DNA of 44,776 nt from a virus (taxonomy: Duplodnaviria; Heunggongvirae; Uroviricota; Caudoviricetes), in IMG/VR virus record IMGVR_UViG_2648501797_000002, positions 1-44,776 of that record; one strand, 5' to 3'. How positions within the stretch are numbered: the stretch's first letter is position 1; every line of letters starts with the position of its first letter. The position numbers were made by a program, and so were the translations under genes. This document shows positions 1 through 44,776 of the stretch, piece by piece. The notes below the pieces were generated by a model, which worked only from the letters and a program-made list of their open reading frames with translations, was not told the DNA's origin and ran no database searches.

Positions 1-201
1 TTACCCATCGGAGCGGGACAGGAGCTTTTCTCTGAACTTGCAGTGGTCACTATATAACCACCTCGCTCTGCCGTGGATGAGTTTGGCTTTGGGGAGATCG
101 CCGGACTTAATCCGGTCGTAAATGAAGGTTTTTCCAAAGCCAGTATCCGCCATGATGAATTTCAGATCAACAAGGCTATCTGGTTGCATCTCATGTTTCA
201 T
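1..201 (-). CDS. torI: Excisionase / AlpA-family winged-helix DNA-binding protein (TorI-like)
   Basis: 66-aa ORF; from memory it closely resembles the TorI excisionase of E. coli KplE1 (motif DLKFIMADTGFGKTFIYDRIKSGDLPKA); located at the prophage end opposite the integrase. Confidence 0.65.
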   Translation of the reverse strand: MKHEMQPDSLVDLKFIMADTGFGKTFIYDRIKSGDLPKAKLIHGRARWLYSDHCKFREKLLSRSDG

Positions 202-434
202 CTTCCACCTCTCGTTACAGCCAAATGTTTACCACGTTCTTCAAACTCTTCCTGACAGTCAGCGCAGCGCTGGCAGCCCGCCACCAGTTCCCGGCGCCGC
301 TCGGGTATCTGTTCCCCGCAGTCGCGGCAGTGAGTAGCTGAAACTGCCGCATGATTGATGCGCATGTTCTGGATGGTCATTTCCAGCCGGCGCTCTGCCA
401 GCTCGTTGGCCTGATCGATGATTTCTGCGCTCAT
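198..434 (-). CDS. TraR/DksA-family C4 zinc-finger protein
   Basis: CxxC...CxxC pattern (CRDCGEQ...CQRCADC) in a 78-aa ORF; overlaps neighbours by 4 nt, indicating an operon. Confidence 0.65.
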   Translation of the reverse strand: MSAEIIDQANELAERRLEMTIQNMRINHAAVSATHCRDCGEQIPERRRELVAGCQRCADCQEEFEERGKHLAVTRGGR

Positions 435-631
435 GCTGCACCGCCTTCGCTTTTTTCCGCTTCAACCGCCATCTGCTCAAGCTTTCGTGAAAGCTCGGCA
501 GACAGTGCCTGGAACTCTTCCTCTGTCGCTACCGGGATCGGCACAAAACGAATGCCGATATGAGCGAGGCCATGTGCGGCCTCAAGGCATTTTCTTAAAT
601 CAACGGGAGAGGCTCTGTTCATGCGACACAC
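431..631 (-). CDS. Hypothetical phage early protein
   Basis: ORF translationally coupled within the leftward early operon. Confidence 0.4.
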   Translation of the reverse strand: MCRMNRASPVDLRKCLEAAHGLAHIGIRFVPIPVATEEEFQALSAELSRKLEQMAVEAEKSEGGAA

Positions 632-1155
632 TCCAGTTGAGAGAGTCCGCCACGGACCGCGTCAATGATGCGTTCGAGATATTGATAATTGTGGTTTGGC
701 ACCGCCGGCCATTTTGCATACCACGGCTCATCACCAAGCAGAGCAGGCAACTTATTACCGATGCGACAATCGCAGCAGCTTTCCTTCACATCCTCAGCGT
801 TTTCTGCCTCTACCCACATATCCCTTGCTTCCTCAGCATCGATTTCCTGCTGACGCCTGAGTTTGATGATTTCACCCTTTACGAATTCAAGGTTGGCGTC
901 GTTATCATCATCAACTGTGCTTTGCAGTTGCGGGTCGAAATAGCCGATAAGGTAGTCATTGCTGACACGCTTAATGAACTCCTGAACGGTGTCTCCACCC
1001 ATAGCAAACCAGGCTCCGGTCCACGCCTTTCCGAAGCAGGTTACAGTGATGCGGCCCTTCCCTGGCTCGTAGTTTTCAATCATCACCCTGACAGGGTCGA
1101 GGCGTTCAACATCGGAAGTGGTAAGTGCCAGAACATCGCTTTTTTCTACCTTCAT
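619..1155 (-). CDS. Hypothetical phage early protein
   Basis: 178-aa ORF in the early operon; acidic, no motif recognised. Confidence 0.5.
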   Translation of the reverse strand: MKVEKSDVLALTTSDVERLDPVRVMIENYEPGKGRITVTCFGKAWTGAWFAMGGDTVQEFIKRVSNDYLIGYFDPQLQSTVDDDNDANLEFVKGEIIKLRRQQEIDAEEARDMWVEAENAEDVKESCCDCRIGNKLPALLGDEPWYAKWPAVPNHNYQYLERIIDAVRGGLSQLECVA

Positions 1156-1368
1156 GATTCCACTCCATACCGCCCATTCATGCGGCCAATAACACTGACA
1201 AATTTCACCAGGCTGACACCCATCGGCTTTACCTTCTCGTAGTGCTTGCGAAGGATGGGGGGCATACAGCGTTCCACTTCGGTTTAGGCTTTACGCTCAT
1301 CGCTTTGGTTATCTCTTCTGCGCAGCGACGAGCCTGGGCGCGGAGAGCGTTTTCTTTTTCTTCTGGCG

Positions 1369-1896
1369 TCATGCAGCCTCCAGATTCCCGATCCGCTTTA
1401 ACTCAGCCAGCGATACAGTCGTGATGATGTGTCGCGGGGTGATGTACGGACGCCAGATAAACAGAAGCGAGCCTTTGGGGTTGCTCCGGCGCTTTCCTGT
1501 AACGGATGCCGGAACAAACTGAACACGGCCGCCGGTTATGAGTCTGAGTTCATCAGCTGATTGCATGGCTGAAATAAACCAGCCGGTAGAAATGTCAGCC
1601 GGTAACAACATCACTACGGCCTGAGACTGCGCCCGGGATTGCTTGGCTGCCTTTTCCACCCACGGCCCAATATCGGAATAGGGCGGGTTACACCATATCG
1701 CCCCGTATGACGTCCATTCACTGTTCAGCGAGTCATCCAGCTCAGTGAGGTAGTGAGCGCATAGCGCATTACTCTCAGAGGCTGCAGCATCCAGCCAGAA
1801 GCCAAACTCGCGGTCGAGCGCGTTGAAAATTTCAATCGGTGTTTGCCAGTAGTCACGTTCATTTTTTGGAGTTTTCGACCCGCCGAAATCAGTCAT
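1369..1896 (-). CDS. Phage DNA N6-adenine methyltransferase (Dam-like)
   Basis: NPPY motif (WCNPPYSD) typical of N6-adenine methyltransferases; start placed at the internal ATG with an upstream AGAGG RBS (ORF extends to 1935). Confidence 0.7.
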   Translation of the reverse strand: MTDFGGSKTPKNERDYWQTPIEIFNALDREFGFWLDAAASESNALCAHYLTELDDSLNSEWTSYGAIWCNPPYSDIGPWVEKAAKQSRAQSQAVVMLLPADISTGWFISAMQSADELRLITGGRVQFVPASVTGKRRSNPKGSLLFIWRPYITPRHIITTVSLAELKRIGNLEAA

Positions 1897-1924
1897 TGCG
1901 CACCTCTTTTCGTGTCTGCCTTTC

Positions 1925-2548
1925 TCATGCGGCATGGTCGTGGTTTTTTATGCTGGAAATTTCTTTCTCCAGCTCTTCCAGGAACTTTTTCACTTCGGAC
2001 TCAATCTCATTTGCCAGTGCTTCGTCGAAGTGAATGCGCTTTTTGAAATAGGCGAGGTCTGGTGGTAGACGATCGTCGAAACTAACGAAATCACACCATT
2101 TACGCCCTGTGCACATCATCTGAGCGTGCATCTGCAGCAGGTACTGGCGTTTTGGCTCGCCAGTTTTTAAGGTCTCAAGATGAGTCCAGGTGTTGGGGCA
2201 CTTAATTTCGATAAGCCCATCACCATTAACAAGCCCATCAGGGCTTGCTGCAAATCCTGGTATAGATGGGTGATCGATAAGCCCCACTTCAGTGATTTCG
2301 GCATCGAACTCATTCAGCGCATACATTTCGCGCGCTACCGGCTCGAGTTCTGTTCCGCGCATCATTGCGGCGTTGGAGAAACCTTCTTCAAGCTTCCCGG
2401 TGAGGCGCTGGCAAATCAGCTCGGCCATGTAGTTCTGTCGGCTTGCGGCATAGCCAGACTTGGTTCTGGCCATGACGTCAGCAAGGCGGCTGGCTGTGAC
2501 TTTTCCGCAGCGAGCGGCAAACCATTCTGGGGTGCGTTGTTCCATCAT
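1925..2548 (-). CDS. YqaJ-like recombination exonuclease (lambda Exo-like fold)
   Basis: 207-aa ORF immediately downstream of RecT; resembles YqaJ-type viral recombinase exonuclease (recalled from memory). Confidence 0.75.
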   Translation of the reverse strand: MMEQRTPEWFAARCGKVTASRLADVMARTKSGYAASRQNYMAELICQRLTGKLEEGFSNAAMMRGTELEPVAREMYALNEFDAEITEVGLIDHPSIPGFAASPDGLVNGDGLIEIKCPNTWTHLETLKTGEPKRQYLLQMHAQMMCTGRKWCDFVSFDDRLPPDLAYFKKRIHFDEALANEIESEVKKFLEELEKEISSIKNHDHAA

Positions 2549-3291
2549 TTATCCTCCGGCGCTGCGGCATCGACAGGTTCTGCGTTGTCGACTGCAAGGC
2601 TCATGTCATACATGCGACGCTTCTCAACCGCGCCGATAACCTGTTTCTCTTCTGCGCTTAACGCCACCCAGAATTCCTGATACTTAACAGTTCCAAGGCG
2701 TGCGGCAGACTCGCCTTTTGCGATCAGTTCCGGGCGGCGATCATCCGATTCATGCCCTACATGAACCTCTGTCGTACTCCCTTCAATGACACGTTCGGCT
2801 TCGTCCTGATCGAAGATGCCAGCAAACCCAAATGCGAGACGCGCACACTGGATCAGCGTCTTGTGACGAAGCATACGGGTAGGGTGGGACTGCCATGGCT
2901 GAGTGTTGCGTTTGCACTCTCCCATGTACTCAGTAACGATGGTCGGGTGTGTGCGGTCTTTCCGGTATATCTTGCAGGTACACGCGCCTTCTTCCTTGTC
3001 GTAGGCAAACTCCATTCCATCAAACTGAGGATGTTCGTTGATGATTCGAGCCCAGCCGTCAACGCCGACCACTGGAACAATTCCGCCTTTATCCGGGAAT
3101 GCATAAATCTCCTTCGTCCACGGATTTAGTCCGTACTGGTTGGCGACGATCAGCAGTGCCGTGAACTGCTCATCAGTGACATTCCCACCCTTAAATGCTG
3201 TATTTTTCAGAGTGTTCATCAGGTCAGTTCCGGCATCCATGCCGAGGCGGGAGGCAAGCTTCCCGGCCATTGTAGAAAGTGCTGTGCTCAT
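2545..3291 (-). CDS. RecT-family single-strand annealing protein
   Basis: RecT-like region (LLIVANQYGLNPWTKEIYAF); paired with the exonuclease; start placed at the internal ATG with a GAGGGG RBS. Confidence 0.8.
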   Translation of the reverse strand: MSTALSTMAGKLASRLGMDAGTDLMNTLKNTAFKGGNVTDEQFTALLIVANQYGLNPWTKEIYAFPDKGGIVPVVGVDGWARIINEHPQFDGMEFAYDKEEGACTCKIYRKDRTHPTIVTEYMGECKRNTQPWQSHPTRMLRHKTLIQCARLAFGFAGIFDQDEAERVIEGSTTEVHVGHESDDRRPELIAKGESAARLGTVKYQEFWVALSAEEKQVIGAVEKRRMYDMSLAVDNAEPVDAAAPEDK

Positions 3292-3307
3292 AGAATTCCC
3301 CTCAAAG

Positions 3308-3598
3308 TTAAAACGGGCAGCCGGTGCGGTGGTCCCAGTCATATTCCGCCTGGGCGTAAGCTACTGCCGAGATGAGATCGTTATATGCCTCGCCAGCTGC
3401 ATCGCTGCGGAGGCCTTCGTATGGGCTTTTGTCCATCGGCACAGAGAAGCGGAACAGGCCTGACGGCTCTTTCGGCAGGGCGTCGATAATTTCCTGCGCC
3501 CGATCGTCAATCCACTTTTGCTTCTCTTCGGTTAGCGACTGTTCAGCCCATTTCCTTTCTTCGATAGCGTCGTATGCGCGGTATGCGTTCATAAGCAC
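3308..3598 (-). CDS. Hypothetical phage early protein
   Basis: 96-aa ORF in the operon. Confidence 0.45.
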   Translation of the reverse strand: MLMNAYRAYDAIEERKWAEQSLTEEKQKWIDDRAQEIIDALPKEPSGLFRFSVPMDKSPYEGLRSDAAGEAYNDLISAVAYAQAEYDWDHRTGCPF

Positions 3599-3599
3599 C

Positions 3600-4571
3600 T
3601 CAGTAACTGATACCGGTATGGGGAATGCGGCCGTCTTTAACCGCTGTAAGCACCTCGATAGCCTGATCCCGAGTAAGGCTGGTATTGGCCAGAAGAGCTT
3701 TGACGATTTCAGTGCCTACAGCTTTGCGGTGCTTAACGTCGGCTTCGCGGCGAGCCTGCTCATCGGCTTTACGTTTCTCCTCAGCCAGGCGGGCCTGTTC
3801 GCGTTGCTCTGCCTCGCGGCGGATGCGATCGGCTTCTTCCTGAGCTTTGCGGCGCTCCGCTTCGATAGCGGCCAGCTTGTCAGCCTCAGCTTTCTTCTCG
3901 GCTGCAATGCGATCTCGCTCTGCCTGCTCAGCTTGTGCTTTCAACACAGCTTCGCGATGCGCCGCTTCTTCACGTTCACGCTGTGCGCGCTGCTCAACTT
4001 CTCGGGCTGCTGCGGCGGCTGCCATTCGCTTAATTTCTTCTTCATGGGCAATGCGCTGGCGCTCAGCCTCAGCTGCTTTATCCGCCTGCTCTCGGTCGAA
4101 AGCGTCATTCATCAGCATGGCCATTTCGTGGTCAGACTCAATCCGAGCTGCCAGCTGCCGATCGAACTCTTCATTCATGGCCAGTGCTTCGACGTGAAGG
4201 GCGTTCATGGCTTCTTCGGCCTTAATGCGTTCCTGCTCCGCCTCCCATTCGGTCAACGGGCGACGCACTTCATCTTTCAGTGCATCGAGACGCTCACGGA
4301 CAACGCGGCGGCTTTCATCAATCTGCTTTGGCAGCGTCTTCAGCTCAGCGACCAGGGCTTTACCTGCGTTGTCGATGTAGGTTTTAGAGCGCGCGACCTT
4401 GTGAGCCATGGATGCGATAGCATCGCGGCCTTTTTTGGTGGTCACGTCCGGCACCAGACTGCGAGCCTCTTTTTCGATCGCTTCGATAAGCGGATCGAGT
4501 TGGTCGTTATTGGTGAAAACCGCCATCGCGTTCTTTTTCTCGATGACGACTAAATCCATTATTTCGCTCAT
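3600..4571 (-). CDS. Hypothetical Ala/Glu/Arg-rich coiled-coil protein
   Basis: 323-aa ORF with a long low-complexity charged helical region (AEQAERDRIAAEKKAEADKLAA...). Confidence 0.55.
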   Translation of the reverse strand: MSEIMDLVVIEKKNAMAVFTNNDQLDPLIEAIEKEARSLVPDVTTKKGRDAIASMAHKVARSKTYIDNAGKALVAELKTLPKQIDESRRVVRERLDALKDEVRRPLTEWEAEQERIKAEEAMNALHVEALAMNEEFDRQLAARIESDHEMAMLMNDAFDREQADKAAEAERQRIAHEEEIKRMAAAAAAREVEQRAQREREEAAHREAVLKAQAEQAERDRIAAEKKAEADKLAAIEAERRKAQEEADRIRREAEQREQARLAEEKRKADEQARREADVKHRKAVGTEIVKALLANTSLTRDQAIEVLTAVKDGRIPHTGISY

Positions 4572-4658
4572 GGTTTCCCCTGAAATTTGGTTGTAAGAAT
4601 CCCGGCACCGTATTGGCTGCCTGATAGCTCAGTTAAATTCGTGCGCTGATATGCGCGG

Positions 4659-4853
4659 TTAATGCGTCCCGGCTGGAACCAGATTCGGCAGCAGGTCGCG
4701 TGCCTCAAATGCTTTGCGAATGTGGCGCAGGTTGCCCTGTGGCTCGAACCAGAAGGTTTCTTTCAGGTAGTCACGTGAAACCTTCCAGGTGGCGCCAGTT
4801 TTAGCGTTACGCATCATCACGGCGCGTCCGCTGTTAGGAATTGAGTTAGCCAT
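4659..4853 (-). CDS. Hypothetical small early protein
   Basis: Start placed at the internal ATG (MANSIP...) overlapping the upstream small peptide stop. Confidence 0.4.
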   Translation of the reverse strand: MANSIPNSGRAVMMRNAKTGATWKVSRDYLKETFWFEPQGNLRHIRKAFEARDLLPNLVPAGTH

Positions 4854-4956
4854 TGAACCCCCCCGTAACGTGCAGAATTTTGATAACAACAGCCGACCAG
4901 ATAACGCCGCAGATCAGCAGGCAGTAAATCAGTGAACGAATGCCTTGTTTGCTCAT
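4846..4956 (-). CDS. Small hydrophobic peptide, 36 aa (MSKQGIRSLIYCLLICGVIWSAVVIKILHVTGGFNG)
   Basis: Hand-translated; single predicted transmembrane helix; ATGA overlap with upstream peptide; below ORF-track size cut-off. Confidence 0.3.
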   Translation of the reverse strand: MSKQGIRSLIYCLLICGVIWSAVVIKILHVTGGFNG

Positions 4957-5060
4957 TTTCCACCCCAGCACTGAATGCTAACTACGAGGACTGCAACCAA
5001 AAACGGAACGACCTTTAACCAAAAATTACGCCATGCAGGCTTGTCTTCTTCGCGGATCAT
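4953..5060 (-). CDS. Small hydrophobic peptide, 35 aa (MIREEDKPAWRNFWLKVVPFLVAVLVVSIQCWGGK)
   Basis: Hand-translated; first gene downstream of the OL region on the leftward strand; one transmembrane helix. Confidence 0.3.
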   Translation of the reverse strand: MIREEDKPAWRNFWLKVVPFLVAVLVVSIQCWGGK

Positions 5061-5144
5061 CTCTTCACCCTTGCCTTAAAGCCGGCCAGCTGAGCGTTGT
5101 TGCGATTACCCGGCGTTGCCGGTGTTGTTTGGATGAGGTAATAA

Positions 5145-5212
5145 TACTCCGGGTATTATTTTATATCAATACCGCTAGTATTATAATATTTAATAAAAAT
5201 ACTAAAGGTATG
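5145..5212. promoter_or_regulatory. OL-type operator cluster: three ATAC-N5-GTAT palindromes (5145-5157, 5170-5182, 5200-5212) in an AT-rich intergenic region
   Basis: Same half-site architecture as the two operators between cI and cro. Confidence 0.5.
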
Positions 5213-5281
5213 ATTTTAAAGTTAATTTATTTTTGTAAAGAGTGCTGTTATGCTCAAAAAAACATCAGTAAGGGTGGCGGC

Positions 5282-5485
5282 ATGTCAAATGAGGATGAGT
5301 TTTTCGCAGAAATGCACCCGCAGATAGCGCAGGTTATCGGGATAGCGGTTATGCAGCTGCTGGTTGAGAAGCGCGAGCCATCAAGAGAGGCGCTGATAGA
5401 GATGATTCAGGTGCTGTGGCAGGGTGACCAGGTAGATCTGGCAGTAGAGCTGGCACTGGATGTGCTGATGCTGAGGGAAGAGTAG
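5282..5485 (+). CDS. Small acidic hypothetical protein (67 aa)
   Basis: ATG with AGGGTGG RBS; transcribed rightward from the OL region, convergent with the downstream cassette. Confidence 0.45.
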   Translation: MSNEDEFFAEMHPQIAQVIGIAVMQLLVEKREPSREALIEMIQVLWQGDQVDLAVELALDVLMLREE

Positions 5486-5524
5486 GGCAGTAACAACCCG
5501 GCGCGGTGGCCGGGTTAACGTCTA

Positions 5525-6442
5525 CTACCAGTTCGGTAGCTCACGCAAAGAATACTTAGGCTTTCCATTACCTACCTGAGTGCAGAGGAATTTTGCAATA
5601 ACTTTTTCTCCGCGGTGATCGTTGATAATGTCTGGATTGTCTATGTAATTACTGATTTTCGCTACAAAAATTGATTTAGATTCATCATGCTCCATAATAA
5701 ACTCGCATTGACGTTTATGAGGAAGGGCTCCCAAGAAGCTAACTTCTAATAACTGCAAATCTTCTTTAACACTATCTTTACTTAGCTTGAGGACCGCTCT
5801 TTCAATATCATTGATATTGTTTGCAACAAGCGCTTGGTTGTTATGCCTTAAAGTAAAAGTTGCTTTGTTATCAAATAGTATTTGTATAAATCCACGTATT
5901 TTATCTAAAGCTCGGTCATCCAAATCACTAATCGCCTCAGCTAGACCATCATCGTCTCCCCTTATACTCATTTGCAGGATAGATTGAGTCTGGTTCAGAG
6001 CTTTTTGAACAGAAGATTCCTCATCAAAGTTAAGCGGGGCATCTGGCCTAAATTCCTCAAGTGTAAATCCAAAAGAACCTTTGGCTGTTCCAGTAATCAT
6101 AAGCAAATTATTTTCAAGATTTGGAATTTTACCTTTGGCCGGTAATTTCCCTGAAAATGAAGATGCAACATGAGAAACCGCATCATTAAAGGCGTTAACT
6201 ATTTTGGTTCCGAAATTTGCAGCTATGCCATATGTACCAAGTACAGGGGCTCCTCTAAATGTTAAAGTGGCTTTAACTGGCGGATGCTCATCGATAACAA
6301 TATGAGAAATCTCATCATTTAGCTCATGGAGCCTGCTTTCAAGGCTCATTTTGCCAATAATGTCATCATCAGTAGTGGTTTCTAAAAGAGACAGGATTGA
6401 GTCCCGCTCACTTAGAACGAACAAGTAATCGTCGCGATTCAT
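5525..6442 (-). CDS. Uncharacterized 305-aa protein, downstream partner of the NTase-fold gene
   Basis: AT-rich ORF, 4-nt overlap with the upstream gene; no motif recognised. Confidence 0.6.
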   Translation of the reverse strand: MNRDDYLFVLSERDSILSLLETTTDDDIIGKMSLESRLHELNDEISHIVIDEHPPVKATLTFRGAPVLGTYGIAANFGTKIVNAFNDAVSHVASSFSGKLPAKGKIPNLENNLLMITGTAKGSFGFTLEEFRPDAPLNFDEESSVQKALNQTQSILQMSIRGDDDGLAEAISDLDDRALDKIRGFIQILFDNKATFTLRHNNQALVANNINDIERAVLKLSKDSVKEDLQLLEVSFLGALPHKRQCEFIMEHDESKSIFVAKISNYIDNPDIINDHRGEKVIAKFLCTQVGNGKPKYSLRELPNW

Positions 6443-7026
6443 TGCTCACCTCCTTCTGATAGCATTGTTTCTAAAATGGTTAATGCCTGTTGATCCAGTG
6501 TAATATCTAGAGGAATCTGCAAGAATCCCTTCCATGTAAGATCCCTTCTATGAGACCACATACTGTACCAATATACAGTCCTTTCTACAAGCTGCTCCTT
6601 AGAAACGCCCAGTGACTGGAAGTAAGAATCAACTCTAAACTCTTGCTTTCTCCACTTACCCATATGTGGCACAAACAGATTCGGGTTACGCATAACGACA
6701 TCTTGCTGCGTTTCGTTAAACGCCAAATTAAAAAAAGTCACAACATCAATGTCATTTGGCGGACGTTTTTCAATGAGTTCAACATCTTCTATGAAACTAC
6801 CATCGATCCATTGAAAACCATCCGTTAACCCAGTTTTATTAATTTCTTTACGAAATTTGATGAAACCGAGTAAGATCTCGATCCTTTGTGGGCTTGTAGC
6901 GTACCGCTCTACAAATTTTAATATATCTGTCTTATATGGGGAGCGATAGGCGCTGGTTGGATGCTCCATATCCATTGGTGGGATTACACCAATTTCATTC
7001 CAGTTAGGAATTTCCTGAATCACCAT
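6439..7026 (-). CDS. Predicted nucleotidyltransferase-fold protein (195 aa)
   Basis: GS...DxD pattern (IDGSFIEDVELIEKRPPNDIDVV) consistent with a Pol-beta-type minimal nucleotidyltransferase; AT-rich. Confidence 0.5.
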   Translation of the reverse strand: MVIQEIPNWNEIGVIPPMDMEHPTSAYRSPYKTDILKFVERYATSPQRIEILLGFIKFRKEINKTGLTDGFQWIDGSFIEDVELIEKRPPNDIDVVTFFNLAFNETQQDVVMRNPNLFVPHMGKWRKQEFRVDSYFQSLGVSKEQLVERTVYWYSMWSHRRDLTWKGFLQIPLDITLDQQALTILETMLSEGGEQ

Positions 7027-7336
7027 GCTGTGGCCTTAAATTTCTTATTGGTTGTAAGAAAAAATGTCATTATTTTCAATGGAGTCATTGATTTTTTTAT
7101 CGCTTTATCAATATGACTTCTCTCGCTCGCTTAATCAGAGCCTTTCTCTGAAATTTCATCAGGGATCGCATAAAATTATTGTTTGCCTCATTCACTGCGC
7201 GAGCGAAGCCTTTCCTTCATTTACTTCTCGTACATGTTATCTAGCCTTCCACCTGAGTCGTAAATATACAATCATTCCCTGTTGTTTTAGGTGGCTTCTT
7301 ATCCATGCTTCCTGTACGTCTGCGGCATGCTGCCGA

Positions 7337-8047
7337 TCACACAAGCCTTAACTTAGTTTCTACGGCCACACCAATGATTCGACAGTTTCCGTTGATGGGA
7401 ACCAATGGCCATTGAGGGTTTAAGCCCTTCAGGTACTTCTGGTCACCATCAATGATCAGTTTTTTGAATGTCGCCTCGTTTGATTCCGAGAGTTTTGCAA
7501 TAACGAGACTTCCGTTGACCGGCTCCCTTCCGGTATCAAAAAGAACATATGTACCCTCTGGTATGCTGAGCCCGACCGGGGCAGTCATGGATTCCCCCTC
7601 GACCAACAACCAGAACGCATCCCCCTGGATGTGAGCGTCTGATTCGAGCCATAGATCGATATCTTTAAGTGCATACGGCTCGCACGCTTCCGACCAATGC
7701 CCAGCCTGAATCTTGCTTAATACAGGGTATTTAATGCCTGGGGTGTACTGGCCTACATACTTGGCATTCGATGTAGCGGCAGCACTCATTGCAGATATTT
7801 CTTTCGCAAGGCTGGGGCTAAAATCAGAGACATCCACCTGGAGGGCTCTGGCAAAAACAGCAGCCACGGCAGCATTAAGGGCATTCCTGCCATTCAAGTA
7901 ATGCCCAACGCCACCCTGAGATATGTCTAGCATGTCAGCTATTGATTGCTGTGTTATCCCAAGCTCTTTTTTCTTGGCTTCATAGAGGGCTTTCAGCCTT
8001 TCTGCGTCAGCGATCTGAGCCGATGTCAGTGTCTTTTTCTTTTCCAT
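7337..8047 (-). CDS. cI: CI-like prophage repressor (HTH plus S24 LexA-like autopeptidase domain)
   Basis: N-terminal HTH (ITQQSIADMLDISQGGVGHYLNG); C-terminal ESMTAP serine motif and FKKL lysine motif like lambda CI; start at ATG 8047, close to the operators. Confidence 0.85.
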   Translation of the reverse strand: MEKKKTLTSAQIADAERLKALYEAKKKELGITQQSIADMLDISQGGVGHYLNGRNALNAAVAAVFARALQVDVSDFSPSLAKEISAMSAAATSNAKYVGQYTPGIKYPVLSKIQAGHWSEACEPYALKDIDLWLESDAHIQGDAFWLLVEGESMTAPVGLSIPEGTYVLFDTGREPVNGSLVIAKLSESNEATFKKLIIDGDQKYLKGLNPQWPLVPINGNCRIIGVAVETKLRLV

Positions 8048-8082
8048 TTTCAAATAGTAATACCAATGCTCTTATTTTAAAA

Positions 8083-8119
8083 ATACTTGCGGTATTGCAA
8101 TGTTTAATACTTGTGGTAT
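8083..8119. promoter_or_regulatory. OR operators (ATACTTGCGGTAT and ATACTTGTGGTAT) overlapping the divergent cI and cro promoters
   Basis: Two 13-bp ATAC-N5-GTAT palindromes between the divergent cI and cro genes; candidate pR as TTGCAA-N17-TATTGT. Confidence 0.55.
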
Positions 8120-8151
8120 TGTTTGCTCATGAGTTGATAGGAGCTAACCAC

Positions 8152-8343
8152 ATGAAAATTTCTTTAGCTGAATACGTTGACGAAGTTGGACAGGCAAGAG
8201 CTGCTGATGCCATCGGCGTTCACCAGACCGCAATTAGTAAAGCTATCCGGGTAGGACGGAAGATTTTCGTTAACACCCTGCCTGATGGAAAAATTAAGGC
8301 TGAAGAGATCAAGCCTTTCCCACATAACAGAAATCCTGATTAA
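8152..8343 (+). CDS. cro: Cro-like repressor
   Basis: 63-aa protein resembling lambda Cro (GVHQTAISKAIRVGRKIFV...AEEIKPFP); GGAG RBS. Confidence 0.85.
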   Translation: MKISLAEYVDEVGQARAADAIGVHQTAISKAIRVGRKIFVNTLPDGKIKAEEIKPFPHNRNPD

Positions 8344-8348
8344 ACAAA

Positions 8349-8390
8349 GCTGAATTGAGCAGTCAGCGGGTTCTGACTGAGTAATTCAGC
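8349..8390 (+). promoter_or_regulatory. Extended imperfect hairpin downstream of cro (GCTGAATT...CAGTCAG-CGGGTT-CTGACTG...AATTCAGC) without a U-tract
   Basis: Inverted repeats read directly; position corresponds to nutR/tR1 in lambda. Confidence 0.3.
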
Positions 8391-8422
8391 CATTCCAAAC
8401 AACACCAGAGGAAGTATCACAA

Positions 8423-8644
8423 ATGGAGAGTTCAACGACACGCAACAAAGTGGAGGCTCGCAGGATAGAAAGCTGGTTACACAGCCAGATAGCTGAACTG
8501 GGAACCACGAATATCGCCAAAGTGGCCGGAGTGAATAAGTCGACGGTGAGTCGCTGGCGGGAAAGCCTGCTGCCGAACATGTCGCTACTGCTGGCCATAC
8601 TGATTTCTAACAGGCCGGGAGAGAAAGGTGACTTTGAAGCATAA
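8423..8644 (+). CDS. cII: CII-like transcriptional activator
   Basis: Resembles lambda CII (RIESWLHSQIAELGTTNIAKVAGVNKSTVSRWRESLLPNMSLLLAIL). Confidence 0.75.
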   Translation: MESSTTRNKVEARRIESWLHSQIAELGTTNIAKVAGVNKSTVSRWRESLLPNMSLLLAILISNRPGEKGDFEA

Positions 8645-8729
8645 GTGGGAACAGAAAGGCGAAAGCCGCAGTGCGCGAACACTAACGGCTTTCTACGCGA
8701 ATTAACTGAACAAATTCACAGGAGTAATT

Positions 8730-9584
8730 ATGGCAAATACTGCCGAAGTAATCAATTTCCCTGTGCCTGTCGTGGCACTACAGGAGCTGCGCGTGGCAGA
8801 TCTCGACGATGGGTTTACGCGCATCGCCAATGAGCTCCTTGAAGCTGTCATGCGTGCGGGTCTGTCGCAGTATCAGCTTTTGGTGTTCATGGCTGTCATG
8901 CGCAAAACATACGGTTTCAACAAGAAATCTGACTGGGTCAGTAACGAGCAGCTCTCGGAGCTGACCGGCATTCTCCCGCATAAGTGCTCAGCTGCAAAAA
9001 GCGTCCTGGTTAAGCGGGGGATATTAACTCAAACCGGTCGTGTTATCGGGATTAATAAAACGGTCAGCGAATGGTCATCTTTACCCGTAAAAGGTACAGA
9101 AAAGAAACATTACCTGAAAAAGGTAACATTACCCGAATCAGGTAAGAAAAGTTTACCCGAATCAGGTAACGCCTATTACCCGAATCAGGTAAACACAAAA
9201 GACAAACATACAAAAGACAATAAAGACAATATTAATAACCCCCCTAAATCCCCCCGGGCGGTTTCGTTCGATGCGTTAGCTGTTCAGTTGCCTGACTGGC
9301 TTTCTGCAGAAATCTGGTCGTCATGGGTGGCATATCGTCGCGACCTGAAAAAGCCGATCAAGTCTCAGCAGACGGTCACCCAGGCTATCAACCTGCTGGA
9401 CCGCTGCAGACTGAACGGTTACTCGCCCGAAGAAATTATCAACCGCAGCATCGCCAATGGCTGGCAAGGCCTGTTTGAGCCAAATGGTGCCAAGCCTCAA
9501 CCAAGTCAACAGGTGCGAGTTGCCGAAAATTTCTCAGGGAAGGATTACGGGCAGACTGAAATCCCATCATGGGCGAGGGACTGA
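8730..9584 (+). CDS. Replication initiation protein O-like
   Basis: N-terminus resembles lambda O (VADLDDGFTRIANELLEA...MRKTYGFNK); contains iteron repeats internally. Confidence 0.85.
   Translation: MANTAEVINFPVPVVALQELRVADLDDGFTRIANELLEAVMRAGLSQYQLLVFMAVMRKTYGFNKKSDWVSNEQLSELTGILPHKCSAAKSVLVKRGILTQTGRVIGINKTVSEWSSLPVKGTEKKHYLKKVTLPESGKKSLPESGNAYYPNQVNTKDKHTKDNKDNINNPPKSPRAVSFDALAVQLPDWLSAEIWSSWVAYRRDLKKPIKSQQTVTQAINLLDRCRLNGYSPEEIINRSIANGWQGLFEPNGAKPQPSQQVRVAENFSGKDYGQTEIPSWARD
9108..9195 (+). repeat. Origin iterons: three TTACCCGAATCAGGTAA repeats plus a degenerate fourth, followed by an A/T-rich tract, inside the O gene
   Basis: Direct repeats read in sequence at about 9108-9195; lambda-type ori architecture. 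Confidence 0.6.
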
Positions 9585-9586
9585 TC

Positions 9587-10438
9587 ATGGAACTGGAAGA
9601 AAAAATCACTGCCATTGAGCGGATGCTTGATCAGCTGAGTAAGCCACCGGAAGACATCCCGAATTGCGAGGTGGTTATCGAGCGCGTCTGTTGCGAAAAA
9701 CATGGCGAGTATGAGCAGCGTAAGCGGATCCTGACCAGCAGCATCATCAATCTGCCATCACCGCCGACACGCTGCCCGGGCTGCCTGCAAGACGAACTGA
9801 ATTTTCTGAAGGATGAAAAGGTTCGCTGGGATAAGCGAGTTCGCCAGCAAACTGCAGAAAGGCTGCTTCGCCAGCTGGACATACCAGAGCGATTCTCCAC
9901 GTGCACTCTGGACAGCTACAAGCCTGTTGGGAAGGATTCTGAGCGAGCATTACGGGTCTGCCAGGCCTACGCATCGAAATGGACTGATCGCCTCCAGCAG
10001 GGCGGTGGGTTGGTTATGTGTGGCAAGCCTGGTACCGGTAAAAACCACCTTGCGCTGGCCATTGCCCGTCATGTGATTGAGCACCACCAAAGCTCAGTCA
10101 TTTTCACGACGGCGCTGAAGATTGCCCGGGAGTTTAAATCGACCTGGTCAAAAACAGCCACGCGCACTGAGGATGAGGTGATCCGCTACTTCACGAAGCC
10201 AGACCTTCTGATTGTCGATGAGGTTGGTGTGCAGTTTGGCAGCGAAGCCGAGAAGATGATCATGTTTGAAATCATCAACACCCGCTACGAGCGCCTGAAG
10301 CCGACGATCCTGATCAGCAACCTGCCGAAGGATGAGCTGACGCAGTTTATCGGCGAGCGCGTCATCGACCGCATGAACGACGGCGGCGGCTGCACGATTT
10401 CGTTTACCTGGGACAGCTATCGGGAGAACCGGTCATGA
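9587..10438 (+). CDS. DnaC/IstB-like AAA+ helicase loader with N-terminal Cys-rich region
   Basis: Walker A (GKPGTGKNHLA) and Walker B (LLIVDEVG); N-terminal CxxC pairs; start at ATG 9587 with GAGGGA RBS. Confidence 0.8.
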   Translation: MELEEKITAIERMLDQLSKPPEDIPNCEVVIERVCCEKHGEYEQRKRILTSSIINLPSPPTRCPGCLQDELNFLKDEKVRWDKRVRQQTAERLLRQLDIPERFSTCTLDSYKPVGKDSERALRVCQAYASKWTDRLQQGGGLVMCGKPGTGKNHLALAIARHVIEHHQSSVIFTTALKIAREFKSTWSKTATRTEDEVIRYFTKPDLLIVDEVGVQFGSEAEKMIMFEIINTRYERLKPTILISNLPKDELTQFIGERVIDRMNDGGGCTISFTWDSYRENRS

Positions 10439-10728
10439 CAGGAAAAGACGCAATTCTGAACTACCTGAAAACGCATAAAACCTGCAGCTCTCCAGATGTC
10501 GCCGCGGCTTCCGGGATGACGCATACCTGCATCAACCAGGCTGCCAATATCCTGGCAAAGCAGGGGGTACTGGTAGCGGAAGCTCGGGTGTGGCGGACGG
10601 TTTACTACCGGCTGGCCACTGAAGAAGAAATTTCAGGCAGGAAGAGCACCAATCAGATTTTCAACGAGTGTCGGCAAAGCCCGGCGATGAAACGGGTACT
10701 GGCTGTTTACGGGAGAACATCAGCATGA
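10435..10728 (+). CDS. Hypothetical protein
   Basis: ORF coupled (ATGA overlap) to the DnaC-like gene. Confidence 0.45.
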   Translation: MTGKDAILNYLKTHKTCSSPDVAAASGMTHTCINQAANILAKQGVLVAEARVWRTVYYRLATEEEISGRKSTNQIFNECRQSPAMKRVLAVYGRTSA

Positions 10729-11348
10729 CTATCACATTACAGGCAGTAAACGAGCTCATCGCCGCTCTGGAGAGCGCTGGCGAGCTGTCGATCAGAGAGC
10801 GGAAGTATCTGGACGTTATGCGCTGGGCGATTCGTGTTGCTGGCGAGCGTGATGCGGCGCTGAATGCAGAGCGTGTATGGGAAAAGACCATGATGGAAGC
10901 TTGCGGCGAGGATGGCCCTGCGTCGGTAGCCAACGAAATTCGCTCGTTGCGGGCTCTACGGGATACGGCAATTCAGGCGCTTAAGTCTCAGGTTGAGCAG
11001 CTGTCTGCGGAGAATGTGGCGCTGAAGGCAGCCGTTGCGGAAGAAATTGAAGTTATCAATCGTGGTGGACAGCGGTATTGCGTGAAGGACGGCATGTCTA
11101 TAAACCCGATATATGCGCGCGGATGGAATGACCACCGGGCTAATTTGACAGCAGTAGAAACCCCCGCCACAGATCGCTTCGTAGTCGGGATTAAGGCTGA
11201 TGGGGTGGAAGAGTTTGCAGCGATGACAGAAAAAGTTGGTGATGAAGAGGAGTTTTACGATCACGGGGAGTCTTCTGAGACGCTGAAATACACGGCTAAG
11301 CAAGCAAGATTATTCGCCCAGCAGCTGCGCGATGGGGCCGACAAATGA
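10725..11348 (+). CDS. Hypothetical protein with coiled-coil segment
   Basis: Start at ATG 10725 overlapping the previous stop. Confidence 0.45.
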   Translation: MTITLQAVNELIAALESAGELSIRERKYLDVMRWAIRVAGERDAALNAERVWEKTMMEACGEDGPASVANEIRSLRALRDTAIQALKSQVEQLSAENVALKAAVAEEIEVINRGGQRYCVKDGMSINPIYARGWNDHRANLTAVETPATDRFVVGIKADGVEEFAAMTEKVGDEEEFYDHGESSETLKYTAKQARLFAQQLRDGADK

Positions 11349-11920
11349 CCAAATCAACCATAACCAGAGAGCGAATAGCTCAGATAGCAAATCCTGGCGC
11401 ATGGGTGAAGTGTACGCACGAAGAGGTGCAGGAACTAGCCCGCATGGCTCTGGCCGCAATGGACAGCGAGTCTGAGTGTTTGCCTATCGACTACCTACAG
11501 GGACACAAAGACGGTCTGGAGTGGGCCGCCAAACTGGCGGAAGCCAACCACCCTGAAACCGGAGACTGGCTTTACGATGACCCTATCGAGCTGGCAAAAG
11601 CTATTCGCAAAGGTCCAGATATGCCGCCAGCGCAGCCGGTAGCGGACAGCGAGCCGGTGGCGGTAATTGACCTGGCTAACCTTGATTATCTCCTAAGTGG
11701 TGCTGATGCCGATGTGTGGCCTCCTGAGCGCGAAGAGATGGGAGATGTGCTTCTCTATCGCCACGCGCAGCCAGCGACGGTAGTGCCGAAAGACCATCAA
11801 ATCCGCGAACTGGTTAATCAGTTGCGCGATATTGCGATTGAATATCATGGGACACAGCAACTTCGTGAACGCATTGCGCGGGTTCTACGCGCCGCCATGC
11901 TCAACGGAGGTAAGTCATGA
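11345..11920 (+). CDS. Hypothetical protein
   Basis: 191-aa ORF, coupled. Confidence 0.5.
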   Translation: MTKSTITRERIAQIANPGAWVKCTHEEVQELARMALAAMDSESECLPIDYLQGHKDGLEWAAKLAEANHPETGDWLYDDPIELAKAIRKGPDMPPAQPVADSEPVAVIDLANLDYLLSGADADVWPPEREEMGDVLLYRHAQPATVVPKDHQIRELVNQLRDIAIEYHGTQQLRERIARVLRAAMLNGGKS

Positions 11921-12387
11921 AATTCGAAGAATGGTTATCGCAACAAAACGGCGTCATTGAGGTTGATTGCGGCTGTGTTACCTCTGAAGCTTTTTATCAC
12001 TGGATGCGCGTAGCTTATGAGGCTGGCAACTCTCAGGTGATTCCGGATGGTTGGACATGCAACGATAAAGCAAACGCAGCGCTGATGATGCTTGATCGGA
12101 TTGAAACGGTAGACCCTGTTGATGATGACCGTATCGACAGCATTAAGCGCATTGTTCGTGAGCTCGCAGCCGCCCCGCAGTCTCCCGGCAGTGACCCTGC
12201 CACCGTGCCGGGTAAATGGATTCCGGTAAGCGAGCGGATGCCGGAGAATGATGTATCTGTTCTCACATTCGACGGAATGTATAAGCGAGTTCATCATGCC
12301 ATGTATGGTCATTGGCAGTGCTGGGAGCCAGAGAAAATCACCCACTGGATGCCGCTGCCAGCAGCGCCGCAGGAGGTGAGGTGGTGA
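11917..12387 (+). CDS. DUF551-like phage protein
   Basis: C-terminal W...ITHWMPLP motif typical of DUF551 (recalled from memory). Confidence 0.5.
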   Translation: MKFEEWLSQQNGVIEVDCGCVTSEAFYHWMRVAYEAGNSQVIPDGWTCNDKANAALMMLDRIETVDPVDDDRIDSIKRIVRELAAAPQSPGSDPATVPGKWIPVSERMPENDVSVLTFDGMYKRVHHAMYGHWQCWEPEKITHWMPLPAAPQEVRW

Positions 12388-12613
12388 CCAAGTGCAATGC
12401 TCTGCTTTATGCCATGGTGATTGGCTTCGGCCTGGCTGCTGGTATCCGGGTTTATATTGCCTGGGAGTCATTAATCAATCTGGCGTGGAGTGCGATTCGT
12501 GGCTAAATCCCCCGCCGAACGCAAAGCCGCGCAGGAGGTAAAGATCTGTTTGGCTGGAAGTGAGGGCGTGGTAATGTGTTTACCTATTCTTCATTTGCTT
12601 AGGTGGCGTGAAA

Positions 12614-12811
12614 ATGCTGTATACAGTGACGTTCAATGAGACAGAGCGGAAGGAAGATATTGAACTTAGCGCGGATGTCAGGGCGGGTGATTTGCTGTCA
12701 TTAACGCTCGATGGCGTGAAAGATGACTACACGGTGATGACAGTAGGCGGTCCTATCATTGGCAATACCTGTGTCCCATCAATAATCCGGGTAAAAAAAG
12801 CTCAGAAATAA
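12614..12811 (+). CDS. Hypothetical small protein
   Basis: ORF followed by an intrinsic terminator; start ambiguous (GTG 12608 or ATG 12614). Confidence 0.35.
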   Translation: MLYTVTFNETERKEDIELSADVRAGDLLSLTLDGVKDDYTVMTVGGPIIGNTCVPSIIRVKKAQK

Positions 12812-12822
12812 TAATGTATAAT

Positions 12823-12847
12823 CCCCTCCACAGCAGAGGGGATTTTT
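12823..12847 (+). terminator. Rho-independent terminator (CCCCTC-loop-GAGGGG plus T-run)
   Basis: Hairpin and U-tract read directly. Confidence 0.5.
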
Positions 12848-13030
12848 ATGACAAACAAAAAAATGACACCTGCCGAAAAGCTCAAAGCTTCGCGGAAGCG
12901 GTATAAAAAAATCTGGCTTCAACTGGATATCGCTAACGCCAAGCGATTTGGCGAGAAAGAAGTGCTTTCCGTTGACACCTACAGATCGCCCTATGAAACG
13001 CGCAAGAAAAGAGGGAGGACAGCAGATTGA
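12848..13030 (+). CDS. Hypothetical small basic protein
   Basis: 60-aa ORF. Confidence 0.4.
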
Positions 13031-13290
13031 CAACATCATCCTGGAACATAGCAGCCAAATCGAAAGACGAGCAGGACAAAGTCAACGTTGACCTCGCCGC
13101 GTCCGGCGTCGCTTACAAAGAGCGCCTGAACATGCCGGTTGTCGCCGAAGTGGTGGCCAGAGAGCAGCCTGAACACCTACGCGAGTATTTCATGGAACGT
13201 GTCCGCTACTATCGTGAACAGAGCATCCAGTTACCACGCGCATCCGATCCGCGCTATCTGGAAATGGCAGAGCAGAACTCTAAGAAGTGA
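13027..13290 (+). CDS. Hypothetical protein
   Basis: 87-aa ORF, coupled. Confidence 0.4.
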
Positions 13291-13308
13291 TTAAACAAGG
13301 AGAAAAGA

Positions 13309-13569
13309 ATGGTTCAGGTCTTACTTATTGGCGGCAATCGTGACGGTGAAATAGAAGAGAGAGAGTTCCAGCGTGATGGTGTTATTGTGGATTACACCCC
13401 CACCATTGTGAGTTCTCGCTCCCCGCACACAGAAGTGCGCAGTGCTCCTCGATACATAATGGATTCAATGAGGATTGATGGGGAATACTATGCTTTTGCA
13501 AGTTGTAAAAGCATTGAAGGGTCTGAGATAGAGCGCTTAATAAAGGCATCAAAGCTGAAACCAATGTAA
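13309..13569 (+). CDS. Hypothetical protein
   Basis: 86-aa ORF with RBS. Confidence 0.45.
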   Translation: MVQVLLIGGNRDGEIEEREFQRDGVIVDYTPTIVSSRSPHTEVRSAPRYIMDSMRIDGEYYAFASCKSIEGSEIERLIKASKLKPM

Positions 13570-13589
13570 TTCAATCATCGACCGCACAT

Positions 13590-13612
13590 AACCCGCTTAC
13601 TGCGGGTTTTTA
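13590..13612 (+). terminator. Rho-independent terminator (AACCCGC-TTACT-GCGGGTT-TTT)
   Basis: Hairpin and U-tract read directly. Confidence 0.55.
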
Positions 13613-13804
13613 TCTCCTATGCTCATTTTGCTTTTATCCCCGTAACGGGCGATAATTACCTCGTCAGCCTGAGCAACTGACACGATTATCCGGCGCCAAG
13701 TGGGGACACATGGCGCACAAAACCTTACAGCAATCCCTGTCACCGATGGCGAAGGCCACCGGCGATTTTCTGCATTCAGCGTTTAGCCTCTGCGGAGGTG
13801 AAGC

Positions 13805-14272
13805 GTGAAGCAACAATTCTGCCTTATCAACGACAACGTTAAGCGTAACGTCGTCAACTTCATCCAGTCTCTGCCCGTCGACCACCGATCGCCGCTGATT
13901 ATCGAGGCGCGCGAAGAAAGCCGCACCGACAAACAGAATCGCCTCATGTGGCCACTTTTGAAAGACCTGAGCGATCAGGTGATCTGGCACGGCGAAAAGC
14001 TGGAGCCAGCGGAGTGGAAAGACCTCATCACCGTGCTGGTCAGCCAGATGCAAAACCCGGAGCGTGAGCAGAAATCCGCCCCGGGTATCAACGGCGGGCG
14101 CGTCTACTTCGGCGTTCGCACCTCTCAATCCAGCAAGCGCTACATGGTCGAGGTAATCGAGGCGATCTACTGGTTCGGCACCGAGCACAATGTGAAGTTC
14201 AGCGAGAAGTCCAGCAGTCGGATTGCATGGGCCCAGGAATGGAGGGCTTCGCATGCACAGTCTGCTCGCTAA
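13805..14272 (+). CDS. ninB: NinB-like recombination protein
   Basis: Resembles lambda NinB (DKQNRLMWPLLKDLSDQVIWHG...); GTG start with GGAGG RBS. Confidence 0.75.
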   Translation: MKQQFCLINDNVKRNVVNFIQSLPVDHRSPLIIEAREESRTDKQNRLMWPLLKDLSDQVIWHGEKLEPAEWKDLITVLVSQMQNPEREQKSAPGINGGRVYFGVRTSQSSKRYMVEVIEAIYWFGTEHNVKFSEKSSSRIAWAQEWRASHAQSAR

Positions 14273-14423
14273 GGTCATGGATCGCGGCATCTTCCGCGTG
14301 CCGGCGAGCCGCAAGCGCAAGGTCGAAGTTAAGCCTTCCGACATCCCGACCATGAAAGACTACACCGCCCGCCTGGTCGATAAGAAGTGGCTACGCCTGA
14401 GAGCAAGGAGGCCGCATGCTTAA
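14253..14423 (+). CDS. NinE-like protein
   Basis: C-terminal YTARLVDKKWLRLRARR resembles lambda NinE; GGAGGG RBS. Confidence 0.55.
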   Translation: MHSLLAKVMDRGIFRVPASRKRKVEVKPSDIPTMKDYTARLVDKKWLRLRARRPHA

Positions 14424-14997
14424 ACGTACTCAGCGCCGGTGCAAAATCTGCCGGGCAAAATTCACCCCAGCATTCGAAAACCACCGTTGGTGCTGCCCTG
14501 AGCATGGAGCTGAATTTGCCATGCAGGAACTGGAGAAGAAGCGCGAAAAACAGGCCCAGGCGAAAGCGAAGAAAGAGCGCGCAGCCTGGCGCAAGCGCAA
14601 AGCCGCGGTGAAGCCTCTCCGACACTGGGAAGACATGACCCAGCGCGTCGTTAACGACTATATCCGCGAGCGTGACCACGATCTGCCGTGCATCAGCTGC
14701 GGCACATTCGAAACAGTTCAGTGGGAAGCAGGTCATTACAGATCCCGCGGGAAAGCATCTCACCTGCGCTACAACGAGGACAACATTCACAAGCAGTGCC
14801 ATCACTGCAACGTGCAGATGTCAGGTAACCAGCAGCAGTACCGCATCGGCCTGGTAGAGAAAATCGGCGCTGAGCGCGTCGAGGCGCTCGAAAACAACAA
14901 CACCCCTCACCGATACACCATCGAAGAACTGGAAGGAATCAGGCGCCATTACAGCGCGCTACGCCGTGCGCTCATAAAACAACGGGAGGCCGCATGA
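14416..14997 (+). CDS. NinG/Rap-like protein
   Basis: Cys/His-rich pattern typical of NinG family; nin-region position. Confidence 0.7.
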   Translation: MLKRTQRRCKICRAKFTPAFENHRWCCPEHGAEFAMQELEKKREKQAQAKAKKERAAWRKRKAAVKPLRHWEDMTQRVVNDYIRERDHDLPCISCGTFETVQWEAGHYRSRGKASHLRYNEDNIHKQCHHCNVQMSGNQQQYRIGLVEKIGAERVEALENNNTPHRYTIEELEGIRRHYSALRRALIKQREAA

Positions 14998-15134
14998 ACC
15001 AGCTCGCCATAGAACGCATCCGCGAACACTGGCAAAAGCTCCGCCTCTGCCGGCACCGAGGCACCGTACTGGTTGACTACCGAATTTTGAAGAATTTCGT
15101 TCGCATCTATCAGACCCTGGGAGAGACAGCATGA
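14994..15134 (+). CDS. Hypothetical small nin-region protein (46 aa)
   Basis: Hand-translated; ATGA overlaps on both sides. Confidence 0.3.
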   Translation: MNQLAIERIREHWQKLRLCRHRGTVLVDYRILKNFVRIYQTLGETA

Positions 15135-15631
15135 AACTGGAATTAACCAACGAACAGCACCAGTGGATAGATCAGTGGCTCCAGCTTTGGGGCGCATGGT
15201 GCCAGACAGGGAAGATAGACAAGGCGATGATAAATATGATTGCCAAGTTCATGGCCACGGTTGAACCGCAAGTACCATCAAGGCCTGTATGCAGCGATGA
15301 TGATGGGTTGCTGATTGATGCCGTAATCCGGCATTACCTGAAAAACGTAGATGAGAACGCATGGAAGGTAATTTTTGCCTATTACGTCTGCAACTCAAGC
15401 GAGATAAGGATCGCCTCATGGCAGCATGCTGTGAGCAAGCCTCGCCTGATGAAGACGCGCGCCGGAAACCAGTATAAGCACCCGAGCATTTCAACCATCC
15501 GCCGGGAAGTTAAGCAGGTTATCAACGCGGCACTCTTCTGTCTGTACCAACCGCTGCAAAATGCGTTTAACGATCGCGATAGTGTGAGGAAAATTGCAAA
15601 AAATAGTCATAACGTGCTTGCATTTCAATGA
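15131..15631 (+). CDS. Late-gene antiterminator Q (QuuD / phage 82 Q-like family)
   Basis: WGAW...SRPVCSDDD...YYV pattern resembling QuuD-type Q proteins (recalled); followed by promoter-like and terminator elements. Confidence 0.7.
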   Translation: MKLELTNEQHQWIDQWLQLWGAWCQTGKIDKAMINMIAKFMATVEPQVPSRPVCSDDDGLLIDAVIRHYLKNVDENAWKVIFAYYVCNSSEIRIASWQHAVSKPRLMKTRAGNQYKHPSISTIRREVKQVINAALFCLYQPLQNAFNDRDSVRKIAKNSHNVLAFQ

Positions 15632-15692
15632 ACAAATGAGCAATATATTTAGTGTAGGTTGCCGTATTTGCGTTTGACCTATCAGAACACCG

Positions 15693-15718
15693 AGCCTCGC
15701 CATCGTGCGGGGCTTTTT
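15693..15718 (+). terminator. tR'-like intrinsic terminator downstream of the putative late promoter
   Basis: AGCCTCGC-CATCGT-GCGGGGCT hairpin followed by TTTTT. Confidence 0.5.
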
Positions 15719-15805
15719 CATGCCTGTGATCCGGTCAGGGCTCTTGGGTAGAGACGTGCTGCACGACACGTCAAAGCCCTTCCGCGCAGAGCCCTGAACC
15801 AGATT

Positions 15806-15880
15806 GCATCTGTCGTAGTTTGGTAATTACATCTGGCTTCCAACCAGAAAATGCGGGTTCGATCCCCGCCAGATGCTCCA
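15806..15880 (+). tRNA. Phage-encoded tRNA-Gly (anticodon UCC)
   Basis: 75-nt cloverleaf folded by hand: 7-bp acceptor stem, D-loop with GG, anticodon loop CUUCCAA, T-arm GCGGG-TTCGATC-CCCGC, discriminator U, CCA end. Confidence 0.75.
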
Positions 15881-15941
15881 ATCCCTCTACCTTGGGACCA
15901 TTACGGCTACCGCGCCGTCGCTTTTACCCTTGGTATTTCTT

Positions 15942-15963
15942 CCCGCCTTGAGCGGGTTTTTTA
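15942..15963 (+). terminator. Rho-independent terminator downstream of tRNA-Gly
   Basis: CCCGC-CTTGA-GCGGG followed by TTTTTTATT. Confidence 0.55.
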
Positions 15964-16086
15964 TTGAGCATGCCCAGACCCTCGGGAATCATCCCCGACG
16001 TGCTTTGTTGATAAATCAGCCCGCAGGGTCTGGGCCTCTTTTCCCCTTTACGCACAGCGCCATCCGTCATCAACGGAGGTGAGGTT

Positions 16087-16356
16087 ATGACAAAAATGAG
16101 CACCATTTACAGCAGACTTTCATACGGCACCGGGACCGCACTGACGGGCTGCGGTGTCTCAGCAAAGGCGTATGCCGGGGCAGTTAAGGCAGAGGTATGG
16201 ATTTTGGCCGACAAAATAGCGGGGATGACCCTGAGTGACTGGGCAATTATTGTCGGTATCGCCTGCACCATTACCACCTGTGGGGTGAACTGGTACTACA
16301 GGCGGAAAGAACGCGAGGATCGGCTCAATGGCTATGACACCAAAACTGAGGAATAG
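16087..16356 (+). CDS. Holin
   Basis: 89-aa protein with hydrophobic segments and charged C-terminus; MTKM dual-start-like N-terminus; immediately upstream of endolysin. Confidence 0.6.
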
Positions 16357-16831
16357 CGTTATCGCTGCCATCGGCGGTGGCGCCATAGCCATTGCTTCTG
16401 CGCTCATCACCGGCCCAACTGGTAACGATGGTCTTGAAGGTGTGCGTTATGACCCCTATCAGGATGTGGTAGGCGTATGGACTGTCTGTTATGGCCACAC
16501 TGGCAAAGATATCATGCTCGGCAAGAAGTACACCGAGGCTGAATGCCGTGCGCTGCTCAGCAAAGACCTGAACACCGTTGCTCGCCAGATTAATCCTTAC
16601 ATCCAGAAGCCGATCCCCGAGACAATGCGCGGGGCTCTGTACTCGTTCGCGTATAACGTTGGCGCTGGCAACTTCCAGACCTCCACGCTGCTGCGAAAAA
16701 TCAACCAGGGCGACCAGAAAGGCGCATGTGACCAGTTGCGCCGCTGGACCTACGCCAAGGGCAAACAGTGGAAAGGCCTGGTAACTCGCCGCGAGATTGA
16801 GCGCGAAGTTTGTCTCTGGAGTCAAAAATGA
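16328..16831 (+). CDS. SAR-endolysin (T4-lysozyme-type muramidase)
   Basis: N-terminal Gly/Ala-rich weakly hydrophobic SAR helix ([19 protein letters not shown]) followed by an E-x8-D-x5-T catalytic motif. Confidence 0.85.
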
Positions 16832-17217
16832 GCCGGTTAACCGCCATTATCAGCGCCATTGCGATCTGCCTGGTTGTTTGCCTTGGTTGGCTGGCAATGC
16901 ATTACCGCAACGCTGCTGCTGAGCAGAAAACCAGAGCCGATAGCGCTGAGCAGCAGGTAAACGCAGCACAGGCGATCACCTCCAACGTTCTGACCACCAT
17001 GACCATCTTCAACACCATCGCCGAGGCCAATCAGCATGCAAAAGAGCAGATCGCACTGGACGCATCGGGAGCCTCGGCTGATATCCGGGTTGCTGTTGCG
17101 AATGATGATTGCACTAATCGCACTGTGCCTGCTGGCGCAGTTAAGCGGCTGCAGCAATACGCGAACGGTCTACGTCAAAGTGCCGGTGGTCCCGTTACCA
17201 GCCAGCCTGACGGCTGA
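16828..17217 (+). CDS. Rz-like i-spanin
   Basis: N-terminal transmembrane helix then helical periplasmic domain; directly after endolysin. Confidence 0.65.
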
Positions 17218-17353
17218 CACCCCGCAACCGGAAATCCCCGACAACCTGACGTGGGGCCAGAGCCTGGATTTAAACGTCAGTCTGCTATCAGCGCTTGGCC
17301 AGTGCAACAGGGATAAGGCCGATATCAGGCAAGCAGAATCAAAACGTCAGTAG
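17102..17353 (+). CDS. Rz1-like o-spanin lipoprotein (overlapping Rz in an alternate frame)
   Basis: Lipobox LAQLSGC; Pro-rich mature region; overlaps the 3' part of Rz. Confidence 0.6.
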   Translation: MMIALIALCLLAQLSGCSNTRTVYVKVPVVPLPASLTADTPQPEIPDNLTWGQSLDLNVSLLSALGQCNRDKADIRQAESKRQ

Positions 17354-17388
17354 GGCATTACAGAGCCACTTCAAGAGGTGGCTCGATA

Positions 17389-18186
17389 ATGTCAAGCGAG
17401 GACAAAATTATGGCAACACCGGACTGGGAGGCCATCGAATCGGCATACCGGGCCGGAGTCCTTAGTCTCCGTGATATAGGCGATAAATACGGCGTTACTG
17501 AAGGGGCTATCAGGAAGAGGGCTAAAAAGTTTGATTGGGTACGCAAGGCCAGTACGCAGGTACGCAAAAATGGTACGCAAAGTGGTACGCAAAAGAGTAA
17601 GGCGCGTACCAGCGAAAAGCCTGCCAGCTCTGGCCGTACGCAAAAAAGTACGCAACCAAAATCCGAACCTCCACCAGATACGAAACCGATACGCGGGGTG
17701 CGTACCGATCCGCCGACCAACCCATTCCAACCCGGCAACCAGCAGGCGTTAAAGCATGGTGGCTACGCCCGCCGCCTTCTGCTTAAAGATGAGGTCATTG
17801 AAGACGCGAAGGCGTTGACACTCGAAGACGAATTATTTCGCCTTCGGGCTAACAACCTTGTCGCCGCAGAGAATATTGGCCGGTGGTTGACCAAGCTGGA
17901 TGATGCTGAAGGGGACCAGGAAAGAAAGGTGTTGATGGAAAATATCAGCGCCGCCGAGAAGGCGATGATGCGCAATACCGTTCGTATTGAGTCCATCGTC
18001 GGCACGCTTGCGACGGTAGGCAAAATATTTGCTGATACAGACTATCGCAAGGCTGCTACTGATAAGGTGTCGCTGGAGGCTGATCGTCTTCGCCGTGATG
18101 CAGGTATTGATGATGGCAACGGAGAGCGTGACCTCAATGACTTCTACTCTGACATCCAAACCGACGCTGAATCCGGTCCTGCGTAG
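17389..18186 (+). CDS. Terminase small subunit
   Basis: N-terminal HTH-like region, position directly upstream of terminase large subunit; contains GTACGCA repeat cluster. Confidence 0.65.
   Translation: MSSEDKIMATPDWEAIESAYRAGVLSLRDIGDKYGVTEGAIRKRAKKFDWVRKASTQVRKNGTQSGTQKSKARTSEKPASSGRTQKSTQPKSEPPPDTKPIRGVRTDPPTNPFQPGNQQALKHGGYARRLLLKDEVIEDAKALTLEDELFRLRANNLVAAENIGRWLTKLDDAEGDQERKVLMENISAAEKAMMRNTVRIESIVGTLATVGKIFADTDYRKAATDKVSLEADRLRRDAGIDDGNGERDLNDFYSDIQTDAESGPA
17539..17654 (+). repeat. Cluster of seven direct GTACGCA(A) repeats (plus one inverted copy) within the terminase small subunit gene; candidate pac/TerS-binding site
   Basis: Repeats read directly at 17539, 17552, 17560, 17573, 17585, 17636, 17648. 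Confidence 0.5.
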
Positions 18187-19537
18187 CTTCTGGACGACGC
18201 AGGCGCGTAACAAAGTGCTTTATGGTGGCCGGTCATCGTCAAAATCGTGGGATGCCGCTGGCATAGCCATATTTCTGTCGAATAAATACAGCCTGCGCTT
18301 TTGCTGTGCACGTCAGATCCAGAACAAAATTGAAGAGTCGGTATATACCCTGCTCAAAATTCAGATTGACCGCTTTGGCCTGCGGCATCGCTTCCGCATT
18401 CTGAACAACAAAATCATTAACCGGGTGACCGGGTCTGAATTCGTCTTTTATGGGCTCTGGCGCAACATTGAAGAGATTAAGTCTCTGGAAGGTATCAGCG
18501 TTCTTTGGCTTGAAGAGGCCCACGCGCTGACGGAATACCAGTGGAAGATACTGGAGCCTACCATCCGTAAAGAGGGCTCAGAGTGCTGGTTTATCTTTAA
18601 CCCCGGACTGGTGACTGATTTCGTGTGGCGTAACTTTGTGGTCGATCCGCCAGAAGATACGCTGATACGCAAAATCAACTACGATGAAAACCCCTTTTTG
18701 TCCGACACCATGCTGAAGGTTATCGAGGCCGCTAAGCGCCGGGATCCGGATGGGTTTAAGCACGTCTACGAAGGTGTGCCAGAGTCGGATGATGATGCGG
18801 CCATTATCAAGCTGTCATGGATTGAGGCGGCCGTTGATGCCCACAAAGTCCTTAATTTCGAGCCGAGCGGGCGTAAGCGTATTGGCTTCGACGTTGCTGA
18901 TAGCGGCGCCGATAAGTGCGCTAACGTCTATCGTCACGGCTCCGTCGTGTACTGGGCGGATGAGTGGAAGGCGAAAGAAGACGAATTGCTGAAGAGCTGC
19001 CAGCGTACCTATCAGGCGGCACTGGAGCGTGATGCTGATATCGTCTACGACTCAATCGGCGTTGGGGCATCTGCTGGCGCGAAATTCTCAGAAATTAATG
19101 AGGATCGTAAGCGCGAAAATATGAATGCATCCCGCATCAATTATCAGCGATTCAATGCTGGCGCTGGTGTGAATGAGCCGGACTACGAATATATTGGCAT
19201 CCCGAACAAGGATTTTTTCGCCAACCTCAAAGCGCAAGCCTGGTGGCTGGTGGCGGATCGCTTCCGTAACACCTTCAACGCGGTAAAGAACGGCGAGCAG
19301 TACCCGGTAGATGAGCTGATAAGCATCGACTCATCCTGCCCGCTGCTGGAAAAGCTCAAGCTGGAACTTACCACCCCGCACCGTGATTTTGACAAAAACG
19401 GTCGCGTGATGGTGGAAAGCAAGAAAGACCTCGCAAAGCGTGACGTACCATCGCCGAACGTGGCCGACGCGTTCATCATGGCGTTTGCTCCAACCGATAC
19501 GGCAATGGATATCTGGGAAGCGCTGGGAAACAGCTAA
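18137..19537 (+). CDS. Terminase large subunit
   Basis: Walker-A-like VLYGGRSSSKSWDAAG near the N-terminus; about 465 aa; start codon ambiguous (18110-18137). Confidence 0.85.
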   Translation: MTSTLTSKPTLNPVLRSFWTTQARNKVLYGGRSSSKSWDAAGIAIFLSNKYSLRFCCARQIQNKIEESVYTLLKIQIDRFGLRHRFRILNNKIINRVTGSEFVFYGLWRNIEEIKSLEGISVLWLEEAHALTEYQWKILEPTIRKEGSECWFIFNPGLVTDFVWRNFVVDPPEDTLIRKINYDENPFLSDTMLKVIEAAKRRDPDGFKHVYEGVPESDDDAAIIKLSWIEAAVDAHKVLNFEPSGRKRIGFDVADSGADKCANVYRHGSVVYWADEWKAKEDELLKSCQRTYQAALERDADIVYDSIGVGASAGAKFSEINEDRKRENMNASRINYQRFNAGAGVNEPDYEYIGIPNKDFFANLKAQAWWLVADRFRNTFNAVKNGEQYPVDELISIDSSCPLLEKLKLELTTPHRDFDKNGRVMVESKKDLAKRDVPSPNVADAFIMAFAPTDTAMDIWEALGNS

Positions 19538-19774
19538 ATACCTGGAAATAACCGTTTCACGCAAAATTCACGCTATTCATTTTTCGACCCTGTTTATGCA
19601 TGTTTTATTCACGCGCTTTTAGCCACTTAACCCCGATAAATAAGCCTTTGGCGGACATTTCATCATGGGAGGGATCCGGCTGGTGCGGGTAACAGTCATT
19701 ATGTTAAATCGGGTCATTTTTTAACAAATTATCCTATCCGCCACGAGTACCAAAAAAGCCGGAGAATAGTCACC

Positions 19775-21226
19775 ATGGCGAAGAAAACAGGACGAGTCGC
19801 CACGGCGGATTCGTACGATAACTTTGTTGCCCGTGTCGGTATGCAGCAGCCTAACCAGCATGCCGCATCGACCTACAGGGCGAACTATACCAGCCGCAAC
19901 CGCCTGCTCATCGAGTGGGCTTATCGTTCCTCCTGGATTATTGGTGCCGCAGTCGATTCGAAAGCGGACGATATGACCAAAAAGGGCGTGCGGATCACCA
20001 GTGAGATTGACCCGAAACGTCGTGGCGTTCTGGAATCGCGGTTCGATGAGCTTCAGCTCTGGGATTGCATCAACGAGACGCTGAAATGGTCCCGGCTGTA
20101 TGGCGGGGCGGTGGCGCTGATTCTGATTGAAGGTCAGGCACCGCTGACGCCGCTGGTGCTGGATAAGGTTGGCAAGGGCAGCTTTAAAGGTCTGGCTGTA
20201 CTTGACCGCTGGATGATTAACCCGCAGCTCACCAGGCGCATTAAGGCGCTTGGCCCTAACCTCGGCAAGCCTGAATTCTATGAAATCGTGACAACGGCGC
20301 AGGGGCTTCCTCCTTGGACTGTTCACCACAGCCGCCTGATCCGCATGGATGGTGTGAAACTGCCGTATCAGCAGAAAATCACCGAAAACGAATGGGGGAT
20401 GTCCATTGTCGAGCGCATCTTCGATCGCCTGACTTCCTACGATAGCACCAGCGTCGGCGCCGCCCAGCTTGCCTACAAGGCACATCTGCGAACGGCAAAG
20501 ATTAAAAAGCTGCGTGAAATTATCGCCACAGGCGGTAAAGCGTTTGAGGCGCTTATCAAGAATATGGAAATGGTCCGCCAGTACCAGACGAACGAGGGTA
20601 TGTCCCTGTTTGATTCGGAGGACGAATTTGAAACACATTCCTATTCTTTCGCGGGCCTGTCTGACCTGCTTAGCGAGTTTAAAGAGGATATCGCGGGCGC
20701 TGTTGGCATTCCTCTTGTCCGCCTGTTCCGCCAGTCACCGAAGGGTTTTTCAACCGGTGACGCTGACCTTGCGAACTACTATGACGACGTGGGAACGCTT
20801 CAGGAGCGAGATTTACGGCCTCACATCCGCCTGTTATTCGATGTACTGCATCGCTCAGAGTTTGGCGAGCCGTTGCCGCAAGATTTCACTTTTGAGTTTA
20901 ACCCCCTGTGGCAGATGAGCGACACCGATCGCTCTACGGTGGCGACCAACACGACTACCGCTCTGGCAACCGCGGTGCGTGATTTGGGAATGTCGCCGGC
21001 TGCTGCGCTGACCGATTTGCGCGAGCTGTCTGACGTTACCGGCATCGGTGCTTCAATTAGCGATGAGGATATCCAGAATGCGGCGAAACAGTGGCAGGAG
21101 ACTGAATCTGAAACCAGCCCTCCGCCGCCGATCGGAGGTCCAGTATCAGAAAAGCCTACTGGCGATAGTCGACCAGATAAATCAAATCGTCACGGGTTCC
21201 TACGATGGTTCACAGGCAAGCGCTGA
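19775..21226 (+). CDS. Portal protein
   Basis: 483-aa ORF immediately downstream of terminase; size and position typical. Confidence 0.7.
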   Translation: MAKKTGRVATADSYDNFVARVGMQQPNQHAASTYRANYTSRNRLLIEWAYRSSWIIGAAVDSKADDMTKKGVRITSEIDPKRRGVLESRFDELQLWDCINETLKWSRLYGGAVALILIEGQAPLTPLVLDKVGKGSFKGLAVLDRWMINPQLTRRIKALGPNLGKPEFYEIVTTAQGLPPWTVHHSRLIRMDGVKLPYQQKITENEWGMSIVERIFDRLTSYDSTSVGAAQLAYKAHLRTAKIKKLREIIATGGKAFEALIKNMEMVRQYQTNEGMSLFDSEDEFETHSYSFAGLSDLLSEFKEDIAGAVGIPLVRLFRQSPKGFSTGDADLANYYDDVGTLQERDLRPHIRLLFDVLHRSEFGEPLPQDFTFEFNPLWQMSDTDRSTVATNTTTALATAVRDLGMSPAAALTDLRELSDVTGIGASISDEDIQNAAKQWQETESETSPPPPIGGPVSEKPTGDSRPDKSNRHGFLRWFTGKR

Positions 21227-21830
21227 GAGCATTGCCAAATCGCTTGTTGACTACTCCGGGGTGATCGACGACTGGGCCGAAATGGTCGGTCGAAAGATGT
21301 TTGCCCAGGTGGAGCGTGAAGAGTGGAATCAGTGGCGTTCTGTTTCGGAAGAAATATCTGCTGGTCTGCGTGACGTGATTAGTAACACTCCAGTCGGCAT
21401 GGTGGCGCAAGACATCGTTTACCGGCAGATTCGCTATATGAAGTCGCTGCCATTAGAGGCGGCAGGACGAGTCAGGGAAATTCAGGAGCGTGCAATACAA
21501 GCTGTCATCCATGGTGAGCGTCCAGATCAGCTTTACGAGATGATCATGCAGTCCGGCGACGTGGCGGCCAGCAGGGCGCGAATGATAGCTCGCACTGAGA
21601 TTGGTCGCGCTACTGGCGCACTGACTCAGGCACGAGCGCTGGCCGTTGGCTCTGAGGGTTACTGGTGGCGCATTGAAGGTGCAGGCACCAGGCCATCACA
21701 CCGAAAAATGAAAGATAAGTTTGTGCGCTGGGATAGCCCGCCAACGCTTGACGGCATGACCGGACACGCCGGATGCCTGCCTAACTGCAAGTGTTGGTCG
21801 GAAGTGCAGATCCCCGAACCAAAAAAATAA
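21078..21830 (+). CDS. Head morphogenesis protein (Mu F / SPP1 gp7-like)
   Basis: Position after portal; family assignment from memory; start uncertain (21063, 21078 or 21282). Confidence 0.5.
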   Translation: MRRNSGRRLNLKPALRRRSEVQYQKSLLAIVDQINQIVTGSYDGSQASAESIAKSLVDYSGVIDDWAEMVGRKMFAQVEREEWNQWRSVSEEISAGLRDVISNTPVGMVAQDIVYRQIRYMKSLPLEAAGRVREIQERAIQAVIHGERPDQLYEMIMQSGDVAASRARMIARTEIGRATGALTQARALAVGSEGYWWRIEGAGTRPSHRKMKDKFVRWDSPPTLDGMTGHAGCLPNCKCWSEVQIPEPKK

Positions 21831-21881
21831 CAGGCCGCCAATGAGCGGCCTTTTCAATGCCCGCAATTCAGCAGGTAACCC

Positions 21882-23084
21882 ATGAAATATTTCTTTAAAA
21901 CCCGCCTGGGCAATACTCGATTTCAACTTGCTGATGGGTCAGTCCTGTTTAAGGACGTCCCGATCGCAAGGACTGGTGAGCAGGTATATGGCGCTGAGGA
22001 GCTGCCTGACCTGCAGCCTGATAGCCACGGACTCATAACCGTACAGCGCACGCCTGAAGAAGTTTTCAGCGAGCGCACTATCGCATCGTTTGAGGGTATG
22101 GCCGTCACGATAGGCCACCCCAAAGACTTCAGCGGAAACATCATCTTCGTCACGCCAGAAAACTGGCGGCAACTCTCTAACGGGCACATCCAGAACGTTC
22201 GCCGAGGCGCGGGTGATAAATCAGACCTGCTGCTGGCGGACGTCATTGCCAAAACGCCTGAGGCCATTCAGGCAGTGGAGAACGGCGACGAAGAGGTGAG
22301 CTGCGGTTATGACGCTGACTACCGACAAATCTCGCCGGGCATCGCAGAGCAGTACGCGATAACCGGTAATCATCTGGCCTTTGTCCCTAACGGGCGGGCT
22401 GGTTCACGTTGTGCATTGGGAGACGCTATGCCGAGCACTACTAAAAACTGGTTTACCCGGCTGTTGAAGGCCCGTAAAACCAACGATGCCGCCGAAATGG
22501 CGAATCTTATCGACAACCCGCCTGATGATGTCACGGGCGATAACGATGTATCGACCTCTATGACACCCGGCGGAGTGGTCATCAACCTTGCACCGCAAAA
22601 TCCGCTTCCCGGCCCGGCATTGCCTGGTACCGGCGATGGTGAGGAAGAAATTCCTGCATGGGGTAAGGCGCTGATTGAGGCGGTGGCCAAACTCACGCCT
22701 GCGGCAGCTGCTCCTGGTACCGGCGATGCCGAGGATGAAGAGGAGAAAAAGGAAGAGGAGGGTAAAGTTACCGGCGACGCCGCTTACCGTGCCGATCTGA
22801 TTCAGCCTGGCATCCAGTTGCCAGAAAAGGCGAAGCCGACAGCATTCAAGCGTCAGGTGCTCGCTTCTGCCGATCAATCACTGGTGCGCTCTATTGTCGG
22901 TGATGCCGATATCAGCAAGCTGAAAAAAGCCACGGTAGATATGGCTTTCACGGCTGTTTCTGAGCTGGCGAAAAACCGCAATACCAAAACCGTCGACAGC
23001 CTGCAAACGCAGACTGCCACCACTGTTAAAACCATTGCCGGTATGAATCAGGCCGCGCAGGAATTCTGGTCTAAACGAGGCTAA
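21882..23084 (+). CDS. Putative head scaffold/maturation protein (DUF2213-like)
   Basis: 400-aa protein with acidic low-complexity central region, upstream of capsid gene. Confidence 0.45.
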
Positions 23085-23087
23085 CCA

Positions 23088-23582
23088 ATGGGTAATACAT
23101 TTCTTTACCGGATGCCAGCGGGCATCGCCGGGGCAATTTCTCGTCCGCAGGATCTGACGGTTGAACCTCAACTCCTGGACTCCTCCAACCTTTTTCCCGC
23201 TTACGGCCTTGGCGGCAAGATTTCCTCCGGGAAATTTGTGCCAATCGCTGCGAGCGATACAGCGTCGGTGCTGGTGGGCATTTACGTTCGTCCGTATCCG
23301 ACCGCCAGCCAGCCGGATAAAGTCCAGCAGGTAGGCAGCGGTAAAAACTTCACCGGCGATTGCCTGGTACGTGGTTACGTCACGGTAAACATCGGCGCGG
23401 ATGCATCCAGCGTTGCGCTGCATGGCCCGGTCTATATGCGAGTGGCCACACCAACCGCCTCAAGCCCTCTCGGGGCGTTCCTTGCCGCCGCTGATGGCTC
23501 GAATACCGTCCAGATCACCAATGCTTACTTTAATGGCCCTGGTGACACCAGCGGCAACATTGAGCTGGCCTTCAATATCTAA
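23088..23582 (+). CDS. Putative head structural/decoration protein
   Basis: 164-aa ORF between scaffold-like and capsid genes. Confidence 0.4.
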   Translation: MGNTFLYRMPAGIAGAISRPQDLTVEPQLLDSSNLFPAYGLGGKISSGKFVPIAASDTASVLVGIYVRPYPTASQPDKVQQVGSGKNFTGDCLVRGYVTVNIGADASSVALHGPVYMRVATPTASSPLGAFLAAADGSNTVQITNAYFNGPGDTSGNIELAFNI

Positions 23583-23593
23583 GGAAATCGCAA

Positions 23594-24532
23594 ATGCAGA
23601 CATTTGACCAGGCGACAGTCGACGGTACTGGTGCCTTTCTTATCCATGAACTGGAACGTCTCGATCAGACACTGAATCTGCCACTGGTGAATTTTACCTG
23701 GTCGCGCGATATCCAGTTGCGTGAAGACGTGTCTATTGCTGACGAGATCAGCTCTTTCACTAACACCACTTTTGCTGCTGCCGGTACACCGAATGCTAAC
23801 GGCAAAAACTGGCTTAGCAAAGCCGCGACCGCGATGGCTGGGCTTAACGTCGACATCGCAAAAACTGGCTTCCCGCTTACCCTGTGGGGTATGGAGCTGG
23901 GATGGACCGTTCCCGAATTGCAGGCAGCTGCGCAGGTTGGTCGCCCGATCGACACGCAGAAGTACGACGGCATGCAGCTGAAGTGGAACATGGACACAGA
24001 CGAGCAGGTTTATATCGGCGATTCCGGTCTGAACGTTAAAGGCCTGATGAACCTGACGCAGGTAACGCCGACCAACGCAGCGAAGACCTGGGCGACCTCC
24101 ACCGCTGACGAAATCCGGGCGAGCATTAATGCCGGGTTGAGTGCTGCGTGGGCCAACTCAGCTTACTCCATGGTACCGACGGACCTGCTGATCCCGCCGG
24201 AGCAGTTCTCTCTGCTGGCAAGCACCATCGTATCCAGCGCTGGTAACCAGTCCTTGCTGACCTATCTGGAAACCAACACCATCGCATACCACCAGAACGG
24301 GCGTCCTCTGAACATCCGTCCGGTGAAATGGGCGAAAGGTCGTGGCGTGTCGAGCTCTGATCGCATGATGTTCTACACCAACGACAAGAAATACGTTCGC
24401 TTCCCGATGGTTCCGCTGATGAGCGTGCCGATCCAGTATCGCGGCCTGTATCAGCTCGTAACCTATTACGGGAAGCTGGGTGCAGTAGAGCCGGTTTATC
24501 CGGAAACTCTGGCCTACGTCGACGGCATCTAA
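23594..24532 (+). CDS. Major capsid protein (putative)
   Basis: 312-aa ORF with strong RBS in canonical position, followed by a GC-rich stem-loop. Confidence 0.6.
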   Translation: MQTFDQATVDGTGAFLIHELERLDQTLNLPLVNFTWSRDIQLREDVSIADEISSFTNTTFAAAGTPNANGKNWLSKAATAMAGLNVDIAKTGFPLTLWGMELGWTVPELQAAAQVGRPIDTQKYDGMQLKWNMDTDEQVYIGDSGLNVKGLMNLTQVTPTNAAKTWATSTADEIRASINAGLSAAWANSAYSMVPTDLLIPPEQFSLLASTIVSSAGNQSLLTYLETNTIAYHQNGRPLNIRPVKWAKGRGVSSSDRMMFYTNDKKYVRFPMVPLMSVPIQYRGLYQLVTYYGKLGAVEPVYPETLAYVDGI

Positions 24533-24562
24533 CCTGCGGCGGCCCGAAAGGGCCGCTCATGA

Positions 24563-25743
<1,181 letters not shown>

Positions 25744-25744
<1 letters not shown>

Positions 25745-26148
25745 TGCCGTTTCTCGATGTGACTGATGTTCTGCTTGATCCGGACTTTGTCGACCTGTCT
25801 CTGGTGTGTTATCGGCAGGTGCAGACGGTGGACGAAGATAATTTTCCGACTAATACCGCGCAGGCTATTCCGTTCTCTGGTGTCGTAACCGTCGATCGCT
25901 CGCTTGAGGCTAAGCGAATGGCCGCCGGGCAAAACATCAATGGCGCCATCCTCATTGTTACCCAGTTCAGGCTGACGCAGGGGATGCCTGCCAGTGATTC
26001 AACGCCAGAACTCGACGCTGATATCGTTTTATACAGTGGCAGACGGTACCGCGTGACCTTTGTCGATCCGTACACCCGATACGGTGCCGGGTTCGTGCAG
26101 GCACATTGCGAGCTGCTGGAGTTTAACGGAGGGATCCCCGTTGAGTAA
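25744..26148 (+). CDS. Hypothetical virion protein
   Basis: 134-aa coupled ORF. Confidence 0.45.
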
Positions 26149-26692
26149 CGACAGCACAGAGCCAGGGTATCTAACCCCTGTCGGGGATGCTCCTGAGTAC
26201 GATAAGGAGCTGGAAAAGCAACTGAGTCGCTGGGTAAGAGGCGTGACGGGGATTGCGGTTAACCTGGTATTGCCAAGGTTTACCGATCCCCAGTCCAAAA
26301 TACCGCCGAACGGTGAGACGTGGTGCGGGTTTAACTTTTCCACGCTCTCACGACCCGGTACACCTGCAAATGTCCAGGTAAGCGAAGAGCAAAGCGAGCA
26401 ATGGTCATGGGAGAGCATCCAGGTGCTTTTCTGTTTCTATGGCCCCGGCGGTTCCGGGATGGCCACGCGGTTTCGTGACGGAATGTTTGTAGATCAAAAC
26501 GCAGATACGTTGCGACGAATCTCAGGTTTGTCGCTGGTGAGCGCTGATGATATACGAAACCTCCCCGAATTGATCAACAACCAGTGGGTGCGCCGGTATG
26601 ACCTTGCCGTGACCCTTTCCCGCAAAAACACCCGTACCTACAACGTTAAATCTGTCGTTGACCCTAACGTCACGATAGTTACCGGAGACTAA
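26139..26692 (+). CDS. Hypothetical virion protein (possible TTG start)
   Basis: GGAGGG RBS upstream of TTG at 26139; ORF continues to 26692. Confidence 0.4.
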
Positions 26693-26693
26693 C

Positions 26694-27845
26694 ATGGAAA
26701 AAGGGCTTCCCCTTAACCGTATCGCTAATGTGACGGTGACGCTTTCTGCTCGGGCCGCGCAGGGGCGCAATTTTGGCTCAATGCTCATCCTGGGCGACTC
26801 AACTGTTATTCCGATTTCTGAGCGGCTGCGCCTTTACTCCAGCGCTGATGATATCGGCGATGACTTTGGTGTAGACAGTCAGGAGTATGCGGCGGCTGTT
26901 ATCTGGTTCTCCCAGCAACCGCAGCCGACTCTGGTGTATGTCGGTCGCTGGGCGAAAACGCTGGCCACTGGCGAAACAGGCAGCGCAGAAAGTCTCCTGC
27001 AGGCCGTTAACGCTTTGCTGGACTGGAATTCATGGTATGGCCTTCATCTTGCCGTGCCGGTTGCTGATTACCCTTCCGACACCGACATTATCAGTGTTGC
27101 GGCGGCTATCGAAGCCGCGAGTGTATCCCGCATCTTTGGCGTTACCTCGGCTGATTCAACGATTCTTGACGCGGCTACCACGACGGATCTGGCTTCCAAA
27201 CTGAAAGCAGCGAAATACAGCCGTACCTTTATCCAGTACTCGACCAGCAGCCGCTATGCTGCGCTGTCCTCGTTTGCGCGTGCGTTTACTGTTGACTTCA
27301 CTGGAAGCAACACGACGATCACCCTCAAGTTTAAACAGTTGCCGGGCGTTACCTACGAAACCCTGGGTACCTCGCAGGCTAACAACCTGGAAGCGAAGAA
27401 CTGCAACGTTTACGTGTACTACGAAAACGATACAGCGATTCTTGAACAAGGCGTTATGGCAAACGGCGATTTCTTCGACGAGCGCCATGGCCTCGACTGG
27501 TTGCAGAACGCCGTGCAGACGGCTGACTACAACACGCTCTATACGAGCACAACCAAAATCCCCCAGACCGACGCCGGTACCACAACCCGTATCGCCAACA
27601 TTGAGCTGGTGCTCGATAAGGCTGTGCAAAACGGTCTCTTTGCGCCGGGTAAATGGACTGGTGGCCCGATTGGCCAGCTCAATACCGGTGACATGCTGAC
27701 GAAGGGCTATTACACCTGGGCAGAAAACGTTGATGACCAGCTTCAGGTCGATCGCGAAGCGCGGAAAGGTGTGCCAATTCAGGTTGCCGGGAAACTGGCC
27801 GGAGCCGTTCATTACGGCACCGTCGCAATCACGGTCGTGCGCTAA
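26694..27845 (+). CDS. Tail sheath protein (putative)
   Basis: 383-aa protein directly upstream of tube, chaperones and tape measure; synteny of contractile tails. Confidence 0.55.
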   Translation: MEKGLPLNRIANVTVTLSARAAQGRNFGSMLILGDSTVIPISERLRLYSSADDIGDDFGVDSQEYAAAVIWFSQQPQPTLVYVGRWAKTLATGETGSAESLLQAVNALLDWNSWYGLHLAVPVADYPSDTDIISVAAAIEAASVSRIFGVTSADSTILDAATTTDLASKLKAAKYSRTFIQYSTSSRYAALSSFARAFTVDFTGSNTTITLKFKQLPGVTYETLGTSQANNLEAKNCNVYVYYENDTAILEQGVMANGDFFDERHGLDWLQNAVQTADYNTLYTSTTKIPQTDAGTTTRIANIELVLDKAVQNGLFAPGKWTGGPIGQLNTGDMLTKGYYTWAENVDDQLQVDREARKGVPIQVAGKLAGAVHYGTVAITVVR

Positions 27846-27855
27846 GGAGCCATAG

Positions 27856-28296
27856 ATGTCTACGTATTCGTTTCTTGATGTTTCGGCCTCTCTCGCAGGG
27901 CCTACCGGGTTAGTTGAGCTTGGCTACGGCTCAGCGAACGCCGAAGAGGGCATTACTGTCACAATGACAGAGGCAAAAAACACCATGACCATCGGCGCCG
28001 ATGGCGAGGTGATGCACAGCCTGCACGCCGGAAAAAGCGGCACTATCACGGTAACCTTGCTGAAAACCTCCCCGGTAAACAAAAAGCTCTCGCTGATGTA
28101 CAACGCTCAGAGCCTGTCCTCGGCGACGTGGGGCAATAACGTCATCGTCATTCGCAACAAAGTATCAGGTGATACCACTACAGCGCGTTCTTGTGCTTTC
28201 CAGAAGCAACCCGATCACGCTAACGCCAAAGTCGGCAATACGGTTTCCTGGGTCTTTGACTGCGGCAAGATTGATCAGCTGCTTGGGGAGTTTTAA
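27856..28296 (+). CDS. Tail tube protein (putative)
   Basis: 146-aa protein between sheath and chaperone genes. Confidence 0.55.
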   Translation: MSTYSFLDVSASLAGPTGLVELGYGSANAEEGITVTMTEAKNTMTIGADGEVMHSLHAGKSGTITVTLLKTSPVNKKLSLMYNAQSLSSATWGNNVIVIRNKVSGDTTTARSCAFQKQPDHANAKVGNTVSWVFDCGKIDQLLGEF

Positions 28297-28299
28297 CAG

Positions 28300-28719
28300 A
28301 TGGAATTTGAAATCAAAGGCGTTAATTATCGAACCGCCAAACTCGACGTATTCCAGCAACTGAAGGTAAGCCGTAAGCTGCTGCCGGTGCTGGCTGGGCT
28401 CGTTAGCGAATTTTCCACGCTGAAAGCGCAGGCCGCTGCGGGTAACTCTGGTGCAGTGCTGGAAAGCGTACTGCCGAAAATTGCCGATACGCTGGCCGCG
28501 CTGCCGGACGAGGACGTTAACGCGGTGATTCATCCGTGTCTGAGCGTCGTTTCCCGCCAGCACGAAAAGGGCTGGACGAAGGTGTTCGATCAGGGCGTAT
28601 TGATGTTCGACGATACGGACCTGTTTACCATGCTGCAGCTGGTGGCGCGGGTGGTCGCCGACAGCCTGGGAAATTTTTTGAAAGAACTCCCCGGCAGCGG
28701 GACGCCTACCCAGCCATAG
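28300..28719 (+). CDS. Tail assembly chaperone (short form)
   Basis: Immediately upstream of tape measure; overlapping -1 frame ORF. Confidence 0.6.
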   Translation: MEFEIKGVNYRTAKLDVFQQLKVSRKLLPVLAGLVSEFSTLKAQAAAGNSGAVLESVLPKIADTLAALPDEDVNAVIHPCLSVVSRQHEKGWTKVFDQGVLMFDDTDLFTMLQLVARVVADSLGNFLKELPGSGTPTQP

Positions 28720-28913
28720 GTCCTGTCCTGGAATCCATGCCAGAAGGCGAGGATTTCCTGATGCGCCCGGTGGATGCCGGGCTTATCCCCTACACCTCCC
28801 TGAAAGATGGATCAGTCGATCTGGCTGATATTGCCCGTATGAATGACTGGCTGGACCTGAAAGCCGATAACGAAAACCGCATAGCGAAATGGAGAGAGGC
28901 TAATGAACGCTGA
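28536..28913 (+). CDS. Tail assembly chaperone -1 frame extension (made as a fusion by programmed frameshift)
   Basis: ORF in the -1 frame relative to 28300-28719, open across the slippery site and ending at the tape measure start. Confidence 0.5.
   Translation: MSERRFPPARKGLDEGVRSGRIDVRRYGPVYHAAAGGAGGRRQPGKFFERTPRQRDAYPAIGPVLESMPEGEDFLMRPVDAGLIPYTSLKDGSVDLADIARMNDWLDLKADNENRIAKWREANER
28668..28680 (+). promoter_or_regulatory. Candidate -1 programmed frameshift slippery sequence G GGA AAT TTT TTG
   Basis: Tandem heptamers G_GGA_AAU and U_UUU_UUG in the zero frame of the chaperone gene. Confidence 0.45.
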
Positions 28914-30819
28914 AACGCTCAAGGACTTTCTGATCTCGCTTGGGTTCAAAGTTGATGAGGCTGGCGCCAGAAAATTCGATGCCGTCGTTGCCGGAACAAC
29001 GCTTAAAGCGATTGAACTGGGCGTCAAACTTGAGGCGGCGGCACTTTCCGTCGTGGCATTCACCGCGAAAATTGCCAGCGGTCTCGACGACCTGTACTGG
29101 GCCTCTCAGCGCACAGGCGCGACGGTGGAGGGCATTAAGCAGATTGGGTATGCGGTTAGTCAGGTTGGCGGCAGTGTCGACGGGGCCCGCGGCTCTCTCG
29201 AAAATCTTGCCAGGTTCATGCGTAACAATCCCGGCGCTGAGGGTTTCCTGAACCGGCTGGGGGTTCAAACGCGTGATGCCAGCGGCAACATGCGGGATAT
29301 GGCGACGATCTTTACCGGCGTCGGCCAGCGTCTTAGCAGCATGCCGTATTACCGCGCGAACCAGTACGCTCAGATGCTGGGTCTGGATGAAAACACCCTG
29401 ATGGCAATGCGTCGCGGTATCGGCCAGTTTAGTGGCGAATACACCGCGATGGCTAAGGCGATCGGCTATAACGCTGATGTGGCCGCCGTCAGCTCCAATA
29501 AATTCATGACCTCGCTGCGCTCCTTTGGGCTGATGGCAGGCATGGCGCGGGATAAAATCGGCTCCAGTCTCGCTGATGGACTTGCTGGCTCTCTCGACAG
29601 GCTGCGCCGCCAGATACTGGAAAACTTCCCGAAAATTGAAGGCGCAATAACCGGTACGGTGAAAGGAATTCTCTGGGCTGGCGAGATGGTAGGCAGGGTA
29701 ATTTACCGCCTCATCCAGTTGGGTCAGGGTATCAGCGACTGGTGGGACTCTCTTGATAAGCAGTCGCAGCAGCTGATCGAACTTATTGGAGCGCTAACCG
29801 CAGCGTGGTGGATGCTCAACCGCGCTATGCTCGCATCGCCTATTACGTGGGTTCTCGGTCTTGCCGCGGCCATCGCTTTGCTATGGGAGGATTACCAGAC
29901 CTGGAAGGAGGGCGGTAAGAGCCTCATCGACTGGGGGAAATGGAAGCCTGAAGTAGACGCAGCACTGAAAATGGTCGGTGACCTGAAACAGACTGTCCTC
30001 GATCTCGGAAAAGCGCTGGCAAAGTTGCTCAATATCGACCCTAAATCCTGGTCTTTAAAATGGGATTTCAGCAACTTCATTACCCAGATGGGTGAGTTTA
30101 GCAAGATGCTGAGTATGATCGGCGACCTGCTTAACGCTATCAAGGACGGTCGCTGGTCTGATGCTGCAAGTATTGGCAGGGCTCTTCTCAAACAAGGCAG
30201 TAACCAGCCTGATGCGCTGCCAGGCGTTTCTGACAGTGCCAATAGCGCAGCTGACTGGATAAAGGATAAGACAGGATTTGACCCGCGCAGCATAGGCCGT
30301 TTCTTCCGTGGCGAGGGGAATACGCTTGCAGATCGCAACAATAACCCCGGCAATATTCGGCCCGTAGGCGGTGGTGGTTTTCGTGCGTTTGGTTCTGCGC
30401 TAGAAGGCTGGGAGGCCATGAAAAACCAGCTCATGCGGTACTTTACTGGTAAAACGACCGGGCGCCGCCTGCAGACTATCATGGATATCGTCAGCACCTG
30501 GGCACCTGCGGCCGATAACAACGATCCTGCCAAATATGCCCGTGATGTTGCTGGCTGGATGGGTGTATCGCCGACGGCAGCATTAAACCTGTCCGACCCC
30601 AATACGATGGCTATGCTCATGCAGTCTATGGCCCGCAAAGAGGGGTATTCGAACTGGAATAGCCCGCTTGCCCATCAGGCTGCTGGAGCGCAGGTGAACC
30701 AGCAAAACACCTACAACATCTATGGCGGTAATGCTCAGGAAATTGGGCAGGAAGTCAGTCGCCGCCAGCTTGATGCTAATGCCAGGGTGCTGAGAAATAA
30801 CCAAACTGGAGCAGGATGA
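28903..30819 (+). CDS. Tail tape measure protein
   Basis: 638-aa protein following frameshifted chaperones. Confidence 0.75.
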   Translation: MNAETLKDFLISLGFKVDEAGARKFDAVVAGTTLKAIELGVKLEAAALSVVAFTAKIASGLDDLYWASQRTGATVEGIKQIGYAVSQVGGSVDGARGSLENLARFMRNNPGAEGFLNRLGVQTRDASGNMRDMATIFTGVGQRLSSMPYYRANQYAQMLGLDENTLMAMRRGIGQFSGEYTAMAKAIGYNADVAAVSSNKFMTSLRSFGLMAGMARDKIGSSLADGLAGSLDRLRRQILENFPKIEGAITGTVKGILWAGEMVGRVIYRLIQLGQGISDWWDSLDKQSQQLIELIGALTAAWWMLNRAMLASPITWVLGLAAAIALLWEDYQTWKEGGKSLIDWGKWKPEVDAALKMVGDLKQTVLDLGKALAKLLNIDPKSWSLKWDFSNFITQMGEFSKMLSMIGDLLNAIKDGRWSDAASIGRALLKQGSNQPDALPGVSDSANSAADWIKDKTGFDPRSIGRFFRGEGNTLADRNNNPGNIRPVGGGGFRAFGSALEGWEAMKNQLMRYFTGKTTGRRLQTIMDIVSTWAPAADNNDPAKYARDVAGWMGVSPTAALNLSDPNTMAMLMQSMARKEGYSNWNSPLAHQAAGAQVNQQNTYNIYGGNAQEIGQEVSRRQLDANARVLRNNQTGAG

Positions 30820-31394
30820 TGGATATTCTTTCTACTCTCTTTCAGCAGCAGAGCAGGCGGATCGGGCTGATAGTCCCCAGTGTTGTTATTTCGGAAAAGC
30901 ACGATGACTCGCTTGAAATAACCGAGCATCCCGTAGAGGTCGGCGCAGCAATTTCCGACCATGCATTTCGACGTCCTTCGGAAGTGGTAATGCAGGTCGG
31001 TTTCGCTGGTGGCGGTTCCTTGCTTGACTTTGTAGATACGTCTTCTCTTGGGCTGAGCGTAGGTATTGGCCCGAAGGAGACGTATCAGGAACTGTTAAAT
31101 CTGCAGAGCAGCAGGGTGCCTTTAGATGTGGTGACCGGTAAGCGGATTTACACCAATATGCTGATCCGTGCGCTTGAGGTCACTACCGACAGGACGTCGG
31201 AAAATATTCTTTCTGCCGTGCTGACGCTCCGGGAAGTGATTATCACAAGCACAACCACCACGCAGGTGGCTCCAAAGTCCAATATGAAGTTAGGGGCGAA
31301 CACCTCAGCCGTGCAAAACTCCGGGGTGAAAACGCCAGTTCAAAAAAATGAATCAATATTGAGCCGGTTAAGTGGCTTTGTAGCAGGAGGGTAA
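30816..31394 (+). CDS. Hypothetical tail/baseplate protein
   Basis: Coupled ORF after tape measure. Confidence 0.45.
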   Translation: MMDILSTLFQQQSRRIGLIVPSVVISEKHDDSLEITEHPVEVGAAISDHAFRRPSEVVMQVGFAGGGSLLDFVDTSSLGLSVGIGPKETYQELLNLQSSRVPLDVVTGKRIYTNMLIRALEVTTDRTSENILSAVLTLREVIITSTTTTQVAPKSNMKLGANTSAVQNSGVKTPVQKNESILSRLSGFVAGG

Positions 31395-31697
31395 ATGACG
31401 ATCAGCGAAATCCCTCTTTCCCCGGAAAACCAGCGATTCTCCATATCCGTGGCAGGTCAAAGTCTGCAAATGGCTGTGACCTGGCGTGCTGTTTTCTGGT
31501 GTCTAGATATTATGGATAGCAGCGGTGCGGACCTGATAAAGGGGATCCCGCTTATCACCGGCGCCGACCTGCTGGCGCAGTATCGCTATCTCGGGCTTGG
31601 CTTTTCGCTTTATGTTGGCTGTGACAACCAGTCCAGCGAAAATCCCACTGAGGCTGATCTGGGGATTTACAGCCATCTTTATGCGGTAACGGAGTAA
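31395..31697 (+). CDS. Hypothetical tail/baseplate protein
   Basis: 100-aa ORF with GGAGGG RBS. Confidence 0.45.
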   Translation: MTISEIPLSPENQRFSISVAGQSLQMAVTWRAVFWCLDIMDSSGADLIKGIPLITGADLLAQYRYLGLGFSLYVGCDNQSSENPTEADLGIYSHLYAVTE

Positions 31698-31699
31698 AA

Positions 31700-32767
31700 A
31701 TGTCTCAGAACTGGATGCGGCACTTCGAATTGCAGTTAGTCGATTCGAAGGGGAACGCTACTGATTTTGGTAGCTTCAAGGTCACTTTTACTATCGACTG
31801 GTTTAACCTCAGCAGCGAAACGCGAGTAGGTACTTTCAAAATCTATAACCTTTCAGCTGATACCGTAAACCGGATCGTCGGTGAGGAATTCTCCCGGATT
31901 AGGGTTATCGCTGGTTACGATGGCATTGCAGCTGACGTTCCCGCCAGTCAGGTAGGCATCGCCAGGATAGTAAACCCCGATGAAGTCGGGCAGATGGACG
32001 GTCGAAATTATGGGCTGATTTTCGACGGGGAAATCCGGTACACCATCACAGGGAAAGATAACCCCGTTGATAGCTTTGTCCTCATTCAGGCGGCTGATTC
32101 TGACCGGGCATTCGCTACCTCGATCACTGCGCAGACGCTGGCGGCAGGCTATACGGTCTCTGACGTCAATGCAGTGCTAATGAAGGACTTCAACGCTAAC
32201 GGGGCCACTGAAGGGAATACCCCTGCCATGCCTGCAACGGTGTTTCCTCGCGGCAGGGTGCTTTTTGGTATGACCCGGCATCTGATGGATAACGTCGCCG
32301 AGCAATGCAAGGCTGACTGGATGTTTGTCGACGGCAAGCGGGAAATGGTGGCGAAAAATGAGGTTGTTCACGAAGCCATTAAGCTGAACAGCGCCACCGG
32401 CCTTGTGGGTATGCCTCAGCAGACCATTGGTAGCGGCGTTAACGTCCGTTGCCTGATTAACCCTAACATCCGCGTTAATGGCCTGATCGAGCTGAATCAG
32501 GCTTCTGTGTTCCGTACCGTGCTGGGGAATAACGATATCGCCATGACGCAAGGGCGTATCACTGACCAGAACAACAACGGAAACATCACAATTGAAGGCA
32601 CGACTGCGCAGCCTGCCAGTATTGCGACTGACGGCGTTTATATTGTCCGTGGCATTATGTACACTGGCGACACAAGGGGCCAGGCGTGGTACATGGATAT
32701 GATGTGTGAAGCGCGTGGCGCGATGGATCTAAAAACTCAATCAGCACTGGAGAGAGGCGCTGGGTGA
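31700..32767 (+). CDS. Putative baseplate hub protein
   Basis: 355-aa ORF in baseplate module; assignment by synteny only. Confidence 0.4.
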   Translation: MSQNWMRHFELQLVDSKGNATDFGSFKVTFTIDWFNLSSETRVGTFKIYNLSADTVNRIVGEEFSRIRVIAGYDGIAADVPASQVGIARIVNPDEVGQMDGRNYGLIFDGEIRYTITGKDNPVDSFVLIQAADSDRAFATSITAQTLAAGYTVSDVNAVLMKDFNANGATEGNTPAMPATVFPRGRVLFGMTRHLMDNVAEQCKADWMFVDGKREMVAKNEVVHEAIKLNSATGLVGMPQQTIGSGVNVRCLINPNIRVNGLIELNQASVFRTVLGNNDIAMTQGRITDQNNNGNITIEGTTAQPASIATDGVYIVRGIMYTGDTRGQAWYMDMMCEARGAMDLKTQSALERGAG

Positions 32768-33096
32768 AAAAATTATTGATATTGATCGCTTTATTTTCTG
32801 CACCGGCACTTTCTGCCATCCAATGTGGCGGTTACAAGCTAACTATTAACGATTCTGAGGGTCTGGTAAGAATCAATGGAGAATTGGTTACCAGTCAAAA
32901 GGTTAAATATCTCGGAAAGAAAGGTGACGAATCAAATGCCAAATGGGATATGGGTATAATGCCTTCCCGTGATGGAAATAATTACGGATTTCAATTCATC
33001 AAGCGGGATGGCAAATCTTGGCTCAATGTTCAACTGCTACAGAACAGTATGGATGCGCCTAAATTGATTGGTTCATATCCATGCAAAACAGTATAA
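32764..33096 (+). CDS. Secreted small protein with signal peptide (moron)
   Basis: N-terminal signal peptide MKKLLILIALFSAPALSA; AT-rich; GTG start overlapping previous stop. Confidence 0.5.
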   Translation: MKKLLILIALFSAPALSAIQCGGYKLTINDSEGLVRINGELVTSQKVKYLGKKGDESNAKWDMGIMPSRDGNNYGFQFIKRDGKSWLNVQLLQNSMDAPKLIGSYPCKTV

Positions 33097-33125
33097 AAAA
33101 GCCCTGAGTTAATCAGGGCTAAAAT
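33094..33125. terminator. Bidirectional intrinsic terminator (AGCCCTGA-GTTAA-TCAGGGCT flanked by A and T runs)
   Basis: Perfect 8-bp stem between convergent genes. Confidence 0.55.
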
Positions 33126-33126
33126 C

Positions 33127-33444
33127 TCACTGCTTAAATATTTGCGATAGAACTATGGCGGCAATGATGAAAACTGCAAGCCTCCACCAATGGATCCCTT
33201 CCCTTTGAGCCGTTGGTTCCTGTTCTGAAAATTCCTCTTCCGATGTAGCTTTTCCAGATTTTTTCCCTGGGCCAACGGTGTATGACAAACCGGATCCCGG
33301 AATTCCAACGGTGGTTTTTATTCCTCTTCCACTTATGTTGGTAGTGGCGCCTTTTGGGCCAATCGACGTACTAACGCCACTCTTGCTGATATTGATTGCT
33401 AGGCCTGGAGCTATGCGTATCCGCTTCCTAAATCTGAAGCCCAT
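33127..33444 (-). CDS. DUF4236-like membrane-anchored protein (moron)
   Basis: N-terminus MGFRFRKRIRIAPGLAINISKSG... with Gly-rich repeats, matching DUF4236 as recalled; C-terminal transmembrane helix; opposite strand to flanking tail genes. Confidence 0.55.
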   Translation of the reverse strand: MGFRFRKRIRIAPGLAINISKSGVSTSIGPKGATTNISGRGIKTTVGIPGSGLSYTVGPGKKSGKATSEEEFSEQEPTAQREGIHWWRLAVFIIAAIVLSQIFKQ

Positions 33445-33531
33445 AGGTATCTCCTGTAGTCAAAAATACTAAGTAATTAAATTTTTATTCTACCCCTCAC
33501 TAAGTGAGGGTAATCATTATCTGGAGAAAAC

Positions 33532-34263
33532 ATGGGCGTATCAAGCCAAACCCGTAGTGGGGCGCTGGCGGAGGTTCTGGCGTCTGAGCGAAAGACGCTT
33601 AGCGAGCAAATGCGCGTAGCACTGCCGGGGATCATCCAGTCATTCGACCCAGAATCTTTGACGGCTGTTGTTCAGCCAGCGATCCGCTACATCGAGCGCG
33701 ACAACGACGGCAACAAAAGCACGAAGGATTATCCGCTGCTGGTGGATGTTCCAGTTGTATTCCCCCGCGGGGGCGGCTGTACGCTCACTTTTCCCGTTAG
33801 CGAAGGCGATGAGTGTCTGGTGATATTTGCCGACCGCTGCATTGATTTCTGGTGGCAAAGCGGGGGTGTACAGGAGCCGGTAGACGGGCGCATGCATGAT
33901 TTATCGGATGCGTTCTGTATCGTGGGCCCGCAGTCGCAGGCGAAGAAAATCGGCGGCATCAGCACTACGGGAGCGCAGCTGCGTACCGATGATGGTTCGG
34001 CTTTCATTGAGGTGGCCGCCGGAGGGGATATCACTGCCACCACCGCCGGCAGCGCGACTATTAACGCCCCGGAAATCGTCCTTAACGGCAACGTGACGAT
34101 CAACGGCAACCTGTCGCAAGGAATGGGTGAGAGAGGAGGCACGGCCACAATGCACGGCCCGGTCACCGTAACCAACGATGTGACAGCAGGCGGTAAGAGC
34201 CTGATGACGCACATGCATGGTGGGGTTGAGCATGGTAACGACAGCACCGGGGGGCCTGAATAA
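33532..34263 (+). CDS. Baseplate central spike protein (gpV / gp5-like)
   Basis: C-terminal Gly-rich beta-helix with His-containing tip (THMHGGVEHG). Confidence 0.55.
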   Translation: MGVSSQTRSGALAEVLASERKTLSEQMRVALPGIIQSFDPESLTAVVQPAIRYIERDNDGNKSTKDYPLLVDVPVVFPRGGGCTLTFPVSEGDECLVIFADRCIDFWWQSGGVQEPVDGRMHDLSDAFCIVGPQSQAKKIGGISTTGAQLRTDDGSAFIEVAAGGDITATTAGSATINAPEIVLNGNVTINGNLSQGMGERGGTATMHGPVTVTNDVTAGGKSLMTHMHGGVEHGNDSTGGPE

Positions 34264-34616
34264 TGCGATACCGACGTGAAGACGATGACGGTGATTACAC
34301 CTTTGGACAGGGTGATGATACCTGGCTGGTAAACTCTCCTGAGGCCGTAGCGCAGGCCATTAAAACGCGATTTCTGCTCTGGTACGGGCAGTGGTTTCTG
34401 GACACCACAGAAGGTACGCCGTGGATTCAGTCCGTTCTGGGTAAGCAAAAGCCGGATACCTACAACCTCGCTATCCGTAAGCGGATCCTCGAAACGCAGG
34501 GGGTTAGCTCAATCACTGCATTTAACACCACCGTTGACGGTACCACGCGCCGTATAACGTTCACAGCAACGGTGGAAACCATCTACGGGACAACCACAGT
34601 AACTTCGGAGGCGTAA
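34263..34616 (+). CDS. Baseplate wedge protein (GPW / gp25-like)
   Basis: 117-aa protein between spike and J-like genes; synteny. Confidence 0.5.
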   Translation: MRYRREDDDGDYTFGQGDDTWLVNSPEAVAQAIKTRFLLWYGQWFLDTTEGTPWIQSVLGKQKPDTYNLAIRKRILETQGVSSITAFNTTVDGTTRRITFTATVETIYGTTTVTSEA

Positions 34617-35812
34617 TGTCTTTGGACCTCGACACACTCGGCTTATCGGCAACGGTAACCGCTGAGGGGATAAGTGCGCCCGACTATCAGACCGTTCTGG
34701 ACACCATCACTGGTTATTTTCAGCAGATTTATGGCAGTGATGCCTATCTTGACCCGGACAGCAAAGACGGCCAGATGGTCGCTCTGGTGGCTCTGGCCAT
34801 TCACGATGCGAATAACACGGCCATTTCTGTTTACCGGTCATTTTCTCCGTCGACGGCGCTGGACGATGCATTAACCAGTAACGTCAAAATTAACGGCATC
34901 ACTCGCCGTGCTGCGACAAACTCTACGGTCGATGAGCTGATCGAGGGTGAGGCCGGAACGTTAATCACAAACGGCTCTGTGAAAGATGCCAACGGCATCA
35001 TCTGGAATCTTCCTGCTCAGGTGACAATTGGTATTGATGGGACGGTTATTGCTACAGCGACGTGTTCTGTTGCTGGTGCTGTGGCTGCCCCTGCCGGGTC
35101 AGTCAATAAGATAAACACCCCGACACGAGGCTGGGTATCAGTAACTAACCCGCAAGCGGCTACGGTAGGCGTTGCTGCCGAAACAAATGCTGAATTGCGT
35201 GTCCGGCAATCACAGAGCGTTGCTTTACCGTCTCTGACGCCGTTTGAGGCGGTAGATGGCGCGATAGCAAATATCAGCGGCGTAACGCGACACAAGCTGT
35301 ATGAGAACGATACAGATACCACTGATGCAAATGGCCTGCCTCCGCACTCAATCGCGGCCATTGTCGAAGGTGGTGATGCGACGGTCATAGCAAACAGCAT
35401 TCGTGGTGTGAAAGGGCAGGGCGTAACACCCTACGGTAGTACGGTGATTGTTGTGCCTGATAAGTACGGAAACCCTCACCCGGTAGGTTTTTCAAGGCCG
35501 GTCGATGTACCCATTTACGTCAAAATCACTATCGAACCCCTTACGGGCTATACATCCCAGGTTGGCGAAGAGATAAAGGCGGCTGTATCTGCCTACATTA
35601 ACTCACTGGCAATCGGCGCCAGCGTTCTTCTCAGTCGCGTTTACTCACCGGCTAACCTTGGCGTCGTCAGTGGAGGTAATGCCAGGTATTACGACATTAC
35701 CGAGTTGCTGATCGGGACGTCTGCCGGTGGCGTAGCCGCGGCAAACGTGGATATTGCCTTTGACCAGTCAGCATCCTGCGCCGTCAGCAATATTAATCTG
35801 GTGGTCTCATGA
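34616..35812 (+). CDS. Baseplate J-like protein
   Basis: 398-aa protein in conserved baseplate order. Confidence 0.55.
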   Translation: MSLDLDTLGLSATVTAEGISAPDYQTVLDTITGYFQQIYGSDAYLDPDSKDGQMVALVALAIHDANNTAISVYRSFSPSTALDDALTSNVKINGITRRAATNSTVDELIEGEAGTLITNGSVKDANGIIWNLPAQVTIGIDGTVIATATCSVAGAVAAPAGSVNKINTPTRGWVSVTNPQAATVGVAAETNAELRVRQSQSVALPSLTPFEAVDGAIANISGVTRHKLYENDTDTTDANGLPPHSIAAIVEGGDATVIANSIRGVKGQGVTPYGSTVIVVPDKYGNPHPVGFSRPVDVPIYVKITIEPLTGYTSQVGEEIKAAVSAYINSLAIGASVLLSRVYSPANLGVVSGGNARYYDITELLIGTSAGGVAAANVDIAFDQSASCAVSNINLVVS

Positions 35813-36582
35813 GCAGATACACTGACCGCATAACAAACTACCACGCCGGTAAACCAAAGTTCTTTGCACACGTTGACCTGTCCACCAGGCCACTGAGCGA
35901 TGTTTCCGATGCAATGTCACGGCTAATACCCGATTTTGATATTGATACCGCCATTGGCGTGCAGCTTGACGTTGTAGGCGAATGGGTTGGTCGTTCCCGT
36001 CGCGTGGCAACACCGGTAACCGGGATTTATTTTTCGTGGGACACCGAACGGGTTGGCTGGGATCAGGGGGTCTGGCAGGGACCATATGACCCAAACGACG
36101 GTTTTATCGATCTCAGTGATGAAATATATCGGCTAATGCTGAAGGTGAAAGTGGCGATAAACAACTGGGATGGTCAGAACGACTCGCTTCCTCCAATTCT
36201 TGATACCGCCCTTGCCGGATCCGGGATCCGCATGGCTATTGTCGACAACCAGGATATGTCGATTTCTATCTGGATACTCGGTGACCCTTCGGTAGCCCTA
36301 AGTGAAATAGACCGGTTAATTCTGGATAGCGCCGTCAATAAAGGCCCCTTTATCGCATTACCGGCAGGTTACGTACCATCGCGCTATGACATTAACCCGA
36401 TTGACCAGGTTAACAGCGAGCTATGGTGGGCGATTCAGAACGGTTATATGACGGTTAAAGCCGCAGGGGTTCGTGTCCGTGAAATAGAGACCGTCAGTGA
36501 TGGTTATCATTTTTTTGGCTTCGATATCGAAAATGACTATATCGCTGGTTTCGACCGCGGGTCATGGGGAGAGAGATTTTAA
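35809..36582 (+). CDS. Baseplate/tail protein I-like
   Basis: 257-aa ORF upstream of fibre gene. Confidence 0.45.
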   Translation: MSRYTDRITNYHAGKPKFFAHVDLSTRPLSDVSDAMSRLIPDFDIDTAIGVQLDVVGEWVGRSRRVATPVTGIYFSWDTERVGWDQGVWQGPYDPNDGFIDLSDEIYRLMLKVKVAINNWDGQNDSLPPILDTALAGSGIRMAIVDNQDMSISIWILGDPSVALSEIDRLILDSAVNKGPFIALPAGYVPSRYDINPIDQVNSELWWAIQNGYMTVKAAGVRVREIETVSDGYHFFGFDIENDYIAGFDRGSWGERF

Positions 36583-37451
36583 TGGCGACTAACGATTTTA
36601 AACCCTTCGCTACTGGTAGCGGGGCAAACGTATTATCACAGGCTGATTATGAAGCGCTATCTGCACTGGCATCAGGGTTTCTTTCCGGCAAAGCCTCGTC
36701 AGCACAAGTAAATAAAGCACTACGGCAATCCTCTACAATTGCTGCCGTCCTTGCGCAATTCATGGCGGATAGCACAGGAAGCGATGTCCTGGATAATGGA
36801 AACATTGCCACATTACTAAATATTCTCAAGTCTGCACTTAATAATCAGGCAGAAGGACGCCTGCTCCGCATTCAGGTTTTTACCGCTAGCGGAGCATGGG
36901 TAAAAGCTGCTGGCACTAAAAAAGTCAGAATCAAGGCATGGGGTGCAGGCGGAGGGGGTAAGGGGACAGACGTCGCAGGGACTGGTGCGCCTAGTGGGGC
37001 GGGTGGTGCATACGTTGAGGGATTATATGACGTAAGCACCATTAATGGGGCGAATATCGTTATTGGCGCTGGTGGTGCGGCAGTTGCTGCAGGGAGTGCA
37101 GGAAATGGGGGTGATGGGGGAGACACTACCATTACCGCTCTGGGTATCTCTGCTGGTGGTGGTAAGGGCGGAAACTCTGCTGGTAATTCTGCTGGCGGAA
37201 TTCCGGGAGCTCCATCTGTTGGGACAATATTCTCAGTGGCTGGTCAGGGAGGACAGGGAGGATCAGGTGTAAGCCTGGGTGGTGTAGGTGGCGCATCGCA
37301 CAGTAGTTATGGTGGCCTTCCACACGTTAGTTCATCCGGTGATGATGGATTTTTCCCTGGTGGAGGTGGTGCTGGCGCATCATATGACTCAATCGCCAGG
37401 GCATCAGGGAAGGGCGCTAACGGCTATGTCATCATTGAGGAGTACGCATAA
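36582..37451 (+). CDS. Tail fibre protein with glycine-rich C-terminal domain
   Basis: Gly-rich repeats (GAGGGGKG..., GGGKGGNSAGNSAGG...) and C-terminal ...GYVIIEEYA; TAATG coupling to the upstream gene. Confidence 0.55.
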   Translation: MATNDFKPFATGSGANVLSQADYEALSALASGFLSGKASSAQVNKALRQSSTIAAVLAQFMADSTGSDVLDNGNIATLLNILKSALNNQAEGRLLRIQVFTASGAWVKAAGTKKVRIKAWGAGGGGKGTDVAGTGAPSGAGGAYVEGLYDVSTINGANIVIGAGGAAVAAGSAGNGGDGGDTTITALGISAGGGKGGNSAGNSAGGIPGAPSVGTIFSVAGQGGQGGSGVSLGGVGGASHSSYGGLPHVSSSGDDGFFPGGGGAGASYDSIARASGKGANGYVIIEEYA

Positions 37452-37648
37452 TGGCAGGTAATTACGCAGTCATTGAAAGTGGAATAGTTAAAAACATCAT
37501 AATTGCGGAAAGCGGTTATGAATATGATGGTGCTGAACTTATCGAATATCCTGAAAGTGTATTTTGCCAGCCAGGGATGTTTTATAACAAGGCAGACGGG
37601 CTATTTTACGATGATAAAGAATATTCAAAAATAAATAGCAAGAATTAA
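37451..37648 (+). CDS. Hypothetical small protein
   Basis: 65-aa AT-rich ORF coupled by TAATG to the fibre gene. Confidence 0.35.
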   Translation: MAGNYAVIESGIVKNIIIAESGYEYDGAELIEYPESVFCQPGMFYNKADGLFYDDKEYSKINSKN

Positions 37649-37706
37649 GTCACTAAATTACCAGAAAGCAAACTGACCTTATGGTCGGTTTTTTATTGGG
37701 GCGACC

Positions 37707-39857
37707 ATGAGTGAATACGATACCGGCAATCCTGTGCCGTCTGCATCCATGCCTGATGCATGGGATAATATGCAGTCTATTGACAAGTTCGTTAATAGCA
37801 GTGATGAAACCATTACCACACGCACAGGCAAACAGTTAGATACTTTGCATGGCGTTAATGTTAAGGCGGACAACCAGCTAACGCAGCAGCAAGCAGACTT
37901 TGAAACCTCGCAAGAAGAAAGGGATGCTGTAGTTGAGGAAACCAGGCAGAACCTGATCCCTCTGAGCAAGCAATACATGACGCTTGCTGATGCGCAGGCA
38001 GATATCGCAAATATCCCGGTGGGGTCTACCACGTATTACCGCAGTCCTGATGATAGCGCGCTGGCTATTGAAGTAATTAACAATGGTGGCACTCTTGAGC
38101 CCACCGGTAGAAAAATGCCATCTAAGAAGTATATAGATGATGAAATTGCTCCTTACTCCCCTTTGTTAAATATAACCCAAGCATCAGAATTCTTTTCCTC
38201 TGATGAATATAAAGATTCTGGGGTCGAAGAGGCTATATTAGATGAAAATAAAAAAACACTACTATCCAGAAAAGGCGCTGAGTGGTTTTTTCAAAAAATA
38301 ATAGCGGGAGAAATCAGCGCAGATGAATTTTCTGCCGAAATCCTTTCAGGTAATGACATTTTGATTTCCGGGCAGAGCCTTCTTGGAATCGTTCCTTTTT
38401 TACAGGCTTCGACATTTGTCGATATATCTGAATTTTCGGATTCGGGGTATGATTCCGCAACTTTTTCTGAAAACAATAGAATCATTGTTGGCATTAAAGG
38501 GACCACCCTTTATTTTAGCAAAATTGTCGTTGGTGATGCTGTAATTGAAGGAAGCGATTTTACAGAGGTAAAGGGTGTTACTGACGCATTATCACCTCTT
38601 CCAGAGTCAGTAACATTTCTCTCACCTGATGAGTATGCAGATAGTGGATACATTTCGGCATCCACATCTGAAAACCTGGTTGTTATCGAGTCGCTGAAAT
38701 CATCGGACCTGACAAACTCAGGTCATCCTGATTACATTGCATTTAGCGAAGAGAAAGGAGGCTATGAGCAGATTTTCCTGTTTGATCGCGATACAGGTCA
38801 GCAGGTTCGTGTAACCAATACATCCAGTAATGAAACCCTGCCACGCGTTGATGGTGATAAGGTTATCTGGCAATCGGACAGGGAGACTAATCGCGCACCG
38901 GGTGGGCAGTATTATTGCTATATCAGTGATCTGACTGAGCACTCTGTAATGTCCAGGCCGATCATTTGCGGGTGGGGCCATTCAATGGTTGACAACCCCC
39001 GTATGCTGACACGCCTGCAGGAGCTAACCGGATACACGGCCTATAACTTTGGCAAAAGCTCACGCACAAGCGTTGGCACAGCTGCTGCTCAGGGTGGGCG
39101 CAGAGCGTATTACGTTCCAGTTGGCGGCAGCATTCCTGCCAGCGGTTCGGTAACTCTTTCTCCGGCAAACCCGGGGCCACTGAGTTATTTTGCCAACGCC
39201 GCAGCATCGACGCCGTTCCACGGTTCTCTGGCTGGCATTCCAGGCAATTTTGCATGGGATGGAACGAATGCCACATTTACCCGTGATGCATCTGGTGATG
39301 CGGTTAGCGTACCTGTTGCCGTGCCATTCATTTGTGATCCGGTGACCACTGGCGCTATTACCGGAGGCATTCCGGCAGGAACATCTTTCCCTCTTCACCC
39401 TGAATGTATAAATATTTTCTGGATGGGAAGGAATAATATTAGCCAGTCAATGCAGGTTCTCAGCGACACTATTGGTGTAGTTGAATACCTTAAATCTCTT
39501 GGGCAGAAGGTTATTATCCTGCCTGATTTTAACAGCAGTGTTGAGCCCCGTGGATCAGCAGGTTATGCAAACGTCATGTTATCAAACAGCATGATTAAAA
39601 AGAAATACCCTGAGTTATGGTGCGAAATTGATAGTGTTGATATGAGGGAAAACTTCGTAAACAACTATAATCCAGCATATTCTCAGGACGTTTCTGACTT
39701 TGGAAATGATATCCCTCCAACTTCATTGAAGTATGACGGACTGCATCCTAGCCAATCGAAAGAAACATCTAACGCCCCTGAATATGCATTGCAGGCTGGC
39801 GCGGACGTAAACGCTGAATTTATTTACCAGAAATTTCAATTATTAGGGTGGGTGTAA
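37707..39857 (+). CDS. Tailspike/receptor-binding protein with central PD40-like beta-propeller region and C-terminal SGNH/GDSL-type esterase domain
   Basis: C-terminal DGLHPS block-V-like motif and GWGHSM block-I-like motif; central YIAFSE...DGDKVIWQSDRE resembles TolB-type PD40 repeats; AT-rich 5' half. Confidence 0.55.
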   Translation: MSEYDTGNPVPSASMPDAWDNMQSIDKFVNSSDETITTRTGKQLDTLHGVNVKADNQLTQQQADFETSQEERDAVVEETRQNLIPLSKQYMTLADAQADIANIPVGSTTYYRSPDDSALAIEVINNGGTLEPTGRKMPSKKYIDDEIAPYSPLLNITQASEFFSSDEYKDSGVEEAILDENKKTLLSRKGAEWFFQKIIAGEISADEFSAEILSGNDILISGQSLLGIVPFLQASTFVDISEFSDSGYDSATFSENNRIIVGIKGTTLYFSKIVVGDAVIEGSDFTEVKGVTDALSPLPESVTFLSPDEYADSGYISASTSENLVVIESLKSSDLTNSGHPDYIAFSEEKGGYEQIFLFDRDTGQQVRVTNTSSNETLPRVDGDKVIWQSDRETNRAPGGQYYCYISDLTEHSVMSRPIICGWGHSMVDNPRMLTRLQELTGYTAYNFGKSSRTSVGTAAAQGGRRAYYVPVGGSIPASGSVTLSPANPGPLSYFANAAASTPFHGSLAGIPGNFAWDGTNATFTRDASGDAVSVPVAVPFICDPVTTGAITGGIPAGTSFPLHPECINIFWMGRNNISQSMQVLSDTIGVVEYLKSLGQKVIILPDFNSSVEPRGSAGYANVMLSNSMIKKKYPELWCEIDSVDMRENFVNNYNPAYSQDVSDFGNDIPPTSLKYDGLHPSQSKETSNAPEYALQAGADVNAEFIYQKFQLLGWV

Positions 39858-39858
39858 A

Positions 39859-40662
39859 ATGGGTCCGTTTGAGAAACGAAATGGTGTAATTGCCACAACT
39901 GGAGATATTCTTTATCGTGATGGCTCTATAAATAGCGGAACGAAGGGATTAATTTCATGCCATAACACATGGTCTGGCGCTGGGGCAAACCTTGCCGCAG
40001 GAGCGCAGATAAAAAATATGTGCTACGTGAATGACCACGCAACAGCAAACTCAGTGCTTACCGCCGCAGGTGGTGGCTATGCCCTTAATTCAGTGCATGC
40101 TCAAGGCATCAATCTCCCGGCATCAATGATTGCTACATCAGGGATGACAAATTATCTGTATACGTTCTGGCTGAAAGTAACAGGTGCTGCTGCAGCTACT
40201 TCCAACTCATTCCTGGTGGCTCTGACAAATGGCACACCCAGTAACGCAGCGAACACGCTGTTTTGGCTGCGCCCGACATTCTCTTCAACAACTGCCGCGA
40301 GCGCATTGCAGGTGATTAACCACGGAGAGGTGATTAATGCGTACTCATTCCTGTCAGGGCTTTTTGATGGGAATGTCCACCAGGTTGCTGTTGAGCGCGT
40401 AGTTTCTTCTGATGGAACAATGCAGAAATCGCGCCTCTACCTTGATGGCGTACTGAAGTATGAGAGCTCATTCTCAGCGATTGTTGCTTATCCGGCAGCA
40501 ATTACTCTGGCGCGGCTGGGGGATGCTGAAATAACAACGACATCACTCTCGGTGAATGGTGGAGTGTATCGCTGTCGACTAGATGACCTGACGCTAACAA
40601 GTAAAAATGCCTTAGAGATTCTTTCAGATGACATCAACCTGGTTAATGGGCGCTATAGCTAA
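39859..40662 (+). CDS. Hypothetical protein downstream of tailspike
   Basis: 267-aa coupled ORF; Ala/Ser/Thr-rich. Confidence 0.4.
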   Translation: MGPFEKRNGVIATTGDILYRDGSINSGTKGLISCHNTWSGAGANLAAGAQIKNMCYVNDHATANSVLTAAGGGYALNSVHAQGINLPASMIATSGMTNYLYTFWLKVTGAAAATSNSFLVALTNGTPSNAANTLFWLRPTFSSTTAASALQVINHGEVINAYSFLSGLFDGNVHQVAVERVVSSDGTMQKSRLYLDGVLKYESSFSAIVAYPAAITLARLGDAEITTTSLSVNGGVYRCRLDDLTLTSKNALEILSDDINLVNGRYS

Positions 40663-40731
40663 AACAATAGTTTGCTACTGCCGCAGGGATTGATAGCCAC
40701 AACCAGCATTGATCTGCCACCAACTTAAAAT

Positions 40732-40751
40732 TACTGTATATAAAAACAGTG
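40732..40751 (+). promoter_or_regulatory. LexA (SOS) box TACTGTATATAAAAACAGTG overlapping a -10-like TATA element
   Basis: CTGT-N8-ACAG palindrome matching the LexA operator consensus, 17 nt upstream of the ATG at 40768. Confidence 0.7.
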
Positions 40752-40767
40752 TTTATGGGGGGAGATC

Positions 40768-41007
40768 ATGCTTCGACAGTCAGACATCACTGCGGCTTTC
40801 CGCGAGTCGGTTTTGCGCAGTTCCAAGGGGTTCCAGTACCTTCACACCAGAGACTTCGTTACCGCGCTGCGCCGGCGCGGCATCCATTTTTCCGAGGTGG
40901 AGGCGAACTCTTGGATCGCACGCGAGCAGACGTATTTCGTCGATAAGACGCCGGACCATAGCGAAAACAGGCTGTGGATGATGGCCAACATGGGGAGGGT
41001 GATCTAA
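40768..41007 (+). CDS. Hypothetical 79-aa protein, first gene of the SOS-box cassette
   Basis: Strong RBS GGGGGGAG; ends with TAATG overlap into the next gene. Confidence 0.5.
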   Translation: MLRQSDITAAFRESVLRSSKGFQYLHTRDFVTALRRRGIHFSEVEANSWIAREQTYFVDKTPDHSENRLWMMANMGRVI

Positions 41008-41324
41008 TGGGATTCCCTTCACCCGCGACGGACTACGTCGAGCAAAGGTTGTCTGTTAACTCGATCTGCAATGTCGGCCCAAACACGCTAGTTTTCGAGC
41101 GATCTGGTGGTTACGTTGTACTGGATATCTCCCTGAAGCCAAAGCAGGGTAGTCAGATTCTGATCCAACACGGCGGCGGGACGGAACTTGCCACGCTGAG
41201 AGGAAAGGCGCTGATTACTGAAGATGGTGAAGCGATCGATGGCGAAGCCCTGGACGATGTTACTGTCATCGGGGTCGTGACATTTACTATCTGCGATGTT
41301 CGTTCTGATAATTCTATTATTTAA
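41007..41324 (+). CDS. UmuD-like protein beginning at the UmuD-prime-equivalent position and lacking the catalytic Ser
   Basis: N-terminus MGFPSPATDYVEQRLSVN matches the UmuD segment after its self-cleavage site; C-terminal LDDVTVIGVV matches UmuD; the SGDSM region is replaced by SGG. Confidence 0.6.
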   Translation: MGFPSPATDYVEQRLSVNSICNVGPNTLVFERSGGYVVLDISLKPKQGSQILIQHGGGTELATLRGKALITEDGEAIDGEALDDVTVIGVVTFTICDVRSDNSII

Positions 41325-41335
41325 CTGGGGTATAT

Positions 41336-42367
41336 ATGGCGCTGAAGCTATTAGCCAATAATAACGCAAAGAGTGTGCTCGCTGCGGGTATTAGCGCGTC
41401 CGCTACCGTTATTACCGTGGGTACTGGAGCGGGGTCTTTATTCCCTTCCCCTGTATCTGGACAGAGCTATTTCAAATTAACGATAACCGATGCGGCGACG
41501 AAAACAATTTCTGAAATTATGCACGTTACGTCTGTATCCGGTGACGTGATGACAGTAATTCGTGGTCAGGAAGGAACTACGGCGCGCGTATGGTCAACGA
41601 ATGACATTGTCGCGAATTTAATGACCGCCGGATCATTATTATCTTTCCTGCAGATCAGTAATAACCTGTCAGAAATTAAAGACGCAGGACAGGATGCGGT
41701 AAATGAAGCCCGTTATAACCTCGGAATATCTGATTCCTCTGGTTTTGTCGGGCGTTCACTTGGCGCGCCAAAAACTTTCTATGCAAACGGAACCTATACG
41801 CGATCAGCGCTGGCCCGTTTTGCAAAAATAACGATGGTCGGAGGCGGCGGTGGTGGTGGTGGGTGCCAGGCCTCAAACAATACAGAAACCTTCTCCGGTG
41901 CCGGCGGCGGCGCGGGGGCGACCATTATCGTATGGGTTGACCTGTCTGCTGCCAGTTCTTATGCGATTACTGTCGGCAAGGGTGGTAAGGGCGGAGTTGG
42001 CGCAGTAAGTGGTGCGGATGGTGGGGCTACCTCGTTTGCCAGCCTGTTCTCAGCTCCTGGCGGGAAAGGTGGCGTGAAGTCAGGAGTGTCCAATACCGCC
42101 GGCGGCGCCGGAGGTACGGCTTCGTCCGGAGATATCAGGATCAACGGAGGTGCCGGCTCAGATGGACAGACAGGGTCAAGCCTTCTGACGGGCAACGGTG
42201 GGGCGTCGTATTTTGGCGGCGGTGGCCGGGCGGGTTCTCAGGCCGGTATTGCTGGCGCAGCTCCCGGATCCGGTGGTGGTGGCGCTTATGACCTTGGGTT
42301 TACCGGTACGGCATTTACCGGTGGTGATGGTGCTACTGGCATGGCGATCGTGGAAGAATTCGCGTAA
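41336..42367 (+). CDS. Glycine-rich fibre-like protein with C-terminal domain related to that of the 36582-37451 gene
   Basis: Gly-rich blocks (GGGGGGGGC..., GGKGGVGAVSG..., GGAGG...) and terminal ...GMAIVEEFA; 11 nt after the UmuD-like gene. Confidence 0.5.
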   Translation: MALKLLANNNAKSVLAAGISASATVITVGTGAGSLFPSPVSGQSYFKLTITDAATKTISEIMHVTSVSGDVMTVIRGQEGTTARVWSTNDIVANLMTAGSLLSFLQISNNLSEIKDAGQDAVNEARYNLGISDSSGFVGRSLGAPKTFYANGTYTRSALARFAKITMVGGGGGGGGCQASNNTETFSGAGGGAGATIIVWVDLSAASSYAITVGKGGKGGVGAVSGADGGATSFASLFSAPGGKGGVKSGVSNTAGGAGGTASSGDIRINGGAGSDGQTGSSLLTGNGGASYFGGGGRAGSQAGIAGAAPGSGGGGAYDLGFTGTAFTGGDGATGMAIVEEFA

Positions 42368-42371
42368 TGGC

Positions 42372-43568
42372 TTACTCTCCTGCGCGACCATCGATGTAAT
42401 CAGCCCACCACTGCATCATTTCTCTGCGCTTATCGAGATACTGAGCATGGTTGTAAATACCGCGCACAGATCCGCCGTTGGCATGTGCCAGCTGCACTTC
42501 AATAGCGTCAGCAGGCCATTCGTGCTCGTTCATAATCGTGCTGAATTCATGCCTGAATCCGTGACCGCTTTCCAGACCTTCATAGCCGATTTGTTTGATC
42601 ACAAGCAATACCGCGTTCTCGCAGATTGGCTTCTTCTTATCGTTGCGCCCGGCAAAAACAAACTCTGAGACTGGTTTGGTGATTGAGCTTAGCGTAGTGA
42701 GAAGTTCAACCACCTGGTCTGACATCGGGACCACATGAATTTTGCGTCCCTTCATCACACTGGCGTCGATGGTGATAATCCTGTTTTCAAAATCGACGTT
42801 CTTCCATAGCATGGAACGAAGCTCTTTTGTTCTTAGGGCTGTGTAGCGTAAAACTTTGGTCGCAATGAGCGATACGATACTTCCTGAAAATGTTGCAAGT
42901 GCTTTGTTGAATGCCGGGATCTGGTCGGCAGGTAAAAACGGGAAGTTCTTCTTGCGGTATCCCTTCATGGCGTCAGCAAGGTCAGGTGCCGGGTTATATT
43001 TAGCCCTACCAGTGACAATAGCGTAACGGAAAACCTCGCCGCATCTTCTGCGGGCTTTGTTGGCTCGCTCCATTGCACCGCGATCTTCAAATCTGCGGAT
43101 TACTTCCAGCAGTTGCATCGGCTCAATATCCTGAATCTCAAGACCGCCGATGATGGGTAAAATGTCGTCATCAAACATTTTGGCAAGTTCAGTTGCATAG
43201 CCTACTGACCAGACTTGCTTCTTGTGCTCGTACCATTCCTTGTAAATCGCACTAAATGAATTGTTGTTAGACGAAGCCTTTTTCGTCTTTACCGGATCGA
43301 TGCCAACCGAGATGTCTTTCCTCGCAGTCCATGCCTTATCCCTTGCTTCCTGCAAAGTCATAAGCGGATATTTTCCGACGGTCAGGATTTTCTCCTTACC
43401 GTCAATCTTGTAGCGAAGCTGCCATACCTTTTTCCCTGACACAGGGACATAAAGGTACAGGCCATTACCATCGAGAAGGCGGTATGGTTTTTCTTTCGGC
43501 TTTGCTGCTTCAATCTGCTTAACGGTGAGCATGGGTAAAAATCCGGTGGGTAAAATTATTTTATCCAC
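42372..43568 (-). CDS. intS: Tyrosine integrase (IntS-like)
   Basis: C-terminal HGFRHEF and tyrosine-containing motifs; adjacent to tRNA-Arg 3' end; symbol assigned from the argW-adjacent genomic context in E. coli. Confidence 0.85.
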   Translation of the reverse strand: MDKIILPTGFLPMLTVKQIEAAKPKEKPYRLLDGNGLYLYVPVSGKKVWQLRYKIDGKEKILTVGKYPLMTLQEARDKAWTARKDISVGIDPVKTKKASSNNNSFSAIYKEWYEHKKQVWSVGYATELAKMFDDDILPIIGGLEIQDIEPMQLLEVIRRFEDRGAMERANKARRRCGEVFRYAIVTGRAKYNPAPDLADAMKGYRKKNFPFLPADQIPAFNKALATFSGSIVSLIATKVLRYTALRTKELRSMLWKNVDFENRIITIDASVMKGRKIHVVPMSDQVVELLTTLSSITKPVSEFVFAGRNDKKKPICENAVLLVIKQIGYEGLESGHGFRHEFSTIMNEHEWPADAIEVQLAHANGGSVRGIYNHAQYLDKRREMMQWWADYIDGRAGE

Positions 43569-43693
43569 TTTTTACCCGTCATGGAGTGCGGCTGTCAACG
43601 ATCTGACGCGAACCATGACGAACTGTGAATCTACGGGAGGCTTGATATTCAGGGGATTTTGCGGACTGGTACGGATGGGAGCGAACTGATAAA

Positions 43694-43768
43694 TGGTGTC
43701 CCCTGCAGGAATCGAACCTGCAATTAGCCCTTAGGAGGGGCTCGTTATATCCATTTAACTAAGAGGAC
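43694..43768 (-). tRNA. argW: tRNA-Arg (anticodon CCU)
   Basis: 75-nt cloverleaf on the minus strand: acceptor GTCCTCT/AGGGGAC, anticodon loop CUCCUAA, T-arm GCAGGTTCGATTCCTGC, CCA end. Confidence 0.9.
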
Positions 43769-43843
43769 AATGCGGCATGAGTATACCCGCTAATGGAGTG
43801 CGGGGTAAGTACGCTGCCGCTCGATTGCTTAAACCCTCGCCAT

Positions 43844-44776
43844 TTATGCCGGGTTTTTATAATTTTTCTTAATGTTTTCCGCACGTTCTGCTTTTTGGCG
43901 TGCTTCTGCTTTACGCTTATTGCTCATGTCGTTACGAATCTGTGCATGACTCATTAACGCGAAGATAAAGGTGCCGCCGCAGATGTTCCCCGCTAAAGTA
44001 GGTAGTGCGAAGGGCCAGATGAAATCGCTCCAGTGCAGCGTACCGTTAAACACCAGATAGAGGATTTCAACAGAACCGACCACGATATGGGTGGTGTCAC
44101 CCAGGGCAATAAGCCAGGTCATCAATATAATCACCACAATCTTTGCCGCACCCGCTGCAGGAAACATCCAAACCATAGTGGCGATCAGCCAGCCGGAAAT
44201 GATCGCGTTGGCAAACATCTCGCTGGGGGTGTTCTTCATCACATCCATGCCGATTTTGACAAATGCATCGCGAGTTTCTTCATTGAAGATAGGCATATAT
44301 TCAAATGCCCACGCCGCAATACCTGTCCCGAGAATATTACCCAGCAGCACGACGCCCCATAACCGTATAAGTAAGCCGACGTTGCTCATTGTCGGTTTTT
44401 GCATGACGGGTAGTACCGCAGTCACGGTATTTTCGGTAAATAATTGCTGGCGGGCCATAATGACGATAATAAAACCAAAGGTATAACCGAGATTCTCCAG
44501 CAAGAAGCTGCCCGGCACACCTTCCAGTTCGACATGAAATATCCCTTTTGCCAGTAACGAAGCGCCCATCGACAGACCCGCCGCAATGGCTGACCACAGT
44601 AGCGCCATTGCGTCGCGTTCCAGCTCTTTTTCACCATCCTGGCGGATATGCTCATGAATTGCCATCGCCCGGGAGGGGAGTCGGTCTTCATCTATTTCTA
44701 TTTTTTTGCCGCGCTCTTTTTCTTCGCTCTCAACTTCAATTTCGTCGCTGTGTTGATCAATTTTGTCGTTGTCCAT
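43844..44776 (-). CDS. yfdC: Host inner-membrane protein, formate/nitrite transporter family (YfdC-like)
   Basis: 310-aa multi-pass membrane ORF adjacent to tRNA-Arg, as in the E. coli yfdC-argW-intS locus (recalled); start coincides with the window edge. Confidence 0.55.
   Translation of the reverse strand: MDNDKIDQHSDEIEVESEEKERGKKIEIDEDRLPSRAMAIHEHIRQDGEKELERDAMALLWSAIAAGLSMGASLLAKGIFHVELEGVPGSFLLENLGYTFGFIIVIMARQQLFTENTVTAVLPVMQKPTMSNVGLLIRLWGVVLLGNILGTGIAAWAFEYMPIFNEETRDAFVKIGMDVMKNTPSEMFANAIISGWLIATMVWMFPAAGAAKIVVIILMTWLIALGDTTHIVVGSVEILYLVFNGTLHWSDFIWPFALPTLAGNICGGTFIFALMSHAQIRNDMSNKRKAEARQKAERAENIKKNYKNPA

Follow-up and report, generated by a model that had tools for sequence, protein, structure and literature searches.

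In phage lambda, the operon transcribed leftward from PL carries N, ral, ea10 and other genes ahead of cIII, which is followed by kil, gam, bet and exo and overlaps kil by 32 nt. The product of cIII is a single 54-aa peptide that is amphipathic, not transmembrane, whereas Kil (PF06301) is an inhibitor of FtsZ, as is KilR of the Escherichia coli Rac prophage (phrog_294). Caulobacter SidA (29 aa) and gp56 of Bacillus phage SP01 are small membrane peptides that block late divisome proteins, and they are produced when the SOS response is induced or at an early stage of phage infection. Exclusion proteins of the SieB and HK97 gp15 type are expressed in the lysogen, independently of early lytic promoters. 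Other short peptides relevant to the locus described here are type I toxins such as Hok, Ldr and TisB, which are 30–50 aa long, contain one hydrophobic helix and are often found on mobile elements (PMC12648545), and MgtR and MgtS, inner-membrane peptides of ~30 aa with a single helix, which alter FtsH-dependent proteolysis (PMC12648545).

Here we describe two tandem genes, ORF1 and ORF2, that open the early leftward operon of a lambdoid prophage and are predicted to encode one single-pass membrane peptide each. Their locus resembles cIII–kil of lambda in that small, PL-driven early-left genes lie upstream of, and overlap, a gene in the position of kil, with gam, bet and exo behind it. It differs in that two hydrophobic single-helix peptides stand in place of one amphipathic peptide, in that neither has sequence similarity to cIII and in that the pair comes first after PL. 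In related phages, homologues of both lambda Kil and Rac KilR are translationally coupled downstream of ORF2, whereas ORF1 and ORF2 are not Kil homologues themselves, and the gene that follows them in this phage, ORF3, falls outside Pfam Lambda_Kil and has no detectable homology to KilR. ORF1 and ORF2 are like SidA and gp56 in that they are predicted to be very short single-pass membrane proteins, a functional analogy with no sequence relationship behind it. They share small size and a single hydrophobic helix with type I toxins (hydropathy of 2.43 and 2.67, see below), but each of those toxins is expressed from a promoter of its own, behind a structured leader and with an antisense RNA, whereas the pair is internal to the PL operon. 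The MgtR and MgtS peptides, similar in size and predicted build, are encoded on the chromosome under the control of Mg2+ signalling and have no sequence relationship to the pair. Unlike the SieB and HK97 gp15 type, the pair lies under an operator-covered PL. What is new here is a constant peptide pair that is joined by an 8-nt overlap to interchangeable cassettes of the KilR, lambda-Kil or an unknown type.

Two overlapping genes at the start of the leftward operon

The window is the whole stretch of viral DNA that was analysed, 44,776 nucleotides (IMG/VR record IMGVR_UViG_2648501797_000002). It represents a type of lambdoid prophage that is common in Klebsiella; among 5,426 complete E. coli genomes, 61 have a match to the region, as do 24 records of Klebsiella phages. 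The window encodes a Q antiterminator and a CII of the lambda type (PF05269, E = 9.5e-13). The features discussed below are the following, with positions given in the window.

4659–4853, minus strand: ORF3, 64 aa, the gene in the 'kil slot'; phrog_3722, function unknown
4846–4956, minus strand: ORF2, 36 aa, predicted single-pass membrane peptide; translation MSKQGIRSLIYCLLICGVIWSAVVIKILHVTGGFNG, then stop
4953–5060, minus strand: ORF1, 35 aa, predicted single-pass membrane peptide; translation MIREEDKPAWRNFWLKVVPFLVAVLVVSIQCWGGK, then stop
5061..5133, minus strand: 5′ leader of ~70 nt, CAUCCAAACAACA..., with a short CCGGC-AAC-GCCGG hairpin and a Shine–Dalgarno-like AAGGGUGAAGAG
5141..5169, minus strand: PL-like sigma-70 promoter, TTGATA-17-TATTAT, from a consensus scan (10/12 matches); OL1 and OL2 overlap it
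5144–5156, 5169–5181 and 5199–5211, no strand assigned: OL, three operators with an exact ATAC-N5-GTAT core (AATAC-N5-GTATT)
7337–8053, minus strand: cI-like gene
8083–8119, between cI and cro: OR, two operators with the same motif
8152–8343, plus strand: cro

A sequence-only reading of the window had proposed two coupled leftward frames of 35 and 36 aa, each with one transmembrane helix, directly downstream of an OL region. Their coordinates and translations proved exact, and the overlap could be read directly as an ATGA common to the stop codon of ORF1 and the start codon of ORF2. At its other end, ORF2 shares 8 nt, ATGGCTAA, with the start of ORF3. A Shine–Dalgarno-like run is present for each of the three genes: the purine-rich AAGGGTGAAGAG 5′ of ORF1, GGGGTGG for ORF2 and GGGGGGG for ORF3. 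ORF1 begins with a charged and aromatic N-terminus, MIREEDKPAWRNFWLK, and its hydrophobic helix follows. There is one strongly hydrophobic stretch in each product, with a maximal 17-residue Kyte–Doolittle mean of 2.43 for ORF1 and 2.67 for ORF2. These are the highest values among all 92 ATG-started ORFs of 30–45 aa in the six frames of the window; ORF1 and ORF2, which are adjacent, are the only members of that set to reach 2.4 or more, in agreement with the single helix that had been proposed for each.

The OL region upstream of the pair was likewise borne out by the three exact operators at 5144–5211 and the PL-like promoter that overlaps OL1 and OL2. With the transcription start inferred from the −10 hexamer, ORF1 lies ~70 nt downstream of PL/OL, and in the window phage the pair does open the early leftward operon; other small genes precede ORF1 in about one-fifth of the related loci. 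No separate promoter for the pair was predicted besides the operator-covered PL, and a consensus scan, which gives weak negative evidence, found no antisense promoter-like site within 4846–5060. Downstream of the pair come ORF3, a gene for a 323-aa coiled-coil protein, gamL, bet, exo and a methylase gene, and the operon runs on to an excisionase; this order follows the annotated prophage of E. coli KFu024, which is 99.9% identical. The leader is conserved from locus to locus. It was considered as a put- or nut-like RNA element and rejected: it has no match in Rfam, its folding is no better than that of shuffled sequences (z = 0.06), no second copy was found in the window, and the two hairpin variants seen among loci differ by changes that are not compensatory.

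An exchangeable gene overlaps ORF2

Related loci were collected in two sets, one of 80 viral contigs found through ORF3 (Dataset 1) and one of 128 distinct loci found through ORF2 (Dataset 2). In 128/128 loci of Dataset 2, a sample biased by having been found via ORF3 or close relatives of ORF2, a gene from one of three unrelated families overlaps the 3′ end of ORF2 by 8 nt. The first family is that of the window's own 64-aa ORF3. Members of the second are 68–74 aa long, match phrog_294, 'Kil protein for bacterial septation inhibition' (E = 5e-34), and are 39% identical to E. coli Rac KilR, an annotated FtsZ inhibitor (E = 7e-16). Those of the third, 92–97 aa long, match Lambda_Kil, PF06301, above the curated cut-off (E = 1.8e-10). 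ORF1, ORF2 and ORF3 themselves match neither Lambda_Kil in Pfam nor a Kil family in PHROGs, and alignment of the ORF3 profile with that of KilR (hhalign probability 0.2%) detected no homology. An AlphaFold2 model of the ORF3 family describes, with low certainty, a small beta-rich protein (mean pLDDT of 58.8). Judged only by the slot that it occupies, ORF3 may be a third kind of Kil, and this position gives a starting point for finding out what the widespread phrog_3722 does.

Upstream of the slot, ORF1 directly overlaps ORF2 in 109 of the 123 loci in which ORF1 is intact. In the other 14, an extra gene of 71–89 aa (phrog_2201) lies between the two, and the same ATGA junction and first codons are reused. 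Many combinations of allele types are found at ORF1, ORF2 and the gene that follows them. Such free assortment indicates that the parts of the cassette recombine freely at conserved junctions; it also fits conserved host targets and would argue against allele-specific binding among the three products. Two sets of small genes were rejected as analogues of the pair, namely YdaF and YdaG, which follow the Rac repressor and are not hydrophobic, and lambda orf28, the product of which is acidic, not hydrophobic.

A candidate role in division or envelope growth

Killing of the host, inhibition of its division and superinfection exclusion had been suggested by the sequence-only reading as candidate functions. 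The constant coupling to a slot that usually holds a division inhibitor, of the KilR or lambda-Kil type, is circumstantial support for a role in division or the envelope. By analogy with SidA and SP01 gp56, we tentatively favour a reading in which the pair acts from the membrane on host division or envelope growth, the same process as that targeted by its neighbour in the kil slot. PL would transcribe ORF1 and ORF2 upon loss of the CI-type repressor. Ribosomes that finish ORF1 would restart on ORF2 at the ATGA and then on the next gene at the 8-nt overlap, and these overlaps suggest that the three products would be made together. Each peptide would insert in the inner membrane as a single helix, probably with its N-terminus in the cytoplasm, because the positive charges are N-terminal, and with a periplasmic tail of ~4–10 residues. 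The pair would then be the invariable portion of an early cassette of three genes whose exchangeable third slot carries a Kil-type division inhibitor, and in lytic development the membrane peptides would hit the host envelope or division machinery, complementing a cytoplasmic, FtsZ-directed Kil. A more specific version, which we put forward as a speculation with the odds clearly against it, is that the peptides bind to divisome anchors or late division proteins, or else to FtsH/HflKC, through the transmembrane segments of these targets, while the interchangeable Kil hits FtsZ and ORF3 represents a third, unrecognised Kil-like family. Were the pair to act on the divisome or FtsH, it would supply a compact new pair of peptides that inhibit an envelope process essential to Klebsiella, a priority pathogen, as well as a clear instance of modular evolution, in which a constant membrane part is combined with swappable Kil cassettes at an 8-nt junction. 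Were the peptides inert, they would be just two more conserved hypothetical phage genes.

Kil-type genes also occur without the pair. Peptide genes of this kind are missing next to Rac kilR and lambda kil, and neither ORF1 nor ORF2 precedes the ORF3 homologue of Citrobacter phage Omnitron or that of Salmonella phage SW-37. The linkage could therefore be positional only, reflecting a shared place after PL and recombination at conserved junctions. Together with the free assortment of pair and kil types, this is what would be seen if ORF1 and ORF2 encoded early-lytic membrane effectors unrelated to division, which might block DNA entry by superinfecting phages during the lytic cycle or modulate a transporter, a sensor or the membrane potential, their adjacency to kil being incidental. 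The single membrane pass predicted for each and their expression from PL at a very early stage are compatible with such effectors, and the confinement of the family to prophages of the Klebsiella/Raoultella type suggests a host-specific membrane target. However, the invariant linkage to the kil slot (128/128), with an overlapping start, goes beyond mere operon sharing, and no PADLOC defence model is matched. The genes lie downstream of a PL that is repressed in the lysogen, which makes prophage-mediated exclusion of the classical kind unlikely. We regard effectors of this non-division type as an unlikely explanation, albeit one to be reckoned with.

Comparison with the cIII region of lambda

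The sequence-only reading had assigned the pair to the position of N in lambda. This holds insofar as the pair comes first after PL; gene order, on the other hand, puts it in the place of cIII. The window reads PL, ORF1, ORF2, kil-slot gene, 323-aa gene, gamL, bet, exo, against PL, N, ..., cIII, kil, gam, bet, exo in lambda, and ORF2 lies directly upstream of the kil-slot gene, with its 8-nt overlap, within the PL operon. Searches with lambda proteins (tblastn) found no significant homologue of N, cIII or lambda Kil in the window and none of N or cIII in the ~170 loci collected (cIII query from NC_001416), a weak negative for divergent relatives, given that tblastn also missed the Pfam-confirmed Lambda_Kil homologues in two loci (L084 and L090).

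The position before the kil slot and the failure to find cIII raise the idea that the pair replaces cIII functionally, with membrane peptides that inhibit or occupy FtsH (or HflKC), stabilise CII and tune the lysis–lysogeny decision. The lambda-type CII encoded in the window would provide the substrate to be stabilised, and small single-helix peptides such as MgtS and MgtR do modulate FtsH-dependent degradation (PMC12648545). However, the same pair is present in Klebsiella phage ST405-OXA48phi1.2, in which the regulator is of the YdaT type and not of the lambda CII type, and a recognisable cIII is absent from many lambdoid phages anyway. The lack of sequence similarity to cIII, and the amphipathic rather than transmembrane nature of the latter, further weigh against a replacement, which we consider improbable.

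Conservation of both reading frames

The sequence-only reading had named a lack of conservation of the frames in related prophages as a ground for its own refutation, but all 45 nucleotide alleles of ORF1 (33 protein alleles) and all 42 of ORF2 (34 protein alleles) in Dataset 1 are open. ORF1 is 35, 36 or 38 aa long across these alleles, whereas ORF2 is exactly 111 nt in each, without indels. In the 128 loci of Dataset 2, ORF2 is intact and exactly 36 codons long throughout, and ORF1 is intact in 123, the five exceptions being one frameshift, one truncation, two absences and one replacement. Frame, length and hydrophobicity are retained among alleles that diverge at up to 45% of bases, and the hydrophobic helix is retained in all protein alleles, down to 36–46% identity. 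Invariant residues are M-I-R-E, W10, F13, S28, C31 and G33 in ORF1 and M1, S2, G5, R7, S8, L9, W20, F34 and G36 in ORF2; of these, W10, F13, S28 and C31 of ORF1 and W20 of ORF2 lie within helices that diverge elsewhere. The ATGA and 8-nt junctions are retained in all intact alleles.

The ratio of non-synonymous to synonymous change (dN/dS) in ORF1 is 0.41 in frame, compared with 1.17 and 0.73 out of frame, values that place ORF1 under purifying selection; for ORF3 the ratio is 0.23. For ORF2 it is 0.81, barely distinct from an off-frame value, and the case for coding rests on its conserved frame, length and hydrophobicity. The least variable codon position in ORF2 is the second, which decides between hydrophobic and polar residues. 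In simulations that placed the observed number of substitutions at random, the probability that a divergent allele, with as many as 50 of its 111 bases changed, would remain intact and hydrophobic was P = 0.001–0.03 for each. On the reverse strand, no frame is open in any allele of ORF2, and only a minority of alleles of ORF1 have an open one. The +2 frame of ORF2, open in 41/42 alleles, was rejected as coding (dN/dS of 1.14); it stays open because the NUN codons used for hydrophobic residues make stops there nearly impossible. These comparisons show selection on both frames, and we take the two ORFs to be genuine genes that encode proteins.

Some of the conservation acts on the DNA itself, as the conserved C-terminus of each peptide coincides with the Shine–Dalgarno sequence and start codon of the next gene. 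This coincidence, the strictly conserved overlaps and a dN/dS near 1 for ORF2 would suit a model in which ORF1 and ORF2 are translated spacers without a target, and coupling through two short ORFs sets a low dose of a toxic kil-slot product. We think this quite improbable in view of the purifying selection on ORF1, the retention of the helix, the 36-codon length and residues W20, S28 and C31 despite the base divergence noted above, and the fact that the 71–89-aa gene can be inserted between ORF1 and ORF2 with neither being lost. Their shortness, the omission of ORF1 from RefSeq and the lack of family-model matches might suggest that the two arose by chance within a leader or spacer that is not translated. 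The comparative data effectively refute this reading: each ORF has more than 40 nucleotide alleles that agree in frame, length, start codon and hydrophobicity, simulated neutral divergence rarely leaves the ORFs intact, and they are the sole strongly hydrophobic small ORFs in the window.

Distribution and annotation

Neither ORF1 nor ORF2, nor several of their divergent alleles, gave a significant match in Pfam, NCBIfam, PHROGs or PADLOC; the best, UL2 to ORF2 (E = 0.013, below the cut-off), was set aside as spurious hydrophobic similarity. In public collections, the exact peptide sequences are entered as 'hypothetical protein' and in one entry as 'membrane protein'. A profile search of a large protein database with the 41-aa form of ORF2 returned 246 clusters, all unnamed and from Klebsiella and Raoultella, and a search of 1.84 billion representatives with ORF1 returned 7 clusters at 50% identity, all close relatives. 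ORF2 is carried by 4 species-representative genomes and 362 IMG/VR stretches. The peptide family is thus real and abundant in Klebsiella prophages, with a narrow range (Klebsiella/Raoultella and some E. coli). No literature on the peptides was found, and the ORFs are database entries already, for which no family, name or publication was found.

Small phage membrane proteins are routinely missed by annotation, and ORF1, which is unannotated in RefSeq, is an example. ORF2 is called there by PGAP as a 41-aa protein with a GTG start at 4971, a codon that is present in some alleles only. The sole start common to all alleles of ORF2 is the conserved ATG at 4956, overlapping the stop codon of ORF1, and the RefSeq start is probably mis-assigned. 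In the records of phages Mulock and GZ7, ORF1 is labelled as a '(putative) membrane protein'.

ORF3 is a candidate Kil-like protein

Two genes of the leftward operon lie in the kil slot (the gene position that overlaps the 3′ end of ORF2, the second of the paired membrane peptides) and directly downstream:

4659-4853, − strand: ORF3, 64 aa, phrog_3722, translationally coupled in the kil slot
3600-4571, − strand: 323-aa protein, phrog_1376, between the kil slot and gamL

ORF3 is well conserved, with a dN/dS of 0.23. In sister phages, its coupled slot is filled by division inhibitors of the KilR or lambda-Kil type, and by this position ORF3 may represent a third family of Kil-like proteins. Homology between ORF3 and KilR was not detectable, and the AlphaFold2 model of ORF3 is beta-rich and of low confidence (pLDDT 59). 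The 323-aa protein, which contains a long coiled coil rich in Ala, Glu and Arg, is without a Pfam match and is conserved in the Klebsiella phages.

Variants and annotation of the ORF1–ORF2 pair

In 14 of the 128 related loci (L008, L020, L021, L024, L030, L041, L051 and L077 among them), a gene of 71–89 aa (phrog_2201, MSKENNGGPAYP...) was found exactly between ORF1 and ORF2. The insert reuses the ATGA junction and has the MSK/MSR first codons of ORF2; it looks like a cassette gained through recombination at the junction. Both loci of Klebsiella sp. WOUb02 (L087 and L088, on the chromosome and a 276-kb plasmid) contain ORF2 and a KilR-type gene, lack ORF1 and have their own, separate G-rich Shine–Dalgarno sequence. 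They may be remnants, or a two-gene unit that is mobilised independently.

The RefSeq calls in Escherichia coli KFu024 are an annotation issue: ORF1 (4953-5060, −) is missing, and ORF2 is started at a GTG 15 nt upstream (4956-4971, −), giving 41 aa, a start that is not kept among the alleles.

The flanks of PL

Four features surround the leftward early promoter, PL, and its operators, OL:

5061-5133, − strand: PL leader, CATCCAAACAACA... followed by a short GC hairpin
5160-5187, + strand: promoter-like TTTATA-16-TATAAT, overlapping operator OL2, for the phrog_3946 gene
5282-5485, + strand: gene for a very acidic 67-aa protein, phrog_3946, divergent from PL
5525-7026, − strand: two genes between cI and OL, the rexAB position of lambda

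The leader sequence is kept in many loci; it has no Rfam match, no second copy and no nut- or put-like RNA that we could find, and its folding is ordinary. The window's phage has Q, and no N homologue was found in it.

Because the promoter-like site overlaps OL2, the phrog_3946 gene, like PL, would be under repressor control. This gene and the defence-like pair run towards each other and meet at a hairpin rich in GC, AACCCGGCCACCGCGCCGGGTT (about 5490-5520). Where lambda has rexAB, the window has a gene for a DUF6932 protein (PF22014, E = 6e-29; PADLOC candidate PDC-M63A, E = 2.7e-11), overlapped by that for a 305-aa protein with no family assigned. Together, they look like a candidate defence pair carried by the prophage.

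Follow-up and report, generated by a model that had tools for sequence, protein, structure and literature searches.

In lambda, the slot between OL and the repressor gene cI is the place of rexB-rexA, and the question raised by the locus studied here is what the two genes found in the equivalent slot of another caudoviral genome encode and whether they serve defence. The window, that is, the whole stretch of DNA analysed, comprises the 44,776 nucleotides of the IMG/VR record IMGVR_UViG_2648501797_000002, and its two genes of interest are called A and B (Table 1). The initial annotation had described them as translationally coupled minus-strand genes of 195 and 305 aa with a 4-nt overlap, placed in the rexAB slot on the repressor strand, and both descriptions hold. 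The two minus-strand open reading frames have these lengths and share an ATGA, and a GGAGGTG ribosome-binding site precedes B. The 13-bp palindrome ATAC-N5-GTAT, with six matches in the window against 0.3 expected, defines OL and OR and thereby places the cassette between OL and cI on the repressor strand, directly behind a gene for an HTH/S24 repressor.

Table 1. Features of the cassette and its surroundings, in window coordinates.
Feature	Position	Strand	Remarks
OL	5144..5211		Three ATAC-N5-GTAT operators (5144-5156, 5169-5181, 5199-5211); leftward promoter-like site 5169-5141
67-aa backbone gene (phrog_3946)	5282..5485	+	Between OL and B, convergent with B; outside the cassette
8-bp GC-rich inverted repeat AACCCGGC-N6-GCCGGGTT	5495..5516	.	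Left edge of the variable slot
B	5525..6442	-	305 aa; predicted soluble partner with N-terminal helical hairpin, hairpin ITGTAxGSFGF (116-126), helical bundle and C-terminal OB-fold (about 225-301) with LPxxRxxEF loop
A/B start/stop overlap ATGA	6439..6442	-	Translational coupling, from sequence
A	6439..7026	-	195 aa; DUF6932 minimal Pol-beta-type nucleotidyltransferase (probable); proposed catalytic set G76-S77, D92, D94, D133
AT-rich spacer, cI to A	7027..7298	-	Within the variable slot; boundaries from blastn
Conserved 42-bp junction	7299..7340	-	cI stop codon and CGGCAGCATGCCG hairpin; right edge of the variable slot
cI-type repressor (HTH_3 + Peptidase_S24)	7337..8047/8053	-	Directly upstream of the cassette, same strand; RefSeq 'LexA family protein'
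OR	8083..8119		Two ATAC-N5-GTAT operators, between cI and cro
cro	8152-8343	+	

The same compact arrangement recurs elsewhere, as A and B also abut or overlap in the called genes of distant relatives and in 79 of the 80 genomic loci described below. An identical copy of the pair lies on the chromosome of E. coli ST540, in a lambdoid prophage adjoining dsdC, where RefSeq names A a 'DUF6932 family protein' and B a 'hypothetical protein'. An Rfam scan of positions 4500-8600 returned no RNA family. The 67-aa gene was considered as a part of the cassette or as its antidote and was ruled out, being 99% identical in the Klebsiella phage vB_Kpn_RAH1, which is free of A-B.

The cassette is mobile, since its slot is empty or otherwise filled in sister Klebsiella phages and since its GC content is 39.2%, compared with 51.7% for the whole window. 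Only 6 of 866 sliding windows of 1.5 kb are as low or lower in GC, all of them over the cassette (minimum 0.385 at position 5601), and the AT-richness and horizontal acquisition proposed at the outset are thus borne out. The sister phages share the flanks and lack the cassette; one of them carries almost nothing in the slot (5517-7298), and others carry unrelated small open reading frames. On the left, the boundary in these cassette-free phages falls at 5513-5516, at the inverted repeat that lies where B and the 67-aa gene converge, between their stops, and that is a possible bidirectional terminator. On the right, blastn similarity to cassette-free phages ends at 7299, while the upstream limit in other copies of the cassette is 7071, 7251 or 7328, and the junction itself retains 95-98% identity across phages with differing cI alleles and with differing or no cargo. 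Prediction on the minus strand of the spacer yielded nothing resembling a promoter or a terminator. The A-B core (about 5505-7071) is found behind different repressors in other prophages. By tblastn, neither A nor B had a match in 50,697 GenBank phage records, in which matches were restricted to the flanks of the cassette (Klebsiella phages), and megablast of the variant at locus L013 against complete E. coli genomes gave no match.

Protein A is very probably a divergent, active minimal nucleotidyltransferase, as judged from its sequence and its predicted structure. A GS...DxD pattern had suggested such a fold in the initial annotation; it corresponds to residues 74-96, and the profile and structure searches that had been called for now agree with it. 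Residues 7-171 of A match positions 1-141 of the 142-position Pfam model DUF6932 (PF22014) at 101.7 bits (cut-off 27), and A also matches phrog_9194. Across 40 homologues of 40-83% identity, G76, S77, E80, E83, D92, D94, K127 and D133 are invariant, as is a C-terminal YWYxxWxHxR...WKG motif, and most of these residues (E80, Y154 and R161 excepted) are at least 97% conserved over 109 non-identical A-B pairs spanning bacteria, archaea and phages. The AlphaFold2 model (pLDDT 89.6) runs helix, strand, GS, helix, strand (DxD), helices and strand (D133), a predicted alpha-beta-alpha-beta-alpha-beta core like that of solved Pol-beta nucleotidyltransferases. The hallmarks of the Pol-beta superfamily are thus present in A, namely hG[GS]...DxD and a conserved third carboxylate, D133, on the next strand. 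It is these conserved residues and the nucleotidyltransferase-like predicted fold, together with the matches to DUF6932 and to the PADLOC model PDC-M63A treated below, that lead us to read A as probably active. Sequence and profile searches of A against the PDB gave nothing significant.

Protein B is far less easily placed, and the earlier remarks that it has no recognisable motif and no HEPN Rx4-6H motif are upheld. It belongs to no Pfam, NCBIfam or PADLOC family (sub-threshold, chance-level matches aside), its sole family match being phrog_18731, and its alignments contain no conserved Rx4-6H, no invariant His or Arg pair. Neither these databases nor the model disclosed a nuclease, TIR, SIR2, HEPN or other killing domain, and Pfam scans of longer B relatives for fused effector domains yielded nothing informative. 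Sequence and profile searches against the PDB returned nothing significant, and Foldseek found no PDB match at E<=0.001. The top of the Foldseek list is held by the release factors RF1 and RF2 at non-significant scores (E 0.03-0.06, TM 0.15), and Pfam gave no RF or PCRF match. The family is nevertheless large, with 1705 cluster representatives (50% identity) reached by a profile search at E<=1e-3 and 590 at E<=1e-30; the best 150 listed of the 1705 are mostly about 300 aa long and match end to end. In the model (pLDDT 88), a strand-helix-hairpin unit holds the invariant T61-F-x-G64 and I116-T-G-T-A-x-G-S-F-G-F126, and the C-terminal OB-fold is a five-stranded barrel whose conserved residues G238, P241, R244, E247 and F248 occupy strands beta1-beta2 and the intervening turn, a region that would correspond to the usual OB ligand face. 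The sequence, judged by eye, has no evident transmembrane segment, and the modelled protein is soluble and multi-domain.

The two proteins form an obligate, ancient, co-evolving unit. A lies directly 5' of B in all 43 viral loci of IMG/VR that were found via B and in 79 of 80 GTDB species-representative genomes, the single exception keeping an N-terminal remnant of A; conversely, a B homologue lies directly 3' of A in 80 of 80 viral loci found via A. Locus L027 was considered as a solitary B and set aside, its opposite strand bearing only a 29-residue remnant that resembles the N-terminus of A. This linkage is further strengthened by the correlation between the A-A and B-B distance matrices (r = 0.82), a value reached in 0 of 999 permutations. 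The pair occurs in hundreds of phages, bacteria and archaea, and the hosts of the 80 genomic loci include Proteobacteria, Planctomycetota, Verrucomicrobiota, Acidobacteriota, Chloroflexota, Clostridiales, Thermotogales, Spirochaetes, Nitrospirae and two methanogen MAGs.

In at least nine genomic loci, among them L111 (Pseudomonas brassicacearum), L100, L101, L082, L096 and L148, B is intact with all invariant residues and the catalytic core of A is deleted or truncated, to the point that N- and C-terminal stubs are all that is left of A in L111; these loci were found via B, so that their excess is biased. In the phage locus L050 (also fetched as L182), A is intact and B frameshifted, from which A alone may also be tolerated. 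The loci with intact B and damaged A imply that B is tolerated alone, which argues against B as a toxin restrained by A, and as a guide to which gene is the toxin the asymmetry is only suggestive.

The initial annotation had regarded the pair as a candidate undescribed system, and in this respect it has to be corrected. When both proteins were run against PADLOC, as had been proposed, A matched the PDC-M63A models (PDLC04744 at 2.7e-11, PDLC04745 at 0.0028), whereas B of the window matched no PDC-M63B model even at E<=1, and close relatives of B gave marginal, collinear matches (0.0004-0.035). The connection runs through the divergent phage locus L211, whose B matches PDC-M63B (PDLC04747) at 2e-7 over its full length and aligns with the window B family at an hhalign probability of 99.2% (E 1e-19), so that B appears homologous to PDC-M63B transitively, via the L211 clade only. 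All related loci keep the layout of PDC-M63, with A and B adjacent, in this order and on one strand. The likeness extends to the two-gene order, a DUF6932-type A, a B of about 305 aa and relatives in type I restriction operons, and the difference is the missing PDC-M63B match of the window B. By these sequence comparisons the cassette is a divergent member of the catalogued candidate PDC-M63 and not an unlisted system, and since B has no direct PDC-M63B match, the window clade is unlikely to be called as complete PDC-M63 by the PADLOC models.

PDC-M63 belongs to a set of 145 PADLOC candidates obtained by 'guilt-by-embedding' and itself originated from embedding in restriction, BREX and DISARM operons (Payne et al. 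2024, bioRxiv 10.1101/2024.01.29.577857). Table S8 of the same work also lists the A family in a rejected, more abundant cassette, FAM_00167>>FAM_01519, which may weigh against a defence role. DUF6932, PF22014 and the RefSeq accessions are mentioned nowhere in the literature searched, and the text of the DefensePredictor paper names other DUFs and not DUF6932. Two points described here were absent from the papers searched, namely that A-B sits directly behind cI in many temperate phages and how the two proteins are built. The only functional report found on a relative concerns E. coli NILS69, in which deletion of PDC-M63AB from a prophage left infection by 10 virulent phages unchanged in the native host.

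The neighbourhood of the pair falls into two recurrent settings. In temperate phages it usually follows the repressor: an HTH+S24 repressor is the upstream same-strand gene in 8 of 10 sampled divergent phage loci, and such a repressor also precedes the pair in the prophages examined from E. coli, Salmonella, Raoultella and Gilliamella, whose immunity regions differ. In cellular genomes, same-strand hsdM, hsdS or hsdR genes flank the pair in 34 of the 80 species-representative loci, usually in the order hsdM-hsdS-A-B-(other cargo)-hsdR. At least in L099, L117, L134 and L144, B and the next restriction gene have no open reading frame of 60 aa or longer between them, and in L018 hsdS runs with its stop into the start of A. 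This embedding is the same 'guilt-by-embedding' signature that yielded the PADLOC candidates. Pieces of DarT/DarG and HepT/MNT modules adjoin the pair in some loci, and in L021 an MNT-HEPN pair lies 1.5 kb from A-B. No hsd gene was found in the fetched flanks of the prophage and viral-contig relatives, a set distinct from the 80 viral loci found via A. The defence or abortive-infection role first suggested for the cassette is therefore upheld in part: the genomic context favours it, and the NILS69 deletion, with its lack of phenotype, speaks against it.

Comparison with known two-gene systems narrows the possibilities further. Neither A nor B has homology to any validated system of PADLOC v2. 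RexB is a polytopic membrane protein. With RexA-RexB of lambda the cassette shares its strand, its place downstream of cI and before OL, the number of genes and, presumably, expression in the lysogen; B is soluble in the model, unlike the membrane protein RexB, the enzyme fold of A is unrelated to RexA, and neither protein has RexA/RexB homology in Pfam, NCBIfam or PADLOC. The resemblance is positional only. AbiEii/MenT (DUF1814) proteins likewise have a nucleotidyltransferase fold and belong to two-gene abortive-infection or toxin-antitoxin modules; by analogy, A could plausibly be the active and potentially toxic member of its pair. In those modules, however, the antitoxin gene comes first, an order reversed in A-B, and B is unrelated to AbiEi or MenA; a Pfam scan of A at E<=1 gave DUF6932 only, and PADLOC gave PDC-M63A only, with no AbiEii/DUF1814 match in either. 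Membership in CBASS or cyclic-nucleotide signalling was not found, as there is no CD-NTase match and no recognised effector.

On balance, and with moderate confidence that extends to the class of module and is much lower for the details of its mechanism, we favour the reading that A-B serves in the lysogen as a constitutively expressed module of an anti-phage or toxin-antitoxin-like kind, in which A would be the enzyme and its partner B would act by binding or regulation. The defence side of this reading draws on the cI-adjacent and type I restriction contexts and on the DarT/DarG and HepT/MNT neighbours; it is genomic context only from which we infer defence activity. The pair would be a mobile two-gene operon that a lambdoid prophage carries as a 'moron' next to its repressor gene, with read-through from cI (PRM) supplying the transcript in lysogens, as in the cI-rexA-rexB arrangement of lambda. 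A would be the catalytic subunit, moving a nucleotide onto a macromolecule, for instance onto the 3' end of RNA or DNA or onto the side chain of a protein. B would be non-enzymatic and bind A; its OB-fold and Gly-rich hairpin may bind nucleic acid, a nucleotide ligand or a phage product, and B would restrain or direct A until infection. We infer, in this scheme, the expression from PRM, the defence activity, the A-B complex, the identity of the effector and the substrate.

A more specific version is put forward tentatively and, in our judgement, is rather doubtful: A-B may represent a new class of nucleotidyltransferase immunity in which the OB-fold partner steers A to nucleotidylate a translation-related or nucleic-acid target (tRNA, ribosome-bound RNA) on infection, acting as a back-up to type I restriction and as a RexAB replacement in prophages. 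The full-length 3Di profile of B weakly, and not significantly, resembles class I release factors, an observation cited beside the translation-target reading.

Several other explanations have to be weighed against the favoured module of enzyme and binding partner, not all of them mutually exclusive. MNT-HEPN pairs are often located in type I restriction operons. Under the logic of these type VII toxin-antitoxin systems (e.g., PDB 8xeh), B would be the toxin and A an antitoxin enzyme that nucleotidylylates it, for example at the invariant T61, T117 or S123. The gene order is the same, with a small Pol-beta nucleotidyltransferase first and an overlapping second gene, A-B is embedded in type I restriction operons in the same manner (with one MNT-HEPN pair nearby in L021), and invariant hydroxyl residues are indeed present in the Gly-rich hairpin of B. 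B is not HEPN, however, having a different fold with a C-terminal OB-fold and neither Rx4-6H, an invariant His nor another recognisable toxic domain, and A matches no MNT family in Pfam or PADLOC. Intact B where the core of A is deleted (L111, L100, L101, L082, L096, L148) should moreover be lethal under this logic, which we consider improbable. The same orphan copies, kept without a functional A, weigh against a signalling pair in which A would make a nucleotide or oligonucleotide signal, constitutively or on infection, and B would be an OB-fold receptor-effector, like CBASS, Hailong and Panoptes. A nucleotidyltransferase beside an OB-fold partner with a conserved LPxxRxxEF loop is what such a pair would look like, but the 195-aa A has no PADLOC match to the cyclase or nucleotidyltransferase of known signalling systems, and neither a membrane feature nor a nuclease, TIR, SIR2 or other killing domain was found in B, so that we give this explanation little credence.

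The restriction operons invite a further explanation, in which A-B is an accessory or guard of type I restriction, kept latent by the restriction complex or monitoring it and firing on a phage anti-restriction protein, following the PrrC paradigm. The 34 of 80 loci on the same strand as hsdM/hsdS/hsdR, typically between hsdS and hsdR and sometimes with the pair alone there, and the overlap of A with the hsdS stop in L018 accord with it. Against this, in the window and in the relatives fetched from prophage and viral contigs the pair sits after cI with no hsd gene in the fetched flanks; a co-encoded restriction enzyme therefore cannot be a general requirement, and a guard role seems quite improbable, compatible as it is with the favoured reading. 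It is likewise unlikely, if to a slightly lesser degree, that the pair has no immune function at all and is a selfish addiction cassette without anti-phage effect or a gene pair for lysogeny or host fitness. The sole experiment on a relative, in NILS69, was negative, and a purely selfish toxin-antitoxin cassette would be just as mobile, low in GC and persistent. Yet the pair also occurs outside prophages, in archaea and many bacterial phyla, which argues against a regulatory role specific to lambdoid phages, and its strong association with restriction operons and other defence genes points away from a non-immune function.

If active, A-B would be a widespread immune or addiction module, its B family comprising 1705 clusters at 50% identity and the pair reaching many bacterial phyla, methanogenic archaea and more than 100 temperate-phage contigs. 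Of the classic sites of 'defence real-estate' it holds two, the moron slot next to cI and, in type I restriction operons, the gap between hsdS and hsdR. A natural copy is available in the window, from a prophage that is also found identical in cultivable E. coli (e.g., ST540), with D92, D94 and D133 in A and S123 and E247 in B as targets for point mutation. Overall, this breadth, the two genomic niches and the absence of a solved or characterised relative make the pair a reasonable experimental target.

The loci gathered as relatives of the A-B cassette include nine (L111, L100, L101, L082, L096, L075, L126, L135 and L148) in which the catalytic core of A, the DUF6932 nucleotidyltransferase-fold protein, has been lost by truncation, internal deletion or frameshift, while the adjoining partner gene, B, remains full-length. 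The B sequences of L100 and L111 were read and found to retain the conserved motifs, the sole exception being F62Y in L111. Structural comparison of the B model against the PDB using Foldseek returned RF1, RF2 and mtRF1, all class I peptide release factors, as the top full-length matches, aligned over ~285 columns with poor significance (E 0.03-0.06, TM about 0.15).

The pairing of A with different partners has been catalogued by Payne et al. (2024; table S8; bioRxiv 10.1101/2024.01.29.577857), where the A family, FAM_00167, together with FAM_00523 constitutes PDC-M63, and the commoner cassette, FAM_00167 with FAM_01519, was marked 'Reject' by the authors; the clade found in the window may correspond to either pairing. 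Among the A-B copies embedded in restriction loci, some have a third ORF that overlaps or abuts B. The match of this ORF is confined to DarG's C-terminal half (PADLOC DarG, 1.7e-47; model positions 161-328 of 329), and in L018 neither DarT nor a macrodomain was seen alongside it. Such an arrangement may represent a three-gene variant of the cassette or a DarTG remnant.

Features of the window and of related loci
Feature	Sequence	Coordinates	Strand	Remark
42-bp segment	window	7299-7340		cI stop codon and CGGCAGCATGCCG hairpin
67-aa gene	window	5282-5485	+	phrog_3946; convergent with B
Promoter-like site of 67-aa gene	window	5160-5187		TTTATA-16-TATAAT; inside OL operators
323-aa Glu/Ala/Arg-rich protein	window	3600-4571	-	'TolA protein' in sister phage annotation
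716-aa ORF	window	37707-39857		at second-lowest GC stretch
A without catalytic core	L111	6708-7008		Pseudomonas brassicacearum
Third ORF beside B	L018	6469-7038
Third ORF beside B	L073	7932-8549
Third ORF beside B	L086	about 7918-8223

Elsewhere in the window, at 17975-17987 and distant from the immunity region, the operator palindrome is matched exactly for a sixth time (ATACCGTTCGTAT). The second-lowest GC stretch (about 42%; about 37300-39000) falls in the late region, and its ORF, perhaps a tail fibre gene or the like, may be a further case of acquisition or of rapid evolution. A 393-aa ORF antisense to the gene of the Glu/Ala/Arg-rich protein shadows it and is almost certainly spurious.

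The 67-aa gene is a phage backbone gene, carried at 99% identity by Klebsiella phage RAH1, which is without the cassette. Its promoter-like site lies within OL, and the gene would therefore be repressed by cI. A 68-aa gene of about 30% identity occupies the equivalent position in a Salmonella prophage. At the cI edge of the moron slot, the variable stretch holding A-B between OL and cI, the 42-bp segment shows 95-98% identity among phages that differ in cI allele and in cargo, or are cargo-free, and appears to be a recombination junction or RNA element conserved at the border of the slot.

Follow-up and report, generated by a model that had tools for sequence, protein, structure and literature searches.

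A probable lambda-type replication origin within the O gene of a temperate lambdoid Klebsiella phage

Does the cluster of short direct repeats inside the O-type initiator gene of this viral genome (8730–9584) mark an origin of replication, and if so, of which kind? In the lambda paradigm, dimers of the O protein bind dyad-symmetric iterons, supercoiled DNA opens over a tract of about 40 bp, and a loader brings in DnaB (PMC5043065, PMC7466680, PMC3349717). An earlier note on the same DNA had read the repeats as a lambda-type origin embedded in the O gene. We examined this reading in the window, by which we mean the whole stretch of DNA that was analysed (44,776 nucleotides, or 44.8 kb).

Judged from sequence, every expectation of an origin of the lambda kind that was testable agrees with what we found, and we regard it as highly probable that the array and its A-rich tract (9081–9238) form an ori-lambda-like origin, from which a temperate lambdoid Klebsiella phage or prophage replicates. 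The lambda-type reading holds for the position in the inter-domain linker of O, the dyad symmetry and spacing of the repeats, the A-rich tract, the conservation at the DNA level and the co-variation with the N-terminal domain of the initiator. It does not hold for the right flank, which is P22-like, or for the partner protein, which is DnaC/IstB-like. By its gene and sequence content the locus is thus neither a strict lambda O/P replicon (there is no palindrome and no P-type loader) nor a P22-type replicon (there is no phage helicase).

The O gene and its neighbourhood

The gene at 8730–9584 (plus strand) encodes a protein of 284 amino acids, assigned to the O-type replication initiators from its open reading frame, Pfam and PHROG matches and annotated homologues. 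Residues 21–115 match the full length of the Pfam domain PF04492 (Phage_rep_O, profile positions 1–95 of 95, E = 9.9e-36), scoring 122.6 bits against a curated cut-off of 28.7, and the full-length protein falls in PHROG 678, 'replication initiation O-like' (E = 3.7e-88). The gene is 98–99% identical to the 'DNA replication protein O' genes of Klebsiella phages 6 LV-2017 and GZ7 (98.2% for GZ7). A search of the PDB returned no relative of the protein at E ≤ 1.

The limits of the Pfam match (8790–9074, plus strand) delineate the N-terminal DNA-binding domain segment, which would be the part of O that reads the iterons and whose class tracks theirs among relatives. Because the iterons begin two codons after this domain ends (residue 115, nucleotide 9074) and before the C-terminal family phrog_18589, which starts at residue 156, the putative origin occupies the linker between the N- and C-terminal domain segments.

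The order of the surrounding genes is cI, a cro-like ORF, cII, O, a DnaC-like loader and ren. The CI-like repressor (7337–8053, minus strand) has HTH and S24 peptidase domains. Between cI and cII lies a short ORF that is putatively cro-like and is called 'repressor protein' in the annotation of phage GZ7; the CII homologue follows at 8423–8644. The gene after O (9569–10438, plus strand) encodes a DnaC/IstB-like AAA+ ATPase with matches to Pfam IstB_IS21 (E = 3.4e-19), the Bac_DnaA ATPase (E = 7e-9) and PHROG 50, 'DnaC-like helicase loader' (E = 1.7e-86). These matches and its co-occurrence with O in relatives point to it as the helicase loader that partners O. The gene for a Ren-like protein is downstream of it. 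The window as a whole is a mosaic Klebsiella lambdoid phage. The nearest record, that of Klebsiella phage GZ7, is 95.6% identical and aligns over 52% of the first 25 kb.

Sites resembling the DnaA box TTATCCACA, with up to one mismatch, were not found within 4 kb of the origin, and their total count is at chance level. The locus therefore differs from a plasmid-type iteron origin, in which a monomeric Rep protein is assisted by DnaA and a DnaA box stands beside the array.

A leftward promoter-like site overlaps the start codon of O (minus strand, 8755 to 8727), with TTGATT and CATAAT separated by 17 nt and an upstream TG. Its core, GTATTTGCCATAATTACTCCTGT, matches the lambda pO region at 21 of 23 positions. 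Downstream of it, a hairpin, GAAAGCCG...CGGCTTTC (about 8693–8661), precedes a T-rich run. Taken together, the promoter-like site, hairpin and T-run (minus strand, 8755–8650) look like an oop-type antisense RNA unit (PMC3349717) of about 70 nt. Unlike lambda oop, the putative transcript would hardly extend into cII, whose end is at 8644.

The iteron array, the A-rich tract and the right flank

The 17-mer TTACCCGAATCAGGTAA occurs in three exact copies, at 9129–9145 (iteron 3), 9153–9169 (iteron 4) and 9176–9192 (iteron 5). A copy with three mismatches and both arms intact, TTACCTGAAAAAGGTAA, lies at 9110–9126 (iteron 2) and was identified by repeat search and from relatives. Three exact 17-bp iterons and a degenerate fourth are what the earlier note had reported, and all four were recovered. 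Its start at 9108 and its count of four copies, however, need correction: a fifth copy, TTACCCGTAAAAGGTAC, with four mismatches, lies at 9081–9097 (iteron 1), so that the array starts 27 nt further to the left. We assign no strand to any of the five.

Relatives speak to the status of iteron 1. Scanning viral contigs yielded 80 loci with relatives of O, from 99% down to 49% identity, which we compared by means of a repeat finder and domain-wise BLAST. A perfect or near-perfect TTACCCGAATCAGGTAA stands at gene offset 352, the place of iteron 1, in L002, L021, L026 and L060–L079. Because many relatives have a perfect copy at exactly the same offset, we count iteron 1 as a genuine member of the array.

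All five copies have the form of a near-palindrome, TTACC followed by seven central bases and GGTAA, and thus provide at least four direct repeats of about 17–19 bp with internal dyad symmetry (five of TTACC-N7-GGTAA, three of them exact). The array occupies offsets 352–463 of the O gene. Start-to-start distances are 29, 19, 24 and 23 nt, about two helical turns as in lambda, and are the same in nearly all relatives with TTACC-type iterons. Scanning both strands of the whole 44.8-kb window with up to three mismatches gave seven matches to the 17-mer, all within the array. Across 100 dinucleotide-preserving shuffles the chance expectation was 0.06, and none of the 100 reached seven.

Two further calls on the iterons were rejected as artefacts of their dyad symmetry. 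One was an Rfam match to mir-26, the only match in 7000–11000, which was sub-threshold (24 bits, where the gathering score is 57). The other placed minus-strand 'terminators' on iterons 3 and 4, where the total of 4 against 1.9 ± 1.5 expected is not significant.

In some relatives (L027–L029, L032, L034, L036 and L041) a further iteron-like site, TTACCCAAATCGGGCGA, lies upstream of iteron 1 at a distance of 56 nt, within the segment that encodes the N-terminal domain. It stands at O offset 296, or at 260 in L034 and L036. At the corresponding place the window (9025–9041) has only TTAACTCAAACCGGTCG, which is not a convincing site.

Directly after iteron 5 comes a strand-asymmetric, A-rich tract of 46 nt, ACACAAAAGACAAACATACAAAAGACAATAAAGACAATATTAATAA (9193–9238, plus strand), which its composition, instability and conservation mark as the probable DNA-unwinding element. 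The earlier note had reported an A/T-rich tract after the iterons, inside the O coding sequence, and this one does lie wholly within the 8730–9584 frame. It comprises 29 A, 6 T, 3 G and 7 C over 9193–9237; its GC content is 0.28–0.32, compared with 0.52 for the whole window, and its AT skew reaches 0.77. Nearest-neighbour stability ranks it as the least stable 40–60 bp of the O gene, and just 0.25–0.5% of the window's stretches of the same length are as unstable. The opening of the tract, ACACAAAAGACA...ACAAAAGA, recurs in lambda, P22 and HK446 and, irrespective of iteron class, in each of the 80 relatives, and the tract's first 30 nt are almost invariant among 49 distinct relatives.

The tract is bordered on the right by a pair of C-runs, CCCCCC-TAAAT-CCCCCC (CCCCCCTAAATCCCCCC; 9239–9255, plus strand), a possible right boundary of the origin. 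A similar pair is found in 60 of the 63 distinct O genes that have no lambda-type C-terminus, including P22 gene 18 and HK446, a frequency in which DNA-level and protein-level conservation are confounded, as the pair doubles as coding sequence for the Pro-rich linker NPPKSP. The C-terminal domains of P22 gene 18 and HK446 are unrelated to that of the window's O, yet the pair is present in both. O genes with a lambda C-terminus instead have lambda's palindrome (TCGTCCGAGAATTCTGGCGA where the window has CCCCCCTAAATCCCCCC), and at 9230–9290 in the window no inverted repeat like lambda's right-hand palindrome was found. The C-run pair could work as DNA in place of that palindrome, either as a GC clamp that limits rightward unwinding or as a landmark for helicase loading. 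An argument from codon usage was discarded as circular, because the definition of the motif itself forces CCC/CCT codons. C-run pairs also stand to the right of the A-rich tracts in L084 and L085.

One alternative reading is that the array binds O mainly for control or exclusion, through O titration, 'handcuffing' or prophage incompatibility, and that replication starts elsewhere. Plasmid-borne lambda iterons do inhibit lambda-type phages in their replication, probably because they sequester O (PMC3349717), and the extra distal iterons of Stx phages are weakly bound (PMC7466680). Titration, however, is a side property of real origins and no replacement for one. The same 17-mer scan of the 44.8-kb window (both strands, up to three mismatches) found no second iteron cluster, the surrounding 4 kb holds no DnaA box, and the array adjoins a conserved unwinding-type tract similar in sequence to that of lambda. 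We consider a purely regulatory array very improbable.

Nor do we give much credence to an intact-looking but inactive relic, left by a defective prophage in which the origin has ceased to fire. Iteron 1 is degenerate, and the genome is a mosaic of which the closest phage record covers only about half of the part compared. Against this, both O and the DnaC-like gene are full-length ORFs, and the nearest relatives keep iteron 1 in this degenerate form. The array is identical in many independent viral contigs and in GZ7, where the A-rich tract is identical as well. The GZ7 record describes a complete phage genome from hospital sewage, which argues against a dead relic.

Conservation of the repeats as DNA

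If the repeats serve as binding sites, their sequence should be kept irrespective of the peptide that they encode. Three of the iterons start at codon position 1 and read LPVKGT, LPESGK and LPESGN, while two start at codon position 3 and read YLKKV and YPNQVN. The 23-nt spacing before iteron 5 is not a multiple of three, and the exact 17-mer consequently yields two unrelated peptides. Because the identical 17-mer is read as LPESGK in iteron 3 and LPESGN in iteron 4 but, in another codon frame, as YPNQVN in iteron 5, which adjoins the A-rich tract, the repeat is kept as DNA and not as peptide.

Diversity among relatives agrees with this. Fifty-four loci that align without gaps to the window over O nucleotides 1–493 (leaving out the misaligned loci L062, L074 and L082) gave 49 distinct sequences, 79–100% identical. 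Mean pairwise diversity at third codon positions was 0.289 in the N-terminal domain (77% of sites variable) and 0.045 in the iterons (30% of sites variable). At all positions, it was 0.26 in the spacers and 0.056 in the iterons. Both contrasts (iterons against N-terminal third positions, and iterons against spacers) gave Mann–Whitney p = 4e-7; the 49 sequences share ancestry and are not independent, and the contrast of iteron with non-iteron positions is internal to the same genes. The TTACC and GGTAA arms are invariant in 245 of 245 copies, and what appreciable variation there is falls at central positions 6, 7, 8, 10 and 11. These comparisons show purifying selection on the iterons at the level of DNA sequence.

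The least credible alternative, to which we assign almost no weight, is that the repeats are a mere by-product of a low-complexity linker peptide (LPESGK repeats) and have no DNA function: the region does code for a hydrophilic, K/N/P/S/T-rich inter-domain linker, and relatives do differ in copy number (4 to 9), as slippage-prone coding repeats would, but one 17-mer gives different peptides in two reading frames, third codon positions are about 6-fold less diverse in the repeats than in the structured N-terminal domain, the repeats are palindromic, and the whole set changes sequence together with the N-terminal domain.

The spacers, otherwise variable, contain A-tracts that are invariant or nearly so among the 49 distinct relatives (AAAA in AGAAAAGAAACA, 9098–9109, and GAAAAGT, 9146–9152). 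These would fit intrinsic bending of the kind reported for ori-lambda, with lysine coding as the other possible cause.

Related origins, exchangeable modules and a working model

Ori-lambda (nt 39034–39160, inside gene O) has the linker location in common with the window, the first iteron lying at offset 349 in lambda and 352 in the window. Its four annotated iterons are spaced 20/24/23, compared with 19/24/23 for the last four in the window, and in both phages they are dyad-symmetric and 17–19 bp long. The lambda tract after iteron 4 reads ACACAAAAGACACTATTACAAAAGAAAAAAG and is likewise about 40 bp long and A-rich, with recognisably the same opening. Both have an initiator of the PF04492 family, and in both the genes run cI, cro, cII, O, loader and ren. 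The two origins differ in iteron sequence (ATCCCTCAAAACGAGGGA in lambda) and copy number (four in lambda, five in the window), and the N-terminal domains of their O proteins are only 47% identical. Lambda's right-hand palindrome, TCGTCAGAGAATTCTGGCGA, is absent from the window, which has the C-run pair there instead. The C-terminal domain of lambda O is unrelated to the window's, and the loader is P in lambda but DnaC/IstB-like in the window; BLAST gave no match between the window's O C-terminus and lambda O, or between the next gene and lambda P.

The right flank is closer to P22 gene 18 (record M10074) and the HK97/HK446 type, where four iterons are followed by ACACAAAAGACAATATACAAAAGACAATAAATACAAATA and then by a C-run pair, ACCCCCTTACCCCC, which the pair in the window resembles. 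P22 iterons (TTTACCGAATCAGTCAA and TTAACGGATTCGGTAAA) are the closest classical sequence to the window's, and among three classical references compared, gp18 has the most similar N-terminus, at 58% identity. In P22 and phage L, each initiator of the group is reported to recognise the iterons within the gene that encodes it (PMC8022706). The P22 origin nonetheless differs from the window in half-site spacing and sequence, and its initiator has an unrelated C-terminal domain. The P22 partner is a DnaB-type helicase, gp12, whereas the window's is a DnaC-like loader, and the window's downstream gene gave no match to the HK446/P22 helicase.

Stx phages 933W and P27 carry six iterons and thus, like the window, more than four; unlike the window, their iterons and O are of the lambda type and their loader is P. 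In these phages the two extra distal iterons are weakly bound yet needed for efficient replication, and in lambda the two iterons nearest the AT-rich tract are enough for unwinding (PMC7466680). The weakly bound distal iterons of Stx phages provide a precedent for the window's degenerate distal copy.

The TTACC iteron class is also that of E. coli Bievrevirus phages 4A7 and Lambda_4C10 and their relatives (Perceval, the PhiR series and Turner), which have five copies at the same offsets and spacing as the window. The O N-terminal domain in the 4A7/Lambda_4C10 group is 84–85% identical to the window's, but homology stops within the A-rich tract, at query nucleotide 493 (window 9222). Beyond this point, the Bievrevirus sequences continue with lambda's palindrome, a lambda O C-terminal domain (96–99% identical) and lambda P. 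From their sequences, phages of this group are natural domain-swap hybrids.

The same separation is seen among the 80 loci. Wherever the N-terminal domain reaches 72% identity to the window's, the iterons are of the TTACC type and number 4 to 9, with a C-terminus of the window type or of the lambda type (L002, L060–L083). Conversely, L040 and L056 have C-termini 96–97% identical to the window's over the aligned part and N-termini only 46% identical, and at the same place they carry GTCACC-N5-GTGAC iterons; the DnaC-like gene of L040 is 99% identical to the window's. Other N-terminal classes come with TGTCTCsAAGTTAGAGA iterons (L059, L062 and L074) or P22-like TTTACyGAWTCGGTAAA iterons (L055). 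In all, we found six iteron classes (TTACC, GTCACC, TGTCTC, P22-like, HK446 and lambda), every one of them paired with an N-terminal class of its own and independent of the C-terminus and the loader. At the sequence level, this shows that the iterons co-vary with the N-terminal domain of the initiator.

The C-terminal end of O shows a second co-variation, with the loader. The full window-type C-terminus pairs with a DnaC-like gene and the lambda C-terminus with lambda P. In L023, L030, L031, L056 and L058, the C-terminal domain is of the window type (85–97% identical), but the last ~30 residues are swapped and a P-like gene follows, 33–36% identical to lambda P. Because the O tail changes with the downstream gene while the rest of the C-terminal domain stays 85–97% identical, the alignments suggest that the last ~30 residues form a short loader-specific tail. 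The tail ending in GAKPQPSQQVRVAENFSGKDYGQTEIPSWARD (window 9480–9584) pairs with the DnaC-like ATPase, and the tail ending in GQARRSRDAGQEGLHWNSPDAWRDFL pairs with the P-like protein. Two exchangeable modules, one of N-terminal domain and iterons and the other of C-terminal tail and loader, thus meet at a shared A-rich tract.

A bolder and, in our estimate, rather doubtful proposal is that lambdoid origins without a lambda O C-terminus carry a third element, consisting of C5–6 runs about 8–11 bp apart to the right of the A-rich tract, and, separately, that the last ~30 residues of O are a swappable tag that alone decides whether the loader is DnaC-like or P-like.

Taking the region as an ori-lambda-like origin, we infer how it might work by analogy with lambda. 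Dimers of O would bind the five iterons (9081–9192) through the N-terminal domain, with the four iterons nearest the A-rich tract as strong sites and the distal degenerate copy as a weak auxiliary site. On negatively supercoiled DNA, the O–iteron complex would then melt the 46-bp tract at 9193–9238. Transcription from the rightward early promoter through cro, cII and O probably assists this melting, as the gene order suggests. Finally, the C-terminal part of O would recruit the phage DnaC-like ATPase, which would load the host DnaB helicase on the opened strands. Unwinding, transcriptional activation and helicase loading are, like O binding, carried over from lambda, and because the loader here is DnaC-like and not P, the steps after O binding are an extrapolation across a change of partner.

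The kind of origin described here is textbook, and conceptually it adds little beyond another specificity class of the lambda paradigm. We found no description of the iteron sequence in the searchable literature: a search for the 17-mer returned nothing, and a search on lambdoid origins with O and a DnaC-like protein returned nothing specific to the window's class. TTACC-type arrays are present in public phage records, and the feature tables of those records mark no origin or iteron there. The result locates the putative origin of a common family of temperate phages of Klebsiella and E. coli, and could be used in annotation, in building mini-replicons and in predicting the replication incompatibility of co-resident prophages. 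In addition, the natural hybrids cleanly illustrate that N-terminal domain plus iterons and C-terminal tail plus loader are exchanged separately and joined at the A-rich tract.

Iteron copy number differs among relatives through duplication of whole units. L038 has nine iterons, in repeated 48-nt units of two iterons each (nt 352–559 of its O gene), and L031 has six, in 24-nt units. L016 has a 15-nt duplication, ACAAACATACAAAAG, within the A-rich tract. From these sequences, the origin region changes by slippage with the reading frame of O retained.

Follow-up and report, generated by a model that had tools for sequence, protein, structure and literature searches.

A heptamer array within the small-subunit terminase gene of a temperate Klebsiella phage as probable recognition site of the encoded protein and candidate pac site

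Recognition of the pac site by the small terminases of headful phages continues to be described as unclear and controversial (PMC9611059; PMC11331095), and short repeats lying inside a small terminase gene raise the question whether they are a packaging signal read by the encoded protein or a by-product of its coding sequence. A preliminary description of the DNA of a Klebsiella temperate phage analysed here (the window, 44,776 nucleotides) had pointed to seven direct copies of GTACGCA and one inverted copy within about 115 bp of such a gene, encoding a TQ-rich peptide segment, and had proposed them as a candidate pac site. A pac array within a gene is already a known kind, to which the present one would add one more case; the question here is whether its heptamers are kept as DNA, which protein they belong to, and what their recognition would serve.

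The gene, terS, lies on the + strand at 17410-18186 and encodes a protein of 258 residues that matches the PHROG family phrog_370 'terminase small subunit' (E 6e-101). Its reading frame is open from 17389 to 18186, with the ATG at 17410 as the likely start; nearly all database homologues start with the corresponding MATPDW, and 258 residues is also their length. The position of the gene is canonical (lysis genes, terS, terL). The large terminase gene terL (18137-19537, + strand; Pfam Terminase_3, E 3.5e-40), for which 18029 and 18137 are both possible starts, overlaps the 3' end of terS, and the portal protein is encoded at 19775-21226 (+ strand; Pfam Phage_portal_3, E 3.5e-103). Over residues 10-450 TerL matches gp2 of Shigella phage Sf6 (PDB 4IDH, E 8e-80), a phage that packages by headfuls (PMC9611059), and by this comparison it is a headful-type large terminase and a close homologue of Sf6 gp2.

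The small subunit itself gave no Pfam match at E ≤ 0.01 and does not belong to the Pfam G1P family (SPP1-type small terminases); a sequence search of the PDB returned nothing relevant, with no match to SF6 G1P or gpNu1, and Foldseek comparison of its AF2 model with the PDB retrieved no small terminase and nothing with E ≤ 0.001, the matches being generic helical hairpins only (Vipp1, ESCRT-III, AcrA). The overall confidence of the model is low (pTM 0.36). Residues 1-45 (17410-17544, + strand) are predicted by the model and a profile match to form an N-terminal three-helix HTH DNA-binding domain, with helices at residues 6-15, 20-27 and 31-40 (pLDDT 80-87); against the PDB the N-domain profile aligned weakly with the LrpA HTH (1I1G, E 0.017) and otherwise, again weakly, with generic HTH regulators. 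The third helix, EGAIRKRAKK (residues 31-40, 17500-17529, + strand), is the predicted recognition helix. Between the HTH and a helical-hairpin domain lies a linker predicted to be disordered (residues 46-102, 17545-17715, + strand, pLDDT 30-41), in which relatives tolerate in-frame indels of 4 residues, and the array sits in the part of the gene coding for this linker, directly after the HTH.

An exact search confirmed the seven direct copies, which start at 17539, 17552, 17560, 17573, 17585, 17636 and 17648 on the + strand and span 116 bp, a stretch in which about 0.005 copies would be expected on one strand from the shuffle background. The whole window holds 12 copies of GTACGCA on both strands, against 4.0 ± 1.9 in shuffled sequences, none of which reached 12 in 100 shuffles. 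The array is the sole cluster, the other five copies being isolated across the 44.8 kb, and about 1.9 kb of flanking DNA in relatives contains practically no copies. Six of the seven direct copies extend to GTACGCAA and four are preceded by G, the array consensus being (G)GTACGCAA(A), and the T/Q-rich peptide described earlier is indeed encoded here (WVRKASTQVRKNGTQSGTQKSKARTSEKPASSGRTQKSTQ).

Five direct copies make up the left cluster (17539-17591, + strand), which is spaced by 13, 8, 13 and 12 bp, is read as VRK, STQ, VRK, GTQ and GTQ, and has a column entropy of almost zero over 79 distinct genes. A direct array followed by an inverted copy is a layout that this phage has in common with Aeromonas phage pAEv1818 and Erwinia phage vB_EhrS_49; in the window the inverted copy after the left cluster is partial (17604-17610, − strand; GCGTACC, the reverse complement of GGTACGC, read ART), and in several relatives it is a full TGCGTAC. 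The right cluster (17636-17654, + strand) consists of the remaining two direct copies in 12-bp units, GTACGCAAAAAA; its copy number ranges from 1 to 5 in relatives, and it is absent in distant ones (pAEv1818 and short-type TerS genes). A full inverted copy, TGCGTAC, read VRT, follows at 17699-17705 (− strand) and marks the distal edge of a segment that the phage has in common with integrase-bearing islands. The single inverted copy previously placed within 17539-17654 is therefore present there as a match of 6/7 positions, and the full copy lies outside that interval.

Several features indicate that these repeats are selected as DNA rather than for the encoded peptide. The heptamer appears in two reading frames, as GTA-CGC-A (VRK) and as xGT-ACG-CA (S/G/R-TQ), and on the opposite strand as xTG-CGT-AC (V/A/M-RT); in the second of these frames the first codon base varies and GT is constant. 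Across 79 distinct genes the entropy of third codon positions was 0.31 bit in the heptamers, compared with 0.65 for the remaining linker and 0.79 for the remaining gene. With two frames and the opposite strand in use, and with synonymous positions that vary less than those elsewhere in the gene, the heptamers are under selection as DNA. The TerS of pAEv1818, with 55% amino acid identity, has five direct copies and one inverted copy in the same place, and in small terminases that combine the same HTH with an unrelated C-terminal domain (Erwinia vB_EhrS_49, Edwardsiella Edno5, Salmonella SEN34, Klebsiella 2b) three direct GTACGCA copies come right after the HTH, all read VRK, VRT or VRS.

The same data bear on a low-complexity coding repeat as the whole explanation, in which replication slippage would have multiplied a 12-bp unit within a linker that tolerates such changes, with no function at the DNA level. 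Such a process would fit the predicted disorder of the linker, the in-frame 12-bp differences in copy number among relatives (3 to 10 direct copies) and the tandem repeat of 12-bp period (2.9 copies) reported by Tandem Repeats Finder at 17559-17595. This segment is all that the program reports, so that the array is for the most part something other than a simple tandem repeat; moreover, where a plain coding tandem repeat would keep a constant period, a single frame and conservation of the peptide only, copies are found here in two frames and on both strands at spacings of 8, 12 and 13 bp, with conserved synonymous sites, and the same heptamer follows the same HTH in differing peptide contexts (VRK vs. 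GTQ). The purely coding explanation is already contradicted by these tests, and we give it only a very slim chance. Given the variation of the right cluster, part of the array may consist of inconsequential slippage products.

Covariation with the predicted recognition helix, whose residues EG..R. define the specificity class paired with GTACGCA, points to TerS as the protein for which the heptamers are kept. The helix EGAIRK occurs with GTACGCA in 140 of 141 distinct regions, and among loci collected mostly through the motif itself, and to that extent a biased sample, DTAIRK occurs with GTTCGC (12/12) and HGAINK with GTATCCA (33/33). Taking all 191 distinct regions together, the heptamer is correctly predicted from the helix class in 190; independent specificity switches among them are few, probably 3 to 5. 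The exception is Pantoea phage PdC23, which has an EGAIRK-type TerS and no array in the gene; a search of this phage for degenerate heptamers found none. When the scan was reversed, triples of GTTCGC after a TerS HTH carried DTAIRK in 9 of 9 cases and those of GTATCCA carried HGAINK in 37 of 37, and about 69% of GTACGCA triples sampled from viral contigs followed an EGAIRK-type HTH, the rest being plain tandem repeats.

By these comparisons the pairing of helix and site is more than shared ancestry, as it holds even where the HTH scaffolds share about 90% identity. With the six helix residues set aside, the DTAIRK member L162 is 91% identical to an EGAIRK member and 67% identical to other DTAIRK members, and for two HGAINK members (L469 and L532) the identity to an EGAIRK member is likewise 91%. 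In L162-L164 the peptide VRK/VRA/VRS is kept, and all three Val codons have changed synonymously from GTA to GTT alongside the change of the helix from EG to DT, a concerted switch that again argues against slippage in a coding repeat. The array would thus be the cognate site of the DNA-binding domain of TerS.

Domain and site also move together. Chronis and RothC have terS genes that show no relation over nt 15-265, where RothC has a different N-domain and TGCGAAT/ATTCGCA repeats; from nt 265 onward their identity is 97-100%. The junctions of this exchange are the conserved 5' gene end and the codons for TKPIRG (17680-17697, + strand), residues kept in all full-length TerS homologues, and the latter form the 3' boundary of an exchangeable unit; the comparison indicates that phages swap HTH and array as one cassette. 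In Serratia, Shimwellia and Rosenbergiella, on the other hand, islands bearing an integrase have the array without the HTH-coding sequence. Their homology to the window is confined to about 17560-17705, where 44 of 50 heptamer columns and 54-62 of about 101 spacer columns are identical, and their flanks match at chance level (8-21 of 60 positions); one island has a RothC-type array in place of the GTACGCA array. The alignments indicate that the array alone is captured by other elements, and the retention of heptamers in the non-coding DNA of islands is a further point against a merely coding repeat.

Mobility of this kind could also mean that the heptamers are bound by another factor, from the host or the phage, or that they are a recombination hotspot for the exchange of terS modules, as the Chronis/RothC module boundary adjoins the array and arrays occur in mosaic islands as well. 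The exchange junctions do not fall on heptamers, and the heptamer tracks the helix residues of TerS even in near-identical scaffolds, which a third party would leave unexplained; we regard this explanation, in either form, as very unlikely.

The reading that we consider likely is that the GTACGCA array is the cognate recognition site of the TerS encoded by the same gene, and most probably the recognition part of a pac site. The array (17539-17705) lies inside the small terminase gene, the large terminase (Sf6 gp2 match, Terminase_3) is of the headful type, each genome has one recognition locus, and recognition by the cognate TerS is indicated indirectly by the covariation with helix class (190/191). 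The earlier proposal of a candidate pac site inside terS accordingly gains support from helix covariation, DNA-level conservation, the single cluster and the type of TerL, all of them properties of the sequences compared.

Recognition of the packaging site is the established function of DNA binding by TerS, and from this role we infer that binding of the array would start packaging. To our knowledge, all solved small terminases form rings. A presumed TerS ring would display several copies of the N-terminal HTH, each on a flexible linker, and each recognition helix would read one heptamer; heptamers spaced by 12-15 bp, with one or two inverted copies, would allow several subunits to be bound at once, and therefore many weak contacts could sum to specific binding at a single locus of the concatemer. 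Once bound, TerS would bring in the Sf6/P22-type large terminase, leading to a nearby cut and a series of headful packaging events. Physical binding by TerS, ring stoichiometry, cleavage position and packaging direction are all features that we infer for this system. A break inside terS in the GenBank records RCIP0034/0098 was considered as a mapped end and rejected, as the records are merely rotated and start 12 bp before terL.

Binding of the heptamers by TerS might instead repress transcription or translation of terS-terL, with the packaging site elsewhere. Covariation shows the specificity of binding and not its purpose, the array is inside the terS-terL transcription unit, and base pairing between direct and inverted copies is possible in the mRNA. 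The RNA fold of the array, however, is only weakly better than that of shuffled sequences (z = −1.9, not significant), heptamers are kept in direct as well as inverted orientation, and neither an Rfam family nor a promoter-like (sigma-70-like) site was found to overlap the array; RNA and promoter readings of the array were dropped on these grounds. Islands without this TerS keep the array in non-coding DNA, a better fit to a cis-acting packaging signal, and the established function of TerS binding is recognition of the packaging site. Autoregulation through the array is in our judgement unlikely.

Repeats in direct orientation at intervals of about one helical turn, within the gene of their presumed binder, could likewise be iterons of a replication origin. 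The lambda-type replication origin lies inside the O gene, and the window has a copy of it at 8730-9584, with the origin at 9106-9192 in the same layout: the sites bound by the N-terminal DNA-binding domain of the protein are set in the linker-coding part of its gene, and protein and site travel together. Unlike the terS array, it serves replication initiation through 17-bp palindromic iterons and a protein of another family. With a canonical O-like initiator, its own iterons and an adjacent A/T-rich tract already in the window, and with a small terminase next to terL as the protein that covaries with the heptamers, an origin at the terS array has hardly any plausibility.

For the family to which this TerS belongs (1448 cluster representatives, retrieved with the N-domain alone as query), we lean towards a base-specific read-out of heptamers by the HTHs of a ring, with a three-state code, a swappable cassette and islands that copy the site. 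In the proposed code, EG..R would read GTACGCA, DT..R GTTCGC and HG..N GTATCCA. As the site is about 10-200 bp from the HTH codons, domain and site would be inherited and exchanged as one 250-bp unit, a portable 'packaging-specificity cassette' swapped by phages, and satellite-like islands bearing an integrase would copy the site alone, for packaging by phages of the matching class. The rule would predict pac sites from sequence in hundreds of temperate phages (Klebsiella, Salmonella, Serratia, Pseudomonas and others), would predict where lateral transduction starts in lysogens, and would flag islands possibly mobilised by these phages. It would also contradict the current general view of pac-type small terminases, according to which their contacts with DNA are only weak and lack sequence specificity. 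The family offers a short exact site, natural classes that are two or three helix residues apart on near-identical scaffolds, and synonymous recodability, and the heptamer array is a testable case of sequence-specific recognition of a packaging site. No description of this TerS family came up in the literature searched for pac sites, terS and repeats, a full-text search for 'GTACGCA' returned primers and the like only, and the Mulock genome paper contains nothing on packaging.

A functional likeness is found in lambda cosB, where the elements R3, R2 and R1 are bound by the winged HTH of gpNu1, and where lambda and phage 21 have distinct packaging specificities. In both systems short repeats in or next to the small terminase gene would be read by the N-terminal HTH of the small subunit, and a changed recognition helix is accompanied by changed repeats, which results in discrete packaging specificities. 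Packaging in lambda is of the cos type, with a cosN nicking site and an IHF site, and the R elements, each of about 16 bp, lie upstream of Nu1. Here, unlike in lambda, the terminase is of the Sf6/P22 headful type and the elements are shorter (7-8 bp), more numerous and within the coding sequence; in the Pfam and PDB searches gpNu1 showed no sequence homology to the TerS studied here, and a cos-type assignment does not hold.

Among headful phages, the pac of the Bacillus phages SPP1 and SF6 comprises the direct repeats boxA, boxB and boxC, which span the start of the small terminase gene (PMC4737164). The isolated HTH of SF6 has little preference for the box repeats, which are poorly conserved between SPP1 and SF6 (PMC4737164), and in SPP1 they did not matter for binding by the DNA-binding domain (PMC4737164; PMC9611059). 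For SF6/SPP1, P22 and Sf6 alike, DNA binding by the isolated TerS or HTH is weak and shows little sequence specificity (PMC4737164; PMC9611059), and a repeat array in a pac region is for this reason not in itself proof of specific read-out. The likeness to SPP1/SF6 lies in the direct-repeat sets at terS and in a TerS with an N-terminal HTH, here presumed to be displayed on a ring; unlike the boxes, the heptamers here are strictly conserved and covary with the helix, and the protein families differ.

The pac of P22 is a 22-bp asymmetric site inside gene 3 (PMC9611059; PMC11260489), plasmids carrying it are transduced (PMC11260489), and the P22 TerS has no well-defined HTH DNA-binding domain (PMC11331095). 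The pac site of ES18 is unknown (PMC11260489); its TerS is unrelated to the one described here and has no repeats. As in P22, the proposed site lies within terS of an enterobacterial headful phage with a TerL of a related clade, yet in place of a single asymmetric site there are seven direct and two inverted heptamers.

Within the P1 gene pacA, the pac hexamers form two clusters with the cut between them, under the control of Dam. P1 pac has seven of these hexanucleotide repeats (PMC11260489). The likeness is that of seven short direct repeats inside the recognition-subunit gene of a headful phage, and in the window these copies are grouped as 5 + 2 with a 44-bp spacer between the groups; relatives have 1 to 5 copies in the right cluster, which pAEv1818 and the short-type TerS genes lack. 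The terminases are unrelated, PacA/PacB-type in P1 and a phrog_370 TerS with an Sf6-like TerL here. Unlike the GATC-containing, methylation-regulated TGATCA/G hexamers of P1, the GTACGCA copies contain no GATC in any instance, and a P1-like reading of the array was rejected. As a separate observation, the 933W-type relatives of this TerS have GATC-containing repeats at the same place.

The array lies in an open reading frame (17389-18186) whose product matches PHROG family phrog_370, "terminase small subunit" (E 6e-101), and no Pfam family, which confirms the gene assignment made in the preliminary description. Almost every homologue in the databases has 258 aa and starts with MATPDW, and the start of terS is therefore likely the ATG at 17410. 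The gene follows the lysis genes and overlaps terL, after which comes the portal gene; the overlap (18029-18186) spans 50-158 nt depending on the terL start (TTG 18029, ATG ~18098 or ATG 18137), which is annotated differently among GenBank relatives. TerL belongs to Pfam Terminase_3 and is a strong homologue of gp2 of Shigella phage Sf6 (PDB 4IDH, E 8e-80), a phage that packages by headfuls (PMC9611059). The window DNA is 95-98% identical to that of the Klebsiella temperate phages GZ7, Mulock, ST405-OXA48phi1.2 and Wanchaivirus PDP110P2. A tRNA-Gly(TCC) gene is located just upstream of the lysis genes (15806-15880, + strand). A second tRNA gene, tRNA-Arg(CCT) (43694-43768, - strand), sits ~1 kb short of the window's right end and is a possible marker of the prophage attachment site and host flank.

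On the + strand, direct copies of GTACGCA start at 17539, 17552, 17560, 17573, 17585, 17636 and 17648, exactly the seven described earlier for 17539-17654. The inverted copy reported with them exists, but the complete TGCGTAC is found 45 bp further on (17699-17705), and the interval itself holds only a six-of-seven match, GCGTACC (17604-17610). The heptamer occurs 12 times in the window, against 4.0 +/- 1.9 in 100 dinucleotide-preserving shuffles, of which none had 12 or more; from this background, ~0.005 copies would be expected on one strand of the 116-bp stretch that contains seven. Tandem Repeats Finder recovered at the array only a 12-bp repeat of 2.9 copies (17559-17595). The AlphaFold2 model of TerS (25-sequence alignment, mean pLDDT 66.5) shows an N-terminal three-helix HTH (residues 6-15, 20-27 and 31-40, pLDDT 80-87), a low-confidence stretch at residues 46-102 (pLDDT 30-41) and a long helical hairpin at residues 127-230 (pLDDT mostly >90). 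Helix 3, the predicted recognition helix, reads EGAIRKRAKK, and according to model and coordinates all heptamers fall within the codons of the low-confidence linker.

In the frame set by 17410, copies 1 and 3 read GTA-CGC-AAx (VRK), and copies 2, 4, 5, 6 and 7 read xGT-ACG-CAx (STQ, GTQ, GTQ, RTQ and STQ, respectively), with a variable first codon base and amino acid and an invariant GT; the inverted copies read xxG-CGT-ACC (ART, VRT). Mean entropy at third codon positions among 79 distinct homologous genes was 0.31 bit in the heptamers, 0.65 in the rest of the linker and 0.79 in the rest of the gene, and the heptamers are conserved as DNA rather than as peptide. Direct copies range from 3 to 10 per gene, mostly because the right cluster (17636-17654) gains or loses GTACGCAAAAAA units of 12 bp: phages otherwise 87-99% identical carry 10 (locus L031), 8 (L026), 5 (L002) or 3 (L062, L071), and the left cluster (17539-17591) is nearly invariant among phages differing in heptamer number. 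Because copy number varies by 12-bp units, slippage has a part in this variation; as the full cause of the array it was rejected, since it cannot account for the mixed frames and strands.

Among loci gathered by protein similarity, the helix (T/S)EGAIRK was always followed by 3-9 GTACGCA copies, with a single exception, Pantoea phage PdC23. Helix SDTAIRK is accompanied by GTTCGC repeats in Pseudomonas phage Shamal and in three loci from IMG/VR, and THGAINK by GGTATCCA repeats in Pseudomonas phage USP_25; in loci L162-L164 the peptide remains VRK, VRA or VRS, all three Val codons having changed synonymously from GTA to GTT. In the reverse direction, viral contigs were scanned for triples of each heptamer: GTTCGC triples 3' of a TerS HTH went with SDTAIRK in 9/9 cases and GTATCCA triples so placed with (T/S)HGAINK in 37/37, and ~69% of the sampled GTACGCA triples followed an EGAIRK-type helix, the others being simple tandem repeats, collagen-like GTQ runs among them. 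Over the 191 distinct regions pooled, the pairing held for EGAIRK with GTACGCA in 140 of 141, for EAAIRK or DGAIRK with GTACGCA in 5/5, and for HGAINK with GTATCCA (33/33) and DTAIRK with GTTCGC (12/12), two sets mostly gathered via the motif itself and containing few independent switches. The helix change R to N accompanies CG to TC in the site, which we infer to match the expectation for a lost arginine-guanine contact. The helix classes do not just reflect three ancient clades: with the six helix residues excluded, L162 (DTAIRK) shares 91% identity with an EGAIRK member and 88% with an HGAINK member, against only 67% with Pseudomonas-type DTAIRK members, and L469 and L532 (HGAINK) each share 91% with an EGAIRK member. 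PdC23 (L087/L560) has the sole EGAIRK-type TerS without a heptamer array in its gene, and its packaging may rely on a signal at another place or on a different mechanism; just 5' of its terS are HNH and homing endonuclease genes, and the annotation likens its TerL to that of Chronis. Some database proteins carry several copies of this HTH domain per chain, 4-8 in tandem in P0174, P0179 and P0194 and two in the TerS-like P0170 and P0172, where the two differ in recognition helix (e.g., TEGAIRKRAK then SDAAIVKRAK).

Aeromonas phage pAEv1818, with a TerS of 55% identity, has five direct and one inverted copy in the equivalent place. The 170-210-aa small terminases of Erwinia vB_EhrS_49, Edwardsiella Edno5, Salmonella SEN34 and Klebsiella 2b LV-2017 have only the HTH in common with the TerS of the window, and directly 3' of it lie three direct GTACGCA copies, all in frame 0 (LVRKAEVRKQVRT). 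The terS genes of Klebsiella phages RothC and Chronis are 97-100% identical from nt 265 to the end; nt 15-265 of RothC (L086) encode an N-domain unrelated to that of Chronis, with TGCGAAT/ATTCGCA five times at nt 144-190 and no GTACGCA. Judging from these alignments, the heptamer goes with the HTH and not with the remainder of TerS, and by the Chronis/RothC and short-TerS comparisons HTH and array are therefore exchanged as one ~250-bp cassette, limited by the conserved terS 5' end and the TKPIRG codons. The cassette also pairs with different large terminases, the window TerL sharing 75% identity with the Edno5 protein and showing no detectable similarity to those of pAEv1818 and RothC. In a 933W-type Stx1-converting phage (L089), terS encodes a different N-terminal domain and contains four 12-bp units, (C/T)GATCATGAAAT, at nt 141-185; each such unit in Stx phages holds one Dam GATC site, recalling P1 pac, and ~200 Stx-phage records have an L089-type gene. 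RothC- and Stx-type homologues thus present another N-terminal domain with other repeats in the equivalent place.

Arrays without upstream HTH-coding sequence were found in L195 and L205 (GTACGCA scan) and in chromosomal loci of Serratia (L537-L539), Shimwellia (L553) and Rosenbergiella (L552, L554). They hold 3-5 direct and 1-2 inverted copies, and a 136-150-aa ORF resembling only the C-terminal part of TerS is 40-650 bp away. The elements are island- or satellite-like because of their gene content, variously a P4-type integrase, excisionase-like genes, SSB, primase, DUF2280 and Abi/antitoxin cargo. Their homology to the window is confined to ~17560-17705, with 44/50 heptamer columns and 54-62 of ~101 spacer columns identical, and flanks matching at chance level (8-21/60 positions). 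The Serratia L540 island has a RothC-type TGCGAAT array instead, and related islands in Pectobacterium and Brenneria lack the array. Enterobacterial PICIs carry cos sites, copying the packaging site of the helper phage (PMC6739421, PMC9026076); we hypothesize that array-bearing islands are mobilised by similar copying, and the Serratia, Shimwellia and Rosenbergiella islands may be phage satellites mimicking their helper's pac site. Autoregulation through TerS binding to the array may occur, but it is less parsimonious and leaves the islands unexplained.

The heptamers are unlikely to be replication-origin iterons, because the window has an apparent lambda-type origin elsewhere, with five near-palindromic TTACCYGAAWMAGGTAA iterons (9106-9192) that lie midway along an O-like initiator gene (ORF 8730-9584). 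An A-rich AAAGACA repeat tract follows them (origin region 9106-9231), and a DnaC/helicase-loader-like ORF (9569-10438) lies downstream. This origin is an instructive parallel to the array, since both sets of sites sit in the linker-coding part of the gene for their presumed binding protein. Neither a sigma-70-like promoter nor an Rfam family was found overlapping the array, whose RNA fold gave z = -1.9.

The repeats of P1 pac lie within the gene of the terminase recognition subunit, a layout shared by the array, and contain GATC, which GTACGCA lacks. P1 pac also has seven short repeats (PMC11260489). In its proposed function the array resembles lambda cosB/gpNu1 with its discrete packaging specificities, as this would look in a headful phage; no cos-type terminase is present. 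With these differences, and with proteins homologous in neither case, membership in either family was rejected. P22 differs in its single 22-bp site, and SPP1/SF6 in poorly conserved box repeats for which the HTH showed little preference (PMC4737164, PMC9611059). Our literature search found no paper describing the TerS family of the window or its repeats. Conservation as DNA, helix-site covariation, cassette exchange and a headful-type TerL support the earlier suggestion that the array is a candidate pac site, putatively recognised by the TerS HTH; we infer TerS binding, cleavage position and packaging direction alike. Array and TerS offer a natural, sequence-defined system for the debated DNA recognition by pac-type small terminases.

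In the small-terminase structures solved so far, 8-12 subunits form a ring that carries the HTHs outside (PMC11331095). By our own rough estimate, DNA wrapped on a nonamer would follow a ~110 bp path, ~12 bp per subunit, which is compatible with adjacent HTHs reading adjacent heptamers. Direct copies are spaced 12, 13 or 15 bp apart in all three helix classes; long-type terS genes have an additional adjacent pair spaced 8 bp, and an inverted copy follows the array in long-type arrays and in a minority of others.

Follow-up and report, generated by a model that had tools for sequence, protein, structure and literature searches.

Two GC-rich hairpins bracket the DUF2213, cement and major capsid genes of this virus, and their retention among relatives supported well the conclusion that both form as stem-loops in the plus-strand late mRNA and have been kept by evolution. 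We put the chance as about even that they act post-transcriptionally, as 3'-to-5' decay barriers or as insulators, more than as strong attenuators, and a strong terminator role is unlikely for either of them. Positions are those of the window, the whole stretch of DNA that was analysed (44,776 nt).

The window is a lambda-like Klebsiella temperate myophage or prophage. Its head region was 92-97% identical to those of ST405-OXA48phi1.2, GZ7, Mulock and the Wanchaivirus PDP110P2, and its closest classified relative falls in the subfamily Hendrixvirinae, to which HK97 also belongs. The regulatory and lysis functions of Mulock have been likened to those of lambda (PMC6856289), and Q antitermination switches on the late operons of lambdoid phages (PMC2629481; PMC7547250). 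Lambda-like late control was evident in the window, which holds a NinG gene (14416-14997, by Pfam), a plus-strand gene for a lambda-type Q antiterminator upstream of both hairpins (15131-15631; Pfam PF06530, E 6.5e-22) and a terminator hairpin right after Q. Pfam also identified a large terminase gene and the portal gene (19775-21226), and it confirmed the identities of the head genes, of which the head morphogenesis and capsid genes had been named in an earlier note on this DNA. On the plus strand the head genes are a Mu-F-like head morphogenesis gene (longest ORF 21048-21830, TAA stop 21828-21830; Phage_Mu_F, PF04233, E 3e-13), a DUF2213 scaffold/protease-like gene (21882-23084; PF09979), a cement/minor capsid gene (23088-23582; PF23982/PF22758) and the major capsid gene (23594-24532, TAA stop 24530-24532; PF09950, Major_capside). 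The start annotated for the Mu-F-like gene in Mulock corresponds to ~21282 in the window, and a DUF2213 protein is annotated as the head maturation protease of Burkholderia phage Magia. The last three genes make up the block bracketed by hairpins A and B (21882-24532, plus strand). A strong hairpin was present in every gap of more than ~30 nt between plus-strand late genes, at 17363-17384, hairpin A, hairpin B, 33100-33120 and 37670-37691, except for the 237-nt gap between the terminase and portal genes, where a conserved non-coding element stands in place of a hairpin.

Hairpin A (21832-21851, plus strand) lies in the 51-nt gap after the Mu-F-like gene and begins 2 nt past its TAA. Its 7-bp stem, with six G-C pairs, joins AGGCCGC (21832-21838) to GCGGCCT (21845-21851) around the loop CAATGA. 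The hairpin reported earlier at 21834-21854 is present, as that range covers hairpin A and the UUUU beside it; the U-tract claimed with it stood only in part, being four U followed by C (21851-21854, plus strand) after the six G-C pairs. The run reads UUUUCAAU when counted from the G-C core and holds four T in 8 nt when counted from the full stem. The GC-rich stem of at least 5 bp and the loop of 3-8 nt agree with a canonical intrinsic terminator, and the ~5 or more U expected within 8 nt past the stem are missing; with a U-tract too short, hairpin A did not appear on the plus-strand list of the terminator scan. The scan reported the site on the minus strand only, as its top match; on that strand, the A-rich Mu-F end supplies a T-run. 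A minus-strand terminator was rejected, as the A-rich run is the Mu-F coding end and is not kept in relatives with long gaps, and as no credible minus-strand gene ends at the site. Predicted folding gave -13.6 kcal/mol (z -3.3, with none of 200 shuffles equally stable), placing hairpin A among the top dozen or so simple plus-strand hairpins of the whole 44.8-kb window. Between the U-tract and the DUF2213 gene lies a conserved leader and ribosome-binding block, CAATGCCCGCAATTCAGCAGGTAACCC (21855-21881, plus strand). A weak mini-hairpin (21860-21864/21871-21875) overlaps the AGGT Shine-Dalgarno sequence of the DUF2213 gene (21873-21876); it was not significantly stable (-6.1 kcal/mol, z -1.3), and it was 81% paired among relatives without compensatory changes.

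Hairpin B (24538-24557, plus strand) begins 5 nt past the capsid TAA, where a GAAA-tetraloop stem had indeed been noticed before. Its 8-bp stem consists of GGCGGCCC (24538-24545) and GGGCCGCT (24550-24557), with seven G-C pairs, an outermost G.U pair and the GAAA loop at 24546-24549. At -20.8 kcal/mol (z -3.9, again with 0 of 200 shuffles equally stable), it was the most stable simple plus-strand hairpin of the 44.8-kb window. Stem and loop agree with an intrinsic terminator and the U-tract is absent: one T occurs in the 8 nt past the stem, and the plus-strand terminator scan did not list the site. On its 3' side the sequence runs CAT-GAGGA-N6-ATG, the GAGGA being the Shine-Dalgarno sequence of a plus-strand 93-aa ORF (24561-24565, 3 nt past hairpin B) and the ATG its start codon (24572-24574). 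Hairpin B thus matched the post-capsid stem-loop of lambdoid phages in lying on the late strand, at most ~15 nt past the capsid stop and ahead of the next ribosome-binding site, and in keeping its position among relatives despite sequence turnover.

Each hairpin sequence occurred once in the 44.8-kb window, even with three mismatches allowed, and dispersed palindromes of the REP/BIME type were rejected on that single copy. An RNase III site of the T7 R-site type, with ~20 or more bp of double-stranded RNA, was also rejected, as the stems are 7-8 bp and the longest predicted extension is three pairs across an internal loop. When the whole window was searched against Rfam at gathering thresholds, two tRNAs passed and nothing else; in E-value mode, 19400-24700 and the YP3 locus gave no match beyond tRNAs. 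For hairpin A the best sub-threshold match was Trp_leader, at 23.3 bits where 41 are required (E 0.21).

The conservation of hairpin B was assessed in 13 loci from phages and 80 from prophages, with each species represented by one genome, collected via alignment of the capsid protein, with homologous genes placed by tblastn. A post-capsid hairpin, scored as -9 kcal/mol or better within 45 nt past the capsid stop, was found in 50 of 53 distinct enterobacterial-type junctions (94%, median -13.3), and in one of the three exceptions it was placed slightly further downstream. By the same measure, 3.9% of random 45-nt windows from these loci held a hairpin, and the stretches behind the portal, Mu-F, DUF2213, cement or 93-aa genes reached 0-16%; at -13 or better, the share of random 45-nt windows from related loci fell to 0.5%. 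The sequences themselves turned over, with 29 distinct stems among the post-capsid hairpins and the G-rich arm swapping sides (GGCCCC/GGGGCC vs GGCGGG/CCCGCC). Loops of the GNRA type capped 29 of the 50 (58%; GAAA 20, GCAA 5, GUAA 3, GCGA 1), and UCCG or UCAC occurred among the others. Five or more T in the 8 nt past the stem were present in only 11 of the 50 (22%), and 33 had two or fewer; as the U-tract is mostly missing, the conserved property does not need it. G.U pairs made up 15 of 340 stem pairs, and the plus strand was the more stable in 31 of 50. Direct MAFFT alignment misaligned stems of reversed arm polarity, and artificial constant flanks were used to force an ungapped register. 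Among 38 tetraloop versions aligned in this register, pairing was possible in 85.5% of cells vs 57% in shuffles, with double changes at all eight pairs; as this set was chosen for folding, that covariation is partly circular, and the positional enrichment serves as the independent, unbiased test.

The junction was laid out in the same way in all 50 relatives: the stop codon, 3-13 nt, the hairpin, 1-9 nt, the Shine-Dalgarno sequence and the start codon. The start codon was typically 4-19 nt from the stem (median 14, with two outliers at 30 and 33), and in variants without a U-tract the Shine-Dalgarno sequence began 1-5 nt past the stem. No post-capsid hairpin was found in the relatives from Burkholderia, Cupriavidus, Pseudomonas and Acinetobacter, in which the next Shine-Dalgarno sequence sits on the stop codon; the absence from these beta-proteobacterial, Pseudomonas and Acinetobacter relatives indicated that the device is optional. 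In Salmonella phage SEN34 (L010, 6961-7010), the post-capsid hairpin is (A)UGGCCCC-GAAA-GGGGCCA, and its 5' arm contains the annotated ATG of gene 8 (6969); judging by the sequence, the downstream ATG behind GAAGGA is more likely the start.

Hairpin A was less widely kept, and its relatives differed in their U-tracts. Of 54 distinct enterobacterial sequences, 30 had a hairpin directly ahead of the DUF2213 start, at Mu-F/DUF2213 gaps of ~50 nt and of 255-842 nt alike. In 22 of these 30, the 8 nt past the stem held five to seven T, and the relatives' U-tract was U5-U8. The retention of hairpin and U-tract before DUF2213 identified the hairpin A family as a canonical intrinsic terminator. The block that follows them, TGCCCGCAATTCAGCAGGTAACCC-ATG, was strikingly conserved, and this leader and ribosome-binding block was nearly identical even where the DUF2213 protein was only 44-55% identical. 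In an alignment of 31 relatives anchored on natural flanks, 90.7% of the cells of the helix were paired and changes on both sides occurred at five of the seven pairs. At one pair, 16 sequences have U.G and 13 have C-G; a U.G wobble is an A.C mismatch on the other strand, and the pattern is therefore a signature of plus-strand RNA. In the Klebsiella clade that includes the window, the U-tract had decayed (UUUUCAAUG), and a G-to-T change that breaks one pair is common to the Klebsiella phages GZ7, RCIP0034 and RCIP0098. As these three phages are viable, hairpin A is not strictly required. Both hairpins of ST405-OXA48phi1.2 and of Mulock are identical to A and B. The Brunovirus-like SEN34, yong1 and E. 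coli 689R2 had no hairpin A in a 14-nt gap and retained hairpin B. Between the two sites, the comparative set offers a clean natural experiment on hairpin versus U-tract: the hairpin persists whether or not a U-tract goes with it, arguing that the conserved job is that of an RNA hairpin and not that of termination.

The junction between the Mu-F and DUF2213 genes is a hot spot for insertions as well: among relatives that retain the hairpin, the gap ranges from 28 to 842 nt. Gaps of 455-854 nt occurred in L019, L021, L029, L053 and L083; some relatives carry inserts of several hundred nt before the hairpin, and in ST16-OXA48phi5.2 a 64-aa ORF follows hairpin A (junction loci L005 4376-4570 and L008 4332-4658 were also noted). 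At deep divergence (L006, L007, L053, L054, L082-L087), Mu-F was 75-82% identical and the DUF2213, cement and capsid proteins 45-60%, and by these comparisons the genes on the two sides of the junction have different histories. Inside DUF2213, identity to Mulock and PDP110P2 dropped to 63-84% in a patch at 22000-22500, from 92-100% across most of the head-gene region on either side. The patch was 98-100% identical to ST405-OXA48phi1.2 and GZ7; it was called recombinant. A mosaic breakpoint at hairpin A itself was rejected for the Klebsiella clade, as its divergent patch is this one within DUF2213.

Similar hairpins are recorded in model phages. The HK97 record (NC_002167) annotates a "putative terminator" at 3309-3335, just before the protease gene, another at 5192-5213, just after the major head gene, and further ones on both sides of the major tail gene. 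The first two resemble those of the window, as late-strand hairpins of a lambdoid phage that flank the stretch from protease gene to capsid gene; the post-capsid one, GGGGGCGGG-GAAA-CCCGCCC-UUUU, begins 7 nt past the stop and has the GAAA loop of hairpin B. HK97 differs in the short U-runs behind its hairpins (UUUU, or AAUUUUUAU at the first) and in its genes, as a protease and an HK97-fold gp5 take the place of DUF2213, cement and PF09950 proteins and are not their sequence homologues. In P22 (NC_002371, 6102-6119), a stem-loop lies 6 nt past the stop of coat gene 5 and was described by its annotators as [quoted passage not shown]. In lambda, ATGGCCC-UUCG-GGGCCAU lies 2 nt past the E stop and is followed by the FI Shine-Dalgarno sequence, and the D-E gap holds GGCCGC-CUGU-GCGGCU with U7, similar in sequence to hairpin A. 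The P22 and lambda hairpins likewise lie within Q-antiterminated late operons; their loops differ (UGCG and UUCG), and the upstream lambda hairpin lies between the decoration and capsid genes, whereas hairpin A precedes the scaffold gene. Compared by sequence with HK97, P22 and lambda, hairpins A and B add one more case to a recognised design and are hence ordinary. We found no direct functional test of post-capsid hairpins in lambdoid phages in the literature; the Mulock genome announcement does not mention terminators, and the Mulock record annotates none at either hairpin site. The bracketing of high-copy head genes by hairpins reaches here an unrelated gene set (Mu-F, DUF2213, cement and PF09950 capsid) and extends to Klebsiella and many other enterobacterial prophages, which is of little weight by itself. 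It could be of use in annotation, as for the SEN34 start inside a hairpin, in the design of expression cassettes and in engineered phages.

Intercistronic hairpins that stabilise mRNA are known from the Rhodobacter puf operon, the E. coli malE-malF REP sequences and papB-papA, and stable tetraloop hairpins lie between genes of T4. A stabiliser hairpin after the gene of an abundant subunit shields the upstream segment from 3' exonucleases and so sets subunit ratios, and extra-stable tetraloops are typical of such elements. The REP sequences are dispersed repeats, whereas hairpins A and B are single-copy, and stabilisation by either of them is put forward here as a proposal. In this proposal, the long Q-antiterminated late transcript would be made in full and then cut downstream by an endonuclease, the cut being an assumption. 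Hairpin B, a GNRA-capped, U-less clamp between the capsid stop and the next Shine-Dalgarno sequence, would block 3'-to-5' exonucleases, allowing the DUF2213-cement-capsid segment with its three high-copy head genes to outlive the low-copy segment for head completion and tail. Hairpin A would be a weakened intrinsic terminator through which Q-modified polymerase passes; it probably stops unmodified polymerase, would insulate a junction that carries inserts in relatives, and would leave a protective 3' hairpin on upstream fragments. We infer that Q-modified late RNA polymerase probably reads through both hairpin sites, and likewise that RNA is processed and protein ratios are affected.

We favoured an RNA-level role because hairpin B conserves the hairpin and its extra-stable loop and not a U-tract, because Q-modified polymerase is expected to ignore such sites (PMC2629481), and because attenuation at hairpin A would lower the most-needed genes. 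Against the post-transcriptional model, the U-tract of hairpin A is kept in most relatives, which argues that termination itself is important at this site, in those phages at any rate. Also against it, polymerase without Q modification could come from the promoter-like element that precedes the portal gene. The earlier note had offered partial terminators or RNA-stability elements as the function. The case for a functional late-mRNA element is strong, given the conserved hairpins, their compensatory and plus-strand wobble changes and the HK97, P22 and lambda equivalents; of the two mechanisms, RNA stability fits better, and the partial terminator fares worse with the U-less hairpin B, the degraded U-tract of hairpin A and the upstream Q gene.

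Leaky intrinsic termination, in which some polymerases would stop at each hairpin and lower downstream transcription, is unlikely. Its model is T-phi of T7, a hairpin right after capsid gene 10 that raises the capsid message relative to those of downstream genes. Inefficient terminators that balance expression are documented in phages, with T7 as a cited case (PMC9163698). T-phi differs in being a true terminator of T7 RNA polymerase with a U-tract, whereas the window relies on host polymerase and Q and its hairpin B is U-less. The canonical U-tracts of most hairpin A relatives, the U-tracts at 11 of the 50 post-capsid hairpins and the naming of the equivalent HK97 sites as putative terminators agree with leaky termination. 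However, with one T in 8 nt at hairpin B and UUUUC at hairpin A, neither site passes the plus-strand scan, the Q antiterminator gene lies upstream, and stopping at hairpin A would cut expression of the scaffold, cement and capsid genes, for which the need is highest.

Translational insulation appeared quite unlikely. Ribosomes that leave the capsid gene, which is heavily translated, would be held back by the hairpin from drifting into the next cistron and starting again there, and the hairpin may also partly mask the next Shine-Dalgarno sequence, holding the downstream low-copy protein low. The stereotyped order of stop, hairpin and Shine-Dalgarno sequence, with its 1-5 nt spacing in U-less variants, argues for such a role, as does the placement of the next Shine-Dalgarno sequence directly on the stop codon in hairpin-less relatives. 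Around hairpin B, CCU (24533-24535) is predicted to pair with the AGG of the Shine-Dalgarno sequence, but this pairing is only 3 bp, and insulation leaves hairpin A and the U-tract variants unexplained. A much stronger structure of the same type hides the ribosome-binding site of terS: the extended hairpin at 17350-17400 (-24.9 kcal/mol, z -6.5) pairs both the Shine-Dalgarno sequence (GAGGUGG) and the start codon (AUG at 17389) of the gene for the small terminase, is stronger than hairpin A or B, and on predicted folding looks like a translational brake.

The non-coding element in the 237-nt terminase-portal gap (19625-19775, core 19682-19709) was an observation in its own right. Its core holds the invariant TTATGTTAAAT (19699-19709 in the window), and further blocks keep a fixed phase (GACATTT, GAGT and GGTGCGGnTAA). 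We found 24 copies in 22 related loci, on the late strand every time, with the terL or portal ATG 25-65 nt past the TTATGTTAAAT motif and, in many relatives, hairpin A ~33 nt past it. The form that precedes hairpin A, ~210 nt with fixed internal spacing, was seen in Yersinia YP3, EKP1 and several Enterobacter, Kosakonia, Rahnella and Erwinia prophages. YP3 (L006) carries two near-identical copies of a 261-nt element that includes hairpin A (1930-2257 and 4331-4591); after the first copy, before the portal gene, comes a second hairpin, AGGCGGG-GAAA-CCCGCC with U6, of the sequence type of the post-capsid hairpin in Enterobacter prophages L082-L087. Fourteen diverse copies of the element aligned without gaps over ~100 nt, and it showed no ORF above 33 aa, no Rfam match and no sigma-70 call. 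A structured RNA was rejected, as RNAalifold gave no conserved pairs. Gap-free alignment without conserved RNA pairs or an ORF suggests that the element is a DNA signal, with a late promoter or a loading site for a regulator as candidates. If it were a dedicated late promoter or antitermination loading site, it would represent a second, undescribed layer of late control for the head genes, and hairpins A and B would then act on transcripts without Q modification. By analogy with lambda pR'-tR', hairpin A might be the leftover terminator half of a promoter-plus-terminator late module, a possibility that we considered very doubtful.

Signals at the DNA level without an RNA role, such as recombination linkers at module boundaries or protein-binding palindromes, had only a slim chance of accounting for the hairpins. 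Junction A does part modules of different histories at deep divergence, and the hairpin is kept there through gaps of 28 to 842 nt at a hot spot for insertion. However, stem sequences turn over freely while pairing is kept, G.U wobbles function on the plus strand only, GNRA and UNCG-type loops point to RNA stability, and the divergent patch of the Klebsiella clade lies away from hairpin A. Chance GC-rich palindromes without function, with which a terminator-like scan showing no overall enrichment in this region (28 sites vs 20.5 +/- 5.1 expected) would agree, are effectively refuted by the z-scores of -3.3 and -3.9, the position kept in 94% against a background of 3.9% and the compensatory changes in the stems.

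Other structures were noted along the window. The region directly after the Q gene (15632-15960) resembles lambda pR'-tR' in its layout, with a hairpin at 15692-15715 followed by U5, a tRNA-Gly(UCC) at 15806-15880 and a second, strong terminator at 15942-15956 followed by U7, ahead of the lysis genes. In the tail cluster, a bidirectional terminator-like hairpin (33100-33120, z -5.9) with A- and T-runs alongside separates a plus-strand tail gene from a lone minus-strand 105-aa ORF (33127-33444), a moron-like layout. The hairpin with U6 at 37670-37691 (z -3.1) has the shape of a canonical terminator and lies inside the late operon, 16 nt before a 716-aa ORF at 37707. At the end of the window, a minus-strand tRNA-Arg(CCU) (43694-43768) adjoins a 398-aa minus-strand ORF (42372-43568), and 42372-43768 is probably the end of the prophage that holds the integrase and attachment site.

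Follow-up and report, generated by a model that had tools for sequence, protein, structure and literature searches.

A variable cargo slot between the baseplate hub and spike genes of a temperate myophage holds a putative DUF4236 exclusion gene beside a nearly fixed gene for a predicted exported protein

Why do two small AT-rich genes stand between the baseplate hub gene and the central spike gene of a phage, inside the baseplate operon, and do they form a single inserted island? We addressed this question in a stretch of 44,776 nucleotides (hereafter the window) that derives from a temperate, lambda-regulated myophage, an E. coli prophage with a baseplate of the E217/Pam3 type. Pfam places a CI-like repressor (Peptidase_S24/HTH) at 7337-8053 and a Q antiterminator (Phage_antitermQ) at 15131-15631. 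The prophage is present in clinical isolates of E. coli and Klebsiella. The genes concerned, the first of which is referred to as X, and their conserved flanks are:

31700..32767, plus strand: baseplate hub gene, conserved left flank (phrog_196, E=1.7e-83; Pfam E217_GP41, E=1e-5)
32749..32757, plus strand: Shine-Dalgarno-like GGAGAGAGG, 6 nt 5' of the GTG start codon of X, inside the end of the hub gene (read from the sequence)
32764..33096, plus strand: gene X, 110-residue exported protein, phrog_3443 (E=6.7e-48), open reading frame confirmed
33127..33444, minus strand: DUF4236 gene, 105 residues (Pfam PF14020, E=5.4e-21)
33532..34263, plus strand: central spike gene, conserved right flank (Pfam spike N-terminal domain, E=3.8e-44, and Apex motif)

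Both reading frames of the first-pass annotation, a 110-residue plus-strand frame with a signal peptide and a 105-residue minus-strand frame with a C-terminal helix, proved to be real; the latter has the quoted N-terminus and is assigned to DUF4236 by Pfam. The naming of the flanks as baseplate hub and spike was borne out by the phrog_196 match on one side and by the spike N-terminal domain and Apex motif on the other. The spike product is called membrane-puncturing spike protein in RefSeq, and the gene at 34263-34616 encodes the sheath-initiator protein. The 681-bp stretch made up of X and the DUF4236 gene is AT-rich, as had been claimed: its GC content of 0.429 against a late-region mean of 0.536 (sd 0.027) is the minimum of the late operon, equalled in the late region only by segments starting at 32719-32882. 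Individually, X has a GC content of 0.39 (GC3 0.36) and the DUF4236 gene one of 0.47, to be compared with 0.53 for the hub gene, 0.59 for the spike gene and 0.517 for the whole window. Rfam returned no RNA family within the stretch occupied by X and the DUF4236 gene.

Comparison with related loci separates the two genes. The interval from the stop codon of X to the ribosome-binding site of the spike gene, referred to here as the slot, varies from 65 to 1,873 nt in length, falls into 36 content clusters among related loci and is empty in 4 loci, while its flanks, hub and X to the left and spike to the right, are constant in all loci. In most relatives a strong plus-strand terminator lies about 20 nt before the spike ribosome-binding site (58 distinct loci compared). 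Slot occupants include PD-Lambda-1 (E=3.6e-84), an Mrr_cat nuclease (E=3e-27) and a YafO toxin belonging to a toxin pair (E=4e-17), and PD-lambda-1, also known as SNIPE, was found in the slot of 8 related loci; the promoter scan found no promoter upstream of the sense-oriented PD-Lambda-1 gene of locus L059. Other, unannotated occupants are weakly HEPN-like two-gene pairs and several exported proteins. Recognisable cargo is thus mostly of anti-phage or toxin-antitoxin type, and what marks a prophage defence hotspot, namely conserved flanks around variable content that includes known defence genes, was found here. Judged by these sequence comparisons, the X-to-spike stretch is a true hypervariable slot. 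It was not described in the literature searched.

P2-like prophages and P4-like satellites carry defence hotspots (Rousset et al. 2022; PMC9122126), and the slot resembles these in its fixed position between core genes and in its many alternative contents, anti-phage systems among them. Unlike them, it belongs to another phage lineage, lies inside the baseplate operon between hub and spike, and has as its left border a nearly fixed gene for an exported protein and as its right border, in most relatives, a terminator before the spike gene. The apparent single island is resolved into a cargo slot proper and, to its left, a nearly fixed gene for an exported protein: the earlier proposal of an inserted cargo island stands for the DUF4236 gene, which is antisense, has its own terminator and sits in the variable slot, and fails for X, which always follows the hub gene. 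The slot is exactly delimited, and the phages that carry it are frequent in E. coli, Klebsiella, Salmonella and allied genera. Because it holds SNIPE/PD-lambda-1, an Mrr-type nuclease and the YafO pair, its unannotated occupants, DUF4236 among them, are good candidates for new anti-phage genes.

The DUF4236 gene is the commonest occupant of the slot. The allele of the window is found in 15 of the 80 loci selected by similarity to X, the other 65 having no DUF4236 gene, and in 43 of the best 80 viral DUF4236 loci the gene lies in the hub-spike slot, always antisense, with alleles 47-100% identical to that of the window. Setting aside the 13 of these loci with the X and DUF4236 alleles of the window, identity in X is only 34-55%. 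The comparison with related prophages that had been suggested as a check thus came out as expected: slot content differs between otherwise collinear relatives, and defence genes take the place of DUF4236 elsewhere. The gene is under purifying selection and displays three features of a moron: presence or absence among collinear relatives, deviant composition and its own terminator. Since it fills a slot used by relatives for anti-phage defence, this is an ordinary but informative prophage cargo site.

The PF14020 match of the encoded protein scores 75.3 bits against a cut-off of 27 and covers residues 3-56 and the entire 55-position model. An AlphaFold2 model and the calculated pI describe residues 1-57 as a basic β-meander (pI about 12), followed by a disordered acidic linker (residues 63-80) and a transmembrane helix (residues 86-104; Kyte-Doolittle value of 2.71 for residues 89-103). 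The C-terminal hydrophobic helix recurs in 84 of 92 small DUF4236 homologues. [quoted passage not shown] Database searches added little: neither X nor the DUF4236 protein matched a PADLOC-DB v2 model at E≤0.1 or anything in NCBIfam, searches of PDB sequences with profiles of the two alignments yielded chance-level matches only, Foldseek against viral structures returned nothing at E≤0.001, and fold searches retrieved only generic β-barrel or β-sheet similarity. A full-text literature search for DUF4236 turned up a single paper, which names it in passing; it is a Pfam family without published function.

How might an antisense gene be expressed from within a late operon? Four signals lie around it:

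33100..33120, minus strand: intrinsic terminator of the DUF4236 transcript, perfect 8-bp stem and 5-nt loop (terminator scan)
33451..33455, minus strand: Shine-Dalgarno sequence AGGAG of the DUF4236 gene, within the conserved leader TTGACTACAGGAG (read from the sequence)
33494..33510, no strand assigned: 7-bp hairpin CCCTCAC-taa-GTGAGGG without T-run (fold energy -11 kcal/mol, z only -1.2)
33516..33544, minus strand: candidate sigma-70-like promoter of the DUF4236 gene, TTGATA, 17 nt, GATAAT (consensus match only, 10/12)

The terminator between the two genes had been described as perfect and bidirectional. Its stem is indeed perfect (fold energy -14.7 kcal/mol, z=-4.2), but it is not bidirectional, as a U-run follows on the minus strand only: the minus-strand T-run (TTTTTT, 33094-33099) overlaps the stop codon of X, the plus-strand stem is followed by AAAAT, and the scan calls a terminator for the minus strand alone. 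The leader TTGACTACAGGAG is kept in the diverged DUF4236 alleles of L090, L091, L094, L156 and L161. The hairpin at 33494..33510 stands where relatives have the plus-strand terminator before the spike ribosome-binding site and would be located at the 5' end of the predicted DUF4236 mRNA. The candidate promoter overlaps the spike ribosome-binding site and first codons, and its motif recurs at the corresponding position in L090, whose DUF4236 allele is 69% identical; the region holds 1 promoter-like match where 2.4 are expected in shuffled sequence, i.e. no excess. With its own terminator and a promoter-like site, the gene should be transcribed in the lysogen while the late operon is silent.

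Genes of this family in other phages show that a lysogen-only role cannot hold family-wide, since DUF4236 genes also occur in virulent jumbo phages of Brevundimonas and Klebsiella and are sense-oriented within the structural operons of the C. difficile phage phiCD38-2 and Pasteurella phage Pmp2. Together with domain fusions of DUF4236 to FtsK-gamma and SH3 domains, they lend some weight to a reading in which the protein serves the phage's own lytic cycle, for instance by remodelling the membrane, timing lysis or tethering DNA or parts of the tail to the membrane. In the lineage studied here this is unlikely: the gene invariably runs against the late operon, and defence genes may replace it in a slot that can also be empty; the gene is dispensable, and in some Klebsiella alleles it is frameshifted with loss of the membrane helix (P0127). 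In L162 and L171, moreover, the DUF4236 gene follows CI-like repressors.

Could X and the DUF4236 protein instead be the periplasmic and inner-membrane partners of one two-part envelope module? The genes are convergent and share a 30-nt spacer, X alleles of 99% identity always accompany a 100% identical DUF4236 gene, even where spike identity is 67-68%, and in two unrelated siphophage loci (L113 and L126) the DUF4236 gene is likewise convergent with a gene for a small exported protein or lipoprotein. Against such a module, 65 of the 80 X-bearing loci do without the DUF4236 gene. Moreover, the alleles do not co-vary, 91% identity in X going with about 62-70% in DUF4236 and 41% in X with 73% in DUF4236, and the predicted cytoplasmic location of the DUF4236 domain would leave the partners separated by the membrane. 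We consider a joint module of this kind quite unlikely.

What, then, is X? Its GTG start codon overlaps the hub stop codon (GTGA), and this coupling implies that X is read with the late operon; the promoter scan found no sigma-70-like promoter upstream. The protein begins with Lys-Lys followed by a hydrophobic core (residues 5-19, Kyte-Doolittle 2.37), and residues 1-18 form a signal peptide with predicted cleavage at ALSA|IQ. Of 128 homologues, 125 keep signal-peptide features with a hydrophobic N-terminus and 122 keep the cysteine pair, Cys21 and Cys107, termed invariant. In the family, the AxA site lies two to three residues ahead of the cysteine. A lipoprotein was considered and rejected, the residues before Cys21 being A-I-Q with no lipobox and a lipobox-like motif occurring in only 2 of 128 homologues. 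AlphaFold2 predicts an 8-stranded β-barrel for the mature protein (pLDDT 82.6), and dN/dS values of 0.11-0.22 indicate purifying selection. An HMM search of 1.8 billion representatives recovered 66 clusters and no link to a known family; the 20 sequences inspected comprised 18 small proteins with hydrophobic N-terminus and cysteine pair, and two fusions in which the X homologue is preceded by a lipoprotein signal sequence (P0254 and P0275). Comparison with the PliC/MliC lysozyme inhibitors gave no family-level sequence match or specific structural match. In the window, X is followed by a 3' hairpin without U-run; relatives with an empty slot have a strong terminator after X (L028, 3352-3373).

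X-bearing viral contigs number 282. In each of the 80 IMG/VR loci selected for similarity to X, X comes immediately after the hub gene; adding one E. coli genome and phages GZ7, Mulock and YP3 brings the count to 84 of 84, with hub identity down to 57%. The arrangement persists in X-bearing DUF4236 loci at hub identity down to 44%, and in distant members (37-40% identity) and the lipoprotein fusions, in a tally that covers baseplate-module loci retrieved by X or DUF4236 similarity. Alternating presence and absence among collinear relatives, as seen with morons, is essentially not found for X. The first-pass annotation had named orthologues at this position in all related phages, with uniform composition, as the finding that would speak against cargo; for X, orthologues do occupy the same position in nearly all relatives, but composition is not uniform, because X is AT-rich in every locus (mean GC 0.445 against 0.544 for the hub gene).

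These observations bear on the possibility that X is a structural or assembly protein of the baseplate, its N-terminus being a hydrophobic assembly segment, and that only the DUF4236 gene is cargo. The fixed position, the start coupled to the hub gene and the missing promoter would all fit. Yet an n-region, hydrophobic core and AxA site ahead of an invariant cysteine pair typify a periplasmic protein, and in two homologues a lipoprotein signal sequence is fused to the front. In Hafnia phage yong1, whose hub is 72.6% identical, the module is present but lacks X, the sole such case among deposited phages examined. Pairwise distances of X correlate at only 0.23-0.46 with those of Dit, plug, hub, spike, sheath-initiator and tape measure, which correlate among themselves at 0.69-0.90; co-evolution of X with a structural neighbour as possible partner was therefore rejected, as X tracks none of them. 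A structural X is accordingly improbable. Compared at sequence level, X is nearly fixed in position, yet behaves like an accessory gene, and its conserved signal peptide, independent assortment and absence from yong1 indicate that it is probably not part of the virion. Being near-universal and co-translated with the hub, X would suit a lytic-cycle function no less than one in exclusion.

Least probable of all is that both genes are lysogenic-conversion factors on the model of lambda lom and bor, altering the host envelope (virulence, stress tolerance, serum resistance) with no anti-phage role: both are AT-rich genes for envelope proteins in a prophage of clinical isolates, but the recognisable cargo of the same slot is mostly anti-phage or toxin-antitoxin, and neither protein matched a virulence-factor family in Pfam or NCBIfam.

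On balance we favour the reading that two accessory units lie between hub and spike, an exported envelope protein, X, and a DUF4236 moron that excludes superinfection. Translation of X would be coupled to that of the hub gene on the late transcript that Q antiterminates; its product would leave the cytoplasm by the Sec route, lose its signal peptide after ALSA, and fold in the periplasm as a small 8-stranded β-barrel, probably closed by a Cys21-Cys107 disulfide. There it may act on the envelope, most plausibly against the entry or the cell-wall-degrading tail proteins of other phages. The antisense DUF4236 gene, which has a terminator to itself and a promoter-like site at the beginning of the spike gene, would be expressed in the lysogen, and late read-through transcription after induction should oppose its expression. 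Most likely, to judge from its setting, it is a prophage-expressed moron that blocks superinfection at the inner membrane; its product may shield the lysogen by interfering with genome entry there, in the manner of HK97 gp15.

T5 Llp and T4 Sp are small exported phage proteins, encoded by tail-tip-adjacent genes, that act on the envelope against further infection. The Cor lipoproteins of phi80 and N15 are also exclusion proteins (Cor is mentioned in PMC3594210). X resembles all three in being a small exported protein encoded near tail-tip genes, and differs from them in having no lipobox and no sequence similarity. For the DUF4236 protein the closest parallel is HK97 gp15, a YebO-family, prophage-expressed moron whose block on genome entry depends on the incoming phage's tail (Cumby et al. 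2012; PMC3594210), and whose gene sits between the chaperone and tape-measure genes (PMC3594210). Both are small inner-membrane proteins (as predicted here for DUF4236), encoded by autonomous units in a lambdoid tail operon with a GC content unlike that of the flanks. There is no sequence relation between gp15/YebO and the DUF4236 protein, a Pfam scan of whose 105 residues gives DUF4236 only; moreover, unlike in gp15, the helix lies at the C-terminus, behind a basic β domain of 57 residues, the gene runs against the operon, and exclusion is an inference. SNIPE, i.e. PD-lambda-1, is a nuclease at the membrane that cleaves the DNA of a phage as it is injected (Saxton et al. 2026; PMC13190303). 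It combines a GIY-YIG nuclease with a DUF4041 domain and an anchor at the N-terminus, whereas the DUF4236 protein has 105 residues and no nuclease domain.

A broader proposal extends this to the family: small tail-anchored DUF4236 proteins would be widespread genome-entry blockers, with X as a periplasmic layer of an envelope-defence cassette. As a whole we regard it as speculative and rather doubtful. DUF4236 proteins at the inner membrane might contact the tape measure or tail tip of a phage that is entering; this would account for the repeated presence of their genes next to those for tape measure, hub and spike in unrelated phages. In phiCD38-2 the DUF4236 gene lies between a chaperone-like and a tape-measure gene, the same position as that of HK97 gp15, and in L113 and L126 it adjoins the tape-measure gene. 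The nearly fixed X would then provide a second, periplasmic layer, and the hub-to-spike interval would be an envelope-defence cassette within the baseplate operon. The recurrence of DUF4236 beside tail-tip or tape-measure genes, or after a repressor, offers a concrete hypothesis, cheap to test, for a family without published function. The phages in which DUF4236 recurs beside such genes infect both Gram-negative and Gram-positive hosts.

The window is a prophage. Among 5,426 complete E. coli genomes, 29 contain an exact 841-bp segment of it. Over the 2.9-kb segment from hub to sheath initiator, identity to Wanchaivirus PDP110P2 is 99%, and Klebsiella phages GZ7 and RCIP0034 are also close. Mulock, related more distantly, is a temperate myophage whose early genes are lambda-like (PMC6856289). 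The first-pass annotation had proposed that the baseplate operon is interrupted by a two-gene AT-rich moron island, with a perfect bidirectional terminator between its genes. The features concerned are:

7337-8053, CI-like repressor
15131-15631, Q antiterminator
upstream flank, baseplate hub (phrog_196, E=1.7e-83)
32764-33096, plus strand, gene X, 110 aa
33127-33444, minus strand, DUF4236 gene, 105 aa (Pfam DUF4236, E=5.4e-21, clearing the curated cut-off by a wide margin)
downstream flank, central spike (membrane-puncturing spike N-terminal domain, E=3.8e-44, and Apex motif)

Genes for a sheath-initiator-like protein, a Baseplate_J protein and a wedge protein follow 3' of the spike. Both ORFs are as first described, and so is their composition: X has a GC of 0.39 and the DUF4236 gene one of 0.47, versus 0.53 and 0.59 for the flanks, and the 681-bp stretch, at 0.429, is the lowest of the late region 16300-37400 (mean 0.536, sd 0.027). 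The initial observation was largely correct; its interpretation was half right: the DUF4236 gene is best read as a moron within a defence hotspot, and X is a nearly fixed accessory gene at the left edge of that hotspot and not a sporadic insert. GC is low again (0.43-0.50) over the tail-fibre genes at 37200-40800, consistent with exchange of host-range modules.

X was located in the best 80 of 282 viral contigs encoding an X relative. It lies directly 3' of the hub gene in 80/80 of these loci, where hub identity goes down to 57%, and likewise in phages Mulock and YP3; among X-bearing loci retrieved via DUF4236, hub identity reaches 44% (L110). Both cluster members that were looked up, one of 115 aa (profile search E=3e-23) and a 292-aa lipoprotein fusion, P0254, are again encoded between hub and spike. 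Orthologues sharing both this position and a uniform composition had been named as evidence against cargo; for X, the position is shared but the composition is not uniform, X being AT-rich in every locus (mean GC 0.445 versus 0.544 for the hub). We then compared pairwise distances gene by gene over 56 distinct loci. The tape-measure C-terminus, Dit, plug, hub, spike N-domain and sheath initiator show mutual distance correlations of 0.69-0.90, even across X, and X correlates with each of them at 0.46 or less. Hafnia phage yong1, with a hub 72.6% identical, encodes a non-exported 136-aa protein where X would be, and a search throughout its genome found no X. Together, AT-richness, distances that do not track the structural genes and the yong1 genome make a stoichiometric virion role for X unlikely.

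The GTG start of X overlaps the TGA stop of the hub gene (GTGA), a GGAGAGAGG motif lies 6 nt upstream of it, and no sigma-70-like promoter was found upstream. A hydrophobic N-terminus is present in 125 of 128 full-length homologues and a pair of N-proximal and C-terminal cysteines in 122; a lipobox-like motif is seen in only 2. Its fixed place after the hub, hydrophobic N-terminus, cysteine pair and lack of a promoter match indicate that X is an exported periplasmic protein, presumably expressed together with the late operon. Cys21 and Cys107 are invariant, dN/dS is 0.11-0.22, and the AlphaFold2 model is an 8-stranded beta-barrel (pLDDT 82.6). Relatives form only 66 clusters in 1.8 billion representative proteins (full HMM search). 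In two cases (P0254, L087 5001-5879; P0275) the X homologue forms the C-terminal domain of a lipoprotein of 265-292 aa.

The interval between the X stop and the spike ribosome-binding site (hereafter the slot) varies from 65 to 1,873 nt and, over the 79 loci where both X and spike were found, falls into 36 content clusters; it is empty in four loci (L022, L028, L031 and L077). Its contents include PD-Lambda-1 in 8 loci (PADLOC E=3.6e-84), a membrane-anchored Mrr_cat nuclease (E=3e-27), a YafO toxin with its partner (E=4e-17) and, in seven clusters, a two-gene pair that differs between clusters (products of about 250 and 130 aa), whose smaller member matches HEPN only weakly (E=0.0013 and 0.025, both below the cut-off). 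Examples of such slots in related phages are L059 3407-4636, L047 3439-4266, L040 3463-4492 and L026 2405-3564. Morons and defence hotspots in prophages are already known kinds; no published description of the hub-to-spike slot was found in the literature searched. PD-Lambda-1 has been described as SNIPE (PMC13190303), a nuclease of the inner membrane that associates with tape-measure proteins and cleaves phage DNA as it is injected.

The DUF4236 gene is a recurrent occupant of this slot. Among the best 80 of 475 viral loci with a DUF4236 gene, 43 carry it between X and spike, all antisense to the late operon, with alleles 47-100% identical to that of the window; beyond the 13 loci with the window's own alleles, X is 34-55% and the hub, where present, 44-73% identical. 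Three more alleles, obtained by exact-protein look-up, show the identical arrangement. The cargo interpretation is supported for the DUF4236 gene, as slot content is variable, but not for X as part of an inserted island. The ribosome-binding leader TTGACTACAGGAG is kept in the most closely related alleles (L090, L091, L094, L156 and L161). A promoter-like TTGATA-17-GATAAT, a consensus match only, overlaps the spike gene start (minus strand, 33544-33516) and recurs at the homologous place in L090. For the DUF4236 gene, pN is far below pS. Some slot alleles, P0126 and P0127 (Klebsiella; L094-L096 5001-5312), are frameshifted after about residue 58, losing the membrane helix and continuing in the reading frame used by the window's 51-aa alternative ORF.

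The two genes are separated by a hairpin (33100-33120) whose 8-bp stem pairs perfectly (-14.7 kcal/mol, z=-4.2), but the T run is on the minus strand only, the plus-strand stem being followed by AAAAT; the terminator scan accordingly called it for the minus strand alone. It is therefore unidirectional, contrary to the first-pass annotation: it is the end of the DUF4236 transcript and provides no canonical stop for the late transcript. The slot is closed in nearly all loci, about 20 nt short of the spike ribosome-binding site, by a strong terminator on the plus strand (ACCCGCC-n4-GGCGGGTTTTTT), which is kept even when the slot is empty (L028 3352-3373). At the equivalent place the window (33494-33510) has a hairpin without a T-run and with an unexceptional fold (z=-1.2).

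The DUF4236 protein is encoded on the opposite strand and is, as first proposed, a predicted membrane protein: a C-terminal hydrophobic helix is found in 84/92 small homologues. In its model, residues 7-57 (pI about 12) fold into six short strands, a disordered acidic linker spans 63-80, and 86-104 form a helix. Longer fusions (about 167 aa) carry a periplasm-type SH3 domain, a hydrophobic segment following the DUF4236 domain in the two translations read (L153, L160), and others carry an FtsK-gamma domain; both fusion types are compatible with tail anchoring in an N-in topology. We found no function for DUF4236 in the literature searched. Elsewhere, the gene occupies these positions:

L113, a lambda-like siphophage contig: antisense, between the tape-measure and small exported-protein genes and gpM/L/K/I-like genes
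L126: antisense, after tape-measure and lipoprotein genes
C. difficile phage phiCD38-2: sense, between chaperone-like and tape-measure genes
Pasteurella phage Pmp2: sense, two genes after the hub
L162 and L171: same strand as, and directly after, a CI-like repressor
virulent jumbo phages: various positions

The phiCD38-2 position is the one at which HK97 has its gp15 moron, whose product resides in the inner membrane and blocks genome entry (PMC3594210).

The window also encodes O, DnaC-like replication proteins and NinG; with these, the CI-like repressor and Q, its late transcription is expected to be antiterminated. In lambdoid phages, late-operon terminators are read through in lytic growth and effective in the lysogen. 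The polarity of the terminator, the gene structures, their conservation and the variability of the slot are observations; we infer expression timing and function as follows. In the lysogen, the late operon would be silent and the DUF4236 unit transcribed from its own promoter to its own terminator. Its product would enter the inner membrane with the basic domain on the cytoplasmic side; by likeness to gp15, P22 SieA and SNIPE, it may interfere there with the tape measure or with the entry of incoming phage DNA. After induction, Q-modified polymerase would proceed from the hub through X, past the hairpin lacking a U-run, antisense through the DUF4236 gene and on to the spike gene. X would be produced during this late transcription and then exported; our preferred guess is a role at the envelope that counters either further infection or cell-wall-degrading tail proteins.

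Other features of the window were recorded. The product of 1369-1935 (minus strand) matches orphan DNA methyltransferase models (PADLOC oMTase, E=3e-23). An AT-rich gene pair (GC about 0.39-0.42; 5525-7026, minus strand) encodes a DUF6932 protein (PADLOC candidate PDC-M63A, E=2.7e-11) and an unannotated 305-aa protein; it lies at the classic rexAB-type site, downstream of the CI-like repressor gene. [quoted passage not shown] A tRNA-Gly(TCC) lies just 3' of the Q gene (15806-15880, plus strand), and a tRNA-Arg(CCT) near the right end (43694-43768, minus strand) possibly marks the integration site.

Follow-up and report, generated by a model that had tools for sequence, protein, structure and literature searches.

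Two fibre proteins with homologous glycine-rich tips in a Pam3/E217-like prophage, one of them encoded behind a UmuD'-like insert with a LexA box

Why should a temperate phage encode two fibre-like proteins that differ at their N-termini and resemble each other at their glycine-rich C-termini, one in the structural operon and the other beside the integrase, behind a LexA box? The window considered here, a stretch of 44,776 nucleotides, contains such a pair, for which the initial annotation had suggested either modular exchange of a domain or a second fibre expressed under DNA-damage control. Both open reading frames are present as described there, their products, here called P1 and P2, ending in ...GKGANGYVIIEEYA and ...GDGATGMAIVEEFA; the P1 gene comes next after a baseplate wedge gene, and that of P2 lies between the LexA-box cassette and the integrase. 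The explanation that I favour, and regard as quite probable, is that both are receptor-binding fibres with a tip of the same type, a TNF-like/glycine-rich (TG) domain, that the two are old relatives, and that P2 lies behind a UmuD'-like SOS insert.

The window is a Pam3/E217-like myophage prophage integrated at argW. Its tail module matches the DUF3383 sheath, the KPP10 tube, the Pam3_gp18 plug, the E217 gp41 hub, Baseplate_J and DUF2612, and the attachment site at the prophage end is the tRNA-Arg(CCU) gene argW (43694-43768, minus strand) with yfdC beyond it, an arrangement that is annotated alike in locus L090. The integrase (42372-43568, minus strand) is of the IntS/Sf6 type, shares 97-98% DNA identity with the integrases of Sf6, CUS-3 and HK633, and converges with P2, the stop codons being 4 nt apart and no open reading frame lying between the two genes. 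Encoded between the fibre genes on the plus strand are a large tailspike-like protein of 716 amino acids with a beta-propeller-like middle (37707-39857), the C-terminal part of which matches tail-fibre PHROGs whose relatives bear SGNH/GDSL esterase domains, and a 267-amino-acid protein of unknown function (39859-40662, phrog_19357), the gene for which is missing from the sibling prophage L089.

The P1 gene (36582-37451, plus strand) overlaps the stop codon of the DUF2612 wedge-1 gene and encodes 289 amino acids; I place its start at 36582 and not at the upstream ATG at 36564 because homologues start with MATN. P1 shows the plan of Pam3 gp24, an alpha-helical N-terminus encoded right after a baseplate wedge gene, and matches the Pam3 fibre (7yfw/7ypx) in a phmmer search. 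In its AF2 model (mean pLDDT 82) the N-terminal docking region (residues 1 to about 95) is helical between residues 20 and 89, with helices at 20-34, 40-65 and 75-89, and the TG domain (PF21722; about residues 98-289, nt 36873-37448) reaches a pLDDT of about 90; the best Foldseek matches of the model are the Pam3 fibre as well. P1 is the resident Pam3-gp24-type baseplate fibre of this prophage, and it would dock on the baseplate by its helical N-terminus. Directly after it, at the position of a fibre chaperone, lies a 65-codon open reading frame (37451-37648, plus strand) that is kept after P1-type genes in L002, L006 and L089. Its product, a candidate chaperone by position, matches among PHROGs only phrog_18617, of unknown function, and the PDB sequence search returned nothing.

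The P2 gene (41336-42367, plus strand) encodes 343 amino acids, with an N-terminal anchor (residues 1 to about 125), a helical linker and a TG domain (PF21722; residues 146-343, nt 41771-42364). The helical docking domain of the Pam3 gp24 type is absent from P2, and only the tip is common to both proteins. The P2 N-terminus matches its counterpart in a fibre chain of PDB 8jov (E = 1.6e-6), an entry for which a literature search found no describing paper. In the P2 monomer model the C-terminal domain has a pLDDT of about 90, and I assign no fold to the anchor because its 97 N-terminal residues are modelled at a pLDDT below 50. Anchors of this type (P2N) head large tailspikes in related phages. 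Among 19 P2N-bearing loci there are 12 in which the tailspike upstream, a protein of 730-1270 amino acids, begins with such an anchor too, gp23 of the plaque-forming Klebsiella phage Chronis being an example. P2 is a putative virion component with a putative receptor role; with a different anchor and a TG tip about 40% identical to that of P1, it would provide the particle with a second receptor specificity.

Upstream of P2 lies a short module with a promoter-like site of its own (40709-40749, plus strand), composed of the -35 element TTGATC, a 17-nt spacer and TACTGT, the latter overlapping a LexA box. The box, CTGTATATAAAAACAG (40734-40749, within TACTGTATATAAAAACAGT at 40732-40750), has the form CTGT-N8-ACAG and overlaps the putative -10 element, and its core is identical to the umuD operator of E. 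coli (PMC3009722, Table 4); LexA would be expected to bind it. Box and -35 element are kept in six of the eight comparison loci (L002, L003, L005, L006, L007 and L008), where the spacer varies, and the box is kept in most of 80 IMG/VR loci. The first gene behind it, orf79 (40768-41007, plus strand), encodes a conserved protein of 79 amino acids and unknown function (phrog_3893 over its full length), and in nearly all of the 80 loci it is paired with the gene that follows here at 41007-41324 on the plus strand. The product of that gene is a UmuD'-like (HumD-like) protein of 105 amino acids (phrog_3469, 'UmuD-like', E = 2e-45), which begins exactly at the UmuD cleavage-site residue G25, its residues 2-44 aligning with UmuD 25-67 in the comparison with UmuD and UmuD' from the PDB; the position of the catalytic Ser60 is occupied by Val. 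It has no match to Pfam S24, and against NCBIfam HumD it scores 48 bits, below the cut-off of 120 bits, as it also falls below the cut-off for UmuD. I read orf79 and this gene as a two-gene insert, the UmuD'-like protein of which would be made in pre-processed form, under an operator matching the LexA box of E. coli umuD.

Is P2, then, a second fibre under DNA-damage control? In part this proposal is plausible: only 12 nt separate P2 from the UmuD'-like gene before it, a conserved and putatively LexA-operated promoter lies upstream of both, and therefore co-transcription of P2 on SOS induction is probable here. No terminator-like site occurs from 41007 to 41336, and this, like the 12-nt spacing, points to a common transcript; read-through from the late tail operon may occur too. 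A dedicated design is less probable, as the modules are often apart. In the 80 IMG/VR loci, all of which contain the UmuD'-like gene, a P2N fibre follows in about 16, a survey that rejects an obligate coupling of the orf79/UmuD'-like pair to the fibre. In a lambdoid prophage the pair is flanked by stf and tfa, and full, fibre-only and SOS-only matches are all present among E. coli genomes. Because the SOS module and the fibre each often occur alone, SOS control is probably a by-product of gene position; it would belong to the UmuD'-like insert and not be required by the fibre. Judged from this arrangement, SOS co-expression of P2 in this prophage is likely but probably incidental. A literature search for an SOS-controlled glycine-rich fibre found nothing relevant.

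The same arrangement could instead be one self-contained mobile accessory-fibre cassette of LexA box, orf79, UmuD'-like gene and fibre, for which LexA control would have been selected: any recipient prophage would make an extra receptor-binding protein on induction, regardless of its own late regulation, and while the left arm stayed constant, one tip could replace another. I consider this unlikely, though it survives best among the alternatives. The trio occurs with an identical 12-nt junction in different backbones and with TG, Gp53-like_C and Collar tips (in L007 and L008, loci with different tips, the junction from the UmuD'-like gene to the fibre is identical), and the -35 element and the LexA box are kept around the variable spacer. 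A segment of the window that runs from the LexA box to shortly beyond the stop codon of P2 (40726-42458) is 95% identical in PDP110P1, a phage of another type, and the fibre-only loci L089 and L090 have kept, upstream of P2, a remnant of the UmuD'-like gene, its last ~40 nt. Together with the identical junction, these scars imply that the trio may be the ancestral unit of this fibre lineage, which weakens the view of an incidental SOS linkage; they also soften the notion of a simple insertion of the SOS module upstream of a pre-existing P2. However, the majority of orf79/UmuD'-like modules have no P2N fibre downstream, the fibre is under purifying selection after loss of the SOS promoter (Chronis, L089 and L004), the operator and the start at G25 point to plain descent from the umuDC operon, and no function connects UmuD' with fibres. 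Slightly less probable still is that the LexA box and the trio are an autonomous, horizontally mobile plug-in for receptor binding, with an SOS-triggered promoter of its own, an exchangeable tip (TG, Gp53-like or Collar) and a constant anchor that docks on a module common to the large tailspikes of otherwise unrelated myophage and siphophage prophages. If that were true, a host-range determinant would be gained with the late-gene regulation of the recipient left untouched.

More doubtful again is the possibility that P2 is passenger cargo, brought in by recombination with the integrase-proximal segment and unable to dock, being either non-functional or active in some role outside the virion. 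Elsewhere in the window I found no P2N-type anchor, no docking partner and no third TG domain, and the integrase-proximal segment, beside its Sf6-type integrase, is a mosaic with 95% identity to unrelated phages. Pam3-like myophage prophages and prophages of lambdoid siphophages have near-identical P2 genes, which is odd for a protein that needs a specific baseplate, and PGAP frequently annotates a shortened form of P2 of 272 amino acids. However, the P2 reading frame is intact, as are the 343-codon frames of all 13 orthologues examined, and purifying selection on the gene is strong, with a dN/dS of 0.01-0.17 overall and of 0.02-0.12 over the N-terminal domain, exactly the part that PGAP leaves out. 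The 90% cluster of P2 counts 797 member sequences, and a sibling Pam3-like prophage, in E. coli MS 85-1, retains the same pair, with a P1-type fibre, the small open reading frame, an SGNH tailspike and then P2, the SOS module being absent. P2 has no signal peptide and, like P1, orf79 and the UmuD'-like, 267-amino-acid and 716-amino-acid proteins, no PADLOC defence match.

The favoured reading, that P1 and P2 are both receptor-binding fibres with one type of tip, depends on the relation between their C-terminal domains. The claim that their N-termini are unrelated holds (z = -1.7), and the similar C-terminal architecture is true homology beyond a glycine bias. In composition-adjusted BLASTP the alignment of P1 with P2 is confined to their last 31 residues (E = 0.49), and because of this the pairwise signal alone looks weak; I judged the procedure too conservative and used profile and shuffle tests instead. 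When the two family alignments are compared with hhalign, E is 1.1e-38 and the score about 267 over 207 columns, against 19.8 with the A2 family alignment reversed and 12-23 in eight column shuffles of the A2 C-terminal domain. The Smith-Waterman score of P1 against P2 is 254, compared with 121 +/- 12 and a maximum of 167 in 500 shuffles (z = 11). Between P1 98-289 and P2 146-343 the similarity is ordered, 76 of 187 columns being identical, 43 of them with glycine, and among columns with glycine on neither side 33 of 115 (29%) are identical. Both proteins cover positions 7-224 of the 226 in Pfam PF21722 (Gly_rich_2), P2 with 57.6 bits and P1 with 25.5 bits at a cut-off of 24.3, and PHROGs 863, 6202, 454 and 356 are matched by the two proteins over the same parts of the profiles; NCBIfam returned nothing for P1, P2 or orf79. 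The Pfam score of P1 barely exceeds the cut-off and is supported by the hhalign match to the P2 family (E = 1e-38).

The structural models lead to the same neighbours. For both, the best Foldseek matches are 7ypx/7yfw of Pam3 (probability 1.00, E from 1e-10 to 8e-9), and the Bxb1 tail tip (9d93) and the TG domains of ALK/LTK are common to the two, ALK being among the matches of the P2 model. The fibre domain of Pam3 combines a TNF-like beta-sandwich with a glycine-rich lattice (PMC9608196), and this is the fold predicted for the C-terminal domains of P1 and P2. By a criterion taken from the same paper, both the first glycine loop and the last should have a GGGGxGG-type motif; the motifs are WGAGGGGKG and FPGGGGAGA in P1, and VGGGGGGGGC and PGSGGGGAY in P2. 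That P1 and P2 resemble each other through low-complexity glycine bias alone, the terminus being similar by chance, as the 31-residue BLASTP match and the 43 glycines among the 76 identities might suggest, is hardly credible and is refuted by the reversed, shuffled and glycine-free controls (267 against 12-23, z = 11, 29% identity left) and by the matching Pfam and PHROG regions and structural neighbours. P1 and P2, as probable receptor-binding tail proteins, share the distal TG domain (PF21722) that was solved in Pam3 gp24.

Were these tips exchanged? The suggestion of modular exchange is borne out for the family at large and not, as a recent event, for P1 and P2. At E <= 1e-3 there are 4,714 representatives of the TG tip, and they nearly always form the C-terminus of proteins of 200-1400 amino acids. 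In E. coli MS 85-1 a P1-type anchor (76% identical) bears a tip that is 51-53% identical to that of P2 and only 42% to that of P1; P2-type anchors (80-96% identical) are elsewhere joined to Gp53-like_C or Collar tips, and P2-like tips (about 60-66% identical) are found on PF12571/PF03406 fibres of the bacteriophage P2 type. The tips of P1 and P2 are only about 40% identical and have no DNA similarity, and therefore they have not recently been exchanged with each other; no recent gene conversion was found between the two genes at the DNA level, the longest common run being 15 nt of glycine codons. By their sequences the P1 and P2 genes are old relatives, in a family across which anchors and tips clearly and freely reassort. 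Two fibres with one known tip type are a common case of fibre modularity, and it is the regulatory neighbour of one of them that is mildly unusual.

These observations indicate that a defined receptor-binding fold can be identified in a phage protein whose glycine-rich tail seems to be of low complexity. The presence of two TG tips on different anchors in one prophage predicts a dual receptor specificity, the receptor probably being LPS or another surface glycan, and knowing this could help to predict the host range of Escherichia and Klebsiella phages and to engineer their fibres. With a umuD-type LexA operator ahead of it, the fibre gene also offers a readily testable instance of a structural gene that a phage has linked to the SOS response of the host. 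If this link is functional, it would add modestly to how temperate phages time or supplement the expression of their receptor-binding proteins.

The TG fibres and the UmuD'-like insert belong to known kinds. Pam3 gp24 (7YFW/7YPX; PMC9608196, PMC9942802) resembles P1 in its length class (289 amino acids), in the order of helical N-terminus, TNF-like and glycine-rich parts, in the position of its gene within a Pam3-like baseplate operon and in a direct phmmer match. It is the best Foldseek match for P1 and P2 alike, at a sequence identity of only 24-30%, and with P2 it has the TG tip alone in common and not the helical anchor. The gp25/Tfa chaperone of Pam3 shows no similarity to the 65-amino-acid product encoded after P1, and Pam3 is described as having just one type of fibre, in contrast to the two TG proteins encoded here. 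The Klebsiella phage fibres TFP_Y (from SCNJ1-Y) and MMNM_27 (PMC12671077) are, by their description, Pam3-like enterobacterial TG-tip fibres like P1 and P2. LPS is bound by TFP_Y, and where Klebsiella phages regained the ability to infect LPS-mutant hosts, the responsible mutations lie in the glycine-rich part of the TG domain (PMC12671077); these fibres set a functional precedent for what P1 and P2 probably do. Unlike this prophage, the phages with these two fibres are not reported to have a second TG fibre behind an SOS module. The TG ligand-binding domain of ALK/LTK and the glycine-rich tail-tip proteins of Bxb1 (7NX1, 7LIR, 9D93) have the same supradomain fold as both models, the likeness of ALK/LTK being at the fold level only, with low TM-scores (0.2-0.3) and 12-19% identity.

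With umuDC of E. coli the SOS module shares the operator core and, at the start of the UmuD'-like protein, the UmuD' N-terminus GFPSPA.DYVEQR. It differs in the extra 79-amino-acid gene between operator and UmuD'-like gene and in that umuC is not adjacent; the protein, at 105 amino acids, is shorter than UmuD' and the HumD of bacteriophage P1, and it scores below the NCBIfam cut-offs for HumD and UmuD. The insert resembles phage morons and the b-region of lambda, which separates the tail-fibre genes from int/att, in its location after the last tail gene and before the integrase, in its separate promoter and in a mosaic occurrence among different types of phage, but here a structural fibre gene is located downstream of the moron and not upstream of it.

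P1, the fibre protein at 36582-37451 (+; 289 aa, C-terminal end GKGANGYVIIEEYA), whose homologues begin MATN... and so place its start at 36582, and P2, the second fibre at 41336-42367 (+; 343 aa, C-terminal end GDGATGMAIVEEFA), share an ordered homologous domain of about 195 residues, which confirms the similar C-termini on unrelated N-termini seen in the initial annotation. Composition-adjusted BLASTP aligned the last 31 residues only (E=0.49). Both proteins match Pfam PF21722 (Gly_rich_2, the TNF-like/glycine-rich or TG domain) over profile positions 7-224 of 226, P2 with 57.6 bits and P1 with 25.5 bits, barely over the cut-off of 24.3, and for PHROGs 863, 6202, 454 and 356, each of them annotated as a tail protein, the two match the same profile regions. 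Compared by hhalign, the two family alignments (24 sequences each) reach a probability of 100%, E=1.1e-38 and a score of 267 over 207 columns. In controls preserving glycine content, this score falls to 19.8 when the P2 alignment is reversed, and to 12-23 in eight column shuffles of the P2 C-terminal domain. The Smith-Waterman score is 254 vs. 121 +/- 12 in shuffles (n=500, z=11), and the N-termini show no relation (z=-1.7). In the pairwise alignment of P1 98-289 with P2 146-343, 76 of 187 columns are identical, as are 33 of the 115 columns free of glycine on either side. A resemblance due solely to low-complexity glycine bias is rejected by the glycine-preserving shuffles and reversal, together with the identities in glycine-free columns.

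Structure prediction, proposed earlier as a check, agrees: the AlphaFold models (pLDDT about 90 in both C-terminal domains) have identical Foldseek neighbours in the PDB, first the solved cyanophage Pam3 fibre (7yfw/7ypx), which P1 also matches directly at the sequence level, then tail-tip chains of mycobacteriophage Bxb1, and then the TNF-like/glycine-rich domain of ALK/LTK. Pam3 gp24 consists of an N-terminal helical domain for baseplate docking, a TNF-like domain and a glycine-rich lattice, on which a variable distal tip is the proposed receptor binder (PMC9608196). TFP_Y, a Pam3-like fibre of Klebsiella phage SCNJ1-Y, interacts with LPS, and its glycine-rich domain is the site of mutations restoring infection of an LPS-mutant host (PMC12671077). 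A full HMMER scan with the P2 tip, i.e. its glycine-rich C-terminal domain, matched 4,714 cluster representatives (E<=1e-3), almost always C-terminally in proteins of 200-1400 aa; the TG domain is common and portable as a tip.

The proposed modular exchange is supported at the level of the family, in which anchors (the N-terminal parts) and tips have discordant histories. In protein searches, P2-type anchors (80-96% identical) are fused elsewhere to Gp53-like_C and Collar tips, and P2-like tips (about 60-66% identical) are joined to the P2-phage-type fibre N-termini PF12571/PF03406. The fibre of the E. coli MS 85-1 prophage has a P1-type anchor (76%), but a tip nearer to that of P2 (51-53%) than to that of P1 (42%), and gp26 of Klebsiella phage Chronis combines a P2-type anchor (83% identical) with a tip only 36% identical to that of P2. 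However, P1 and P2 themselves did not swap tips recently: identity between the two tips is about 40%, and no run of nucleotides common to both exceeds 15 nt.

The first 120 or so residues of P2 match the N-terminus of the 'putative tail fiber protein' in PDB 8jov (E=1.6e-6), which is present there in 18 chains. In 12 of 19 loci with a P2-type fibre, the same anchor type recurs (about 57% identity) at the start of the large tailspike of 730-1270 aa encoded upstream, as in gp23 of the plaque-forming phage Chronis, and since it also heads tailspikes, the anchor would be a genuine virion-attachment module. All 13 P2 orthologues examined are intact, with dN/dS of 0.01-0.17 overall and 0.02-0.12 in the N-terminal part. 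RefSeq/PGAP calls orthologues as 272 aa from an internal Met (comparison loci L006 9889-10707, L004 9223-10041 and L090 7255-8073). This start is probably misannotated; the 71 codons upstream are intact in 13 of 13 copies, match the solved fibre N-terminus and show that same low N-terminal dN/dS. The pairing of P1-type and P2 fibres recurs, as in a sibling prophage in MS 85-1 a P1-type fibre is followed by a small ORF, an SGNH tailspike and then P2; phage PDP110P1 carries a 431-aa TG fibre alongside the same P2, and the P2 gene is found in both myophage and siphophage prophages. The large tailspike-like proteins encoded upstream of P2-type fibres (window 37707-39857, L003 4826-7657, L004 5211-8951, L001 gp23) share a short module, ...GS..YYRS.DD..LAIEV.N..GTL.PTGRKMPS, with differing enzymatic C-termini (SGNH/GDSL, SASA). 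The module occurs in 60 of 88 loci, is not restricted to those bearing P2, and may act in docking or as an adaptor. The P2 and integrase genes converge with stop codons 4 nt apart (42365-42374) and are not separated by a terminator-like site.

A second fibre under DNA-damage control, as also proposed, is plausible in this prophage. The LexA box TACTGTATATAAAAACAGT (40732-40750, +) overlaps with a putative -10 lying 17 nt downstream of TTGATC, and its core is identical to that of the E. coli umuD operator (PMC3009722, Table 4); box and -35 are kept in L002, L003, L005, L006, L007 and L008 with varying spacer. It is followed by orf79 (phrog_3893) and by a 105-aa UmuD'-like gene (phrog_3469, 'UmuD-like'), whose product scores under the NCBIfam cut-offs; its alignment to UmuD starts at G25, the residue of the cleavage site, and has Val at the Ser60 position. 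P2 is the third gene, starting 12 nt further, and as no terminator-like site was found in between, its co-transcription upon SOS induction is likely in this prophage. A second exact CTGT-N8-ACAG (CTGTACCAATATACAG) at 6563-6578, inside a minus-strand ORF of the early region, may be due to chance, as at least two such boxes per window arise in 13 of 100 shuffles.

However, the SOS pair (orf79 and the UmuD'-like gene) and the fibre are separable and often apart. In a set of 80 IMG/VR loci, the UmuD'-like gene is nearly always accompanied by orf79, which in most loci the box precedes by about 36 nt; a P2-type fibre follows in only about 16. Of 131 matching records from complete E. coli genomes, 44 match over 80% or more of the cassette, and there are also records in which the match is limited to the fibre gene or to the SOS pair. 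One lambdoid prophage has the pair between stf and tfa; P2 directly follows a 1246-aa stf in one lambdoid prophage and the tailspike in MS 85-1, and Chronis has the fibre, just a truncated remnant of the UmuD'-like gene, and no LexA box. Nevertheless, about 40 nt from the 3' end of the UmuD'-like gene persist in L089 and L090, which carry the fibre only, and loci that differ in their tips have an identical UmuD'-like/fibre junction, so that the trio may be ancestral in the P2 lineage, the SOS part having been lost later. Within the retained stretch lies GATAAT, the -10-like half of a site at 41283-41312 that resembles a promoter and might serve P2 on its own. That the whole is a self-regulated plug-in fibre cassette seems improbable.

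The pre-processed UmuD'-like protein with orf79 behind a umuD-type operator (window 40709-41324; L005, L009-L088) is an insert widespread in prophages, found in at least 231 IMG/VR stretches, usually just past tail-fibre or tailspike genes; no umuC lies next to it. Many loci lacking P2 (L014, L015, L046, L048, L050 and others) carry a second CTGT-N8-ACAG box about 430 nt past the UmuD'-like gene, with a 97-aa ORF (phrog_27544) downstream, suggesting that prophage ends hold another small gene under SOS control.

The window represents a prophage integrated at argW, ending at tRNA-Arg(CCU) (43694-43768) with yfdC beyond, and encodes an Sf6-type IntS integrase (42372-43568). The tail module belongs to the Pam3/E217 minimal-myophage type, with matches to a DUF3383 sheath, KPP10 tube, Dit-like protein, Pam3_gp18 plug, E217 gp41-like hub, spike with apex motif, Baseplate_J and DUF2612 wedge-1. 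A terminator-like hairpin with T-run at 37670-37691 (+), which separates the 65-aa ORF following P1 from the tailspike gene, may interrupt the late tail operon or require antitermination. A phage-encoded tRNA-Gly(UCC) (15806-15880, +) may support translation of fibre-region genes: GGA and GGG make up 45% of Gly codons in P1 (29 codons) and 33% in P2 (24 codons), vs. 17-29% in the sheath, capsid-region, portal, terminase and tape-measure genes.

The finding is thus real and explained by known biology: one Pam3-like prophage would carry two receptor-binding proteins with TG tips on different anchors, the second with a UmuD'-type SOS insert upstream. P1 is a fibre of the Pam3 gp24 type, with a (predicted) helical N-terminus, a TG tip and a gene that comes after the wedge gene.
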